Positions 1 to 64,000 of a stretch of DNA of 64,000 bases are shown in pieces. Under the pieces are notes generated by a model. The model made no database searches. It was not told where the DNA came from and saw only the letters and a list, made by a program, of their open reading frames with translations. The stretch's first letter is position 1; each line of letters starts with the position of its first letter. The DNA lies in the NCBI GenBank assembly GCA_963767925.1, contig CAVYGB010000008.1, positions 1,856,001-1,920,000 on the forward strand. Reading direction: 5' to 3'. Made by a program: the position numbers and the translations under genes. This DNA comes from an uncultured delta proteobacterium (lineage in GTDB: Bacteria > Myxococcota_A > Polyangia > Fen-1088).

Positions 1-987
1 GCCGCGGATGTCCATCCCGCTCGGATAGAAGGCCGAGGAGAAGAAGCTCGAGCCCACGACCAGCTCGAGGGGGCGAGGGGAGGCTCCCCCGCAGGGCAGA
101 TCGCCCCCCCGCAAGAACATGGTCTGGATCTCGGCCGGCCGATCGATGAAGTACCGCCCGAGGGCGAAGACGGTGGCCGCCGGGTTCCCCGGCTCTTCCA
201 GCGCGAGGCCGCTCACCGCCTGGTTGGGCATCGAGAAGATGGGGCTGGTGACCGAGACCAGGGCCGGTCGCTCGGGCGCGCAGATGTCGATGGTGGAGAC
301 GCCGTGGATGCCGTGGGCGACATAGAGCGCACCCAGCCGCTCGTCGAGGGCCATGGAGAACGGCTCCTCCGGCATCTTGAGCTCGCCCTCGGCGTCGACG
401 CCCCCCCGGATCTTGTGCGAATCGTCGCAGAGGGGGTTGGCCTCGCCCGCGCCGGCCCGGCAGCGAAGCGCCACCCGATCGGCGTCGACGGTGGCGTCGA
501 TGAAGGTCACCGACGGCTCGGCCCGGATCGCGACGAACAGGCGTCGTTCCCGGCCGGTCGGGGCCCCGCTGACGAGGACCGTGCTCCCGAAGCTGCCGAG
601 GCGCACGGTGGCGGAGGCGTCCACGTAGCCCCGCTCATCGCAGTTGAGGGCCGCCGGGTCGTGAAAATCGAAGCAGCAGAAGCGCGTTCCGGCGGGCCCC
701 CCCGGTCGGAACCCGGCCGATGGGCAGGTCTGCCAGTCGGTGCGGGCGCGGTCCTGGGTGGCCTTGCCGACGTCGATCGCCGCCACCGTACCGGCGTTGT
801 AACGCAGGTCCGAGTTGGAGTTGACGACGTACAGCCAGCCGCCCGCGGGATCCGCCGCCAGACCGGTGGGGAGAAAGAGCCCGTCGAGCGGGGGGGAGAC
901 CCCGCTCTCTCCGAAGGAGCATCCAGCGGCGAGTGTCCCCGCAAGCACGGCAATGGCCGAGGTCCTCGCGGCAGGGAAAGGCTTCAT
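1..987 (-). CDS. Lipoprotein, probable beta-propeller (YncE/YVTN/NHL-like); 3' end runs off the window
   Basis: Not in the ORF track because it has no stop in the window. Manual translation from ATG 987: MKPFPAARTSAIAVLAGTLAAGC (lipobox), then LFLPTGLAADPAGGWLYVVNSNSDLRYNAGTVAAIDV and FCCFDFHDPAALNCDERG. Propeller-blade-like motifs and GC3-biased codons. Confidence 0.7.
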   Translation of the reverse strand, partial: MKPFPAARTSAIAVLAGTLAAGCSFGESGVSPPLDGLFLPTGLAADPAGGWLYVVNSNSDLRYNAGTVAAIDVGKATQDRARTDWQTCPSAGFRPGGPAGTRFCCFDFHDPAALNCDERGYVDASATVRLGSFGSTVLVSGAPTGRERRLFVAIRAEPSVTFIDATVDADRVALRCRAGAGEANPLCDDSHKIRGGVDAEGELKMPEEPFSMALDERLGALYVAHGIHGVSTIDICAPERPALVSVTSPIFSMPNQAVSGLALEEPGNPAATVFALGRYFIDRPAEIQTMFLRGGDLPCGGASPRPLELVVGSSFFSSAFYPSGMDIRG

Positions 988-1086
988 GGCCCGCCTGTTT
1001 TACCACTCCCGCGGGTCCCTGACCCTGCCAGATCGCGCTGGCGGGGCTGACCCCGCCAGCAGCCTGTCGCTCGGATCACGTGCCGA

Positions 1087-3945
<2,859 letters not shown>

Positions 3946-4144
3946 GGCGAGCGGATGTTTACTATGGACGGCGCGCCCTGGAAAGCCCCGTGGACGTCAT
4001 TTGCGGACCGGGCGCTCGGGCGCAGGTGCGGAGGTCGCCGCCCGAACCGCTCCTTCGGCCTGCCCCCGCCCGTCGATCGCGATCCGGGACGGCCACCCTC
4101 TCGCTCCCCGGGGGCTCGAACGGCCCCGTGACGCACCTGGGAGG

Positions 4145-4900
4145 CTACCCGCCGCCTTTCAGCTTCGCGATGAACTCGAGCGACTTGAGCGGCCCCGGCA
4201 CGTGGAAGGCGACCAGCTCCCCCACGGCATGCCGGCAGGCGGCGCCCAGGTCCTTGTCGAGCCGGGAGCCGTCGACGTCCTCGAGCGGCGACGTGGCCAG
4301 CCTCTGCAGCGCCTGGCGGGCGGCGGGGAAGAGCAGCGATCCCCGCGGGGCGCAGGCCCCACAGATGACCCCACCCCGCTCGGGATCGAACCGGACCACC
4401 TGCTCGCCCAGGTCCCCCCGCCCGCAAGCTGCGCAGGCTCCCAGGCTGGGCGCCAGGCCCAGGCGGGCGAACAGCCCCAGCTCGAATGCCCGCGCCCGTT
4501 CGGCGCTGGCTCCCCGGGCCTCGAGCAGCCCGAGAAAGCGGTCGAGCCAGTCGAACACCTCGGGCTCCGGGTGGCGGACCGGGCACATTCGATCACACAG
4601 CTCGGCCGCGTATCCGGCGTGGGCCGTCCGGCCCAGGTCGGCGCCCAGGGTGGTCCGGCCGTCGGACACCTCGAAGCTCTCCAGGGCGAGCAACTCCGAG
4701 TGGGGGGGCTCGCGCAGCGTGGCCTCTCCGCGAGCGCCCAGGCCAAGCCCCCCGCCGAAGCGCCGGACGCTCCGGCGGGCTCCCCGGGCCATGGCCGACA
4801 AGCGGCCGGTGTCCCGGCCCAGCAGGGTGACCACCCGGTCGGCCTCTCCGTAAGGGACCGAACGCAGGAGGATGGCCGGGGTCACGATGGGAATGCCCAC
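4145..4900 (-). CDS. recO: DNA repair protein RecO
   Basis: AILLRSVPYGEADRVVTLL OB-fold start, ARGARRS, Zn motifs CAAC and CGAC, C-terminal LKSLEF. Confidence 0.95.
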   Translation of the reverse strand: MGIPIVTPAILLRSVPYGEADRVVTLLGRDTGRLSAMARGARRSVRRFGGGLGLGARGEATLREPPHSELLALESFEVSDGRTTLGADLGRTAHAGYAAELCDRMCPVRHPEPEVFDWLDRFLGLLEARGASAERARAFELGLFARLGLAPSLGACAACGRGDLGEQVVRFDPERGGVICGACAPRGSLLFPAARQALQRLATSPLEDVDGSRLDKDLGAACRHAVGELVAFHVPGPLKSLEFIAKLKGGG

Positions 4901-4923
4901 CGGGCCGACGTTAGCACCGGGCC

Positions 4924-5319
4924 TCAGGCCCGCCAGAGGACGACCACGGCCACGGTCAGGGCGAAGGCGATCACCAGCGCGACGATGACCCGGCGCCGCC
5001 GTCCGGCGCCCAGCCGGCTCCCGGTCGGAGACTCGGAGCCAGCCTCGGCCTTGCTCTTGGCGGCCGCCGCGGCCTTCTCGTACCTGGCCAGCGACTCGGT
5101 GGCGGTGTCATCCACGGCCTGGGTAAAGGCCCGGATGAATCCCCGGACGTAGGTGTGGGGCGGCAGGCGCTCGAGCCGCTCGGACTCGAGGTTCTCGAGG
5201 GTCTCGGCGGGGATCCGGGTGCGCCGGCTGACCTCGGCGACGGTGAGGCCGGACTTCTCCCGGAGCTGCCGCAGGAGAGGCCCGAAGTCGGCACCGGTAC
5301 CATCGGATTGAGTCTCCAT
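4924..5319 (-). CDS. RodZ-like XRE helix-turn-helix protein with a C-terminal transmembrane helix
   Basis: FGPLLRQLREKSGLTVAEVSRRTRIP...LENLE...LPPHTYVRGFIRA matches the RodZ HTH pattern; RRRR plus hydrophobic C-terminus. ATG 5319 chosen over the upstream start. Confidence 0.8.
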   Translation of the reverse strand: METQSDGTGADFGPLLRQLREKSGLTVAEVSRRTRIPAETLENLESERLERLPPHTYVRGFIRAFTQAVDDTATESLARYEKAAAAAKSKAEAGSESPTGSRLGAGRRRRVIVALVIAFALTVAVVVLWRA

Positions 5320-5327
5320 ATCGGGCC

Positions 5328-6260
5328 TCAGCGCAGCAGATTGGTGTAACGCCGGCACTCGGTGGCAACACAGGAGCGGGGCGCCAGATCCGCGCAGCGC
5401 CGGAACAGGGCGCGGGCCCTATCCCGGTTGCGGTGTCGTTGATGGACCAGCCCTCCGAGCAGGAGGGCCTCCTGGATGGGGCAACGCGTGTCTTCCACGA
5501 CCGCATCGACATTTTCGGCCGCCTGCGCCATATCCCCTCTTTCGAAGTACACCTTGGCCAGCCGGTAGCGCCCCACGCAGAACTGGGGCGACCGCGACAC
5601 AGCTTCGTGCAGCTCCTTCCAGGCCCGCTGGGTCTGTTTCATTTGCAGGTAGGCCCACCCGAGGTTGGCGCGTGCGAACTCGGGCTGGGAGTAGGTCGAA
5701 TCCTTCAGAGCCTCGCTGGCGGCGTCGACGGCGGCTGTCCAGTCCTGAAGGTGCAAGGCGGCGACCGAGAGGTTGTTCCAGGCGTTGGGGAACTCGGGCC
5801 GCAGCGCGACCGCCCGGCGGAACTGCTGCTCGGCCTCCCGGAACCTCCGGGCGGCGTCCTGGCGCACCAGCTCGCCGTCCTTACCAAGCAGACAGTCAGC
5901 CGACTCGGCCTGGGCCACGTAGTCGGCGCCCTGGTTGAGCGCGATGATCCCAAGCATGTTGTATGCCTCGGCGTTCTCGGGATCGGCTTGCAGCGCCTTG
6001 CGCAGCTCCTCCACGGCGGCCTCCACCCGACGAGAGCGGAAGTACTCGACTCCCAGCTCGTAGCGAACGAACGACTGGTCGGGATCCCGTTTCGGACGCG
6101 ACGCGCATGCGCCCCCCCAGAAGGAACCGGCCAGCACCGGAATGCCGACCGCCGCCCACAGACGCCCCAACCGCCGACCCCACAAGATGACTGACCCTCC
6201 AGGTTTCCCGAATGATTTCGAAAAGTTCGATCGCGAGACGAGGTTAACAGCTTCGAGCAC
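5328..6260 (-). CDS. tgl: TPR lipoprotein, Tgl/PilF(PilW)-like type IV pilus secretin pilotin (start uncertain)
   Basis: Signal region ending GGAC, multiple TPRs (YELGVEYF, AEAYNMLG, AWNNLS, ARANLGWAY), FCVGRYRLAKVY and Cys-rich C-terminus; lies next to a RodZ-like HTH gene and recO. Confidence 0.7.
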   Translation of the reverse strand: MLEAVNLVSRSNFSKSFGKPGGSVILWGRRLGRLWAAVGIPVLAGSFWGGACASRPKRDPDQSFVRYELGVEYFRSRRVEAAVEELRKALQADPENAEAYNMLGIIALNQGADYVAQAESADCLLGKDGELVRQDAARRFREAEQQFRRAVALRPEFPNAWNNLSVAALHLQDWTAAVDAASEALKDSTYSQPEFARANLGWAYLQMKQTQRAWKELHEAVSRSPQFCVGRYRLAKVYFERGDMAQAAENVDAVVEDTRCPIQEALLLGGLVHQRHRNRDRARALFRRCADLAPRSCVATECRRYTNLLR

Positions 6261-6370
6261 CGACTGTCAAATGGCCAGGCCCGTCGTGACGGGTCTCCCC
6301 CGGCTGGCTTCACCCGGCTCTGGCAAGGGATCGGCCTGGGCCTGTCCTTGCGGGCGCTTGGCCTGGAGCT

Positions 6371-6436
6371 TGGGTTTGGTTTGGGTTCCCGGTTCGGTTC
6401 CTGGTCTGGTTCCTGCCGTGGCATGGGTTCCTGCCG
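6371..6436. repeat. Degenerate GGTTCC tandem repeats
   Basis: GGTTCC at 6384, 6396, 6408 and 6426; GGTTCCTGCCG twice; GGTTTG at 6373 and 6378. Confidence 0.6.
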
Positions 6437-6688
6437 CGCCGGAGCGGGGTCAATCGGGCGACGGACGTGCCAGGCGGCCCGCCGCGGGCCCGCCTTCCGG
6501 GACGGCGCGGGCGCCGGGCGAAATGCACGGCGACCGCGCCGCTTCTCATCGGAAGGTCCCGACGTCTTCTGGGGTCCTTCCGGGCGCTTCCCGGGCGGCC
6601 GGTCCAGCGGGCCGTGGCCGGGTCGCGCGGATTACTCGCGCCAGGGGATTCTCTTGCCGTTTTCTCCCCTATACTTCTCTCAACGGTC

Positions 6689-7531
6689 TTGAGTCACCTC
6701 ATCGCCTATCTCGGAAACGAACCTGATCGCCTCGAGTGCGCACTGCTCCCGGCGCGGGCGGCCTTGTACTCACAGACGCCCCTGCAGCCCAACGGCTGGG
6801 GCCTGGGCTTCATCCAGGGTGGAGAGGTCCTGCTTCAGAAGCGACCTCGCTCCGAAGGCAGCGAGGTCGACTTCTTCAACCTCGCGCGCGAGCTCCACGC
6901 CAATGCGCTGATCGCGCGGGGCGGGCTCGAAGAAGATGCGCGCGCCTCGGCCGACAACGCCGACCCCTTTCGCTTCCGCTGGTGGTTGTTCGGTTCGGTC
7001 GGCGTGGCCGAGGGTTTCGGACAGGTGCGCGAGCGCTTGCTGGCCAGCGTTCCGGATTTCCTGCGCCGGAACATCCGCGGCCGCTCCGCCAGCGAGCACA
7101 TCTTCCACCTGTTTCTCGCCTTCCTCCACGATGCCGGCCTGCTCGAGACGCTGGCCACCGACCCGGCCCCGGTGGGGCGGGCCCTCCGGGAGAGCATCGC
7201 CTTCGTCGACCGGCTGCTGGCTGCCGCCGGAGCGCCCGCGCTCCGGATGGCGCTGGTGGCCACCAACGGCCGCTGCCTGGTGGCCCGATCGAACGGCTGC
7301 CCGGTTCAGTTCCTGCCCATCTCGGGGATCATGGACTGCACCGTGTGCCGGAACCGGAACGCCGCCCACAGCGACGACGATCGCCGAATCTCCCACGAAG
7401 CCTTGCGGGCCGTCGTGGTGGAGGCCGACAGCAGCGCGACCCTGCGGCCGGGCTGGAGCCTGGTTCCCCCTCGCGGTGGCCTCCTCGTAGGGGCCGACCA
7501 GATCCCTCGCCTCGAAGAACAGACGTCCTGA
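6689..7531 (+). CDS. Class II glutamine amidotransferase-like (Ntn-fold, YafJ/EgtC-like) protein lacking the N-terminal Cys
   Basis: TTG start giving MSHLIAYLG; NGWGLGF, NADPFRFRWWLFG, NIRGRSASEHIFHLFL. Confidence 0.8.
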   Translation: MSHLIAYLGNEPDRLECALLPARAALYSQTPLQPNGWGLGFIQGGEVLLQKRPRSEGSEVDFFNLARELHANALIARGGLEEDARASADNADPFRFRWWLFGSVGVAEGFGQVRERLLASVPDFLRRNIRGRSASEHIFHLFLAFLHDAGLLETLATDPAPVGRALRESIAFVDRLLAAAGAPALRMALVATNGRCLVARSNGCPVQFLPISGIMDCTVCRNRNAAHSDDDRRISHEALRAVVVEADSSATLRPGWSLVPPRGGLLVGADQIPRLEEQTS

Positions 7532-7576
7532 TCGCGCGCCCCGCGCGCCGACCACCAGCCGCCCCGGGCGGCCGCT

Positions 7577-8959
7577 CTACTCGGCCCCGGCCTGGACGTG
7601 CCAGCGTTCCTTGCGGCGGAAGTAGAGGAACAGGGTCTGGATGATCGAGGCCACGGGGACGGCGAACAGGGCGCCCACCAGGCCGTAGCTGTGCTCGCCG
7701 GCGATGAGGGCGAACACCACCACCACCGGGTGGATCTTGGCGGCGTCGCCCATGATCTTGGGATTCAGGAAGTTCGCCTCCACGAGGTGGATGAAGACGA
7801 TCCAGCCGGTGACCTTGAGGCCCTGCAGGACGTCGAAGCGCCCCGACGAGACGAGGGCGATGGAGACGATGGGGATCGACGAGAGGATGGAGCCGAAGAT
7901 GGGGATGAGGCTCATCACGGCGGCGATCCCGGCCAGCAGCAGCGGGATATTTGACGTCGAAGATGAGCAGACCGATGTAGGTCAGCACGCCGTTGATCAG
8001 GCAGATGAGGAGCTGACCGCGCACCACCCCGGACAGACCGCGGTCGATGCCCCGGGCCAGGTGGTCGTAGTCGCTCCGGTAGGCCACCGGGACGAGCGAG
8101 CGGATGAAGCCCCGGATGCGCTGCAGGTCGATGAGGATGAACGCCGCCACCATCAGCACCAGGATCAGCCGGGCGATCCCGGTGAGGACGCCGGTGACGA
8201 ACTTCTGTCCGAACTCCAGCGCCCGCCGGCTTTGCGATTCGGTGGTCTTGACCCGATCGGCGATCCACTGCTTGAGGGATCGCTCCCAGCGCCCTTCACC
8301 CTGGACGACCAGCTCCTCGTGGCGAGGCGGCGAGATCAGGTAGCCATTGCCCTCGCGGCCCGGTCGCACCTCCAGCTGCATGTCGTCGAGGTCGATCCGA
8401 TATCGACCCTCGCCCAGCGGCTCGAGCACCAGACCGTTGCTCTGCGGCGGCCTGGTGATCGGCTGGGAGGGGCCCTGCTGAGACTGGACGCCCCGGCCCC
8501 GAAGCGCTCGTCGATCCAGGAGCCGACCTTGGGCAAGCACCTCGCTGTTCAGCTTCGCGAACAGCTGCGGGCGCCTCCCGGAACACCCGGGCGATGTCGC
8601 CCGACAGCTTCGGGAGGAAATACCCGACGAAGAGGCCCAGTACCGACCAGGATGTTGATGTAGAGGAAGATGACCGCCAGCCCCCGCGGGAGGGGGCGGC
8701 TGGCCACCCGCAGCCGGGCCATGCGGTCCACCAGCGGCGCCAGGATGTAGGCCACCAGGATGGCGAAGACGAAGGGGAGCGCGACGTCCCGGAAGACGTA
8801 AACGACGAAGATACAGAAGAGCGCGAAGCCCCACAGCTTCGCGAAGCGCCGGAACCAGCTGAAGACACGCACGCTGCGGGTGGGGGGGCCCATATCGTCG
8901 CCCCCGTCCTGTGACGCTTCGATGGAGGGGGGCTCGTCCCCCCTCTTGCTGTCCGCCAC
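7577..8959 (-). CDS. AI-2E family (PerM-like) transporter, split by several frameshifts
   Basis: Fragments in three frames: LPFVFAILVAYILAPLVDRM; GIDRGLSGVVRGQLLICLINGVLT; LIPIFGSILSSIP...EANFLNPKIMGDAAKIHPVVVVFALIAG. Confidence 0.85.
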
Positions 8960-8986
8960 GCGCGGATCCTCGAAGGAGCGAGGAGA

Positions 8987-10724
<1,738 letters not shown>

Positions 10725-10860
10725 TCATGAAGATCCTTTGGCGCGTGCAAACCGGCGGCAATGGATGCCCCGGGGATCGCGACCGGTCTCGCCACGGGCC
10801 GGTCACGACGTTGGGGTTTCGAATTCGGCCTCCGACCACCGGAAGCACGAAAGGCGGGAA

Positions 10861-10889
10861 AAGCTAACGCTCCGGACGGCCCGTGTCAA
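10861..10889 (-). promoter_or_regulatory. Sigma70-type promoter of rpsA
   Basis: Minus strand TTGACA-N17-TAGCTT (a second TTGACA immediately upstream), about 135 nt before the rpsA ATG, implying a long 5' leader. Confidence 0.75.
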
Positions 10890-10945
10890 TGTCAACCCGG
10901 CCTCCGGCTATGACTCTGGGGCAGGTTGGAGCGGGGGCGCTGTCG

Positions 10946-10985
10946 TGGAATGTCTCCTGGAATGTCTCCTGGAATGTCTCCTGGA
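10946..10985. repeat. 12-bp tandem repeat (TGGAATGTCTCC)x3 plus a partial unit
   Basis: Three exact copies in the cmk-rpsA intergenic region. Confidence 0.9.
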
Positions 10986-11077
10986 CTGTAAGAAAATCCC
11001 TGTCGGAGCCGCGGCGCGCTTCTCCGTCGTTGTCCGGCATTGTCCGCGTGTCCGGCAGGGGGGCTGCCGGATCCGGG

Positions 11078-11788
11078 TCACCCACCCCGGCCGCGCACGA
11101 TCGACTCCATGCGGTCGACGACCTCGTCGGCCGAGAGGGTGGCGGTGTCGATCTCCAGCGCGTCGTCGGCCCTGCGCAGCGGGGACACGGCCCGGTTGCG
11201 ATCCCGCTCATCGCGCAGCTCCATCTCCCGCAGGACCTCGGCCGGGTCGACCGTCCGCCCGGCGGCCCGCAGCTCGCGGGTGCGGCGTTCGGCCCGCACC
11301 GCCGCGGGCGCGGTGAGGAAAAACTTCGCCGGGGCGGTGGGAAAGACCACCGTCCCGGTGTCGCGGCCCTCGGCCACGATGCGCCCCCGGGCCCCGATGG
11401 ATCGCTGCAGGTCGAGCAGGGAGCTGCGCACCTCGGGAAAGGCAGAGACCCGGGAGGCGCCCTCGGAGATCTCGGGAGCCCGGATGTCGGGGGTCACGTC
11501 GCGCTCGTCGACGATCAGCCGGGAGGCTTCGCCGCTGCCTTCGAACCGCATCTCGAGGGCCGCCGCCAGCGCCGCCAGGCCCAGAGGGTCGGACCAATCG
11601 ACACCCCGCTGCCGCGCACAAAGGGCTACCGCCCGGTACAGGGCGCCGGTATCCAGGAAGCTGTAGGTCAGGCGGGCGGCGAGCTGCCGGGCGGTGGTGG
11701 ATTTGCCGGCCCCCGCGGGACCGTCTATCGCGACCACGAAGCCGCGCGCCCCGGCGCTCGCGGCCTGATCGAGAGATCTCGGGCTCAT
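11078..11788 (-). CDS. cmk: Cytidylate kinase
   Basis: VAIDGPAGAGKST, LDTGALYRA, VAEGRDTGTVVFP, RDERDRNRAVSPL; upstream of rpsA. Confidence 0.97.
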   Translation of the reverse strand: MSPRSLDQAASAGARGFVVAIDGPAGAGKSTTARQLAARLTYSFLDTGALYRAVALCARQRGVDWSDPLGLAALAAALEMRFEGSGEASRLIVDERDVTPDIRAPEISEGASRVSAFPEVRSSLLDLQRSIGARGRIVAEGRDTGTVVFPTAPAKFFLTAPAAVRAERRTRELRAAGRTVDPAEVLREMELRDERDRNRAVSPLRRADDALEIDTATLSADEVVDRMESIVRGRGG

Positions 11789-11830
11789 GCGGCGCCCACG
11801 GTAGCACGGGGCCTCTGATAAAATGGAGCC

Positions 11831-12763
11831 GTGGACGGAAGGTGGGTGCTGTTGGCCGTCGGGTGCGTGGCGTCGCTGTCCTGTCGCCCTCGGGCGGGCG
11901 GCTCAGCGGCCGCGCCGGCGGCCGCCTGGGTGGCCGAGGTGGTGCCCGACCTGGGCGAGGTGGTGGCGCGGGTCGGGAGCAACCCGATCTTCGCGGAAGA
12001 AGTCCGGGCCCAGGCTCAGCGCACGGGCAAGCCGGCCCGGGACGCCCTGCAGGACCTCGTCTCGTTTCATCTGCTGGCCGAGCGAGCCCGCGAGCGCGGC
12101 GTGGCCAGCGCCGAGGTGCCGCGGGGTCTCCTCGTCGAAAGGTTCGTCGTGCGGGAGTTCGAGCCCACGGTCGAGCTGGGCGATCTCCAGGACGTGGAGC
12201 TGCGGGCGATTTACCAGAAGTTCAAGACCCGCTACGTGCATCCGCGGGTGGTGCGGGTAGCCCTGCTGAGCGTTTACGTCCGCCGGGGCAAGCCCAGGGA
12301 GGTGGCCCTCGCGAGAGCCCGGGACACCGCCCGGGACCTGTTCAAATACGTCGGCACGCGGAGCGATCGGACCCCCGACGACTTCGGCAAGATCGCGCAG
12401 GAGCCGGAGTGGTCCGCTCGCCACGTCGCCTTCGTCCGGATCTGGCAGGGACCGGACAGCTCCTCCGGTCCGCTGGACGCCCCGCAGGGCGCGGCGATCG
12501 CCCGCCTGCGCAAGCCGGGCGATACCACCGGCCTGATGGAGGCCGAGGGCGCCTACCACATCGCCCGCTACATCGAGGAGATGGCCGCCGAGAACGTGCC
12601 CTTCGAACAGGCTCGGGCGGAGCTGTTTCAGGAGTATTACCCACGCTGGCGGCGCGACAGGTTCGAGCGCTTCGCCGGCCGGCTGGCGGAAGAACATCGG
12701 ATCGAGGTCTTCGGCGATCGCGTCTCGCGGATGGCGCGCGCTCCCCGGGCGTCAGCGCCCTGA
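11831..12763 (+). CDS. Parvulin/PpiC-like (SurA/PrsA-type) foldase lipoprotein
   Basis: Lipobox-like SLSC, EVVARVGSNPI, LLAERARERG, FGKIAQE, LRKPGDTTGLMEAEGAYHIAR, PFEQARAEL. Confidence 0.7.
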   Translation: MDGRWVLLAVGCVASLSCRPRAGGSAAAPAAAWVAEVVPDLGEVVARVGSNPIFAEEVRAQAQRTGKPARDALQDLVSFHLLAERARERGVASAEVPRGLLVERFVVREFEPTVELGDLQDVELRAIYQKFKTRYVHPRVVRVALLSVYVRRGKPREVALARARDTARDLFKYVGTRSDRTPDDFGKIAQEPEWSARHVAFVRIWQGPDSSSGPLDAPQGAAIARLRKPGDTTGLMEAEGAYHIARYIEEMAAENVPFEQARAELFQEYYPRWRRDRFERFAGRLAEEHRIEVFGDRVSRMARAPRASAP

Positions 12764-12792
12764 GCTGACGGTCGGCCGGCGACAGCCGGCGA

Positions 12793-13101
12793 TTAGCCCG
12801 CTTTGCGGAAGCGGGACAGGTTGGCCGGGAGAGCGACGAGATCTGGGAAGGTCTTGTCCGGGTGGAGCTGCTTGGCCCGGGCGAGCAGGATCTCCTCGGA
12901 CTCTACGTTCTTGGGATCGGGCAGGCAGCACTCGACCGGGCACACGGCCTGGCAAGCCTCGTGGTCGTGGAAGCCGACGCACTCGGTGCACAGGTTGGGG
13001 TCGATGACGTAGATGTCATCACCCTCGCTGATGGCCTCGTTGGGGCACTCGGGCTCGCAAGCCCCGCAGTTGATGCATTCTTCGGTGATGTATGTCGCCA
13101 T
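12793..13101 (-). CDS. YfhL-type 2x[4Fe-4S] ferredoxin
   Basis: CINCGACEPECP and CTECVGFHDHEACQAVCP. Confidence 0.95.
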   Translation of the reverse strand: MATYITEECINCGACEPECPNEAISEGDDIYVIDPNLCTECVGFHDHEACQAVCPVECCLPDPKNVESEEILLARAKQLHPDKTFPDLVALPANLSRFRKAG

Positions 13102-13216
13102 TCGTGGCTCCGCGGCGGAGCGATCGAGTCTGACATATCGCCCCCACCAGAACGAGGCCGGAGTCTAAAGGTTGCGTGACTCACGGTCAACTGACACGAC
13201 GTGCAATCGTCAAAGC

Positions 13217-17068
<3,852 letters not shown>

Positions 17069-17269
17069 GGGGCAGGGAACCGGGCCGCTGTCTTCATTGT
17101 GACCATACGTGCATGGCGACGTCACGCCATGACCATTTAGGTAACACCTGCTCGGACCCATTGTAAAGGCCGTGCCGCCCCGGCGCGAATTCCTCGACGT
17201 TTCCCTTTTGTGACGGGGGCGACGGAACGGCGGGCCACACCGGGACCGGTTTGTTATGGTGCCGGTCTG

Positions 17270-18592
17270 ATGGAGACCGGATTCCTGCAAGATCTCGTCC
17301 CTGTGCTCATCACGCTCGGCGTGCTCGGAGGCGGGGGGACGCTGGCGGTGCTGGCCGCGAAGAGGGCCCGTGCTGCGCGGCGCCGTCAGATCGATGCGGC
17401 CGACGATCCCCGGATCCAGGCTCCCGCGCGACGGCGCCTCCAGGTCGAAGAGGGCGAGGCGCTGCCCCCCGAAGGGGGCGCCCAGCCGGGCCTCGGGTCG
17501 CAGGAGCCCGGAACGGCCGCGCCCGAGCCGGCCGAGCGACCGAGCGCGCAGGTGCTGCCGTTTCCCCGGGCGACCGTTCCGGCCCCCGTCCAGCCTGTCG
17601 ATAAGCCCCCTCCCCCCTCCACGGCGATCAACCGGACCAAGCAGCGGGACGTCCAGGCCCTCTCGCCCGGACTGGCCAAGACCCGCGCCGGCTGGGTCTC
17701 CCGGCTCGGGCAGCTCTTCACCTCGCCGCCGCGCAGATCGACCCGGCGCTGGTCGAGGAGCTGGAGAAGGTGCTGCTCACCGCCGACATCGGCGTGCGCA
17801 CCAGCCAGAAGCTGCTGGCCGACCTGCGCAGCTCGCTCGACCGCAAGGAGCTGGCCGAGCCGAGCGCGGTCTGGGACTTTCTGCGCCGCCGTTGCCGCGA
17901 GGTGCTGAGCATCGGCGCCCAGCCGCTCGACTTCGCCGCGCTACCGGCCCTTCGTCCTGCTCGTCATCGGGGTCAACGGCAGCGGCAAGACGACGACAAT
18001 CGGCAAGCTGGCCGCCCAGCTTCGGAGCGACGGCAAGACCGTGCTCCTGGCGGCGGGCGACACCTTCCGGGCGGCGGCCACCGAGCAGCTCGAGGTCTGG
18101 GGAGGACGGGTCGGCGTGTCGGTCGTCCGCGGCAAGGAGGGGTCGGATCCCTCGTCGGTGATCTTCGACGCCGTCAAGCGCGGCCGGGCGGAGGGCATCG
18201 ACGTGGTCATCGCCGACACCGCCGGCCGCCTGCACACGAAGACCGATCTGATGGAGGAGCTGCAAAAGGTCCGGCGCGTGCTGGGGCGGGCCCAGGAGGG
18301 CGCTCCCCACGAGACCTGGCTGGTCATCGACGCCACCTCGGGACAGAACGCCATCGCGCAGGCCCAGATCTTCACGGAGGCCATGGCCGTCACCGGGATC
18401 GTGCTCACCAAGCTGGACGGGACGGCCAAAGGTGGTGTCATCCTCGGCATCACCGACCAGCTCCGCATCCCGGTTCGCTATATCGGCGTGGGCGAGCGGG
18501 TGGAGGATCTGCGCGAGTTCGACGCCGAGGAGTTCGTCGAGGCGCTGTTCGAGGGACAGAATCCGTCGCCCAATAGCCAGGCGAGCGCGTGA
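17270..18592 (+). CDS. ftsY: Signal recognition particle receptor FtsY (frameshifts at ~17730 and ~17940)
   Basis: N-terminal TM plus Pro-rich region, [57 protein letters not shown]. Confidence 0.93.
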
Positions 18593-18617
18593 CCAGAGGT
18601 GGGTCTAGCTGGGTTTT

Positions 18618-19712
18618 TTGTTGATCTCAAAAGAAACCGCATGCTACATTCGCCCGACCTTCCCGCCGCGTTCCAAGCCCCGGAAATTACAAAGGAATTC
18701 TGGCGGGCGTCACGGAGGCGAAATGCACCGCTCGCGCGCAGGGATACGCATCAAGCGACTCGTTTTTCGGCGGCTCGAACCACGGCGACTCGGGTCTCGG
18801 GGGCCCGGAGCCACGTCCACGATCGGACTGCTCGCGGCCGTCGCGTGCACCTTTCTGATCGCCCAACCGCGCCTGGCCTTCGCCCAGGCACAAGAAGCGG
18901 CTCAGGAGCCTGCGCCGGCTGCGCCTGCCGAGGCGGAGCCCGCTCCCGCTCCCGAAGCGTCTGAGCCGATCGCGCCCGCCGAGGGGTCGACCGACCTCGA
19001 GGCCGGCGTCACCCGCCAGACAGCGCCCGCCACGCCGGGGGCCGCTGCTCAAAGGAGCTGGCAAGACGTGGTCGTCGTGCCCCGCAAGGCCTTTCTCAAG
19101 GATGGTCGCCTCGAGCTCTTCCCCTCCACCGGGGTCTCGCTCAACGACGTCCTCATCCGCCACTACTCGTTCGGGGGAAACCTCAACTACTACCTCACCG
19201 ACGTCTTCTCCATCGGGCTCGAGGGGCAGTATTACGTCAAGGAACGGACCGACCGAGAGTCGATCGTCGGCCTCCAGTACAACCGGATCGCCACCCTCAA
19301 CCGCTACCTCTACTCGGCGTCGTTGAACTTCGGGTACGTGCCGGGCTACGGGAAGTTCACCCTCTTCAACCGCTACATCATCCACTGGGACCTGTGGGTC
19401 CAGGGTGGCGTCGGCCTCATCCAGACCGAGATCATTCCGCGGGTAGTTGGCGACACCACCTTCAAGAACAACCGGATCGCCCCCAGCCTGGGAATCGGCA
19501 CCCACCTGTTCCTCAGCAACTGGTTGACCTTCAACGTCGCGGTGAAGGACTACGTCTTCAACGACCTGTTCGAGCCGACCGACCGCCAGCCGAACGAGGA
19601 CATCGCCGCCGTCAAGTCGCGGGCCCAGGGGCAGTTCGTCCACAACGTCATGATCTTCGCCGGGCTGGGGTTGTACCTGCCCACGTCGTTCACCTACCGC
19701 ACGCCCCGCTGA
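18618..19712 (+). CDS. Myxobacterial outer-membrane beta-barrel protein (GltA/GltB/NfsA/B-like, TIGR04565-like); start probably further downstream
   Basis: Signal peptide ending AFA-QA, Pro/Ala linker, VVVPRKAFLKDGRLEL.P..G.SLND, YVPGYGKFTLFN, alternating beta strands, GLGLYLP end. Confidence 0.8.
   Translation: MLISKETACYIRPTFPPRSKPRKLQRNSGGRHGGEMHRSRAGIRIKRLVFRRLEPRRLGSRGPGATSTIGLLAAVACTFLIAQPRLAFAQAQEAAQEPAPAAPAEAEPAPAPEASEPIAPAEGSTDLEAGVTRQTAPATPGAAAQRSWQDVVVVPRKAFLKDGRLELFPSTGVSLNDVLIRHYSFGGNLNYYLTDVFSIGLEGQYYVKERTDRESIVGLQYNRIATLNRYLYSASLNFGYVPGYGKFTLFNRYIIHWDLWVQGGVGLIQTEIIPRVVGDTTFKNNRIAPSLGIGTHLFLSNWLTFNVAVKDYVFNDLFEPTDRQPNEDIAAVKSRAQGQFVHNVMIFAGLGLYLPTSFTYRTPR
18621..18650 (+). promoter_or_regulatory. 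Candidate sigma70 promoter for the outer-membrane beta-barrel pair
   Basis: TTGATC-N18-TACATT with extended -10 TG, in an AT-rich patch. Confidence 0.45.
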
Positions 19713-19725
19713 GGGAGGAACCAAC

Positions 19726-20516
19726 ATGATCCGACGACCGCTCCTCCTTCTGACCGTGCTGGCGGCTGCTCCTCTGCTGGCGACGCCGGCCCGGGCCCAG
19801 CTCCCCGAACGCAAGAGCCCACTCGCCGACGCCCCCGCCGTCCGCCACCGTCAGGAGCTGCGCCGGCTGCGCTTCGAGATCGGGCCCGGCGCGGCGACGA
19901 CGATCGGGCAGGACTACTATCACGCGATCATGGTGGGCGGAAAAATCAACTTCTTCCTCGCCGACTGGCTGTCGATCGGCGGGTACGCCGCCCACAACCT
20001 CACCCGCGGCTTCAAGACCTCCTTTCACGAGCGGCTCGAGCAGGTCCTGCCTCCGCCGGCGCGGGCCATGGATCGCGCGCCCACCCAGGACGAGGCGCGC
20101 GCCGGGATGAACCAGATCGGGCAGGTGTTTGCCGCCCAGGCCGAGCTGGTGCCCTTTTCAGGCAAATATTCGCTGTTCGGAAAGATCTTCGCGAGCTACG
20201 ACTTTTACGCGTTCGGTGGTCCCGGCTTCGTCAACTTCGTCGCGAACCGCGATCCGTGCACGGCGGCCGCCAACTCCTGTCCGGTGACGGGGCTCAAGAT
20301 CGGCGGAAACTTCGGGATCGGGATGCGCAGCTACTTCAACCACTTCGTCTCCATGGACGTCGAGATCCGGGATCTGCTCCTGCGGAACAACCCCGCGGGC
20401 CGCGACGAGACTGGCGATCGGGTCGCGGACGACGAGGACCTCACCTGGGACTCGACATACATGGTCGGAATCAACCTGACGTTCTTCCTGCCCCCCGGGC
20501 TCCGATCAGCGAATGA
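19726..20516 (+). CDS. Second myxobacterial outer-membrane beta-barrel protein (probable C-terminal frameshift; true end likely RAPISE* at 20516)
   Basis: GGAGG RBS, signal peptide, AVRHRQELRRLRFEIGP, VPFSGKYSLFG, GINLTFFLP; poly-C tract where the frame switches. Confidence 0.78.
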
Positions 20517-20540
20517 GTCGACAGGACCGGATCATCAACG

Positions 20541-20765
20541 ATGGCGCCTCAGAAGAAAAAGGTAACGCTGTACTTTAACGCCGCGATGCTCGCGGAGACG
20601 CAGAAGGAAGCCTTGCGTCAGGACCGGTCGGTCTCCTGGATCATCCAGGCGGCCTGGCGGCTGGCGCGGGACGAGATCCGGCGGATGCCCGGCGCGCTGG
20701 CGGGCGGCGCCACCCGACCGGTCGAATCCAGCCAGACGCCGCCCCCTTCGGCTGGACGCCTCTAG
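20541..20765 (+). CDS. Small ribbon-helix-helix-like protein, TIGR04563 (MXAN_4361/4362)-like
   Basis: KKKVTLYFNAAMLAETQKEALRQDRSVSWIIQAAWRLARDEI matches the family pattern. Confidence 0.8.
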   Translation: MAPQKKKVTLYFNAAMLAETQKEALRQDRSVSWIIQAAWRLARDEIRRMPGALAGGATRPVESSQTPPPSAGRL

Positions 20766-20823
20766 CTCGCGGTGCGTGAGAACCGCGGCCTCAACATTCC
20801 GACACTTCAGACAGTAAGGAACG

Positions 20824-21459
20824 TTGGTGGGCGAGTTCGCTGACGCTACGCAGTTCGACAGAACGGATGCCGCCGGCGAGCCGGGCGTCGCTCCCCTGCG
20901 AGACGTCGTCGAGCGCGCCCAGCGGGGCGACACGGCCGCCTTCGTCGAGCTCCTGACCTGGTACCAGCGGCGGGTCATCTCGACCGCCTGGCGCATCCTC
21001 GGCAGCCAGGCCGACGCGCTCGACGCGGCCCAGGAGGTCTTTCTCCGGCTCCACCGCTATCTGCGGTCGTTCCGTCCGGACCAGGAGTTCTCGGCCTGGC
21101 TGTACCGCCTCATCGTCAACGCCTGCCACGACATCCGCCGGCGGCGCAGCGTGCACCTGTCCTTCGAGCGGGAGCGCGATCGGGGCGCCCTCGATCACCT
21201 GCGGAGCACCGACGACGTGGAGGCCAGCGCGGGCCTGCTCGAGGACGAACGGCTGGTGGCCCAGGCCCTCGCCACCTTGTCGGAGAAGGAGCGGGCAGCG
21301 CTCGTCCTGCGGGACCTGGAGGGCCTCTCCACCCAGCAGGTCGCCGAGATTCTCGGGTCGAGCCCGACCACGGTACGGTCGCAGATCAGCACCGCGCGGG
21401 CCAAGCTGAGGGCGTTTCGCGATCGGGCGTACCGGCGGGTAGGAGGTGAGGGGGCATGA
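20824..21459 (+). CDS. ECF sigma-70 factor
   Basis: GDTAAFVELL, DALDAAQEVFLR, FSAWLYRLIVNACHD, LVLRDLEGLSTQQVAEILG...TVRSQISTARAKL. Confidence 0.95.
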   Translation: MVGEFADATQFDRTDAAGEPGVAPLRDVVERAQRGDTAAFVELLTWYQRRVISTAWRILGSQADALDAAQEVFLRLHRYLRSFRPDQEFSAWLYRLIVNACHDIRRRRSVHLSFERERDRGALDHLRSTDDVEASAGLLEDERLVAQALATLSEKERAALVLRDLEGLSTQQVAEILGSSPTTVRSQISTARAKLRAFRDRAYRRVGGEGA

Positions 21460-22169
21460 GCGAGAGGGAGAACCTGGATCCGACAGGCAAGGTGACGAGT
21501 GGCTGCCCACACAACGCCTCCTTGCTGGCGCTGCAGGCGGGCGGAGACCTGAGCCCTCGCCAGGCCACCCAGCTTCGCCGGCATCTCGACGGCTGCAGCG
21601 GCTGTCGCCGCTCGCTGGCCGAGCTCCGGGCCACGCGCGACTGGCTGCGATCGAACCTCACGCCCCCCCTGGACGCAGCGGTGCTGTCCGAGCTGCGGCG
21701 GCGGGTGGTGGGCCGGCTGGCCAAGGAGCGGTCTTTTCCCTGGCTGTTCGCGATCCTCGGTCGCGCCTTCACCTCCTGGCGCGGCGTGGGCTGGCAGCCG
21801 GTCCGGGGCGTGGCGGTGGGGGCGCTCTTGCTGGTCGGGGCCCTGGGCGCGCTTCCCAGCTTGAACGGCCGCCTCCTCGACGAGGGCGCCTTCGTGGCCC
21901 TGCCTCCGGGAAGCTCGACGGACCTGCAGCCCGCGTCCGCCGGGACCCGCGCCGGCCCGACCGCAAGCGGCGACTCCGACGACAGTGAGCAGACCGAAGG
22001 GGACGACACGGAGGGGGAAGGGCTGCTCGGCCTCGATGGGGACTTCGACGATCCCCCTTCCGGCCCGGGTGGCCTCCGCATCGAGATGCAGACCCGCGAC
22101 CCCAACGTCCGCATCATCTGGTTTGCTTCCCACACCGCGCACGGGGAAACGCCAGGCCAGGAGCGCTGA
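21456..22169 (+). CDS. Zinc-binding (zf-HC2/ZAS) transmembrane anti-sigma factor
   Basis: ATGA overlap with sigma; HLDGCSGC (HxxxCxxC); TM helix; acidic linker; C-terminal LRIEMQTRDPNVRIIWF. Confidence 0.85.
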   Translation: MSERENLDPTGKVTSGCPHNASLLALQAGGDLSPRQATQLRRHLDGCSGCRRSLAELRATRDWLRSNLTPPLDAAVLSELRRRVVGRLAKERSFPWLFAILGRAFTSWRGVGWQPVRGVAVGALLLVGALGALPSLNGRLLDEGAFVALPPGSSTDLQPASAGTRAGPTASGDSDDSEQTEGDDTEGEGLLGLDGDFDDPPSGPGGLRIEMQTRDPNVRIIWFASHTAHGETPGQER

Positions 22170-22991
22170 GTGCAGCCGGGCCTCGCTACGCTGCTCGTGA
22201 CGGTCGCCCTCGGCGTCCTGGCGGCCGCGCCCGTCCGGGCCGAGCGGACCGACTGCACCGAACGGACCGATCGCGCCGAACCCGGCGATCGCGCGGACGA
22301 GCGGCCCCAGGAGCGACCGGCCCCCGGAATGCGGGCCAAGGTCTTCGGCGTCAAGCACCAGAACGCAGCCGACCTCGTCAATGCCTTGCGCCCGCTGTCG
22401 AGCGGAGCCACCGGGGCCATGTTCAACCCCAGTGAGCAGCTCAACACGGTGACGGTGCGAGACTTTCCGGAGAACCTGGCGGCCATCGAGCAGGCGCTCA
22501 AGCGGCTTGACGTACCCACGCCACCCCGGCCGGACGTCGAGGTGCGAATCCGCGTCTTGCTGGGATCGCCGCTGCCGGGACCGGGCCAGTACCCGGCCGA
22601 GCTGGAGTCGGTGGTCAAGCAGCTCAGCACGACCCTCCAGTACCGCAGCTACCACCTGGTGGCGGCGGTCGCGCAGCGGGTGCGCGCCGGCTCGGGCACG
22701 AACGGAAAGGGCCAGGTGGTGCTCGGTCCGCCGGCCACCGACGAGAACGCCAACGGCCACTTCCACTTCAACATCGAGAAGGTAACGCTGCCGCAGCCGG
22801 GCAACGTTGCCACGCCCCTGGTGGCGGTCAAGAAGCTCAAGGTCTCGCTCGAGAGCGGGTCGCTCGGCGAGGCCGAGGTCTCGACCGGCCTGACCCTGCG
22901 GGAGGACGAGAAGGTCGTGGTGGGGACGGGCAGCCTGAAGAACCGGGCGATGATCGTGGTCGTGTCTGCGCGCCTCCTGCGCCGGCCGTAG
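22170..22991 (+). CDS. Exported secretin N-domain (NolW/N3-like) protein with a reduced secretin-like C-terminus
   Basis: Signal peptide; KVFGVKHQNAADLVNALRPL...NTVTVRDFPENLAAIEQALKRLDVP (N-domain pattern); VEVRIRVL; STGLTLREDEKVVVGT...MIVVVSARL. Confidence 0.75.
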   Translation: MQPGLATLLVTVALGVLAAAPVRAERTDCTERTDRAEPGDRADERPQERPAPGMRAKVFGVKHQNAADLVNALRPLSSGATGAMFNPSEQLNTVTVRDFPENLAAIEQALKRLDVPTPPRPDVEVRIRVLLGSPLPGPGQYPAELESVVKQLSTTLQYRSYHLVAAVAQRVRAGSGTNGKGQVVLGPPATDENANGHFHFNIEKVTLPQPGNVATPLVAVKKLKVSLESGSLGEAEVSTGLTLREDEKVVVGTGSLKNRAMIVVVSARLLRRP

Positions 22992-23013
22992 CTGGCACCA
23001 TGCCCGGCGGGCG

Positions 23014-23955
23014 TCAGGGCGCGGGCTTGCGCCGCTGCATGCGCGTCCGGGCGGCCGCGGCCAGCTCGCGGATCTCGGGGTCGTCGTGGCCGTCGGCCAC
23101 GAAAGACAGGTATTCGGAGGCCTCCTTGCCCCCGAGGGTGGAGATGGCGTCCAGGATCTTGCGCATCTCCCGGCGGTCGCGCATCGAGCGCTCCGCCGCC
23201 AGCACGGTGACCGCGCGCCGGTCCTTCAGCTCGACGAGGGCGCCCAGGGCGGCGTCGCGGACGGTCTCATCGGGGTGCTCGAGCAGCTTGAGCAGGGTTG
23301 TCGCCTCGCCGGTCAGCTTGCGCTCACCCACCGCCCGGATGGCTTCGATCTGCAGCTCCCCGGCGTCGGCCTGCAGGGCCGCCCGCAGCGCCGAGGGATC
23401 GCCGGCCCACAGCTTCTGGCGGGCCAGGTAAGCCGTCAGCAGGTCATCGAGGGCCCGGCGGATCAGCTTGTTGAACAGCTCGCCCCGGTCGGGGTTGCTG
23501 GCGGTCGCGTATTCGGTCTCCGCCCCCGCCTGGACGTCCTCGTTCCAGTGGTTGGCCGCCACCTCGCTGGGGCGGGTGTCGATGCGCAGGCGGAGGGCCG
23601 CCCGCGCCGCCGCCTTGGCGTCGGCCACCACGTCTTCGAGCCCCATCTCGATCCGGACCCGGACTGCAACCTGGCCCCCGGCGTCGGTGGCCGAGCCAGC
23701 GAACAGGCCCGAATCCAGCAAGGCCTTCCGCACCCGCTGCTCGAGCGCGGCGGTGTCGATGGCCACTCCCGCCGGCCGCAGCGGATCGGGCGTGAAGTCG
23801 CGCACGGTGACCGGACCGAGGGCCGGCGTCGGGCGCTTCGGCTCTTCGGGGGCGGCCGCCTGGTTGCGTTTGCAGGCGAACGTCCCCGCGGAAGTTACCG
23901 CGATCGAAAGACAGAGGAGCTTGTGACCGGCGTGCATGCGGGCGTACCTCGGCAA
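23014..23955 (-). CDS. HEAT-repeat lipoprotein
   Basis: Lipobox TFAC; HEAT repeats LLKLLEHPDETVRDAALGALVEL and HDDPEIRELAAAA. Confidence 0.8.
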   Translation of the reverse strand: MPRYARMHAGHKLLCLSIAVTSAGTFACKRNQAAAPEEPKRPTPALGPVTVRDFTPDPLRPAGVAIDTAALEQRVRKALLDSGLFAGSATDAGGQVAVRVRIEMGLEDVVADAKAAARAALRLRIDTRPSEVAANHWNEDVQAGAETEYATASNPDRGELFNKLIRRALDDLLTAYLARQKLWAGDPSALRAALQADAGELQIEAIRAVGERKLTGEATTLLKLLEHPDETVRDAALGALVELKDRRAVTVLAAERSMRDRREMRKILDAISTLGGKEASEYLSFVADGHDDPEIRELAAAARTRMQRRKPAP

Positions 23956-23995
23956 TGGCCTTCGACCGGTGACCTTGCTGGGATCCGGCCCGTGC

Positions 23996-24490
23996 TCAAG
24001 ATAGTCGTTTTACCAGCGTGATGAGGTCGTCGCCCGGCCGATAAAAGTCGGGGATCCGCCCGGCCACCGTGTAACCAGCTCGCTCGTAAAATCGCAGCGC
24101 ACCGCCCTGCCCTTCCAGGCTGGAGGTCTCGACCCGCAGGGTGCGAACCTTCCGCTGCTGGAGCTCTGCCTCGAGCGCGCCCAGGAGCTGCCGACCATGG
24201 CCCCGTCCCCGGACCGCGGCCGAGGTCACCAGCCAGTACAGGTCGAAGGTGGCGTCGGTCATGGGGGTGTGACCGAAGCAGGCGTAACAGTGAGGCTGGT
24301 CCGCCTCGTCGACACCCACCCGCGCTTCGTAGGTGTTCCCCTCAGGCGGATCCAGCACCGCCTCGAGGAGCTCGATGGCGCAGGCGACTTCCTCCGGGCG
24401 AAAGGGGTTCTCCATCGGGCTTGCCGCTGGAGGCGCGATGATCTCGACGAGGCGCGCGCGATCGGAGAGCGAGGGGGATCGTATCCGCAT
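23996..24490 (-). CDS. GNAT N-acetyltransferase
   Basis: YACFGHTPMTDATFDLYWL, RGRGHGRQLL acetyl-CoA motif A, VETSS, FYERAGY...IPDFYRPGDD. Confidence 0.93.
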   Translation of the reverse strand: MRIRSPSLSDRARLVEIIAPPAASPMENPFRPEEVACAIELLEAVLDPPEGNTYEARVGVDEADQPHCYACFGHTPMTDATFDLYWLVTSAAVRGRGHGRQLLGALEAELQQRKVRTLRVETSSLEGQGGALRFYERAGYTVAGRIPDFYRPGDDLITLVKRLS

Positions 24491-25511
24491 CTTGTCGTCT
24501 CTTGAGGGCCAGGGCCAGCAGGCGGAGGATCAGATCCTCGTAACTCATCCCCATCGCCTGGGCCGCTCGGGCGAAGCCCGCGCCCTGCCGCGACAGATCG
24601 CAGTTGGGGTTGACGTCGATTACCCAGGGCGTTCCGTCGGCGGCCAGCCGGACGTCCACCCGACCGTAGTCGCGCAGCTCGAGGGCGGTGAAGGCGGCCA
24701 GGGCCACCTGGCGAACCCGCTCGGCGATCGCCTCGGGCAGCTGGCAGGGCACCGGCTTGGTCCCCCGATAGTCCACCGATCCCTCGACCCACTTGGCCTC
24801 GAACGACACGATCCTGGGGCGGTCGGCGGGCATCTCCGAGAAGTCGATCTCGTGCAGCGGCAACACGCTGGGGGGGCCCCCATCGACCGATTCGAGCACT
24901 GACACGTTGATCTCCCGGCCCTCGACGTAACCCTCGACGAGCGCGGGCTGGCGATAGTGAGCCAGGATGAAGCGGACCCGGTCGTCGAGCTCCTCGCGCG
25001 ATCGCACCACCGATGAGGTGGCGATGCCAACCGAAGCGTCCTCCCGGGTGGGCTTGACGATGAGGGGAAAGGGCAGGTCCACCTGGCTCGTGTCGGGCCG
25101 GTCGAGGACGGCCGAGCCCGGCGTGGGCACGCCGCAGGCGACGAGCAGCTTCTTGGCCCGGTCCTTGTGGAGCGCGGCCAGCAGGCTGGGGGGCGGTGAG
25201 CCCGTGTAGACCAGACCTTCGTATTCGAGCAGCATCGGCAGCAGCGCCTCGAAGCGGTTGTCGCTGCGAAGGGACTCACACAGGTTGAACACCACCGCGG
25301 GTGCCGCCTGGGAGAGCGCCCGCACCGACCCGTACAGGTCCTCGCGCAGTCCCACGCTCATGACGTCCAGGCCAGCGGCCTGGAGAACCCGGGTGACGTC
25401 CAGGGCCACCTCTTGAATGTCTTCGCGGGCTCGATTCTCCGGGTCGGCCCCGGCGTCCTCGAAATCCCGGTTGAAGACCACCGCGACTCGCGGCTGCGTT
25501 CGTGTCTTCAC
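24342..25511 (-). CDS. D-Ala-D-Ala ligase-like ATP-grasp enzyme
   Basis: VFNLCES, YTGSPP, PLIVKPTREDASVGI, VEGYVEGRE, YGRVDVR, IDVNPNCDL. Confidence 0.9.
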   Translation of the reverse strand: MKTRTQPRVAVVFNRDFEDAGADPENRAREDIQEVALDVTRVLQAAGLDVMSVGLREDLYGSVRALSQAAPAVVFNLCESLRSDNRFEALLPMLLEYEGLVYTGSPPPSLLAALHKDRAKKLLVACGVPTPGSAVLDRPDTSQVDLPFPLIVKPTREDASVGIATSSVVRSREELDDRVRFILAHYRQPALVEGYVEGREINVSVLESVDGGPPSVLPLHEIDFSEMPADRPRIVSFEAKWVEGSVDYRGTKPVPCQLPEAIAERVRQVALAAFTALELRDYGRVDVRLAADGTPWVIDVNPNCDLSRQGAGFARAAQAMGMSYEDLILRLLALALKRRQDADTIPLALRSRAPRRDHRASSGKPDGEPLSPGGSRLRHRAPRGGAGSA

Positions 25512-25572
25512 GCTCTAGCCATATTATCGGTCCGCTTTTGCGTTTTGCAATTGCAACCGGTCCAGCGCCCCT

Positions 25573-26283
25573 TCATCGGGAACTTTCACCGCCGAGTTGC
25601 AGCTCCGGTCCTTCCGGTCCTTCGGGCCACCAGCGCGAAGGCGCCTCCAGCTCCAGCGCCAAGGCCCGGGCCAGAAATCTGGCGAGCCCGGCCGCCAGCT
25701 CGTCGAGTGGCGGCGGTACTCCGCCACGAAGCTGCGCCAGGGACGTGACATGCGCACCGGGCAACCCGCAGGGCACGATGGCCGAAAACGCCCGCAGGTC
25801 CGGGCTGACATTCAAGGCAAGGCCGTGAATGGAGACACCGTGCCGCACCTGAACCCCGAAGGCGCAGATCTTGAACGCTCCGACCCACACCCCCGGTAAG
25901 GTGCGACGCCATTCCCCGCTGATCCCGTGCTGCGCGAGCAGATCGATCACTCCCCGCGCCATGCCCTCCACGTGGGCGAGCACCCCCCGGCGTAGCCGCA
26001 CGATGGGATAACAAACGAGCTGACCGGGGCCGTGGTAGGTGACCTCGCCGCCCCGGCTGGCCTGGCAGACCTGGATGCCCCGGGCCGCCAACTCGTCCGG
26101 CGGCAACAGGAGGTGCTCGGGGCGGGCCCGGCGACCCAGCGTGATCACCGGGTCGTGCTCGCAGAAAAGCAGGGTCTCGCGCCCCCGCCCTTCCAGGATC
26201 TCCTGACGCAGGCGTTCCTGCAGCGCGGCCGTTCGCTCGAACGGCTGCCGTCCCAGCCAGACCCAGGTTGCGGAGGCGATCAG
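25573..26283 (-). CDS. lipB: Lipoyl(octanoyl) transferase LipB (start uncertain, possibly CTG at 26283)
   Basis: CEHDPVITLGRR, RGGEVTYHGPGQLVCYPI, KICAFG, HGLALNV, IVPCGL. Confidence 0.95.
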   Translation of the reverse strand: MIASATWVWLGRQPFERTAALQERLRQEILEGRGRETLLFCEHDPVITLGRRARPEHLLLPPDELAARGIQVCQASRGGEVTYHGPGQLVCYPIVRLRRGVLAHVEGMARGVIDLLAQHGISGEWRRTLPGVWVGAFKICAFGVQVRHGVSIHGLALNVSPDLRAFSAIVPCGLPGAHVTSLAQLRGGVPPPLDELAAGLARFLARALALELEAPSRWWPEGPEGPELQLGGESSR

Positions 26284-26320
26284 GCTCGACCCTGGAAAGG
26301 TCGCCGAGGTGGCGACCGGT

Positions 26321-28162
26321 TCAGCCCTCTTGCAGCTCGGCGAAGAAGTCGGCGTCGACGAAGTCCACGCTGACCATGGTGTTGATGACGCCGACACCGT
26401 GGCGGATACAGGTCTCGGCCATGGCGGCGCCGTCGGCGACTTCGAGCGGGGGACCCGGCTGCTTCCACTCCGCGATGGCGTCTTCCGCCAGGCGGCCGGC
26501 CAGCAAGAGGACGCCCTCGTCCTGATTGCGCGCCCGGATGCCCGCGCGGAGCTCGCCGATCGCCCGCCGGCCCGCCGAAGCGGTGCCCGAGCGCAGGGCG
26601 ATCAGACAACGGGACGGACGGGCCCCCCGACCGCGCAAGGCCTCGAGGTAGATCGTCCCCTCGACCCGCTTGACGAAGGTGGCCGGGCCGAAGCCCTCCC
26701 GCTGCAGCAGCACCCGGGCGATGGCCTCGAAGGCCGCCGGGGTCAGCTCCGCCAGACGCAGCTCGAGCGCGGCGAGCGTCCGTTCGCGCAGGGCACGGCG
26801 CGCCTCCCCGAAGACGTGTTCGGCGCGCTCGAGGTCGAGATCGGGCGGCCGGCGCGCCAGGGCGAACAGGCCGCTGCCTGCTGCCCGCACGCGCGGGCGG
26901 AGCCCGGCCCGCAGGCGCTCACGCGGCTCGGCGGCGAGCGCCGCCCGCATCACGCGCCAGGCCTCGCTCGGCTCACCGTGGACCAGCCGCCGGCGGGTGC
27001 CGGCGTCGGCGAGCTGACGGACGTGCATGCCCCGACCGGGGGCCTGCCCCCGCAGGATCTCGATGGCGGCATCGAGGGGCGACATGATCCGGCGGCCAGC
27101 GCCCGAGTCGGCCTCCCCGCCTCCCCCGGGCGGCGATCCGCCGCCCTCGCTGGGACTTTCGGGTGGCGGGAGCGCGGTGCCCTCTTCGGCCTCCACCGCG
27201 GTCTCACCCCCGGCGGCCTCTCCCACCATCATCCCCGACTCGTCGCCGAAGCCGTCACCGGCACCCCGCCGGCGCCGGCGGCGCCGACGCCTCCGACCGG
27301 AAGGCCCTTCTTCGAAACCAGCCCCGGCTCCGCCACCGGGCGACGCAGCAGGTCGGGCGGCGAGATCGTCGGCGTCGCCCGCCTCGTCCTCGTCGTCCTC
27401 GTCGGAGTCGCCCTGGGCCGGCTTGGCCTCGCCCTCGTCGCCCTCTGGCTTCCCGAACGCCCCGGCGGCGAGCCCGTCGCCCTCCGCCCCGGCTGGATCG
27501 GACGCCCCTCCGGCGACCTCGGCGGCCTCGTCATCCGACTCCTCGGACTCTTCCGACTCGTCCTCGTCACCGTCGATCTCGTCGTCGCCTTCGAGGACGC
27601 CGGACTCGGCGAGCGCGGCGGCCCGCGCCTCGGGCGACAGGGTGTCGATGGCAAGCTCGTCCGGACCTTCGGCCGGGTTGTCGTCATCCTCTGCCATGGT
27701 CACCTCGTGAGCTGCGCCCCCAGCAGGGCTGACCGCGGCGCCGTTTTCCGTGACGAGGGCAGACCTGCCCTCTTCGCGCCGGCCGCGTCCTCGACCACCC
27801 CTTCGGCGACGACGGCCCCGACCCTCCGTGGCGGAGTCGGAGGCGGCGGCCGTCGATGCTCGGGCCCGCTCCGGCCGCTCCGGCCGCTCCGCCGGGCTGG
27901 CGACGGCCCGCGGGGGAGGCTCGGTCTCGGGCATGGCCTCGGGGTAGCGCAGGAGCCCGAACGTTCCAGGTTTCACTCGCACGAAAGGGTTGCCGGGAGC
28001 CTTCTTCACCGCCGCGGTAAGCTGGGTCTGCATGGTGACCTCGGGGGTGCGCCCCACGAAGGTCAGCAACTTCCGGTCCATCGCCTTCTGGGTGATGTCT
28101 TTGTAATGCAGAGGCTTGCGCTCGCGGCGGAGGATCTCCAGAGCGGCTTCGAGAAACGTCAT
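26321..28162 (-). CDS. Protein with two HARE-HTH domains, a long disordered linker and a degenerate Mrr-like nuclease domain
   Basis: MTFLEAALEILRRERKPLHYKDIT...GRTPEVTM and MSPLDAAIEILRG...MHVRQLA winged-helix repeats; C-terminal AAFEAIARVLLQREGF...EVADG...HGVGV Mrr_cat-like. Confidence 0.8.
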   Translation of the reverse strand: MTFLEAALEILRRERKPLHYKDITQKAMDRKLLTFVGRTPEVTMQTQLTAAVKKAPGNPFVRVKPGTFGLLRYPEAMPETEPPPRAVASPAERPERPERARASTAAASDSATEGRGRRRRRGGRGRGRREEGRSALVTENGAAVSPAGGAAHEVTMAEDDDNPAEGPDELAIDTLSPEARAAALAESGVLEGDDEIDGDEDESEESEESDDEAAEVAGGASDPAGAEGDGLAAGAFGKPEGDEGEAKPAQGDSDEDDEDEAGDADDLAARPAASPGGGAGAGFEEGPSGRRRRRRRRRRGAGDGFGDESGMMVGEAAGGETAVEAEEGTALPPPESPSEGGGSPPGGGGEADSGAGRRIMSPLDAAIEILRGQAPGRGMHVRQLADAGTRRRLVHGEPSEAWRVMRAALAAEPRERLRAGLRPRVRAAGSGLFALARRPPDLDLERAEHVFGEARRALRERTLAALELRLAELTPAAFEAIARVLLQREGFGPATFVKRVEGTIYLEALRGRGARPSRCLIALRSGTASAGRRAIGELRAGIRARNQDEGVLLLAGRLAEDAIAEWKQPGPPLEVADGAAMAETCIRHGVGVINTMVSVDFVDADFFAELQEG

Positions 28163-28309
28163 TGCGCCAAAGCTTTACCACAAAGACCCCACTTCGCGTG
28201 GTCCTGATCGCGCCCGGAGGACCTCCCCGCGCGCGAGGTCCCGCGGGAACGAACGGCGCCGGAGCTCGGTTTTTTTGACGATGTGCGAGCTAGGGGATAC
28301 CGGTGAGAT

Positions 28310-29314
28310 ATGAGCGGGAGCCAGCAGCGCATCGGGGTGCTCGTCGACGGCCTCAGCCGACCTCGGGAGTTCGCGTTTCGGTCGGGCGAGGCGATCATCG
28401 ACGCCCTCAAGGAGGCGGGGCACGACGCGCGACCGGTCTTCGTCGACCGGGACCTCGACCTCGCGCTCCGGCAGGGCCGGTTCGACGTCGCCTTTTTGGC
28501 TACACGGGGACGGTATTCGGCCGACGGGTGTGTGCAGGGACTGCTCGAGATGCTCGGAATCCCCTACACCGGCTCGGGCGTCTTCGCCTCCGCGCTGGCC
28601 ATGAACCGGGTCAAATCCAAGGAGGTCCTCCGCCTCGGCACCCTCCCCACCGCCCCTGGTTACGTGCTCCGATCGGGCACGCGCCGGAGCACCATCGAGC
28701 ACCACGGCGCCTTCGGCTTCCCGGTTGTCGTCTCGCCGGCCGACGCCGGCCTGGCGGTGGGCTCGTCGCTCGCCAAGGACGAGCTGGAGCTGGAGGCCGG
28801 GGTCGAGGAGGCGTTTCGCTACGGTGACGAGGTCCTCGTCGAACGGTTCGTCGACGGTAGGGTCATGGTGGTGGGGATCCTCGATGGCGCCCCCATCGGC
28901 ATCATGGACATCGGACCGGTGGAGAGCTGCCTCGGCGCCGCGGGCGAGGGACCGATTGGCCGCGAGGGCCGCCAGCGGCCCCGCTACCAGGCGGCTCGGC
29001 AGCGGTCGCTCATGCGCCTGGGGGAGATGGCGGCCGAGGCGATCGGCGTGGAGGGGCCGGCCCTCGTCGAGATGGTGGTGAGCGAGCGCTTCAACGAGGT
29101 GGTGGTCGGCATCGATGCCGCGCCCATGCTCACCCCGAACAGCCCCTACGCCCGCCTGGCCGCCGCCGCGGGCCTGGAGTTCAGCGAGCTCATCGAGGAG
29201 ATCCTCCGGGGCGCCCGCCTGCGGGCCCACGGCTGCCGCCGCGAGCGCCGTTCGGGGCGGCTGGCCTTCGAGGGGCCCGAACGCCGCAGCAGCCTGCTGG
29301 CCCTGCCCCACTGA
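28310..29314 (+). CDS. Degenerate D-Ala-D-Ala ligase homologue (probable pseudo-enzyme)
   Basis: RSGEAIIDAL, DGCVQGLLEMLGIPYTGSGVFASALAM, VLVERFVDG conserved; catalytic motifs altered. Confidence 0.8.
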   Translation: MSGSQQRIGVLVDGLSRPREFAFRSGEAIIDALKEAGHDARPVFVDRDLDLALRQGRFDVAFLATRGRYSADGCVQGLLEMLGIPYTGSGVFASALAMNRVKSKEVLRLGTLPTAPGYVLRSGTRRSTIEHHGAFGFPVVVSPADAGLAVGSSLAKDELELEAGVEEAFRYGDEVLVERFVDGRVMVVGILDGAPIGIMDIGPVESCLGAAGEGPIGREGRQRPRYQAARQRSLMRLGEMAAEAIGVEGPALVEMVVSERFNEVVVGIDAAPMLTPNSPYARLAAAAGLEFSELIEEILRGARLRAHGCRRERRSGRLAFEGPERRSSLLALPH

Positions 29315-29360
29315 GCGACTGGGCTGAGCGTCGGACGCCGGCGTCGGCTACGATCCTCCG

Positions 29361-31379
29361 GTGTCGGGGCGGGCGAGGCGGGCGGTGGTCGTGCTGGCGG
29401 GAGCCAGCGCCGGCCTGTGCGTGACCGCCCTGGCGCTCTGGCACCTGGTGGCGGTGCCCTGGGCCGAGCGCAAGCTCGAGGCGGCCATCGGGCACCGGGC
29501 GGTGATGGGCTCGCTCTCCCTCTGGTCGGGGGGGGTTCGCGCCCAGCAAGTGACGATCTTCGGGGTCGAACCGTTCGCCTCGGTCCCGCTCGCGCGCGTG
29601 GCCGAGCTGGAGGTCCGGCTGGGAGGGCCGGGTTACCCGGTGTCCCGGCCGTCCGAGGTCTCTGCCCGCGGTGTCCAGATCACCTACCTCCGCGCCGGCG
29701 CGATCGACAACGTCCGGGGGCGCGCGGGGCGGACGGGGGGACCGTCCCGGGGTGGCGACGGCCCGCGGCCCCGGGTGGTGCTTCGCGATGGGCGCATCGA
29801 GGCCTTCGTCCGCCTGGGTCCGGGATATTCGCTGGTCGCCCGCGGCCGCCGGCTCACGATCGACCGGCCGGCGGAGGGCACGCTGTCCGCGACGCTGGAG
29901 GGGATCTCGGTGGATGTGCCGGGGCTGCTCACCCTGGCCGCCCCCCGCGTCGCCCTGACCTCCCGGGCCGGTCGGCGGAGCGTCCAGGGCGAGAGCATGA
30001 AGGTTGTATTGCCGGGGGGCGGGACCCTGCTCGACCAGCTCGCGCTGGTCGGCCAGATGTCGCCCGAGACCGCCACTCTGTCGCTGCGGAGTGCGGCGCC
30101 GAAGGGGGGCGCCGCTCCGCCCCCGCTGACGGCCAGCTTCGAGCTGCGGGACGGGGCGGCCCACGGCACGCTGGAAATTCCCCTCCTCCCCCTGGCCGCT
30201 CTGCGGCCCGCCCTCCAGAACCTGGGGGTCGAGACGGGCGCGGCCCAGGTGGGGCTCAAGGTGGTCATCGAGGCCCAGCTGGACGGCAAGAGCCAGATCT
30301 GGCTGCAGATGGACGCGGCGGGGCTGGGGCTGGCGCACGCCCGGCTCGACCGAACCTCCTGGGGCGGGCTCGACTTCTCGGTGCGGGGGCAGGCGGCGGT
30401 CGACCCGACCAGCGGGCGCATCGACCTCGAGCCGAGCGCCCTCACCATCCTGGGGCTGCCCCTTTCGGTCAGCGGCTGGAGCGAGCGCCTGCCGCGCTGG
30501 CGCGGCGAATGGAAGATCGAGACCCCGGCCGCCCGCCCTGCGGCCTGCGCCCGGCTGCTCGCCGCCCAGCCCGCGCCCATCCGCCGGGCCCTGGCGGGCA
30601 TGGAGCTGCAGGGCCAGCTCGGCCTGGCGGCCAGCCTCACCTTCGATGCCGCGAGCTGGGAGAGCCTCGGGCTGGCGGTCGAGATCGCTCCCCGCTGCCG
30701 GGTCGAGCGGGAGCCGACCGCCCTGCGGGCGCTGCTGCGGGCGGTGGGCGGTGGCCCCGGACTGCCGGCCTGGCAGGAGCTGCCTCTGAGCAGGGGTCAC
30801 CCCGACTTCGTCCCCCACGACGAGATGCCCCGCCACCTCACGGCCGCCTTCGTCACCGCCGAGGACGGCCGGTTCTTTCAGCACCGGGGCTTCGACCTGG
30901 AGATGATCCGGCGGGCCCTCGCCCACGATCTGGAGATCGGGACGCTGGCTCGAGGGGCCAGCACCATCACCCAGCAGCTGGCCAAGAACCTGTTCCTCGG
31001 GCACGAGCGCACCGTGGGGCGCAAGCTGGCGGAGCTGGTCCTCGGCTGGCGCCTTCACGAGACCCTCGGCAAGCAGGAGCAGCTCGAGCTCTACCTCAAC
31101 GTCATCGAGCTCGGTCCGGGCATCCGGGGGGTCAAGCGGGCGGCCGAGGTCTACTTCGGCAAGCCGGTGGCCAGGCTGACCCCGCTCGAAGCGGCCCACC
31201 TGGCGGCGCTGACGCCCAACCCGCTCGGCTTCGCCCGGCGCTTTCGCGAAGGACGGGTCGACGACGGCTGGCTGCACCGGCTGTACGACCTTCTCGGCAT
31301 GATGAAACGAAGTGGGCGATTGTCGGCGGCTGAGTTAAACTCTGCGCGTCAGTCGCGCCTCACGTTGCGCCGGATCTGA
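29361..31379 (+). CDS. Monofunctional peptidoglycan glycosyltransferase (GT51) with a long beta-rich N-terminal region
   Basis: AEDGRFFQHRGFD, GASTITQQLAKNLFL, RKLAE, LELYLNVIELG; N-terminal TM; no transpeptidase domain. Confidence 0.88.
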   Translation: MSGRARRAVVVLAGASAGLCVTALALWHLVAVPWAERKLEAAIGHRAVMGSLSLWSGGVRAQQVTIFGVEPFASVPLARVAELEVRLGGPGYPVSRPSEVSARGVQITYLRAGAIDNVRGRAGRTGGPSRGGDGPRPRVVLRDGRIEAFVRLGPGYSLVARGRRLTIDRPAEGTLSATLEGISVDVPGLLTLAAPRVALTSRAGRRSVQGESMKVVLPGGGTLLDQLALVGQMSPETATLSLRSAAPKGGAAPPPLTASFELRDGAAHGTLEIPLLPLAALRPALQNLGVETGAAQVGLKVVIEAQLDGKSQIWLQMDAAGLGLAHARLDRTSWGGLDFSVRGQAAVDPTSGRIDLEPSALTILGLPLSVSGWSERLPRWRGEWKIETPAARPAACARLLAAQPAPIRRALAGMELQGQLGLAASLTFDAASWESLGLAVEIAPRCRVEREPTALRALLRAVGGGPGLPAWQELPLSRGHPDFVPHDEMPRHLTAAFVTAEDGRFFQHRGFDLEMIRRALAHDLEIGTLARGASTITQQLAKNLFLGHERTVGRKLAELVLGWRLHETLGKQEQLELYLNVIELGPGIRGVKRAAEVYFGKPVARLTPLEAAHLAALTPNPLGFARRFREGRVDDGWLHRLYDLLGMMKRSGRLSAAELNSARQSRLTLRRI

Positions 31380-31465
31380 ACCGAGGCTCCATCGCCCGGG
31401 CACCTGACCAGCCAGCCCAGCCCCCTCGGAAACGCGCCTCCCACTTCGTATACTTCGATCATCGC

Positions 31466-32052
31466 ATGACGTCCGCATCGTCTCTGGCCATGGCGCGCGA
31501 TCCCCGGACCCGGCGCCGGTTCCTGGCGGTCGCCGCGGGCGCGCTCTGCGTCCTGGCCACCGCCCGGACCGGGCGGGCCTCCCTGGTCCCGGCCCTCGAC
31601 CTGAGCGCGCTCACCGAGAGCGCCGGGCGGGTGGTGGTGGGCGAGGTGCTCTCGGTCCGCAGCCAGTGGGACCAGGCGCGCCGGTACATCTACACGACCG
31701 TCGAGGTCCAGGTGGCCGAGGTCTGGAAGGGCCAGACCCCCGCGAGCGGGCGGCTCCAGGTGGTGCAACCGGGCGGCTCGGTCGGCGACATCGAGATGCG
31801 GGTTCACGGGCTGCGATCGTTCCGGACGGGCGATCGCGCGGTGCTGTTCCTCAGCGCCGGAGCGCCGGCCTGGACGGTCGGTCTCGGGCAAGGTCACCGC
31901 CCCATGCGGTTCGACACCGCCCAGCGGCGCTGGCTGGTCGAGCCCGGCGACCGCTCCGCCGCCGTGAGGTCGCCGGCCGCCCAGAGCGCAGCGACCGATG
32001 GGGTCGCGACGCTGGAAGACCTGCGCCAGCGGGTCCGCGCGCTGGTGCGTCG

Positions 32053-32056
<4 letters not shown>
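31466..32056 (+). CDS. Exported hypothetical protein (possible TIMP/NTR-like OB fold), twin-Arg-like signal
   Basis: TRRRFL plus hydrophobic stretch; AGRVVVGEV...IYTTVEVQVAEVWKG...GG...FRTGDRAVLFL. Confidence 0.7.
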
Positions 32057-33045
<989 letters not shown>

Positions 33046-33053
33046 CTCAGCCG

Positions 33054-35447
33054 TCAGCCGCCCTGGTTCGGCGCGACCGCCGCCCGGACGCCGGGCGCGG
33101 CGCCCCCTTCGAGCGCGCGGTGCAGCTCCATCCGGAAGCTGCGGACCGAAGGCTCGTGCAGGCGGGCAGCGGGGGGCACCTCGATCCAGCGTTCAGCCGG
33201 GGCATAGCCGTCGGCGAAGACCCGGATTCGCCAGCGGCCTGGCAGCAGGCCACGAAGCTCGAACCCGGCCCCCTGCGTCCGGACGTCGACGGCCGAGCGG
33301 CCGTCCGGCCCCTGGGCCTCCAGCCGGTACCCCGAGAGGTACGACCCGGAGGAGCGATCCCGCACTTCACCCTCGATGCCACCGGGCCGGGGAAGCTCGA
33401 CGTAGAGCTCCTGGCCCGGGGTGGCCACCGCCGAGCGGGAGGGCCAGGCCGGGTGGCGGACCTCGACGACGAAGGGCTGGCGCGGGACGCCGGTCAGGCG
33501 GAACCGCCCGGACCGGTCGGTCGAAGAGGCTGCCAGCAGCGGAGCGCGGCCGACGGGACCGGCGGACGCCCCCGCGTCGGGGGTGCCCTGGGTCGAGCGC
33601 AGCGGATAGGCCAGCACACGCGCCGAAGCGGCCGCCCGGCCGTGGGGGTCGCGCACGACCCCGTTGAGGGCGGCGTCGGCGCGCTGGAGCCGCAGCTCGA
33701 TCTCGGCCGGCGGCTGCCCCGGCTCGACCGCGACGGCGTCCCGCACCTCGGGCGCGCGCCGGGAGGCGTGGGCGCTGACGGTGAAGCGCCCCTGGGGCAA
33801 GAACATCTTGAAGGTGCCATCCTCGGCGCTGAGGGTGGCGAACACTGCGTTCCCGGGGACGTCCATCGGTCGGGCCTCGATGCGGGCGCCCCCCAGGGGC
33901 GTGCCGTCCGGGTCCATCACGCGCCCCTGGGTCGGGATGCCCGCCTGCAAGACCAGCCTCCCCAGGTCGACCGTGCGGCCCGGCTCGATGGTGAGGGGGC
34001 TACGCCGGATGGGCAGCCGGGTCGGCGAGGTGAGGTCGAGGCGGAAGCTGCCCGCCGGCAGGTCGGGCAGGAGGAAGCGCCCGTTGCCATCGGTGGCGGT
34101 GGAGCGCAGGAGGCTCTGCCGGTTGAGGGCCTCGGCCGGCAGGTTGGCCGCATCGGCCGCCAGGGGCAGGCTGCCAGAGAGCACCGAGAGGTCCTGGTTG
34201 CCCACGCTCAGCAGGCCCACGCTCACCTCGGCGGCGGCGACCGGCAGCCCGCTCTCGGTGACGGCCTGACCGAGGACCTGCACCGCGCGGGGCAGCCGGA
34301 TCTGCAGGGGCGCGGGCTTGTCGAGACGGAGCTGCACCTCGGCCGGCGCGGTCATGGCGTGGCCCGCCAGCCGCGCCCAGACCTGGTAGCGGGCGGGGAC
34401 AAGGGGCCCAACCGTGAAGCGTCCGTCCTTGTCGGTCTTCACGTTCATGGGCGCGTCGTCACTCGGCGCGGCCACCGGCTCGACGTCGGCGCGAGCCAGG
34501 GGCCGGCCGGTGTCGTCGACAACCCGGCCGCTGAGGGTGACCCCGGGGCCCAGCACCAGCTTGACCGGGGGGATCCAGCCGGTCTCGGCGTCGATGACCA
34601 CGGTCTGAGGCTCCGAGACCCGCTGCCCGATCGAGGCGCGGACGACGAAGCGGCCGAAGCCGAGCCCCTCGAACAGGAAGATCCCCTTGTCGCTGGTGGT
34701 GGCCTCGCGAGGTGTGGAGAGGGCCGGTCCATAGAGCTGCACCCGCGACCCCTGGGTGAAGGCGCCGTCGGCGCCCGCCACGACCCCACCGAGCGTCCGC
34801 ACTTCCCCCTGCAGGCGCAGGACCAGCGGGCGGCTGGGGACGTCCACCCGCTCGAGACGCAGGGTTCCGAAGCCCGGGGCCTCCACCATCAGGGTCCAGG
34901 ATCCGGGCGACAGGCCGGCCAGCGCGAAGCGCCCATCCGACCCACTCGAAGACTCGACGACTCCCACCTGGGCGCCCCCCGCCGGCCAGGCAAAGAGGGC
35001 CGCTTGCGCCAGCGACCGCCCCTGCCCGTCCTGCACGACCCCTTCGAGGAGCTGGATGGAGGCCAGGCGCAGGACGGTGGTCACCGAATCGCTCGGCTGC
35101 AGGGTCACCGGCACGCTGGCCGAGGAGAAGCCCGGGTGCTCGGCCCGCAGCAGGAAGCGGCCCACCGGCAGATCCTCGACAACGAAGGTCCCGTCCCGTC
35201 CGGTCGACACTTCCCGGATCGCCGTCGAGATCCGATCGGGGGAAAGCAGCCGCACGGTCGCCTCGGCCAGTGGCCGACCGTTGGTGCTGACCACCCGGCC
35301 GCGAACACCCGCGCGGACCGGCGGCGCGTCCGATCTCCGGCAGCCGCCGGCGACCAAGGCGAACGACGCAAGCAACGCAAGCAACGCAAGTGAGACCGCT
35401 CCGGCCAGGGGGCCGATCAGGGGGGTGAATCTAGTTGCTCGCTGCAT
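33054..35447 (-). CDS. Lipoprotein with tandem carboxypeptidase-regulatory-like (transthyretin/Cna-B-like) domains
   Basis: Lipobox AGGC; repeated GRVV...GRPLA.A.V...TD.DGRF.L..L.PG.Y/W.V.A..PG units. Confidence 0.85.
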   Translation of the reverse strand: MQRATRFTPLIGPLAGAVSLALLALLASFALVAGGCRRSDAPPVRAGVRGRVVSTNGRPLAEATVRLLSPDRISTAIREVSTGRDGTFVVEDLPVGRFLLRAEHPGFSSASVPVTLQPSDSVTTVLRLASIQLLEGVVQDGQGRSLAQAALFAWPAGGAQVGVVESSSGSDGRFALAGLSPGSWTLMVEAPGFGTLRLERVDVPSRPLVLRLQGEVRTLGGVVAGADGAFTQGSRVQLYGPALSTPREATTSDKGIFLFEGLGFGRFVVRASIGQRVSEPQTVVIDAETGWIPPVKLVLGPGVTLSGRVVDDTGRPLARADVEPVAAPSDDAPMNVKTDKDGRFTVGPLVPARYQVWARLAGHAMTAPAEVQLRLDKPAPLQIRLPRAVQVLGQAVTESGLPVAAAEVSVGLLSVGNQDLSVLSGSLPLAADAANLPAEALNRQSLLRSTATDGNGRFLLPDLPAGSFRLDLTSPTRLPIRRSPLTIEPGRTVDLGRLVLQAGIPTQGRVMDPDGTPLGGARIEARPMDVPGNAVFATLSAEDGTFKMFLPQGRFTVSAHASRRAPEVRDAVAVEPGQPPAEIELRLQRADAALNGVVRDPHGRAAASARVLAYPLRSTQGTPDAGASAGPVGRAPLLAASSTDRSGRFRLTGVPRQPFVVEVRHPAWPSRSAVATPGQELYVELPRPGGIEGEVRDRSSGSYLSGYRLEAQGPDGRSAVDVRTQGAGFELRGLLPGRWRIRVFADGYAPAERWIEVPPAARLHEPSVRSFRMELHRALEGGAAPGVRAAVAPNQGG

Positions 35448-35484
35448 AGCGGGGTGTTAAAGCTACCGCCCTCGGGAGAGACTT

Positions 35485-35676
35485 ATGCCGGCGCAGTGTG
35501 CAATCTGTAGCAAGCATCGTATCGTTAAAAACAAAGTCAGCCATTCGAACCGCAAGACCAAGAGCATCCAGCGCCCGAATCTTCAACGGGTGCATGCGGT
35601 GATTGATGGGACGCGGACGCATGTGCGGGTTTGTACGCGTTGTATTCGGTCCGGCCGAATCGACAAGGTAGCATGA
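35485..35676 (+). CDS. rpmB: 50S ribosomal protein L28 (Zn-ribbon type)
   Basis: CAICSK...NKVSHSNRKTK...PNLQRV...VCTRCIRSG. Confidence 0.96.
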   Translation: MPAQCAICSKHRIVKNKVSHSNRKTKSIQRPNLQRVHAVIDGTRTHVRVCTRCIRSGRIDKVA

Positions 35677-35698
35677 CCATCGGGTAGAACGTTGACCT

Positions 35699-36061
35699 GT
35701 GCCCGAACGAATCGGTCGGCGCCGGCGTCCGACCAACCCGGAGCCCCAGACCGCGGCGTCCCTGCTTCCGCAGGTTGTCGCGCGGCTGGGCGGTAGCGAC
35801 CGGGGCCTCGAGCAGCGGATCTCGCTCGCCTGGAAGGACGCCGTCGGCGAGTCGCTGGCGCGGCGGGCTCGTCCGGAAGCCGTCCGGGGCAAGACCCTCA
35901 TCGTGCGGGTCGAGAGCTCCTCGCTCGCCCACGAGCTCACGCTGCTCAAGCGGCGGGTGCTCGAGCGGCTGAGCGTGGCCCTCGGCGCTCCGCTCATCGA
36001 GGACATGCGCACGCGCACCGGCCCGCTACCGCTGCCCACGCCCCCGCCAGCTAACCGCTAG
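35699..36061 (+). CDS. DUF721/DciA-like protein
   Basis: WKDAVGESLARRARP...LIVRVESSSLAHELTL.K. Confidence 0.85.
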   Translation: MPERIGRRRRPTNPEPQTAASLLPQVVARLGGSDRGLEQRISLAWKDAVGESLARRARPEAVRGKTLIVRVESSSLAHELTLLKRRVLERLSVALGAPLIEDMRTRTGPLPLPTPPPANR

Positions 36062-36106
36062 CGATCGGCTGGCGAGGCGGGTTGCTCCGGGGCCCCGCGG
36101 GCGCGG

Positions 36107-36919
36107 CTAACGCGAGCGGAGGGCGGCGGTAAGACCGCGAACGAAGGCCTCGAGGTCGGGGACCGGATCGCGACCGGCCTTCTGCGCCTCCTCGATGACC
36201 TTTACCGCGGCGGTCCCCACCACCACTCCGTCGGCAAAGGTGGCCACGGCCGCGGCGTCTTCGGGGGTGGAGATGCCGAAGCCGACCGCGATGGGGATGT
36301 TCCCCCCGGTCAGCTCGCGGATCTCCGCCACGTGGCGCCGGGGACCGTCGAGGTTGGCGAGCCGGGCCCCGGTGATGCCGGTGAGGGACATGTAATAGAG
36401 GAAGCCGCTGGCGCTGGCGGCCACCTTGCGCGCGCGGGCGGCGTCCGAGGTGGGGGCCAGCAAGGGGATGAAGTCGAGCCCGTTGCGACCGAGCTCGGAG
36501 ATCAGCTCGGAGCCCTCGTCGGGCGGCCAGTCGACGCACAGGACGCCGTCGGCGCCCGCGGCCGCCGCCGATCGCGCGAAGTCGGCGGGACCGCGGATGA
36601 AGACCGGGTTGGCGTAGCCGAACAGGACCAGCGGCACCCGGCTGTCCTCCGCCCGGACCTGGCGGCACAGCTCCAGCGTGGCCCGCAGCCCGCCCCCGCC
36701 GCGCAGAGCCCGCAACATCGCGGCCTGGATGGCGGGGCCATCGGCCGACGGATCGCTCCAGGGCACGCCGACCTCGAGCACGTCGGCCCCCGCCCGGACC
36801 GCCGCCAGCAACAGCCGGCGAGAGGTCTCGGCGTCGGGGTCGCCGGCGGTCAGGTAGAGGACCAGCGCCGTGCGGCCTTCGCTCCGGGCCCGGGCGAAGG
36901 CCTGAGCCAGGCGGCTCAT
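36107..36919 (-). CDS. trpA: Tryptophan synthase alpha chain
   Basis: MSRLAQAF start overlapping the trpB stop; [41 protein letters not shown]. Confidence 0.97.
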
Positions 36920-38133
36920 TTGGGCAGCTCCACGCCGAGCGCCCGGGCCACGCTCGTCATGTCCTTGTCGCCTCTGCCCGAGACGTTCACGACGATGATC
37001 CCGCCGGGATCGAGCGTGCGGGCCACTGCCGGCAGGGCGGCGATGGCGTGGGCGCTCTCGAGCGCCGGGAGGATGCCCTCGAGGCGGGCGAGCTGACCGA
37101 GGGCGGCCAGGGCCTCCTTGTCGGTGACCGAGATGTACTGGGCCCGGCCCGTATCTTTTAGGTGGGCGTGCTCGGGGCCGACGCCGGGGTAGTCCAGGCC
37201 TGCGGAGATGGAGTGGGCCTCGGCGATCTGCCCGTCCTCGTCGCACAGGACGTACGATCGCGCCCCGTGAAGGACGCCCACCCGCCCCTGCGCCAGGGTG
37301 GCGGCGTGGCGCCCGCTGGCGATCCCCTCACCGGCCGCCTCGACCCCGACGAGCCGGACGCCGGCGTCGGGGACGAAGGCGTGAAACAGCCCCATGGCGT
37401 TCGATCCCCCGCCCACGCAGGCGCAAAGCGCGTCGGGTAAGCGGCCAACGGCGGCCTGGATCTGCTCGCGCGCCTCGCGGCCGATCACGGCCTGCAGGTC
37501 GCGGACGAGCGTCGGATAGGGATGGGCGCCCGCGACCGATCCGATCACGTAGTGGGTGGAGCGAACGTTGGTGACCCAGTCCCGCATCGCCTCGTTCATC
37601 GCGTCCTTTAGGGTCGCGGTCCCGGTGCTGACCGCGTGGACCTCGGCGCCGAGCAGCTTCATCCGGAAGACGTTGAGCGCCTGACGCTCGACGTCGACGG
37701 CCCCCATGTACACCTCGCAGGGCAGCCCGAACAGGGCGCAGGCGCTCGCGGTGGCGACGCCGTGCTGGCCGGCTCCGGTCTCGGCGATGATGCGGGTCTT
37801 GCCCATCCGCCGGGCCAGCAACACCTGGCCGATGCAGTTGTTGATCTTGTGCGCCCCGGTATGGCAGAGGTCCTCGCGCTTGAGGAACACGCGAACCTCG
37901 CGCCCGGCCTCGCGGCTCACCTCGGCGCCGAGGCGCAGGGCCTCTCCCAGCGGCGTGGGCCGTCCCACGTAATCCCGTAAGAGCCGATCCAGCTCCTCGG
38001 TGAAGGCGGGGTCGACCGACGCCTCTTTCCAGGCGGCGGCGAGCTGATCGAGCGAGGGCATCAAGATTTCGGCGACGTAACGGCCGCCGAATTCGCCGAA
38101 GCGGCCGGGGCGCGCGGGAGCGGAGGCAGACAT
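36916..38133 (-). CDS. trpB: Tryptophan synthase beta chain
   Basis: [58 protein letters not shown]. Confidence 0.98.
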
Positions 38134-38199
38134 GGAGGCGGGAGACTACACTGGCCGGGACCGAACGTCGCGCCACCTGTGCTATATCGGCCTCTGCCC

Positions 38200-38553
38200 A
38201 TGCCGGAGCTGGAGCCAGAATCCGAGGTGTTCGATCCCCGCAGCCGCCGTCTTTGTCCCGACGGAACCTGCATCGGCGTGATCGGCGCAGATGGTCGATG
38301 CAAGGCCTGCGGGCTGGCCGCTAGACCGGGCCTCGCCGGTGAGGCGTCGGGCGCAGCGCGGGATCTGGAGCGGGAAAAGGAAGAGGACCTGGCCACCGAC
38401 GATCTCGACGAGCCGGACGCCGGCCTGGCCGCCGAACCGATCGGCGGCAGCGGCTTCGATCCCACCCGGAAGCTGTGCGTCGACGGGAGCTGCATCGGGG
38501 TCATCGGGCCAGATGGCCGCTGCACCGAATGCGGCCAGGTGGCGGAGGCCTGA
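38200..38553 (+). CDS. Small acidic protein with two Cys4 motifs (LCxDGxCIGVIGxDGRCxxCG)
   Basis: RRLCPDGTCIGVIGADGRCKACG and RKLCVDGSCIGVIGPDGRCTECG. Confidence 0.8.
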   Translation: MPELEPESEVFDPRSRRLCPDGTCIGVIGADGRCKACGLAARPGLAGEASGAARDLEREKEEDLATDDLDEPDAGLAAEPIGGSGFDPTRKLCVDGSCIGVIGPDGRCTECGQVAEA

Positions 38554-38555
38554 AC

Positions 38556-38915
38556 ATGCCCTCGGTGGCCGTGATCGGCGCCTCCAACGTCCGGGAGAAG
38601 TTCGGCAACCGCGCGGTGCGGGCCTACCTGCGGCAGGGCTGGACCGTCTATCCGGTCAACCCGAACGAGACCACGGTCGAGGGCCTCGCGGTCTTCGCCA
38701 GCATCCTCGACATCCCCGGCGAGGTGGACCGCGCCTCGCTGTACGTGCCGCCGGCCGTCGGGGAGACCCTGCTGGCCGACATCCGGCGCAAGGGGGTCAA
38801 GGAGCTGTTCGTTAACCCCGGCGCCGAGAGCGACACCTTGCTGGAGCAGGCCGAGAAGCTCGGGCTCTCTCCCATCCAGGCCTGCAGCATCGTCGACATC
38901 GGCGAAAGGCCGTGA
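38556..38915 (+). CDS. CoA-binding domain protein (YccU-like)
   Basis: VAVIGASNVREKFGNRAV, VYPVNP, NPGAES, CSIV. Confidence 0.9.
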   Translation: MPSVAVIGASNVREKFGNRAVRAYLRQGWTVYPVNPNETTVEGLAVFASILDIPGEVDRASLYVPPAVGETLLADIRRKGVKELFVNPGAESDTLLEQAEKLGLSPIQACSIVDIGERP

Positions 38916-39888
38916 GCAGCGGCGCCCCACCCTCCGAGCGCTCGGCCGTGGCTCCCGCGGTCAGCAACATGCTCGAGCTCATCGGCGGCACGCCCCTGGT
39001 TCGTCTGCGCCACCTGCCCGACCCGGAAGGCGCGGAGGTGTTCGTCAAGTGCGAGCAGTTCAATCCGGGGGGCTCGGTCAAGGACCGGGTCGCCCTGGCG
39101 ATGATCGCGCGTGGCGAGCGCGAGGGCAAGCTGGTCCCCGGCAAGTCGGTCATCGTCGAGCCCACCTCGGGAAACACCGGGGTGGGGCTGGCGCTGGTGG
39201 CGGCGGTGCGCGGCTACCGGCTGATGCTGACCATGCCCGACAACATGTCGATCGAGCGGCGCATGTTGCTGTCGGCCTACGGCGCCGAGGTGATCCTGAC
39301 CCCGGCCGCGCTGGTCATGCAAGGGGCGGTCGACAAGGCGGCCGAGCTCTGCGCCGGAAACCCCGACTACGTGAGCCCGCAGCAGTTCCAGAATCCGGCC
39401 AACGTCGAGGCCCACCTGCGCGCCACCGGCCCCGAGATCGTGGCCCAGCTCGCCGAGGCCGGGCGGCCCGGCTGCGACGCCTTCGTGGCGGGGGTGGGGA
39501 CCGGCGGCACCATCACCGGCGCCGGCCGGGTGCTCGGCGGGCCTTCCCCCAGGTGCGGATCGTCGCCATCGAGCCCAGCAAGAGCGCGGTCCTGTCCGGG
39601 CGAGCGGCCGGTGAACACCGGATCGACGGCATCGGGGCCGGCTTCGTCCCCGAGATCCTCGACCGGTCGATCATCTCGGAGGTGCGCACCATCAGCGAGG
39701 AGGAAGCCCAGGAGCACAAGCTGGCCCTGGCCCGGCGGGAAGGCCTGCTGGTCGGAATCTCGGCGGGGGCGGCGGTCAAGATCGCCCTGGACGTGGCGCG
39801 GGAGCTGGGTCGCGGGAAGACCGTCGTCACGGTGTTGCCCGACACCGGCGAGCGCTACTTCAGCAGCGACGAGTCGTTCGAGCGGTGA
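38912..39888 (+). CDS. cysK: Cysteine synthase A-type PLP enzyme (frameshift ~39540)
   Basis: IGGTPLVRL, FNPGGSVKDRVA (PLP Lys), EPTSGNTG, GVGTGGT; after the shift HRIDGIGAGFVPEIL, GISAGA, LPDTGERY. Confidence 0.9.
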
Positions 39889-40595
39889 GCGCGCCGGGCG
39901 TGCTGCTCATCGGTGCCGGCGGGCTGGGCTGCGGCGCCGCGATCGGGCTGGCCGGCGGCGGGGTCTCCACCCTCGGGGTGGTGGACGACGACACCGTCGA
40001 TCTCAGCAACCTGCACCGCCAGATCCTCCACCGCCCCGAGCGGGTGGGCGCGCGCAAGACCGAGTCGTTCCGGCAGGAGCTGGCGATCCGCTACCCGGGC
40101 CTGCGGGTGACGGTCCACGACGGCCGACTCACCGGGGCCAACGCCGCGGCGCTGTTCGCCGGCTACCAGGTCGTCATCGACGGCTCGGACAACCTGGCCA
40201 CCAAGTTCCTGGCCAACGACGCCGCCGTGCTGACGGGCAAGGCGCTCGTCCATGCGGCGGCGGTGGGCACCGGCGGCCAGCTCATCACGGTGCTGCCGGG
40301 AGGCCGCCCCTGTTACCGCTGCCTGTTCGAGGAGCTCCCCCCGCCCGAGGCCGATGCGCCGTCGTGCGCAGAGGCCGGGGTGCTGGGCCCGGTGCCGGGC
40401 GTGCTGGGCGCGCTGGCCGCCTCCGAAGCGGTGCGGCTGCTGCGGGGCGAGGCGCCCGCCTTCGCCGGCTGGGTCCTGCGCTACGAGGGCTCGCTCCTGT
40501 CGATGCGGGCCTCCCGGTTCCGGCGCAACCCGCTGTGCCGGGTCTGCGGCGACCGGCCGACGATTGACGGCTCGTCCCTCCGGCTCGACCCGTGA
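39885..40595 (+). CDS. ThiF/MoeB-family E1-like adenylyltransferase (active-site-bearing, lacks the N-terminal arm)
   Basis: GAGGLG, DDDTVDLSNLHRQ, DGSDN, CYRC, SCAEAGVLGP, CRVC. Confidence 0.93.
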   Translation: MSAPGVLLIGAGGLGCGAAIGLAGGGVSTLGVVDDDTVDLSNLHRQILHRPERVGARKTESFRQELAIRYPGLRVTVHDGRLTGANAAALFAGYQVVIDGSDNLATKFLANDAAVLTGKALVHAAAVGTGGQLITVLPGGRPCYRCLFEELPPPEADAPSCAEAGVLGPVPGVLGALAASEAVRLLRGEAPAFAGWVLRYEGSLLSMRASRFRRNPLCRVCGDRPTIDGSSLRLDP

Positions 40596-40652
40596 GGCCA
40601 ACCCCACCCCGAGAAACGCGCTACAGTACCCGCGAACAAAGGAGACAGCGAC

Positions 40653-40925
40653 ATGGCCAGTGTTCGGATCCCCACGCCTCTGCGCAAGCTGACCAACGGT
40701 CAGGAAGAGGTCAAGGCGGCCGGCGGCAGCGTGGCCGCGATCATCGCCGACCTCGACAAGCAGTACCCCGGGCTGCGCGAGCGCATTTGCGACGACCAGG
40801 GGAAGGTCCGCCGCTTCGTGAACATCTTCAAGAACGACGAGGATATCCGCTTCCTGCAGAGCCTCGAGACCCCGGTCGCCGACGCCGACGAGCTCTCGAT
40901 CGTCCCGGCGATCGCAGGGGGTTGA
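40653..40925 (+). CDS. Ubiquitin-like (MoaD/ThiS/CysO/SAMP) sulfur carrier protein
   Basis: VRIPTPLR, LDKQYPGL, RRFVNIFKNDEDIRFL, C-terminal VPAIAGG; AGGAG RBS. Confidence 0.95.
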   Translation: MASVRIPTPLRKLTNGQEEVKAAGGSVAAIIADLDKQYPGLRERICDDQGKVRRFVNIFKNDEDIRFLQSLETPVADADELSIVPAIAGG

Positions 40926-40936
40926 CGGAAGCGGCC

Positions 40937-41590
40937 GTGAGCCTGTCGCTCGAGCAGACCCGCCGGTTCGCCCGGCAGATCGCCCTGCCCGAGGTCGGCC
41001 CCGGCGGCCAGCTCCGCCTGGCCGAGGCCGGGGTGGCGCTCGTGCGCGCGGCCCCCGATCGGGACCCGTCTGGCGACGTCGCCGCCGAATACCTGGCGGC
41101 GGCTGGCGTCGGTCGGATCGTGCCGCTGGCACCTCCGGCGGAAGGGGGCGAGGCCTGGGTGGCGGCCCTGGCCGGGTTCACCGCCGTCGTGCGCTTCGGC
41201 TTCGAAGACGACGCGCTCCTGCGGGCGGCGGTTCGACGGGGGCTACCGGCCATCTTCGCCCGGGCCCTGACTGACCAGGTCGACGTCCTGTCTTTCCGGC
41301 GGCACGGGCCCTGCCCCCACGTGGCCCTCGACGTGCCGGTCCGCAGCGCGACCGGCCCCGGGGCCGAGGCGGGCGCCGGCGCCTCGGTGGCCGGCACCCT
41401 GGTGGCGACCGAGCTGCTGGGGATCCTGGTGGCCCCCGAGGCGGGCCCCCGGGCGAGGCTGCTGCGGCTGTCCCTGGCCGGCGGCGATCGGGCCCGACCT
41501 CCCCAGGCCTCGGAGATGCCCTGGGCCCCCGAGTGTTTCATCTGCGGCGGGCAGAGCCAGGAAGCGGCCTTCACCGGAGCCCGCTCATGA
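40937..41590 (+). CDS. Degenerate ThiF/MoeB-family protein (N-terminal Arg arm present, ATP loop absent)
   Basis: GTG start; LSLEQTRRFARQIALPEVGPGGQLRL, AAEYLAAAGVG, GPCPH, PECFICG. Confidence 0.82.
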   Translation: MSLSLEQTRRFARQIALPEVGPGGQLRLAEAGVALVRAAPDRDPSGDVAAEYLAAAGVGRIVPLAPPAEGGEAWVAALAGFTAVVRFGFEDDALLRAAVRRGLPAIFARALTDQVDVLSFRRHGPCPHVALDVPVRSATGPGAEAGAGASVAGTLVATELLGILVAPEAGPRARLLRLSLAGGDRARPPQASEMPWAPECFICGGQSQEAAFTGARS

Positions 41591-42589
41591 GCGATTCGCC
41601 GGCCGTCCCCCTCCCGGTCGACAGCGAGGCGGTGGCCCGGGCCCGCGCCCGGGTGGCCGAGAGCATCACCGACCTCATCGGCAACACGCCGATCGTGCGG
41701 CTGCGCTCGATCGATCGCGACTTCCCCGGGATCGAGATCTGGGCCAAGTGCGAGTTCATGAACCCCGGTGGCTCGGTCAAGGATCGGGCTGCCTTCCAGA
41801 TGATCCGCGACGCCATCGACAGCGGGGCCCTGACCCCGGACAAGGAGATCATCGACTCGTCGAGCGGCAACACCGGGATCGCCTACTCCCTCATCGGCGG
41901 CGCCCTCGGTTACCGGGTCACCCTGGTGCTGCCGGGCAACGTCTCCTGGGCCCGGCGCCAGATCAGCGAGGCCTTCGGCACCAAGCTGGTCTTCTCGAGC
42001 CCCCTCGAGGGCTCGGACGGGGCCATCGTCCTGGTTCGCAAGCTGGTGGACGCGGATCCCGAGCGCTACTTCTATCCGAATCAGTACGGCAACGACTCCA
42101 ACCCGGGCGGCCACTACCGGACGACCGGCCGCGAGATCTGGGAGCAGACCGGAGGCCGGGTCACCCACTTCGTGACCGGCATCGGCACCAGCGGCACCGT
42201 GATGGGGACCGGCCGGCGGCTCAAGAGCTACCGGCGCGAGATCGAGGTCTATGCGGTGGAGCCCGACGATGCCCTGCACGGTCTCGAGGGCCTCAAGCAC
42301 ATGGAGAGCTCGATCGTGCCGGAGATTTACCACCCCGAAGAGCTGGACGGGGTGCTGCCGATCTCGACCGAAGACGGCCTGGGACATCTGCGAGCGGCTC
42401 TCGCGCGACGAGGGCATCCTGGTGGGCCACTCCTCGGGAGCGGCGGTGGCGGGGGCGGTGCGCCTGGCCCGGGAGCTGGCCGCCGCGGGCAAGCCCGGCG
42501 TCATCGTGACGGTCTTTCCCGATCGGGCCGACCGCTACTTCGAAGCCCCTCTTCAGACCCAGACCACCCCGTCCAAGGAGAAGCCGTGA
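41587..42589 (+). CDS. Second PLP cysteine synthase, CysM-like (frameshift ~42378)
   Basis: IGNTPIVRL, FMNPGGSVKDRAA, SSSGNTG, GIGTSGT, LEGLKHM; after the shift GILVGHSSGA, VTVFPDRADRY. Confidence 0.88.
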
Positions 42590-43061
42590 CGAAGGGACCT
42601 CATCCCCGGTTGACCCCGGCGGCGCTGGAGCGAGATCTACGCCCACGCCCGCCGCGACTATCCCAGCGAGTGCTGCGGGATCGTGTTCGGACCCAAGGGG
42701 CAGCCCCTGGCCGAGCGGGTGAAGGCCTGCCGCAACATCCAGGACCAGCTCCACGCCGACGATCCCGATCTGCATCCCCGCACCTCGCGCAACGCCTACA
42801 ACCTCGAGCCGACCGACATCTTCGCTCTGCGAGAAGAGCCTGCGGGGCGAGCAGCCGGCCAAGATCGTCTACCACTCGCACATCGACGTGGGCGCCTACT
42901 TCAGCGAGACCGACCAGGCCGCCGCCCGCTTCGGGGACGAGCCCGCTTACCCGGTCGAATACGTTGTCGTCGACGTCAAGCGGGACGGCACCCACGGGGC
43001 CCGCCAGTTCGCCTGGGACGAGGCGGCCACCAAATACGTCGAAGTCGATCAGTACGACTGA
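42586..43061 (+). CDS. JAB/MPN+ (Mov34, Mec-like) metallopeptidase (frameshifts ~42630 and ~42832)
   Basis: Manual reading across frames: IYAHARRDYPSECCG (catalytic Glu), RNIQDQLH, IVYHSHIDVGAYFSETD (HxHx7Sx2D); TGA at 43061. Confidence 0.85.
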
Positions 43062-43079
43062 CGGGGGGACCTGGGGGCG

Positions 43080-43739
43080 ATGAAGCTCTACGGCTACTGG
43101 CGCAGCTCCTCGGCCTGGCGGGTGCGCATCGCCCTGCTGCACAAGGGCCTGCCCTTCGAATACCAGCCGGTGCACCTCGTCCGCGACGGCGGCGAGCAGC
43201 ACGGCGCCGGCTACCGGGCGCTCAACCCCATGGCCGAGGTCCCGACCCTCGAGATCGAGGACGCAGGGAAGATCCGGCACCTGGGGCAGTCGCTGGCCAT
43301 CCTGGCCTACCTCGAGCGGATGGCGCCGAGCCCCCCCTTGCTCCCGGCCGACCCCTTCGCGGCGGCCCGGGCCTGGCAGCTTGCCGAGGTGGTGAACGCC
43401 GGGACGCAGCCGCTGCAGAACAGCGCCGTTCTCCTGCGCGTCAAGAACGAGCTCCGCGGGGACGAGCAGGCCTGGGCCCGCCACTTCATCGCCCGCGGCC
43501 TGACCGCCCTCGAGGCGCTGGCCCGCGACAGCGCCGGCCGATTCCTGGTGGGCGAGGCGGTCAGCGTCGCCGATGTGTGCCTGGTTCCCCAGCTCTACAA
43601 CGCCCGTCGCTACGGGGTCGAGGTGGGTGCCTATCCAACCTTGCTCGCGGTGGAGGGGAGCTGCCTGGCGCTCCCCGCCTTCGTGGACAGCCACCCCGAC
43701 CGCCAGCCGGATGCCCCCGCCCCGCCGGCCCGCGGCTAG
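43080..43739 (+). CDS. maiA: Maleylacetoacetate isomerase (GST zeta)
   Basis: MKLYGYWRSSSAWRVRIAL, NPMAEVPTL, QSLAILAYL, QPLQN, ADVCLVPQLYNARR, HPDRQPD. Confidence 0.93.
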   Translation: MKLYGYWRSSSAWRVRIALLHKGLPFEYQPVHLVRDGGEQHGAGYRALNPMAEVPTLEIEDAGKIRHLGQSLAILAYLERMAPSPPLLPADPFAAARAWQLAEVVNAGTQPLQNSAVLLRVKNELRGDEQAWARHFIARGLTALEALARDSAGRFLVGEAVSVADVCLVPQLYNARRYGVEVGAYPTLLAVEGSCLALPAFVDSHPDRQPDAPAPPARG

Positions 43740-43781
43740 GGCTGTGCACCAGCTGTCAACGCGCTGGCGGCTTCCGCCGAT

Positions 43782-45062
43782 GTGCGGAGGGTGCCGACCA
43801 CGACGGCCCCTTCGGCCGACGAATCCCGGGCCCAAGAGGACGGCCCCCAGGAGATCACCCGCCGGATAACCATCCCGGGCTTCGTCCTGGGGCAAGCGCC
43901 CGAGCTCGACCGGCGCATCTGGATGCTGGCCGCCACCCGCTTCGTCGTCACCGCCGGGTTCGCGGCGGTCATGCCCTTCCTGGCGCTGCACCTGGTCGTC
44001 GAGCGGAACTTCCCCATCCTGCGCATCGGCCTCCTGTGGACGGTGGTCGGCCTGATCAGCGCCTCCATGCAATGGGTCGCCGGCCAGATCACCGACCGGC
44101 TGGGTCGGCGGCGGGTGCTCCTGTGGGCCATGGTGATCCGCTCGCTGAACCTCGCCCTGCTCGGCTGGGCCATCGGCGCGCGCGCCTCGTTCGCGACCAT
44201 CGGCGCCCTGTGCGTCCTCAACGGGGCCATGCGCGCGTTCTACGACCCGGCTGCCTCCGCCCTCGTAGCGGCCCTTTGCTCGCGGGACAAGCGGGTCGCC
44301 GCCTTCTCCCTGCACCGGGTGGGATCCAGCCTGGGCTGGGCCGCGGGCCCGCTGGCCATCACCTTCGCGCCCGAGACGGCCTACGCCACCATCTTCTACG
44401 TCGCCGCGCCCATCACCTTCATCGCCGCCGGGGCGGTGGCGATGTTGCCCGACTCGGGCAGCATGTTGAGCCCCTCCCGCCTGCGCTGGTCGCAGATCGC
44501 CGCGTTCCGCCGGGATCGCAAGTTCATGCGCTTCCTGCTGGCGACGCTGCCGTTTTTCGTCCTGCAGACGCAGATGTACCACATGCTCCCGATCTTCGCG
44601 GCCAAGTACCTGGGTCTGGATCGGACGCAGGTTGGCTCGCTCTTCGTGGTCAACGGCATCCTGGTGGTGCTCGTGCAGCTCCCCGCGGTGACGCTGATCC
44701 GCCGGATGGGGACGGCGGGCGCGCTCGTCCTGGGATCGCTCGGGTACGTGGTGGCCTACTTCGGGGTGGGCCTGGCCACCGGCTACCTGAGCCTCCTGTT
44801 CTGCGTGGTGCTGGCCACCCTCTGCGAGATCGCGGCGGTCCCGGCCCACCAGGCCCGGGTCACCGCCCTCGCCCCCATCGACAACGTGGCCGGCTACGTG
44901 GGCCTGGGCGGCCTCGTGCAGGGCATCGCCCAGACCAGCGGGCCGATCGTCGGGAGCTGCCTCATCGAGCTGACCAGCCCCAGCGTCGGCTGGATGGTGC
45001 TGGCGCTGCTGGGGGTGGCGGCTGCGGCCGGCTTCCGCCGGCGTCGCCCCGTGAAGCCCTGA
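43782..45062 (+). CDS. MFS transporter
   Basis: About 12 hydrophobic segments; motif A GQITDRLGRRRVL. Confidence 0.9.
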   Translation: MRRVPTTTAPSADESRAQEDGPQEITRRITIPGFVLGQAPELDRRIWMLAATRFVVTAGFAAVMPFLALHLVVERNFPILRIGLLWTVVGLISASMQWVAGQITDRLGRRRVLLWAMVIRSLNLALLGWAIGARASFATIGALCVLNGAMRAFYDPAASALVAALCSRDKRVAAFSLHRVGSSLGWAAGPLAITFAPETAYATIFYVAAPITFIAAGAVAMLPDSGSMLSPSRLRWSQIAAFRRDRKFMRFLLATLPFFVLQTQMYHMLPIFAAKYLGLDRTQVGSLFVVNGILVVLVQLPAVTLIRRMGTAGALVLGSLGYVVAYFGVGLATGYLSLLFCVVLATLCEIAAVPAHQARVTALAPIDNVAGYVGLGGLVQGIAQTSGPIVGSCLIELTSPSVGWMVLALLGVAAAAGFRRRRPVKP

Positions 45063-45069
45063 CCGCCGC

Positions 45070-46053
45070 TCAGGCCTTGCCGATCTCGAAGACGGTCGAG
45101 CCGGTGGTCCGACGCCCCTCGAGGGCGCGATGGGCCTCGGCCGCCTCCGCCAGGGGGAAGGTCTGGTCCACCCGGATCTTCACCTCGCCCGAACGGGTCA
45201 CCGCGAACAGATCGCCGGCGGTGGCCAGCAGCTCGGCCCGGCTCGCGGTGTAGGCGAACAGGACCGGGCGGGTCAGGTAGAGCGACCCCTTGGCCGCCAG
45301 GAGGAGCGGATCCAGGGGCGGCACCGGGCCGGAGGACTGGCCGAACAGGACCAGCATGCCCCGGGGCCGGAGGCAGTCGAGCGACTGCGCGAAGGTGTCC
45401 TTGCCGACGCTGTCGTAGACCACCCGGACCCCCCGGCCGCCGGTGATCTCGCGAACCCGGTCGACAACCGACTCCCGCGAATAGACGACCACGTGGTCAC
45501 AGCCGTTTTCCCGGGCCAGCCGGGCCTTATCGTCGTTGCCCACCGTCCCGATCACGGTGGCCCCCAGCTTCCTGGCCCACTGGCAGGCGATCAGGCCGAC
45601 GCCGCCGGCCGCGGCGTGAAACAGGATTGTGTCGCCCGCCTGGACCTGGATGGTCTGGCGCAGGAGGAACTGGGCGGTCATCCCCTTGAGCATCATGGCC
45701 GCGGCCGTCCGGTCGTCGATCTCTGGCGGCAGGGGGACCACGCGGTCGGCCGGCAGGACGCGTTCCTCGCTGTAGCCGCCGGGGGTTCCACCGGCGTAGG
45801 CCACCCGGTCGCCGACCCGCAGGTCGCCGACCCCCTCGCCGACCTCGGTCACCACGCCGGAGGCTTCCATGCCGGGCGTGAAGGGGAGCGGCTGCTTGTA
45901 GAGCCCGGTCCGATGGTAGACGTCGATGAAGTTCAGGCCGGCGAAGCGGTGCCGGATGCGGACGTCGCCCCGGCCGAGCGGCGCATCGGGGAGATCTTCC
46001 CAGCGAAGCACCTCGGGGCCCCCCACCTCGTGAACGCGGATCGCTCTGGGCAT
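45070..46053 (-). CDS. qor: NADPH:quinone oxidoreductase (zeta-crystallin/Qor)
   Basis: MPRAIRVHEVGGPEVL, GLNFIDVYHRTGLY, HAAAGGVG, VYDSVGKDT, KGSLYLTRP, RRTTGS. Confidence 0.95.
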   Translation of the reverse strand: MPRAIRVHEVGGPEVLRWEDLPDAPLGRGDVRIRHRFAGLNFIDVYHRTGLYKQPLPFTPGMEASGVVTEVGEGVGDLRVGDRVAYAGGTPGGYSEERVLPADRVVPLPPEIDDRTAAAMMLKGMTAQFLLRQTIQVQAGDTILFHAAAGGVGLIACQWARKLGATVIGTVGNDDKARLARENGCDHVVVYSRESVVDRVREITGGRGVRVVYDSVGKDTFAQSLDCLRPRGMLVLFGQSSGPVPPLDPLLLAAKGSLYLTRPVLFAYTASRAELLATAGDLFAVTRSGEVKIRVDQTFPLAEAAEAHRALEGRRTTGSTVFEIGKA

Positions 46054-46121
46054 GTCGGTGCCTGACCTCTTAACACGGCCGGGCCGCTGGGCGCAGGAGG
46101 CGGGTTGAGGTAGAAAGCCAT

Positions 46122-47144
46122 GTGTCCTCGCTCTTCCTCGACGCCTGCCGCGGGCAGGCAACCCCCCGCCCTCCCCTCTGGCTCATGCGGCAGGCCGGCC
46201 GCTACTTGCCGGAGTACCGGGAGATACGCAGCCGGGTCTCCTTCCTGGAGCTGTGCAAGAACCCCGGGCTGGCCGCCGAGGTCACCCTGCAGCCGATCCG
46301 GCGTTTCGGGTTCGACGCCGCCATCCTGTTTTCGGATCTGCTGATCCCGCTCGAGGCCATGGGCCTCCCGGTGGTCTTCACCGACGAGGGGCCGACCATC
46401 CCCAGCCCGGTGCGTGCCGACGCCGACCTGGTCCGGCTGCAGCCCTTCGACCCCGCCCAGGCCACCTCCTTCGTGCTCGAGACCATCGGACGGGTGCGCA
46501 GCGCGCTCGGCGAGACGCCCCTCATCGGCTTCGCCGGGGCGCCCTTCACGGTGGCCACCTACGCCATCGAGGGGAAGACCTCCAAGCGGTTCATCGAGAC
46601 CAAGAAGCTGTTCTATCGGGATCCCCCCGCGGCCCGCCGGCTGCTCGACCTCATCGCCGAGTCCACCGAGAAGTACCTGCTGGCTCAGGTGGCGGCGGGC
46701 GCGCAGGCCATCCAGATCTTCGACTCCTGGCTGGGGGTGGTCTCGGTGGAGGACTGGCAAGAGCTGGTGGCGCCGCCCACCGCCCGGCTGGTGGCGGCGG
46801 TGCGCGCCAGCGGCGTGCCGGTGATCTATTTCCCCAACGGCGCCACCACCTTGCTCGAGCGGATCGCGGCGGTGGGGGCCGACGTGTACGGGATCGACTG
46901 GCGCCTGCCGATCGACGAGGCCCGGGCCCGCCTGTTCCACGGGGGGGCCACCGAGGCGGCGGTGCAGGGCAACCTGGATCCCGCCGTCCTGCTGGGACCG
47001 CCCGACCAGATCGAACGGGTGGCGGCGGACATCGTCACCCGGGGGGGCCGTCGCGGACACATCTTCAACCTCGGGCACGGGATCTATCCCGAGACCCCGA
47101 TCCAGAGCGTCGAGACGCTGGTGCGCGCGGTCCGCGGCGCCTGA
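46122..47144 (+). CDS. hemE: Uroporphyrinogen decarboxylase
   Basis: WLMRQAGRYLPEYR, DAAILFSDLL, IGFAGAPFT, QIFDSW, QGNLDP, HIFNLGHGI. Confidence 0.98.
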   Translation: MSSLFLDACRGQATPRPPLWLMRQAGRYLPEYREIRSRVSFLELCKNPGLAAEVTLQPIRRFGFDAAILFSDLLIPLEAMGLPVVFTDEGPTIPSPVRADADLVRLQPFDPAQATSFVLETIGRVRSALGETPLIGFAGAPFTVATYAIEGKTSKRFIETKKLFYRDPPAARRLLDLIAESTEKYLLAQVAAGAQAIQIFDSWLGVVSVEDWQELVAPPTARLVAAVRASGVPVIYFPNGATTLLERIAAVGADVYGIDWRLPIDEARARLFHGGATEAAVQGNLDPAVLLGPPDQIERVAADIVTRGGRRGHIFNLGHGIYPETPIQSVETLVRAVRGA

Positions 47145-47154
47145 CGAGCCGCCG

Positions 47155-47805
47155 TCAGAACTCGGCGCCGACGCTGACGGCGAAGCCCCAGCCGGCCATG
47201 TCGGCGCCCCCGAACATGTCGTCGCCGGCCGCCAGGCGGTAATTGAAGCGGGCATCGAAGATGAACCCCCGGTAGCCGGCCGCCAGGCCGAGGCCGAGCG
47301 GGACCACGAGCTGGTTGTCGCTCGAGCGCATGAAGGACACGCCGGGGCTCGCGTTCAGGAGCGCGTACCGGCTCCAGCCCAGGCCGATCAGGCCGAACGG
47401 CTCGATCAGGCCCGAGCCGCGGACGATTGGCAGATTGAGCCGCAGGGCGGCCTCGATGCCGCTGCGGAGCACGTAGTCGTCCTCCGTGATGCCGGGGCCG
47501 GTGATGTCATGGGCGTCGCCGAAGTAGCCCACTTCGAAGCCGACCGGCAGCCGGGTGCCCGACACGAGTCGCAGGTTCCAGGCCCCGCCGAGGCCCGTGA
47601 TGCGGTCGATGCCGTCGTCCACGAAGTTCTCGATGCCGCCGCCGATCTGGACGGCGGTCCCGAACCCGGTGCGGGGCCGCCAGGGTTCGGGCTGCGTGCG
47701 CACCTCGGGTGGCGTCGACTGGGCGCCGGCCGCGCCTGGCGCCAGCAGCGCGAACCACCCCAGCAGACCTCCACAAAGCAGACCCTCGAGCCGTCTCGCG
47801 TTCAT
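47155..47805 (-). CDS. Small outer-membrane beta-barrel protein
   Basis: Signal peptide ending AAGA-Q, alternating beta strands, C-terminal VGAEF aromatic end. Confidence 0.75.
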   Translation of the reverse strand: MNARRLEGLLCGGLLGWFALLAPGAAGAQSTPPEVRTQPEPWRPRTGFGTAVQIGGGIENFVDDGIDRITGLGGAWNLRLVSGTRLPVGFEVGYFGDAHDITGPGITEDDYVLRSGIEAALRLNLPIVRGSGLIEPFGLIGLGWSRYALLNASPGVSFMRSSDNQLVVPLGLGLAAGYRGFIFDARFNYRLAAGDDMFGGADMAGWGFAVSVGAEF

Positions 47806-47931
47806 GTGCCCTCCATCGACCAGCGACCTGGAAGAAGATGGGCCGCCCACCCGCGGGAACAAGCGACGCTCCCCCTGTCGCGGCTGCGCCCGACAGCCCC
47901 CGCCGGTCCTGGCCGGCCGGGCGGCTGAGGG

Positions 47932-48168
47932 TCAAGCGCGGTCGCGCATCTCGGGGACGCCGGCCTGCTTCGCGCAGTGGGCGCAGCAGAAGACCGCTCC
48001 GTCCTTCTCGGTCCCGTGCCCGACGACCCGACACCCGCAGTGTTTACAGGTTGGGGCCAGCCTCTGGATGGCACACTCGAAGCTGTCAAAGCTATAACTT
48101 GCCCCCTGGCTGGTGACCACCCGGAAGATCTTGTCGTAGCTGTTGCCGCACACCACGCACTGGTCCAT
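47932..48168 (-). CDS. Prokaryotic metallothionein-like Cys/His-rich protein
   Basis: MDQCVVCGNSYDK...FDSFECAIQRLAPTCKHCGCRVVGHG...FCCAHCA; AGGAG RBS. Confidence 0.88.
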   Translation of the reverse strand: MDQCVVCGNSYDKIFRVVTSQGASYSFDSFECAIQRLAPTCKHCGCRVVGHGTEKDGAVFCCAHCAKQAGVPEMRDRA

Positions 48169-48294
48169 CGATTCTCTCCTTGCTGATGTCGACGCCGGAG
48201 CACGCCCGACCGGGACACAGCCAAGTTGCTTCCTGGCGACGAAAAGTCCACCAGGGGGTGCCCCCTGGCGGGGATGCCTTAAGCTTGTGAGATC

Positions 48295-49200
48295 GTGACC
48301 GACCACCTCATCACCGCGCTGTTGCCCCTCCAGAACGTTCGCGTGGTCGCGGCGTCGACCTCCCTGCTCGCCCGCGACGTCGCGCGCCGCCACGGCGCCG
48401 TCGGTGGCGCGGCGGCGGCCATGGGCCGGGCGGCCACCGCCGGGTTGCTCCTCGCCACCCTCACCAAGAACCGCGAGCGGGTCACCGCCGAGCTGTCCGG
48501 CGGTGGACCGCTCGGCAAGTTGATGGTGGACGCCTCGGGCGCGGGCGACGTGCGGGTCCGGATCACCAACCCCGACGTCCCGGTGGCGGCCTCGCCGGGC
48601 GTTCATGTCAGGCTCGGGACGGCGCTAGGATCGACGGGGCTGGTGCGGGTCGCCCGCGACCTCGGGCTCCGGGAGACCGTGAGCGGCCAGACGCCGCTGG
48701 TCGACGGCGAGATCGACACCGACCTCGAGCAGTACCTCCTCAAGAGCGAGCAGGTCCCGAGCGCCCTCGGCTGCGAGACGCTGCTCGACGACACGCTCGA
48801 CCCGGGACCGAGCGGCGGGATCCTCCTGCAGACCTTGCCGGGCAGCGAGGCCATCCCGCTCATCGAGCAACTGCGGAGCGACCTGCGAGGCGGCGCCCTC
48901 GCCCGGGCCTTGCTCCGCGATCCCGTGCCCGACGGGGAGGCGCTGGTCCGCATCCTCCTAGGGGATGAGGCCCAGGACCTGCTGCTGCTGTCGAGCCGCC
49001 CCTTGCGGTTCTTCTGCCCCTGCACCAAGGAGCGGGCAGCCCAGGCCCTGTCGACCTTCGGACCCCGGGAGCTGGCGGCGATGGTGGAAGAGGATCAGGG
49101 CGCGCAGGTGACCTGCGAGTTCTGCCGGACCAACCACCGCTTCAGCCGCCAGGAGCTGCAGCGGGTGCTGGTCGAGGTCCGGCGCTCGGCTCCGAGCTAG
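48295..49200 (+). CDS. hslO: Redox-regulated chaperone Hsp33
   Basis: AAMGRAATAGLLL, GGGPLG, GEIDTDLEQYL..SEQVPS, CPC...CEFC zinc switch. Confidence 0.93.
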   Translation: MTDHLITALLPLQNVRVVAASTSLLARDVARRHGAVGGAAAAMGRAATAGLLLATLTKNRERVTAELSGGGPLGKLMVDASGAGDVRVRITNPDVPVAASPGVHVRLGTALGSTGLVRVARDLGLRETVSGQTPLVDGEIDTDLEQYLLKSEQVPSALGCETLLDDTLDPGPSGGILLQTLPGSEAIPLIEQLRSDLRGGALARALLRDPVPDGEALVRILLGDEAQDLLLLSSRPLRFFCPCTKERAAQALSTFGPRELAAMVEEDQGAQVTCEFCRTNHRFSRQELQRVLVEVRRSAPS

Positions 49201-49323
49201 CTCGCGAGCGGGGCTGTGGCCGCTGTCACCGGGGTTGATCCCGGTTCCGGCTGCCCCCTCGCGCCGACCCTGCTCCCGGGCCACGGGTGGGCCATACTGG
49301 GCGCCCACCGGGAGGGCAAGACC

Positions 49324-51285
49324 ATGGATATCCTCGTGAGTCTACTGATCGCGCTGGCCGATGTCGCCCCTGACGTCCCCCCGCCCGCCGACGGGGCACG
49401 CATCGCCGAGCTGAGCGAGAAGGCCCGGGCCATCGTCGAGGCCCACGGCGACAGCGAGGCGAGCTTCACGCCCGACGGCAAGCAGGTCGTCTTCGTCTCC
49501 AACCGCGATGGATTGCCCCAGCTCTACCGGGCCGACCGGTCGCGAGCCGCCGCGCCGCCGGTCCGGCTCACCCGGACGACCGAGCGGGTGACAACGCCCC
49601 TCGCCCTGCCAGACGGATCGGTGCTCTTTCGATCCGACAAGGGCGCCGACGAGAACTGGTCCTTCTTCAAGGTCGGTCTCGACGGTCAGAACCTCGTCGA
49701 GCTGACGCCGGGGGAGAAGCTGCAACGGGACAAGCCGGCCCTGGCCACGGCCGGGGGAGGAACCCTCTTTTACTCCGCCCGGAAGGCGTCGGAGCCCGCC
49801 AGCTCGCTCCTGGCGCTGAGCCTCGCGGGCGAGGGCAAGCCCCGGCGCCTGTTCGGGGAGCCCGCGCCGGGGTTCCTGCTCGACGTCACGGCCGACGGGA
49901 CCTGGGCCCTCTGGTTGCGCTTTCTCTCCTTCAGCGAGAGCTACGCCCTGCTCGTCGATCTCGCTTCGGGAGAGGCGCGGGTCCTGTTCCCCGCCGGGGA
50001 GGGCAAGAAGGCCCGGGTGACCTCGGCCGCCTTCTCGAGTGACGGGAAGAAGGTCTTCGTGGCCGGCGACGATGCCGGTGGCACCCAGAACGTCGTCGTC
50101 GCGCTCGATGTGGCCTCGGGCAAGGAACTCGCCCGCCACGTCGAGAAGCGGCCGGCGACCGGCCTGCTGCTGGGTCTCTGCCCTTCGCCCCGGGGCGACC
50201 GGCTCGTCACCACGGTGGCGACCGGCGATCGCTACGAGATCCGCCTGCTGGCCAGCGGCTCCTTGAAACCGACCGCGACCGCCCGACTCCCGGCCGGGTC
50301 CGGCTCGGTCGGCTCCTGCCCGTCGGCCTACAGCCCCGACGGCAAGCAAGTGCTCGTCTCCTGGTCGACCCCCCAGGCCCCCGCCGAGCTCCTGGCGGTC
50401 GACACGACGACCGGCCGGGTGTCGCCCGTGCTCGAGCAGCGCCGCGCCGCTCTCACGGGGTTGCCCGCCATCCAGACGTCGGTGGTGCAGACCCGGGCCT
50501 TCGACGGCGGGCGCATCCCCATGCTCGTGTATCGCCCGCGGGGCGTCCCGGGAAAGCTGCCGGTCATCGTGAGCTACCACGGGGGCCCGGCCGGCGTGTC
50601 GACCGCCCGCTGGAGCGCGCAGATCCGCTTCTTCACCGCGCTGGGGTACGCCTACGTGGAGCCGAACGTGCGCGGCTCGACCGGATACGGGCGGGCCTAC
50701 GAGGAGGGCGACAACGGCCCCCGGCGGCTGGATGCCTTCAAGGACATCGAGAGCTCGGCCCGCTGGGTGGCGGCGCAGCCCTGGGCCGACAAAGATCGGC
50801 TCGTGGTCTTCGGAGGGAGCTACGGGGGCTACACCACCCTGGTCGGGCTGACCCGCCAGCCCGACCTGTGGCGGGCCGGCGTGAATCTGTTCGGCGTGGC
50901 GGACGTGCGGACCTTGCTGAAGACGACAACCGGGGTGATCCGCGACCTGTTCAAGCTCGAGTTCGGCGAGCTCGGCAAGGACGACGCGTTCCTGGCCTCC
51001 ATCTCGCCGATCCAGGACGCCGACAAGATCATCGATCCGCTGTTCGTCTACGCCGGCGCCAACGATCCCCGGGTGCCCCGCTCCGAGTCGGACATGATCG
51101 TGGCGGCCGTCCGCAAGAAGGGCGTCCCGGTCGAATACATGGTCAAGGACAACGAGGGGCACTCGCTGGCCCGCAAGGAGAACCAGCTCGAGTTTTACGC
51201 GCGGTCGGCCCGCTTCCTCGAGAAGCACCTCGCCCTGCCGCCCAAGCAGGCCGCCGAGAAGCCCGGGTCCCCCAAAGGGTCGTGA
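49324..51285 (+). CDS. S9 family serine peptidase (beta-propeller plus alpha/beta hydrolase)
   Basis: PD40-like FTPDGKQVVFVSNRDG, HGGP, NVRGSTGYG, GGSYGG, GANDPRV, NEGH catalytic triad motifs. Confidence 0.93.
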   Translation: MDILVSLLIALADVAPDVPPPADGARIAELSEKARAIVEAHGDSEASFTPDGKQVVFVSNRDGLPQLYRADRSRAAAPPVRLTRTTERVTTPLALPDGSVLFRSDKGADENWSFFKVGLDGQNLVELTPGEKLQRDKPALATAGGGTLFYSARKASEPASSLLALSLAGEGKPRRLFGEPAPGFLLDVTADGTWALWLRFLSFSESYALLVDLASGEARVLFPAGEGKKARVTSAAFSSDGKKVFVAGDDAGGTQNVVVALDVASGKELARHVEKRPATGLLLGLCPSPRGDRLVTTVATGDRYEIRLLASGSLKPTATARLPAGSGSVGSCPSAYSPDGKQVLVSWSTPQAPAELLAVDTTTGRVSPVLEQRRAALTGLPAIQTSVVQTRAFDGGRIPMLVYRPRGVPGKLPVIVSYHGGPAGVSTARWSAQIRFFTALGYAYVEPNVRGSTGYGRAYEEGDNGPRRLDAFKDIESSARWVAAQPWADKDRLVVFGGSYGGYTTLVGLTRQPDLWRAGVNLFGVADVRTLLKTTTGVIRDLFKLEFGELGKDDAFLASISPIQDADKIIDPLFVYAGANDPRVPRSESDMIVAAVRKKGVPVEYMVKDNEGHSLARKENQLEFYARSARFLEKHLALPPKQAAEKPGSPKGS

Positions 51286-51402
51286 GGGGGGACGACCGGC
51301 GACCGGAAGACGCTCGTCGCGCGCCGCACCAGGTCGAGCCCATCATTCTCGTTCGGTCCGGGTTGCCGTTGGGGCACAATGGACGTTCGAGGAGGTTTGC
51401 CC

Positions 51403-51867
51403 ATGCGTGGTTTGCTGGTCGGGCTGGTGGGGGTGGCGCTGGGTGCGGCGGCTTGCGCGTCCGAGAGTGCGGACGAGCTGCCCGAGGGCTGGGCGGGTGC
51501 AGAGCGCCTGAGCCTGGAACAGTCCTCCTGCCCCAGCGGGTTCGCGCCCGTGCGGGGCAACCCTCGGCTGGAGGTCAGCAAGACCGATCTCGGCTTGCAC
51601 GGCCTCTACCGGGACGCCCAGTTCCGCTGCAACGACCAGAAGGTCTGTGGGTACGTCTTCGAGTCGGACGTGGCCACCCGGGTCCTGGTCCAGCCTTGCG
51701 ACATGCACCCGGCCGAGGTGCCCCGCTGTAGCTGCCACTACGAGGTCACCTTCACCCTGCCCCCCCGGGCCGGCCGGACGACCCTCGAGCTCTACCGCCG
51801 CCTCGACCTTCACGGGACCCAGGGTCCAGTGGCCGCCGGGCTGGTCGACACCGAACGCGTGCCCTGA
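51403..51867 (+). CDS. Hypothetical Cys-containing lipoprotein
   Basis: GGAGG RBS then MRGLLVGLVGVALGAAAC lipobox; FRC, PCDM, RCSCHY. Confidence 0.7.
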   Translation: MRGLLVGLVGVALGAAACASESADELPEGWAGAERLSLEQSSCPSGFAPVRGNPRLEVSKTDLGLHGLYRDAQFRCNDQKVCGYVFESDVATRVLVQPCDMHPAEVPRCSCHYEVTFTLPPRAGRTTLELYRRLDLHGTQGPVAAGLVDTERVP

Positions 51868-51874
51868 GGCCCGC

Positions 51875-53635
51875 TCAGAAGGCGACCGCGACGCCGGTGC
51901 CGAGCTCGACAACGGCGGCCAGGGAGGGAAGACCGGCCAGGACGCGGGCCTCGAGCGGCCAGGCGATGCGCCGGCTGAAGTGATAGACGAGACCGGCTCC
52001 CCCGCCGATCAGGAAGGGCCCGCCCCGGACGGTGTCGCTGCGAGGCAGCTCCATCTCCCGGCTGGCCGGGACGACGAGACGGAAGCCCCCTCCGGGCGCA
52101 CCACCCACGCAGGCGCTGGCGAAGGTGTGCAGCGGCCCTTCGCCCAGGTTGAGGGTGCCGCGCAGCAGGTAGGCGGTCGCGCTCTGGCGGGGGTTGCCGG
52201 GCAGCGGGTCGCCGGAGCCCTCGACCGGGGCGTACTGGAACCGGCCCTGGATCGAGAGCGCGAGGTCATCGGTGACCTGGTATCCGATCTCGGGCAAGGC
52301 GTGCGCCAGGCCGGCGGCCAGCGGCCCCGAGTCGATGCGCCGGTTGGGACGGAACTCGAGATCCGATCCCGGCTGCCAGCCGTAGCCCGAGCCGATCCCC
52401 AGGGCCACCCAGAGCTTGCCACCGGGCCGCCGGCGGACCAGGGCGAGCTCGCGCTTGAGCTCGGAGGCGGCGAGCGGGTCTTCGTCCTCCCGCCGGATGC
52501 GCTCGGCCTCCGCAGCGGCTTCGTCCTCGGCCACCTTCGCCTCGCCCACCGGATCCTCGGGCGCGCGCTGGCCGACCGGGGTGGCCCCCTCCCGGATCAG
52601 CAGGATGTTCGGGCTGTCGGCGCTGCCGGCGTTGATCCTGGTGGGACCGCCGGCCTCGACGAAGAACTGCAACGACTTCCCGGCGGTCGCGTCGGCCGGG
52701 ACGATGCCCTGGAAGTGGCCGCGGCGGGCACGGGGCATGGCCACGGTCGTGAACTGCTCGGTCCCGGCCGGCCGGTAGTGGAGCATGAGCCGCCCAGGGC
52801 GGAGATCCGGCCGCACGGCACACCGGAGCACCACCTCGTGGGAAGGCGGCGCCTCCAGGGGGATCGGACAATACAGCGGATCGGACTGCCCCTCGGGGAA
52901 GGTGGGCGGCGGCAAGGCGGCCGGCTTCGCGGCGACGGCCGGGGCGGCAGGTGGTGGTGAGGCGGGCGGAGGAGCGGTGGCGGCCGGCGGATGGGAAGGC
53001 GGCGGAGCTGGCGCGGCGACCACCGGAGGAGGCGCAGGGACCACGGGCGCCACCGGAGCCCCGGCCCGGCGGCCACGTCCGCGGGTCCGGCTGGCGACGG
53101 CCCGCGGCTCGCCAGGCGGAGGCGGAGCGGCGGGGTGAGCCGCCGTCGCCGCGGGCGGCGGGGTGGGCGGTGGGCGGGGTGGGGCCGGCTGGGCCTTGGC
53201 CCGGGGCGGATCGGGCGGGCCCTTCGCCACCCGCGCCCTAGCGGTCGCGAGGGCCCGGCGGGAACGGGGCGCGGCGAGCGCCGCCGGCAGCTTGAGCTCC
53301 GGGGTGGTTGTAAGCGCCCGGGTCATGTAGGCCACCGCCCGCCGATCGTCCCGGAAGCCCTGCGCATAGAGGGCGCCCAGCGCCATCTGGGCCCGCGCCA
53401 TCGCGGGGTCGTATTCCAGGCCGGCCTCTTGCCCCACCCGGGTGGCCGCGAGGAGGCGACGGCGGGCGCCCGCGGTCTGGCCGTTCTTCGCGTCGGCCAG
53501 CGCCAGCCGCTGCAGCTCCTGCATCTGCTCTCGCGCCGCGTCCTGCCGGCCGGCGCAGCTCACCAGCACGAACAGCACCGTCAACCAGCCGGGCAAGAAG
53601 AAGGTAGGAGAGCGCAGAGGTCGGCGCATCGGCAT
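51875..53635 (-). CDS. Hypothetical lipoprotein: helical (TPR-like) domain, Pro-rich linker, Ig-like domain and C-terminal beta-barrel-like domain
   Basis: Lipobox LVSC; ARAQMALGALY; long Pro/Ala tract; LMLHYRPAG...FQGIVP...LQFFVEA; terminal alternating strands ending VAVAF. Confidence 0.7.
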   Translation of the reverse strand: MPMRRPLRSPTFFLPGWLTVLFVLVSCAGRQDAAREQMQELQRLALADAKNGQTAGARRRLLAATRVGQEAGLEYDPAMARAQMALGALYAQGFRDDRRAVAYMTRALTTTPELKLPAALAAPRSRRALATARARVAKGPPDPPRAKAQPAPPRPPPTPPPAATAAHPAAPPPPGEPRAVASRTRGRGRRAGAPVAPVVPAPPPVVAAPAPPPSHPPAATAPPPASPPPAAPAVAAKPAALPPPTFPEGQSDPLYCPIPLEAPPSHEVVLRCAVRPDLRPGRLMLHYRPAGTEQFTTVAMPRARRGHFQGIVPADATAGKSLQFFVEAGGPTRINAGSADSPNILLIREGATPVGQRAPEDPVGEAKVAEDEAAAEAERIRREDEDPLAASELKRELALVRRRPGGKLWVALGIGSGYGWQPGSDLEFRPNRRIDSGPLAAGLAHALPEIGYQVTDDLALSIQGRFQYAPVEGSGDPLPGNPRQSATAYLLRGTLNLGEGPLHTFASACVGGAPGGGFRLVVPASREMELPRSDTVRGGPFLIGGGAGLVYHFSRRIAWPLEARVLAGLPSLAAVVELGTGVAVAF

Positions 53636-53774
53636 CCGGAGTTTACCGTCCGGCGGCCTCGATGGATCGCGTCGAAGCTCCCCGGCCGGCAATTCGAGCC
53701 GACTCCCGAAATTTCAGCGCTGCGGCCGGAGGTTTCCCGTCCCCCGGCAAGAAGCTACGGCGGGCGCCACCGGC

Positions 53775-53969
53775 TCAGGACCGCCGGCCGCCGGTCCGGA
53801 CGAAGAAGCGCCAGGTCGCGCGCCGTCCCAGCGATCGCGCGGGCCAGCCGGCGATCGCCACCGGCACGGCGGGGCCATCGCGCGCGTCCATCTGTCGATC
53901 GACCTCGCTCTCGGGCAGGGCTTCCGGCGTTTCGAGGTCTTCCGTGGGCCGGTCGGAGACGTCGTTCAT
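53775..53969 (-). CDS. Small hypothetical protein (64 aa), acidic N-terminus and basic/aromatic C-terminus
   Basis: MNDVSDRPTEDLE...RRATWRFFVRTGGRRS; GC3-biased codons; directly downstream of a sigma54 motif. Confidence 0.5.
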   Translation of the reverse strand: MNDVSDRPTEDLETPEALPESEVDRQMDARDGPAVPVAIAGWPARSLGRRATWRFFVRTGGRRS

Positions 53970-53980
53970 GTACCGCGACG

Positions 53981-53997
53981 TTGCACCTTCGGTGCCA
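53981..53997 (-). promoter_or_regulatory. Sigma54 -24/-12 promoter
   Basis: TGGCACCGAAGGTGCAA (GG-N10-GC). Confidence 0.65.
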
Positions 53998-54247
53998 GGG
54001 ACAAGGCCGCCCGCCCCGCGCTTGCGCGGCGCTGGCGCACCGGCGCGCTCTGCAAAACGCAACCGCCGGCGTGCATCCCGCCTGCGTGATCCCGCCGGCC
54101 GCCAGCCGTGTACGAGCGTCGCCCACAGGCCAGGCGGGCCGGCGCGGTCCCCCGCACGACGCTCTCGCTGCGCCGGCGCTCCGGGCGCCGCGGCCGGTCC
54201 CGGGAATTGCAGTCATACTGAAAGAGAGAGGAGCGGCAGACAGCGTG

Positions 54248-54766
54248 ATGGACATTGCAGGGAGGGCTCTCGCGATCGCATCCCTGGCCGCCACCGCGGC
54301 CAACTTGACGGCCTGTCGTTCGGCGCCGATTCTGATCACGCCTCAGCAGGCCCAGGACCGGGTCTACAACCACCGGAGCCGGGCCGAGGCCGCCCGGATG
54401 TTCGGGAACCGGGGAGCGGCCCGGGAGCACCGGGCGGCGGCGAGACGCTACAAGAGCCTGATGGAGGAAGGAAAGACGACCCAGCCCAAGCAGGCCCTCG
54501 AGCGAGAGGCCTGGCACCGGCGTCGTGCGGAGGCCTATCAGGAGAGCGGCTACACCCGATTCGTCGGGGCCGAGCTCGAGGCCGCCGCCCAGTACGAGGA
54601 CTTCGCCGCCGCCGCGGGCGGCATCCCGCCCGATCTCGCCGAGCAACGGGTGCAGGAGTACCGGCAGCGGGCCGACGCCTACCGGCGCAAGGGGCTGCGA
54701 CCATTTGCCGAGCACTACCGGGGACAGGCGGCCAAGCTGCAGTCGCTGGCCACCATCTCGCGCTGA
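54248..54766 (+). CDS. Hypothetical lipoprotein with three helical repeats
   Basis: Lipobox LTAC; three A..R...(H/Y)R.RA(E/D)A...G.......A..(Y/L) repeats; AGAGGAG upstream. Confidence 0.72.
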   Translation: MDIAGRALAIASLAATAANLTACRSAPILITPQQAQDRVYNHRSRAEAARMFGNRGAAREHRAAARRYKSLMEEGKTTQPKQALEREAWHRRRAEAYQESGYTRFVGAELEAAAQYEDFAAAAGGIPPDLAEQRVQEYRQRADAYRRKGLRPFAEHYRGQAAKLQSLATISR

Positions 54767-54771
54767 TCGCT

Positions 54772-56124
54772 TCAGCCCCGGCCGCGCACCTCTCGACGAT
54801 ACAGCGTCGAGGGATCGATCCCCAGGATCTCCGCCGCCCGGGTCTTGTTGCCGCCGGTGCGCTCGAGCACCCAGGTGATGTATTCCTGCTCGAGATCGCG
54901 CAGGGGCATCAGCTCCCGGCGGGCCCGCTCGAGGGGGTGGCGCGACACCCCCGCGAGCGATGACTCGAGATCCGGGGCCCCGATTGCCGCCGAGCTCCCG
55001 GTGACAACCGCGCTCTCGATGACGTGCTCGAGCTCGCGGACGTTGCCGGGCCAGCTATGTTCCTCGAGGGCCCGCAGGGCTTCGGGTGTCAGAGTCTGCA
55101 CGACCGACGTCGGAACGCGGGCCCGCACCCGAGCGACGAAGTGTTCGGCCAGCAGGGAGATGTCCTCGCGCCGCTCGCGCAGGGGCGGCAGGCGCAGGGT
55201 GACCACCTTGAGTCGGTAGTAGAGGTCCTCGCGGAAGCGGTTGTCCACCACGAGGTCCTCCAGGACCCGGTGGGTGGCTGCCAGGATGCGCACGTCGCAG
55301 CGGCGGACGGTGTCGCTGCCGACGGCGCGGATCTCCCCCGACTCCAGGACCCGCAGCAGCTTGGCCTGCAAGGTCATGGGCATGTCGCCGATCTCGTCGA
55401 GCAGGAGGGTGCCGCCATCCGCCTCGGCGAACAGGCCCTTGCGCAGCTGGGTCGCGCCGGTGAACGCGCCCCGCGCATGTCCGAACAGCTCGCTCTCCAG
55501 CAGGGCCTCGGGCAGGGCCGCGCAGTTCACCGCCACGAAGGCGTGCCGGGCCCGGGGGCCCTGGTGATGGATGGCCCGGGCCACCAGCTCCTTGCCCGTC
55601 CCGGTCTCCCCGATGATGAGCGCGGGGCTGGGCACGGCCGCCAGCCGTTCGATCAGGTCGTAGACCTGCTGGATCTCCCGGCTCTTGCCGACCAGGCTGG
55701 CAAAGGCGTAGCGCTCCTGCACCTCCTTGCGCAGGCGCTGGTTCTCCGAGCGGAGGGAACGTTCGGCACAGGCCCGCTCCAGCAGCAAGCGCACCACCGC
55801 CATCTGGAAGGGCTTCGTCACGTAGTGGTAAGCGCCCCGGCGGATGGCCTCCACGGCGCTCTCGATCCCGCCAAAGGCCGTCATGATCACCACCGCGGCG
55901 TCGGGCTCGATCCGCCGGATGGCGTCGAGCACGTCGAGCCCATCGACGTCTTTCATCCGCAGATCGGTCAGGACCGCGTCGGCCGACGCGGCGGAGAACC
56001 GGGCCACGCCCTCGGCGCCTCCCGACGCCGTCTCGACCTCGAAGCCGTGGGTCCCCAGGAACTCGGCGACCGTGCTCGCCATCTCGGCGTTGTCGTCGAT
56101 GACCAGCACCCGGGGTCTACGCAT
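54772..56124 (-). CDS. Sigma54-dependent response regulator (NtrC/AtoC family)
   Basis: Receiver VLVIDDN...TDLRM, GETGTGKE, ESELFGHARGAFTGA, LLDEIGDM, WPGNVRELE, Fis HTH. Confidence 0.96.
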   Translation of the reverse strand: MRRPRVLVIDDNAEMASTVAEFLGTHGFEVETASGGAEGVARFSAASADAVLTDLRMKDVDGLDVLDAIRRIEPDAAVVIMTAFGGIESAVEAIRRGAYHYVTKPFQMAVVRLLLERACAERSLRSENQRLRKEVQERYAFASLVGKSREIQQVYDLIERLAAVPSPALIIGETGTGKELVARAIHHQGPRARHAFVAVNCAALPEALLESELFGHARGAFTGATQLRKGLFAEADGGTLLLDEIGDMPMTLQAKLLRVLESGEIRAVGSDTVRRCDVRILAATHRVLEDLVVDNRFREDLYYRLKVVTLRLPPLRERREDISLLAEHFVARVRARVPTSVVQTLTPEALRALEEHSWPGNVRELEHVIESAVVTGSSAAIGAPDLESSLAGVSRHPLERARRELMPLRDLEQEYITWVLERTGGNKTRAAEILGIDPSTLYRREVRGRG

Positions 56125-58195
56125 GGGCGCTGACCTCCTCCAGGGCGACCGGCCAGGTGACGGCCACCGTGCTGCCGTTGCCCTTCTGACTCCGCAAGGC
56201 GATCTCCCCCTGATGGTTGCGAACGATGCTGGCCGCGACCGGCAAACCGAGGCCGGTCCCTTCGCCGCGCTTCTTCGTCGTGTAATAAGGGTCGAAGACC
56301 GCGTTGAGATCCTCGGCCGCGATCCCGCAGCCATCGTCCTGGATCTCGATCTCGACCTGCGCGGATCCGCGGCCCGCCCGGACCCGGACGGTGATCGACC
56401 CGCCGCTGTCGCAGGCATCGCAGGCGTTGAGCAGCAGGTTGACCAGCACCTGCTGGAGCTGGTCGGGATCGGCCGAGATGCGCGGCACCTTCGGCTCCAT
56501 GTCCACCCGGACGAACAGGGCCTTCTGGCGCAGGCGCCAGTCCAGCATGGACAGCGCCGAGTCGACCGCCCGGTTGACGTCGACCGGCTGGCGCTCGACC
56601 GGCTGGGTCCGGGCGAAATCGAGGACCCGGCGGATGGTGGAGCTGATCTGGTCGATTTGCCGGATGACCGACTCGATGTCCCGGGCCACCGCCGGATCTT
56701 TCACCTTGCCGAGCAGGATCTCGGCCCGCCCCCGGATGATCCCGAGCGGCGTGCCGATCTCGTGGGCCAGACCCGCCGTCAGCACCCCCACCGTGATCAG
56801 CTTCTCCGCGCGCACGAGCTGCTTTTCCAGGCTCTTGAGCTCCGAGAGGTCCTCGATCAGCAGCAGCGCGCTCACATCCTGGGCGGGGCGGTTGAGCGGG
56901 ATCACCCGGATGTCGAAGTGGCCGGGTCGCCAGGCGAACAGGCCCAGCTCGTCGGCGGCAATGGTGCGCGTGCGCTGGGCCCGCAGGGCCTCGTCGAGGG
57001 TGCGCTCGAGCTGGTTGGCCGCCACGGCGTCGCCCCCGCTGAGCGCCTCCCCCACGGCCGCGCCAATCGGCACCTTGGCCACCCGCTCGGTGAGAAAGCG
57101 ATTTGTCAGCGCCACCCGTCCGTCGGCGGTGATCCCGATCAGCCCGGCCGAGACGTTCTCCACGAGCTTCTCGGTGCGCTCGCGGAGGTCGGCCACCTCC
57201 TCGGCATGCCGGAGCCGTTCGCCCATGACGACCGAACGCCGCTGGTGGCCCACGATGACCCCTCCCACGGCAGTCAACACCCCCGCCAGGGCCAGCGAGG
57301 TGAGGACCAGCCACACCAGCAGAGAGCGCTCCCGAGCCTGGATCGACTCGGCGGACGCGATGGCCGCCAGCGTCCAGCGTCCTCCTCGACGCTGGCTGCT
57401 CTGCCAGGCGATCGCCGCCGGACGACCGGGCAGGCCCACGGCGGCGGGCACCAGGTCGCTGTTCCAGGTCTGGCCACTCGGCCCCTGCAAGATCCCCATC
57501 AGCGCCGCCAGCCCGGGGATCGCGAGCCATTCGTTCCGGCTGAAGGCCCGGCAGGTCGCCGGTTGACGGCATCCAACCCAGAGGGAGGCGCCCGGGTCCA
57601 CGAGCAGGTAGTGGACCGAGGAGGAGCGGGACCGCAGCACCGGCTGCATCAGATAGCGCGCCTCCGACACGAGGACCACCGCCTCCGAAGTGCCGGCGGG
57701 GAGGGCATACACGAAGAACTGGCGGCCGTCCGGGCCCTCCCTCGGGCCACCGAACACCGGCTCTCCCGAGGTGATGGCCTCGCGCGCGGCGGGGACACTC
57801 CAGCCCAGGAACGCCTCCCCGACCGCCCCCGATTCGCCCGGATCGATCGCCCGCACGGCCACCGCCTGCTCGCGAAAAAGGTAGATCGCCCGGTAGTGGC
57901 GCACGACGGTCGCGAGGGCCTGGAACCCCGCCACCAGGAAGCTGTCCTCCTCGGCGGCGTCCAGGCTCGGCCGGGTGCGCGCCCGGCTCAGCAAGGTGGC
58001 CACCAGGCGGCCGTCGTCGTCGAGGCTGGCGAGCTCCCGCTCGAGATCCGCCACCAGCTGGCGCGCGGTCTCCTCCTGCGCGCGCCCGAAGTCGGTCATG
58101 AGCCGATTCCGCTCGTAGCGGAGGCCGGCCACGGCGAGGGCAAGCACCGCAGCCACCATGAGCCCTCCGAGGGGGACGATGTTCCTCGGACCCAT
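56117..58195 (-). CDS. Membrane sensor histidine kinase (periplasmic Cache-like, PAS, HisKA, HATPase)
   Basis: Two TM segments; LAHEIGTPL H-box; QVLVNLLLNACDA N-box; DDGCGI, GEGTGLGL; start chosen at MGPRN. Confidence 0.94.
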   Translation of the reverse strand: MGPRNIVPLGGLMVAAVLALAVAGLRYERNRLMTDFGRAQEETARQLVADLERELASLDDDGRLVATLLSRARTRPSLDAAEEDSFLVAGFQALATVVRHYRAIYLFREQAVAVRAIDPGESGAVGEAFLGWSVPAAREAITSGEPVFGGPREGPDGRQFFVYALPAGTSEAVVLVSEARYLMQPVLRSRSSSVHYLLVDPGASLWVGCRQPATCRAFSRNEWLAIPGLAALMGILQGPSGQTWNSDLVPAAVGLPGRPAAIAWQSSQRRGGRWTLAAIASAESIQARERSLLVWLVLTSLALAGVLTAVGGVIVGHQRRSVVMGERLRHAEEVADLRERTEKLVENVSAGLIGITADGRVALTNRFLTERVAKVPIGAAVGEALSGGDAVAANQLERTLDEALRAQRTRTIAADELGLFAWRPGHFDIRVIPLNRPAQDVSALLLIEDLSELKSLEKQLVRAEKLITVGVLTAGLAHEIGTPLGIIRGRAEILLGKVKDPAVARDIESVIRQIDQISSTIRRVLDFARTQPVERQPVDVNRAVDSALSMLDWRLRQKALFVRVDMEPKVPRISADPDQLQQVLVNLLLNACDACDSGGSITVRVRAGRGSAQVEIEIQDDGCGIAAEDLNAVFDPYYTTKKRGEGTGLGLPVAASIVRNHQGEIALRSQKGNGSTVAVTWPVALEEVSAHA

Positions 58196-58207
58196 CCGTG
58201 CCACAGG

Positions 58208-58223
58208 AGCAAAAGTGGTGCCC
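58208..58223 (-). promoter_or_regulatory. Sigma54 -24/-12 promoter of the kinase/regulator operon
   Basis: GGGCACCACTTTTGCT (GG-N10-GC with TTGC). Confidence 0.7.
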
Positions 58224-58417
58224 GCCGCGTTCTTCATGACCAGGGATCTGCGCGCACCTCCGGTGGTGCCGCTGGGCGGGCAAAGTGCCAAGGCGGTCAT
58301 GCCAGATGCAAGGTTACGAGGACGCGCGCTGCAGCCCGGCAGCGGCAGCGCGAGTAGAGCCACCCGGAGTGCACACAACGGCGGCTGACCTCGAAACGCG
58401 CCCGCCCGGAACGTTCC

Positions 58418-58454
58418 GGCGTGGCGGAGTGCCACGCCGAGGCGAATTGCCTCG
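58418..58454. promoter_or_regulatory. Tandem palindromic candidate activator-binding sites
   Basis: GGCGTGGC-GGAGT-GCCACGCC and CGAGGC-GAATT-GCCTCG, cores 18 bp apart, between divergent two-component genes. Confidence 0.55.
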
Positions 58455-58527
58455 CACGTCCCGCGAGGCGCCCCAACTTCGAATTGGGCGTTGACGTACC
58501 CGGAACCGAACTTCAGCCTACAGGATC

Positions 58528-59925
58528 ATGAAGCGTCGCGTGCTCATCGTGGAGGACGACCGCGCCATGTGCGAGCTGCTCGAGACGCAGCTCCGCCGGC
58601 GCGGGTTCGAGGCGCTCTCGCGTCATTCTGCCGATCAGGCGCTGGCCCTGCTCCGGACCGAGGACTTCCAGGTGGTGGTCGCCGACCACAACATGCCGGG
58701 CGCCAGCGGCATCTCCCTGTGCGACGAGCTCAGCTCCAACCGCCCCGATCTCCCCGTCGTTGTCATCACCGCCTTCGGGAGCATGGAGACCGCGATCGCG
58801 GCCATCCGCGCGGGAGCCTACGACTTTCTGCCCAAGCCGTTCGAGACCGAGCAGCTCGTGCTGGCGCTCGAGCGGGCCATCGCCCATCGGGCCCTCGAGG
58901 AGGAGGTCAAGCGCCTGCGCCGGGCCGTGTCGGAGTCGGCCCGCTTCGACGAGATCCTCGGGGAAAGCGCGAGCATTCGCGGCACGTGCGACCTGATCGC
59001 CCGCGCCGCCGGCTCCGACGCCACCGTCCTCATCACGGGGGAGAGCGGCACCGGCAAGGACCTGGTGGCCAAGGCGCTGCACGGTCGGTCCGACCGGGCG
59101 GGGGGGCCGTTCGTGGCCCTGAACTGCGCTGCGGTGACCGAATCGCTCCTCGAGAGCGAGCTGTTCGGGCACAAGCGAGGCGCGTTCACCGACGCGCGGG
59201 AGAACCGCTCGGGGCTGCTGGTGCAGGCCCGGGGCGGAACCGTTTTCCTCGACGAGATCGGGGACATGCCCCTCCCCATGCAGGCGAAGTTCCTGCGGAC
59301 GATCGAGTCGCGCACGGTGCGGCCGGTCGGCAGCGACAGCGAGGCCCCCATCGACGTCCGCTTCATCGCCGCCACCAACCGCGACCTGGAGAGCGACGCC
59401 GACGAGGGCCGCTTCCGCCGGGATCTCTTCTTCCGCATCAACGTCATCCAGATCCCGGTGCCGGCCCTGCGGGCCCGGGGCAACGACATCTTGCTCCTGG
59501 CCCAGCACTTCGTGGAACGGGCCGCCGCCCGCGGCAGCAAGGCCGTGCTGGGCTTCTCCTCGGGGGCGGCGGAGCGGCTGCTGGCTTACCCCTGGCCGGG
59601 CAACGTGCGGGAGCTGCAGAACGCCATCGAGCGGGCGGTGGCCCTCTGCACCTTCGAGCGGATAACCCCCGAGGACCTGCCCGAGCGGATCCGCTCGCAC
59701 CGCCGCTCGCAGCTCGTGCTCGGCGGAGAGGACCCCAGCGCCCTCCTTCCCATGCACGAGGTCGAGCGCCGCTACATCCTGCACGTCCTCGACACGGTGG
59801 GGGGCAACAAGACCCTGGCTGCCCGGGTTCTCGGCTTCGATCGCCGCACCATGTACCGCAAGCTCGAGCGGTTCGACGACCGGGCCTCGGAGCGCAGCTC
59901 CTCCGATGGCACGGGCGGCGCCTGA
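58528..59925 (+). CDS. Second sigma54-dependent response regulator (NtrC/AtoC family)
   Basis: VLIVEDD...ADHNM, GESGTGKD, ESELFGHKRGAFTDA, FLDEIGDM, WPGNVRELQN, Fis HTH. Confidence 0.96.
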   Translation: MKRRVLIVEDDRAMCELLETQLRRRGFEALSRHSADQALALLRTEDFQVVVADHNMPGASGISLCDELSSNRPDLPVVVITAFGSMETAIAAIRAGAYDFLPKPFETEQLVLALERAIAHRALEEEVKRLRRAVSESARFDEILGESASIRGTCDLIARAAGSDATVLITGESGTGKDLVAKALHGRSDRAGGPFVALNCAAVTESLLESELFGHKRGAFTDARENRSGLLVQARGGTVFLDEIGDMPLPMQAKFLRTIESRTVRPVGSDSEAPIDVRFIAATNRDLESDADEGRFRRDLFFRINVIQIPVPALRARGNDILLLAQHFVERAAARGSKAVLGFSSGAAERLLAYPWPGNVRELQNAIERAVALCTFERITPEDLPERIRSHRRSQLVLGGEDPSALLPMHEVERRYILHVLDTVGGNKTLAARVLGFDRRTMYRKLERFDDRASERSSSDGTGGA

Positions 59926-59958
59926 ACGGATCGATGTTTGCACCTGTTTCGCGATCGG

Positions 59959-60106
59959 CGCGATCCCGGAACCCGTTCGCAAGCTCATCGCGGAGCACAT
60001 CGACCCGTCGAGCAGCTCGAGGTGCTCATCCTCCTACGCGCCAAAGCAGGAGCGCACCTTCACAGCCGACGAGATCAACGACCACGTCCGGAGCAGCACC
60101 TCCTCG
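59959..60106 (+). pseudogene. Truncated fragment of a small hypothetical (wHTH-like) gene
   Basis: Across two indels reads AIPEPVRKLIAEHID(S)VEQLEVLILLRAK/QERTFTADEINDHVRSSTSS, then runs directly into antisense otsB sequence. Confidence 0.55.
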
Positions 60107-61604
<1,498 letters not shown>

Positions 61605-61647
61605 GGTTGGGACCTCCGGAGGCGCCGCGCTCTCCGGGCTCCCCGGA

Positions 61648-61663
61648 GGCAAGCCCCGTGCCT
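61648..61663 (-). promoter_or_regulatory. Sigma54 -24/-12 promoter of otsAB
   Basis: AGGCACGGGGCTTGCC, a close match to TGGCACG-N4-TTGC; GGAGG RBS before ATG 61604. Confidence 0.75.
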
Positions 61664-61851
61664 CGACGAATCCCCGACCTCCCGCGCAGCACCGACCGTC
61701 GCCACCGTCGCGGTCGGGCAGGACGCCCGGGCTAGCCGGGCGTTTTCCCGGAGCGTGGCAGTCTGCCTCGGCGAGGCCAAAGCGCACGCCTCACCGACGC
61801 GTCGCCCGCGCCGGCCGGGGCCTTTCCTGGCGCCTCGCCGCGCTCACGGGC

Positions 61852-61867
61852 CGGCACATCGGCTGCA
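61852..61867 (+). promoter_or_regulatory. Sigma54 -24/-12 promoter of the receiver/peroxidase genes
   Basis: CGGCACATCGGCTGCA (GG-N10-GC). Confidence 0.6.
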
Positions 61868-61894
61868 GGCGTCTCCCCGGGAGGCCCGACAGCA

Positions 61895-62356
61895 ATGCGA
61901 GGCGAGATGGCGAACCAGACCGATCCGGAGAGACGTGAGACCGCGACCGTTCGCGTGTTCCTGGCCGAGGACGACGCCGAGATGCGTCGCCTCATCGCCA
62001 GCGCGCTTCGCCGCGACGGCCACTTCGTCCTAGAGGCCCACGACGGGGCGGGCCTGCTGCTCGAGCTGGGCCACGCCTACTGGGGCGATCTCCCCGACGT
62101 CACACCAACCGTCGTCATCTCGGATCTGCGCATGCCCGGGCGGGACGGGCTGGCCATCCTGCGCGGCCTGCGGCGGTTCGCCTGGTGTCCCCCGTTCATC
62201 CTGATCACCGGCTTCGGCGACGACTCCATCCACCAGGAGGCGGCCCGGCTCGGGGCCGGAGCGGTGTTCGACAAGCCCTTCGACATCGACAAGCTCCGCG
62301 CCGCCGTGGCCCGCCTGGGCCTCGCCGCCGCCGCCTCGCAGATGGACCGGGAATAA
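61895..62356 (+). CDS. Single-domain response regulator
   Basis: VFLAEDD, ISDLRMPG, ILITGFG, FDKPF. Confidence 0.93.
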   Translation: MRGEMANQTDPERRETATVRVFLAEDDAEMRRLIASALRRDGHFVLEAHDGAGLLLELGHAYWGDLPDVTPTVVISDLRMPGRDGLAILRGLRRFAWCPPFILITGFGDDSIHQEAARLGAGAVFDKPFDIDKLRAAVARLGLAAAASQMDRE

Positions 62357-62431
62357 TCCAGCGACGGGTCGTCCACCTGCTGGGAGCCGGCGCCTGCTCG
62401 CTCCGCAGCCAATCTCCTGCAAGGAGTCGTC

Positions 62432-63958
62432 ATGGCGGAGCCGACCCTGGTCCACCCCCGCTGGCACGGGCTCGGCGCGCGTGGCGCCACCCTGGCCCGG
62501 GAATCCGTGCTGTTCGAAGGTCCCTACGGGCGCCTGTTCCGGTCTCTGCCGCCGGCCGACTTCGGCGAGAGCGAGACGCAGAACCTGGAGGCGCTCGGCC
62601 GGCTGGCCAATCGAATGACCGCGGGGGCCGAGCTGCCCAAGGATGGGCCCCACCCGGAAGAGGGCGGGATCCCCGCGGCCTTCACCTACTTTGGCCAGTT
62701 CGTCGACCACGATCTCACCTTCGACCCGGCCAGCAGCCTGCAGCGCCACAACGACGTCGAGGCCCTCCGGAACTTTCGCTCGCCTCGCTTCGACCTCGAT
62801 AGCGTCTACGGTCGGGGACCCGCCGATCAGCCTTACCTCTACCAGGACGGACGCAGCTTCCTCCTGGGAGCGCCGCTGCACGGGGCGAAGCTCAACCCCG
62901 GGGCGTGCGACCTGCCCCGCAGCCGGGCGGCGGCGCCGCGCGCGATCATCGGCGATCCCCGGAACGACGAGAACGTCATCGTCTCGCAGCTCCACGGTCT
63001 GCTTCTTCGCTTTCACAACCGCCTGGCCCGCGAGCGGCCCTGGCCGTTCGATCGCCTGCAGCGGGAGGTGCGCCACCACTATCAGTGGGTGGTCCTGCAC
63101 GACCTGCTTCCCCGCATCGTGTCGGCCGCCGTGCTCGACGAGCTCCTGCCCAACCGCCGGGAGGCAGCCCGCACCGATCGGAGGGACCTGCTCCAGGCCC
63201 GGCACCCCCTGCTGCGCTGGCGGAACGATCCATTCATTCCCCTCGAGTTCTCGGCGGCGGCCTATCGCTTCGGCCATTCGATGGTGCGCGCCGGCTACCG
63301 CCTGAACGAGACCGTGCCGCCGCTGCCGATCTTCTCGAGCGATCCCGAGTTTTCTCTCGCCGGGTTGCGCCCCCTCCCCGCCGACTGGGCCATCGACTGG
63401 AACCTCTTCCTCGACCTCGTGCCCCGCAGCCCCCTCGACGCCACCCGGATGCAGCTCGCCTTCCAGATCGACACCTCGCTCATCAACGGGCTCGGGCACC
63501 TGCCTGCCGCCCTGGGCCCTCCCTCGCTGGCCCGACGCAACCTCACGCGGGGCTGGCGGATGCGCCTGCCCTCCGGTCAAGCGGTGGCCCGCGCCCTGGG
63601 GCTCGCCCCGCTCGCCGACGGCAACCTCCGGATCGGACGCCCCGGCCGCGACGGGGAGGGCGTCCCACCCATCGCCGAGATCCATCCGGCCTTCGCCGAC
63701 AACTGCCCCCTGTGGGCCTACGTGCTCGCCGAGGCGGCCAGCGAGCAGGCGCTGGTCCGGACCACCGCCGGCGAGGATCCGAGGCCCACCCGGCGCCTCG
63801 GCCCGGTCGGAGGCCGCATCGTCGCCGAGACCTTCATCGGGCTGCTGATGGGGGACAGCCACGCGTTCCTCACGCTCGACCCGCGCTGGAAGCCGGCCAC
63901 CCTTGCCAGCAAAGACCAGTTCGGCCTCCGCGAGCTGATCGCGTTCGCGCTCGATTGA
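62432..63958 (+). CDS. Heme peroxidase of the peroxidase-cyclooxygenase (animal-type) superfamily
   Basis: FTYFGQFVDHDLT (distal His), LDSVYGRGP, GDPRNDEN, AAYRFGHSMVR (proximal His), PLWAYVLAEA, LGPVGGRIVAE; AAGGAG RBS. Confidence 0.92.
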   Translation: MAEPTLVHPRWHGLGARGATLARESVLFEGPYGRLFRSLPPADFGESETQNLEALGRLANRMTAGAELPKDGPHPEEGGIPAAFTYFGQFVDHDLTFDPASSLQRHNDVEALRNFRSPRFDLDSVYGRGPADQPYLYQDGRSFLLGAPLHGAKLNPGACDLPRSRAAAPRAIIGDPRNDENVIVSQLHGLLLRFHNRLARERPWPFDRLQREVRHHYQWVVLHDLLPRIVSAAVLDELLPNRREAARTDRRDLLQARHPLLRWRNDPFIPLEFSAAAYRFGHSMVRAGYRLNETVPPLPIFSSDPEFSLAGLRPLPADWAIDWNLFLDLVPRSPLDATRMQLAFQIDTSLINGLGHLPAALGPPSLARRNLTRGWRMRLPSGQAVARALGLAPLADGNLRIGRPGRDGEGVPPIAEIHPAFADNCPLWAYVLAEAASEQALVRTTAGEDPRPTRRLGPVGGRIVAETFIGLLMGDSHAFLTLDPRWKPATLASKDQFGLRELIAFALD

Positions 63959-64000
63959 CGAGCGTCGCGACGGCTGTTTATAGCGCAACGGGTCGCAAAC

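Follow-up and report, generated by a model that had tools for sequence, protein, structure and literature searches.

Gene content and assembly state of the operon

The DNA analysed here (the window, a stretch of 64,000 nucleotides) comes from an uncultured soil myxobacterium and carries an operon of the sulfur-carrier type with the following features.

38556..38915, + strand: protein with a CoA-binding domain, encoded at the head of the conserved operon (Pfam CoA_binding_2, 89 bits)
38912..39888, + strand: cysK-type cysteine synthase (PALP domain split over two frames)
39885..40595, + strand: E1-a, an armless, otherwise complete MoeB/ThiF-type adenylyltransferase, putative active subunit (Pfam ThiF, motifs)
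40653..40925, + strand: Ubl, a ThiS/MoaD/CysO-like sulfur-carrier protein with a Gly-Gly end (Pfam ThiS, NCBIfam SAMP1)
40937..41590, + strand: E1-b, a degenerate full-length E1 paralogue (profiles, conservation, fold model)
41587..42589, + strand: cysM-like PLP enzyme (PALP in two frames; ATGA overlap with the E1-b stop)
42587..43061, + strand: JAMM/Mov34 (Mec-like) peptidase (three frames in the window, shifts near 42638 and 42840)

Single-base frameshifts occur in cysK, the cysM-like gene and the JAMM gene of the window assembly, and E1-a, Ubl and E1-b have none. In particular, cysK is broken by a 1-base deletion near 39535; in relatives it is a single continuous frame, and one such copy reaches 389.6 bits against NCBIfam cysK (cut-off 350.95). 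In the cysM-like gene the break is due to one additional base, at about 42371, which a soil-metagenome contig does not have; the relatives' copies are intact, and one of them, with 319.9 bits against NCBIfam cysM, falls short of the cut-off of 394.2. The pieces of the JAMM gene, whose motif HSH..(7)..S..D was read from the sequence, match one unbroken frame in relatives, where the peptidase gives a weak, below-cut-off match to the desampylase model (E 8.7e-7). These frameshifts of the neighbouring genes had been missed in the first-pass annotation, and another ThiF gene of the window assembly is also spread over three frames. The same annotation had described both E1 frames as open and unshifted, with which full-length alignment agrees: E1-a and E1-b align end to end with relatives, ruling out a frameshift artefact in either. 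Over 40510-40691 and 40892-41044 the window has identical counterparts among short-read contigs from soil metagenomes; small shares of the stretch were present in only two soil DNA runs, and a look for RNA data covering it returned no data set.

Among the 19 loci fetched from family f1, 10 have the CoA-binding gene 5' of cysK, and 3 of the remaining 9 end at a contig edge upstream. Ubl has 90 aa with a C-terminal GG, scores 58.7 bits on Pfam ThiS and 60.9 bits on NCBIfam SAMP1 (cut-off 60), and is 70-94% identical to the relatives' copies. No E2-like gene was found among the ORFs inspected in 36000-46000, and neither a catalytic-Cys domain nor a ubiquitin-fold domain is present in the operon.

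E1-a is an active-type E1 that lacks the N-terminal arm

E1-a (236 aa) starts at a GTG at 39885 that overlaps the cysK stop (GTGA). Its N-terminus, MSAPGVLLIGAGGLG, begins 5 residues ahead of strand 1 and includes no RYxRQ arm; the remaining signature is complete, with GAGGLG (10-15), SNLHRQ (41-46), DGSDN (99-103), CYRC (143-146), SCAEAGVLG (160-168) and CRVC (218-221). The profiles agree with this reading of the motifs, which is that of the first-pass annotation: E1-a covers positions 23-238 of the 238 in Pfam ThiF (PF00899; 195 bits, cut-off 28.1) and 34-249 of the 250 in NCBIfam MoeB PRK05690, and what is missing is the arm, the first ~22-33 profile positions. Across 47 E1-a orthologues the ATP-site residues of the ThiF/MoeB family (G10-G15, R45, K58 and D102) are invariant, as are C143, C146, C218 and C221 of the structural Zn site; the arm that carries Arg14 in MoeB and Arg11 in ThiF is lacking, and all the orthologues begin just ahead of the G-loop. 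No arm for E1-a was found in the window, in the 19 f1 loci or in the gene calls of other pipelines. An upstream true start that included an Arg arm had been named as a finding that would overturn the heterodimer; in the window and 19 relatives the open frame there is the out-of-frame end of cysK, without an arm motif. The crossover-loop Cys is the only Cys of the catalytic kind in the protein, and domain profile searches detected no rhodanese domain in E1-a or E1-b. Relatives' E1-a proteins have a conserved Cys tail at the C-terminus. A tree of E1-a cores, which bears on whether the arm was lost once, gave the f1 clade a support of 98/97, and its deep nodes lack resolution.

E1-b keeps the arm and has lost the ATP site

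E1-b has 217 aa when read from a GTG at 40937 (an alternative start, TTG at 40922, overlaps the Ubl stop) and carries RRFARQIALPEVGPGGQ. It retains the N-terminal Arg arm (R10, R13, Q14), the dimer helix (146-162) and a Cys/His Zn site (GPCPH plus CFxCGG). GxGxxG and SNLxRQ occur in none of 50 E1-b sequences and the crossover-loop Cys is absent, so that the earlier description of E1-b as an arm-bearing protein devoid of these three elements is upheld by both motif reading and alignment. Against Pfam ThiF only positions 1-47 are matched, with 24.5 bits (below the cut-off of 28.1), and against the MoeB profile 4-59 of 250. The E1-b profile nevertheless finds ThiF 1zfn (3.6e-15, residues 3-250) and MoeB 1jw9 (1.5e-13), consistent with a full-length E1 fold; hhalign of E1-b with E1-a gave 94.4%, and the AF2 model (pLDDT 87.6) has Uba4, ThiF and MoeB as top fold matches. 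By profile, then, the anatomy of the two proteins is complementary (ThiF positions 23-238 in E1-a, 1-47 in E1-b), yet E1-b is a whole E1 fold.

In the alignment of the 50 sequences 22 columns are invariant and 29 nearly so. No other block of E1-b is conserved as well as the arm (0.77 vs 0.60), and full-length forms strongly conserve FRxHGPCPH, IPWxPECFxCGG and GFDDD beyond it. Measured against the same-genus copy, E1-b diverges faster than its neighbours (63% identity, compared with 75% for E1-a and 94% for Ubl).

Conservation of the pair in Polyangia

E1-b is present in 21 of 24 f1 genomes, 20 of which hold an E1-a 57-75% identical on the same contig; the three without E1-b are also without an E1-a orthologue. 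E1-a, Ubl and E1-b occur together in 19/19 fetched f1 loci, with an arm in no E1-a. A scan of one genome per species returned 27 E1-b loci, all in Polyangia/Myxococcales MAGs, and E1-a is present in all 23 of these that have enough upstream DNA, although the related genomes in such counts are not independent samples. Absence or decay of E1-b in related operons, another outcome that had been thought fatal to the heterodimer, is not what the f1 genomes and the conserved columns display.

Other families of the class have a shrunken E1-b of 91-158 aa. What is left in this mini-E1-b is the arm, with both Arg invariant, the interface helix and the first strand-helix (AAGVG), the extra motifs of the full-length form being lost. 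Some f1 copies are likewise shortened (101-187 aa in L020, L022, L024 and L031), which fits an arm-donor role and would equally fit relaxed constraint. In one genome (G040) the armless E1-a and mini-E1-b are fused in a single 353-aa protein, with mini-E1-b at the C-terminus and no CYS domain, and the same fusion occurs in an independent assembly (P0241). When a region search with the G040 fusion tail was made and 8 matches were fetched, P0241 was the only fusion; six further matches of 344-348 aa and one of 360 aa proved to be membrane-anchored normal MoeB proteins. The natural forms of the split E1 would extend from a full-length dead paralogue down to a 91-aa arm-plus-helix module, together with a C-terminal fusion. 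At locus L053, E1-a and E1-b are still adjacent and Ubl, cysM and JAMM have been lost.

G026 gives the converse case, which speaks for the pairing: here the E1 in the operon is itself arm-bearing, and E1-b is absent. G034 (95% complete) departs from the pattern. Its operon E1 is armless, and E1-b was found neither in the 8-kb locus nor in the rest of the genome, where the sole arm-bearing E1 is a MoeZ-like protein. MoeZ-like genes of about 400 aa also sit elsewhere in related genomes.

A second split-E1 family in metagenomes

Metagenomes contain a second set of operons, to all appearance unrelated, whose genes are arranged as E1-a, [ThrC-like], Ubl, cysM, pseudo-E1. An arm-only pseudo-E1 is present in 34 of its loci, and E1-a is armless in 14/14 whose contig extends upstream of Ubl; among 45 loci with a normal E1, none has an armless one. 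This pseudo-E1 family was not found in 301 Myxococcota genomes searched, which returned just normal MoeZ-like matches (at most 192.6 bits, frames mostly 380-470 aa). The expectation of the first-pass annotation that an armless E1-a always accompanies a loopless E1-b was borne out in both the Polyangia and the second-family loci with sufficient upstream DNA, and fails in G034.

Prediction of the E1-a/E1-b complex

A predicted E1-a/E1-b complex had an ipSAE of 0.91 in three runs (0.00 for the best of 3 controls), a value that does not tell an E1-a/E1-b heterodimer from an E1-a homodimer; when the tool was calibrated, 116 of 157 solved complexes came up to this mark, compared with 2 of 215 mismatched pairs. 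At least 97% of contacts are common to the runs, with a partner pLDDT of at least 78. In the model, residues 9-14, 16-17 and 19-20 of the E1-b arm lie on E1-a 40-45 and 47 (LSNLHR), at the SNLHRQ site, where the first reading of the locus had anticipated the arm Arg in the E1-a ATP site, and helix 146-162 of E1-b packs with 164-184 of E1-a. The predicted-interface residues of E1-b are conserved at 0.72 vs 0.58 elsewhere, which 10 of 10,000 random subsets reach. The success of this prediction may stem from the model's memory of MoeB/ThiF homodimers.

DISCUSSION

A probable asymmetric E1 for a sulfur carrier

The analyses presented here lead us to favour, with a probability of about 0.62, the reading that E1-a pairs with E1-b in an asymmetric (pseudo-symmetric) E1 heterodimer activating the CysO/MoaD-like carrier of the operon. 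The genes themselves show that the motif losses of the two proteins complement each other and are conserved, that the two forms occur together and that they are fused in one lineage; physical heterodimerization, donation of the arm and a need for E1-b we infer. E1-a would bind ATP and the carrier and adenylate the carrier's C-terminal Gly-Gly, while E1-b, a pseudoenzyme, would pair with it via the canonical E1 dimer helix, its N-terminal arm reaching over the ATP site of E1-a. R13 of E1-b would be the equivalent of MoeB Arg14 and ThiF Arg11, which act in trans (PMC13139853), as the first reading of the locus had stated for the N-terminal Arg of these homodimers, and the arm would be an element that E1-a can provide neither to itself nor to a second E1-a. 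The activated carrier would then be thiocarboxylated and would supply CysM and, in relatives, also a ThrC-like enzyme, the JAMM peptidase setting the product free.

The first-pass annotation had called the heterodimer obligate. Several independent comparative lines and the complex prediction speak for an active subunit without the arm and an inactive one that carries it; 'obligate' goes too far, given that the MoeB and ThiF Arg fingers are reported to be non-essential (PMC13139853) and that G034 has an armless E1 without E1-b. An armless E1-a could be active by itself.

More tentatively, at somewhat below even odds, we suggest that split E1s are a recurrent, undescribed bacterial design in which a pseudo-E1 would have the essential task of donating the trans arginine arm to an armless catalytic E1. 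Found in Polyangia and, with another gene order, putatively in other phyla, the design may have arisen more than once. It would be an extant bacterial model for the transition between homodimeric MoeB and the eukaryotic heterodimeric E1s, and the surface set free on the dead subunit could then serve to recruit the sulfur donor or downstream enzymes.

Alternative roles for E1-b

The best-surviving alternative, which we regard as unlikely but of some weight, accepts the heterodimer and holds the arm arginine to be immaterial: E1-b would enforce one active site per dimer, and may also be a docking or regulatory subunit for a sulfur donor, CysM or JAMM, a role proposed for inactive eukaryotic E1 subunits and yeast Tcd1. 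It draws on the same report of non-essential fingers, to which PMC13139853 adds that Tcd1 R59A has little effect, and on the three extra motifs of full-length E1-b, which would be superfluous in a pure arm donor. E1-a moreover has no rhodanese domain, and therefore some partner must bring the sulfur. Against it, mini-E1-b drops precisely those motifs while keeping the interface helix and the arm with both Arg, and the arm is the most conserved block of E1-b.

Clearly less probable is that there is no heterodimer, E1-a being an armless homodimer and E1-b a separate, non-catalytic pathway protein derived from an E1, such as a carrier chaperone or adaptor. G034 is in keeping with this, an E1-a homodimer is compatible with the complex prediction, and TcdA functions without the finger (PMC13139853). 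Such a protein would not, however, readily account for the fusion of E1-a to mini-E1-b, the retention of the pair without Ubl at L053, the survival of exactly the dimer helix in the mini forms, or the strict co-occurrence of armless and arm-only forms in two gene orders.

That E1-b is a functionless, decaying duplicate, its frame open through high G+C only, would suit its rapid divergence and the short copies, but is very improbable and largely refuted by conservation: the open frame in 21/24 family genomes and in other families, the invariant and nearly invariant columns of the alignment, and a confident E1-fold model.

Relation to known systems

The likeness to NAE1-UBA3 and SAE1-SAE2 proposed in the first reading would extend to the adenylation core and stop there. 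As in NAE1(APPBP1)-UBA3 and SAE1-SAE2, there are two different E1-fold subunits with the ATP site in one only, and the inactive one keeps the trans-arginine N-terminal segment; a search with the E1-b profile gave weak matches at the N-termini of SAE1 (E 0.002) and NAE1 (E 0.31). Unlike them, the split E1 has no catalytic-Cys domain, ubiquitin-fold domain or E2, its product is presumably a protein thiocarboxylate rather than a thioester, and its subunits are small (217-236 aa, the inactive one down to 91 aa). The top matches of E1-b, in structure as in sequence, include ThiF and MoeB, which Uba4 precedes in the fold search, and on these matches its origin is independent of the eukaryotic heterodimeric E1s. 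Escherichia coli MoeB-MoaD and ThiF-ThiS share with the present system the fold, the ATP-site residues, the Zn site, the Gly-Gly carrier and, presumably, the adenylation chemistry. MoeB and ThiF are, however, symmetric homodimers with an arm and an ATP site per chain, features found here on two gene products.

The carrier-CysM-JAMM logic of the operon has precedents (PMC3227635; PMC13759103, Table 2; PMC1779556, operon types 4c and 4d). Mycobacterium tuberculosis CysO-CysM-Mec/MoeZR and Streptomyces MetO-MetM-Mec/MoeZ likewise combine a ThiS/MoaD-like carrier with a PLP enzyme of the CysM type and a JAMM peptidase; relatives' split-E1 operons add a ThrC-like enzyme. The CysO-CysM-Mec genes are together in one operon here, CysM and JAMM scoring below the NCBIfam cut-offs and being frameshifted in the window. 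Whereas the CysO and MetO systems rely on one E1, of the MoeZ type, that bears both the arm and a rhodanese domain, the E1 here is split, and neither E1-a nor E1-b has the E1-plus-rhodanese architecture.

The closest published cases are single-chain BilD and yeast Tcd1-Tcd2. BilD, of the Bil antiviral operons, is a bacterial E1 whose inactive and active adenylation domains form a pseudo-dimer (PMC10557695). It is a single chain with a CYS domain and an E2 partner and serves protein conjugation, in contrast to a sulfur-carrier operon with the Ubl gene between two E1 genes; the IAD-AAD arrangement of BilD is not that of the G040 fusion, in which the active domain is followed by the mini inactive one. 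In Tcd1-Tcd2, a ThiF-like tRNA ct6A dehydratase, inactive Tcd1 offers an Arg59 finger to active Tcd2, a finger found to be dispensable (PMC13139853). This too is a heterodimer of E1-like paralogues, but it is eukaryotic, acts on tRNA and has long extra domains on both subunits. A bacterial parallel of the eukaryotic arrangement, thought undescribed in the first-pass annotation, is thus already known as one polypeptide in BilD, and the two-gene, sulfur-carrier version is new: no published two-gene bacterial E1 heterodimer was found in a search of a mainly open-access literature.

If true, the heterodimer would be a new architecture for sulfur-carrier activators, the oldest branch of the E1 superfamily. 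Further, a small, tractable system (217 + 236 aa, with natural minimal and fused variants) would be at hand for the contribution of an inactive half, in which one could ask whether the arginine arm matters when it is not supplied symmetrically and how complementary loss turns a homodimer asymmetric.

Finally, there is a consequence for annotation, as E1-a could be mistaken for an N-terminally truncated gene and E1-b goes under generic labels, public records calling it 'hypothetical protein' or 'ThiF family adenylyltransferase'.

Two E1-like proteins with complementary motifs

The window carries a tightly coupled plus-strand operon, with trpBA on the minus strand to one side and a GST-like gene to the other, in which a ThiS/MoaD/CysO-like carrier (Ubl) lies between a MoeB/ThiF-type adenylyltransferase (E1-a) and a degenerate E1 paralogue (E1-b). 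Neighbouring genes share bases of their stop and start codons at cysK/E1-a (GTGA), E1-b/cysM (ATGA) and cysM/JAMM (GTGA).

Genes of the operon, in window positions
38556-38915, plus strand: CoA-binding protein, gene 1
38912-39888, plus strand: cysK, gene 2
39885-40595, plus strand: E1-a, gene 3, 236 aa
40653-40925, plus strand: Ubl, gene 4
40937-41590, plus strand: E1-b, gene 5, 217 aa
41587-42589, plus strand: cysM, gene 6
42587-43061, plus strand: JAMM peptidase, gene 7

We find that E1-a, whose N-terminus is MSAPGVLLIGAGGLG, holds SNLHRQ, DGSDN, two CxxC pairs and SCAEAGVLG and matches the Pfam ThiF profile at positions 23-238 (195 bits) and the MoeB profile PRK05690 at 34-249. E1-b matches the former at positions 1-47 only (24.5 bits, below the 28.1 cut-off) and the latter at 4-59; the ThiF profile is thus divided between the two proteins. 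The arm, i.e. the N-terminal RYxRQ segment, is absent from E1-a in all 19 loci fetched from the window genome's family, where the frame upstream is the tail of cysK, out of frame, and plausible starts lie 4-25 codons ahead of the G-loop; the exceptions are L014, whose sole start, ~34 codons upstream, brings in no arm motif, and L018, truncated by the contig end. Gene calls of the JGI, NCBI and ENA pipelines likewise give E1-a a short N-terminus. Most orthologues have a C-terminal tail, L....Y....C, with a conserved Cys (alignment A2 of E1-a orthologues), possibly a persulfide carrier; the tail is missing from the window (40560-40595) and from a same-genus relative. A rhodanese domain is found in neither E1-a nor E1-b.

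By profile and predicted model, E1-b is a whole E1 domain. Its profile (50 orthologues) matches E. coli ThiF (3.6e-15, residues 3-250) and MoeB (1.5e-13) at full length, places ThiF Arg11 at E1-b R13, and pairs with that of E1-a over 196 columns (probability 94.4%); the predicted model (pLDDT 87.6) has Uba4, ThiF and MoeB as its top structural matches. Across the 50 sequences the arm is conserved at R10, R13, Q14, A16-E19, G21, G24 and Q25, as are, beyond it, AAGVG, GFDDD, FRxHGPCPH, the helix AGTLAAxE and IPWxPECFxCGG, and the ATP loop, ribose Asp, SNLxRQ and Lys are lost. Every motif that the first-pass annotation named for the two proteins is present, and its description of E1-a as armless, and of E1-b as arm-bearing without GxGxxG or SNLxRQ, is borne out.

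E1-a, Ubl and E1-b align end to end with relatives and are free of indels, parts being confirmed by identical short-read contigs; both E1 frames are open, as had been claimed. Single-base indels interrupt cysK (near 39535), cysM (~42371) and the JAMM gene (near 42638 and 42840), which are uninterrupted in all fetched relatives; we take them to be errors of assembly or, at worst, lesions at strain level. In one soil-metagenome contig the additional base at 42371 is missing. The host assembly comprises 9.34 Mb (window G+C ~71%), and its estimated completeness of 83.8% in 13 contigs suggests that it is indel-prone; public relatives of the window proteins are labelled as Polyangia or Myxococcales MAGs. 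A second ThiF-family gene of this genome (G000:C8:2897980-2898686, outside the window) falls in three frames, a further sign of assembly indels.

Conservation of the pair and a second pseudo-E1 family

E1-b is present in 21 of the 24 genomes of the window's family (40 related genomes searched). E1-a, 57-75% identical, lies on the same contig in 20 of these, the 21st (G022) being fragmentary with pieces on two contigs, and where the family lacks E1-b, in G008, G016 and G023, there is no E1-a orthologue either. All 19 fetched family loci keep the order cysK, E1-a, [ThrC-like gene in most], Ubl, E1-b, cysM, with the CoA-binding gene upstream in 10/19 and JAMM pieces downstream in 16/19, the rest being contig ends or without a match. 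When one genome of each prokaryote species was scanned, 27 E1-b loci emerged, exclusively in Polyangia/Myxococcales MAGs; E1-a is there in all 23 with sufficient upstream DNA, the remaining four contigs ending too early. Among 1.84 billion representative proteins we obtained 45 clusters at E <= 1e-30, and the E1-b family is therefore small.

Beyond those clusters, the E1-b profile search retrieved a second family of proteins (215-238 aa; metagenome contigs L075-L124) whose arm is perfect (MLTDxQIERYSRQIILPxVGGxGQ) and whose G-loop is degenerate, both CxxC pairs being present. With these proteins as queries, 80 loci were kept from a metagenome scan, their E1-like frames being classified by custom HMMs and motifs. 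An arm-only pseudo-E1 occurs in 34 loci, in the order E1-a, [ThrC-like], Ubl, cysM, pseudo-E1; armless E1-a is found in 14/14 whose contig extends upstream of Ubl (8 complete, 6 truncated where the contig stops), and the remaining 20 contigs end too early to score it. A normal E1 (arm plus G-loop) occurs in 45 loci, an armless E1 in none of these; L104, a candidate exception, was a pattern miss (its arm is RYGRQ). A search of 301 Myxococcota genomes gave no member of the second family, and the split, seen there on metagenome contigs, thus appears to extend outside the window's phylum. Two loci, L088 and L089, hold arm-bearing E1-like frames without a G-loop and with an intermediate E1-a model score (~110 bits), which may be intermediates of degeneration.

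Natural variants

Natural variants of the operon E1s serve as experiments. Six genomes of other families in the same class (G028, G030, G031, G032, G033 and G037) pair armless E1-a with a mini-E1-b of 125-158 aa, which has lost everything but the arm, the first strand-helix and the interface helix; the two arginines of the arm do not vary among the 11 aligned forms. In G040 (L060:3766-4827) armless E1-a is fused to a 91-aa mini-E1-b at its C-terminus (353 aa), which amounts to MoeB in permuted form; an independent assembly carries this fusion too (P0241), and there is no Ubl or cysM gene near L060. In G026 the operon E1 is normal and bears an arm itself, and E1-b is absent. In L053 (4252-5678, a fen MAG) E1-a and E1-b are still adjacent and have the usual neighbours on either side (trpBA and quinone oxidoreductase), and Ubl, cysM and JAMM genes are lost; its E1-a lacks the crossover-loop Cys, with GVGPPAGPLG instead of ADAPSCAEAGVLG.

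G034 (95% complete) runs counter to an obligate partnership: its operon E1 (L069, G034:C1:1541500-1549500) is armless and divergent (GNLPRQ, DCTDA, second CxxC changed), the genome has no E1-b in this locus or elsewhere, and its sole arm-bearing E1 is a MoeZ-like gene. Nature thereby offers a test of the need for the arm. The co-occurrence that the first-pass annotation proposed to check holds in every scorable E1-b and second-family locus but fails for this armless E1.

Predicted complex and proposed mechanism

Complex prediction from E1-a and E1-b alignments gave an ipSAE of 0.91 in three runs (best of three controls, 0.00), a mark attained in the tool's calibration by 116/157 solved complexes and 2/215 mismatched pairs, although this result does not distinguish the heterodimer from an E1-a homodimer and may mirror likeness to MoeB/ThiF homodimers, since those are solved. 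The runs share at least 97% of contacts, with partner pLDDT of at least 78. As the first-pass annotation had anticipated for the heterodimer, the E1-b arm (9-14, 16-17, 19-20) is predicted to sit on E1-a 40-45 and 47 (LSNLHR, the phosphate-binding motif), and helices E1-b 146-162 and E1-a 164-184 are likewise part of the interface. Predicted-interface residues of E1-b are better conserved than the rest (0.72 vs 0.58), a value matched by 10 of 10,000 random subsets.

We suggest that E1-a would bind ATP and the carrier and adenylate its Gly-Gly end, and that E1-b would dimerize through the canonical helix and supply its arm to the single active site, R13 being equivalent to MoeB Arg14; ThiF Arg11 and MoeB Arg14 are described as working from the neighbouring subunit (PMC13139853). 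Thiocarboxylation of the activated carrier would follow, and the carrier would serve CysM and, in relatives, the threonine-synthase-family enzyme, with the JAMM peptidase releasing the product. We put a heterodimer with arm donation at about 0.6, and a complex of some form between the two proteins is a good deal more probable. Room is left for a structural or regulatory, rather than catalytic, role of E1-b, given that the same source states the Arg fingers of ThiF and MoeB to be non-essential, TcdA to have no finger and Tcd1 R59A to have little effect (PMC13139853), and that G034 has an armless operon E1 with no E1-b in the locus. Of the obligate asymmetric E1 originally proposed, the asymmetric pair is supported by complementary motifs, conservation, co-occurrence, the reduction to mini forms, fusion and the predicted complex, whereas 'obligate' is weakened by G034 and by Arg fingers reported as dispensable.

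Relation to known systems

Asymmetric E1s are familiar in eukaryotes (NAE1-UBA3, SAE1-SAE2), and E1-a/E1-b resembles these in the adenylation core; with no Cys domain, UFD or E2, the pair falls outside that eukaryotic family. In yeast, Tcd1-Tcd2 is described as an asymmetric E1-like pair (PMC13139853). That a bacterial parallel was undescribed, as first supposed, holds in that no two-gene bacterial E1 was found in the full-text literature searched, most subscription journals lying outside its scope, but BilD is reported as an asymmetric bacterial E1 in a single chain (PMC10557695). Operons of a ThiS/MoaD-like carrier, E1, JAB and cysteine synthase have been known since 2006, the E1 described there being a single protein fused to rhodanese (PMC1779556), in contrast to the rhodanese-free pair in the window.

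Most related loci carry, between E1-a and Ubl, a gene of the threonine-synthase family (419 aa; TIGR00260, 263 bits; L015:3715-4974), which is absent from the window, its genus and several other lineages. Its product has a Cys-rich stretch at the N-terminus, may be a homocysteine synthase of MetM type that depends on a thiocarboxylate, and recalls the MetO/MetM route as listed in Table 2 of GapMind 2026 (PMC13759103). Finally, between trpB and the operon (38179-38553, plus strand) lies a small protein in which the zinc-ribbon-like motif RRLCPDGxCIGVIGxDGxCxxCG occurs twice; a similar protein occupies this position in L053.
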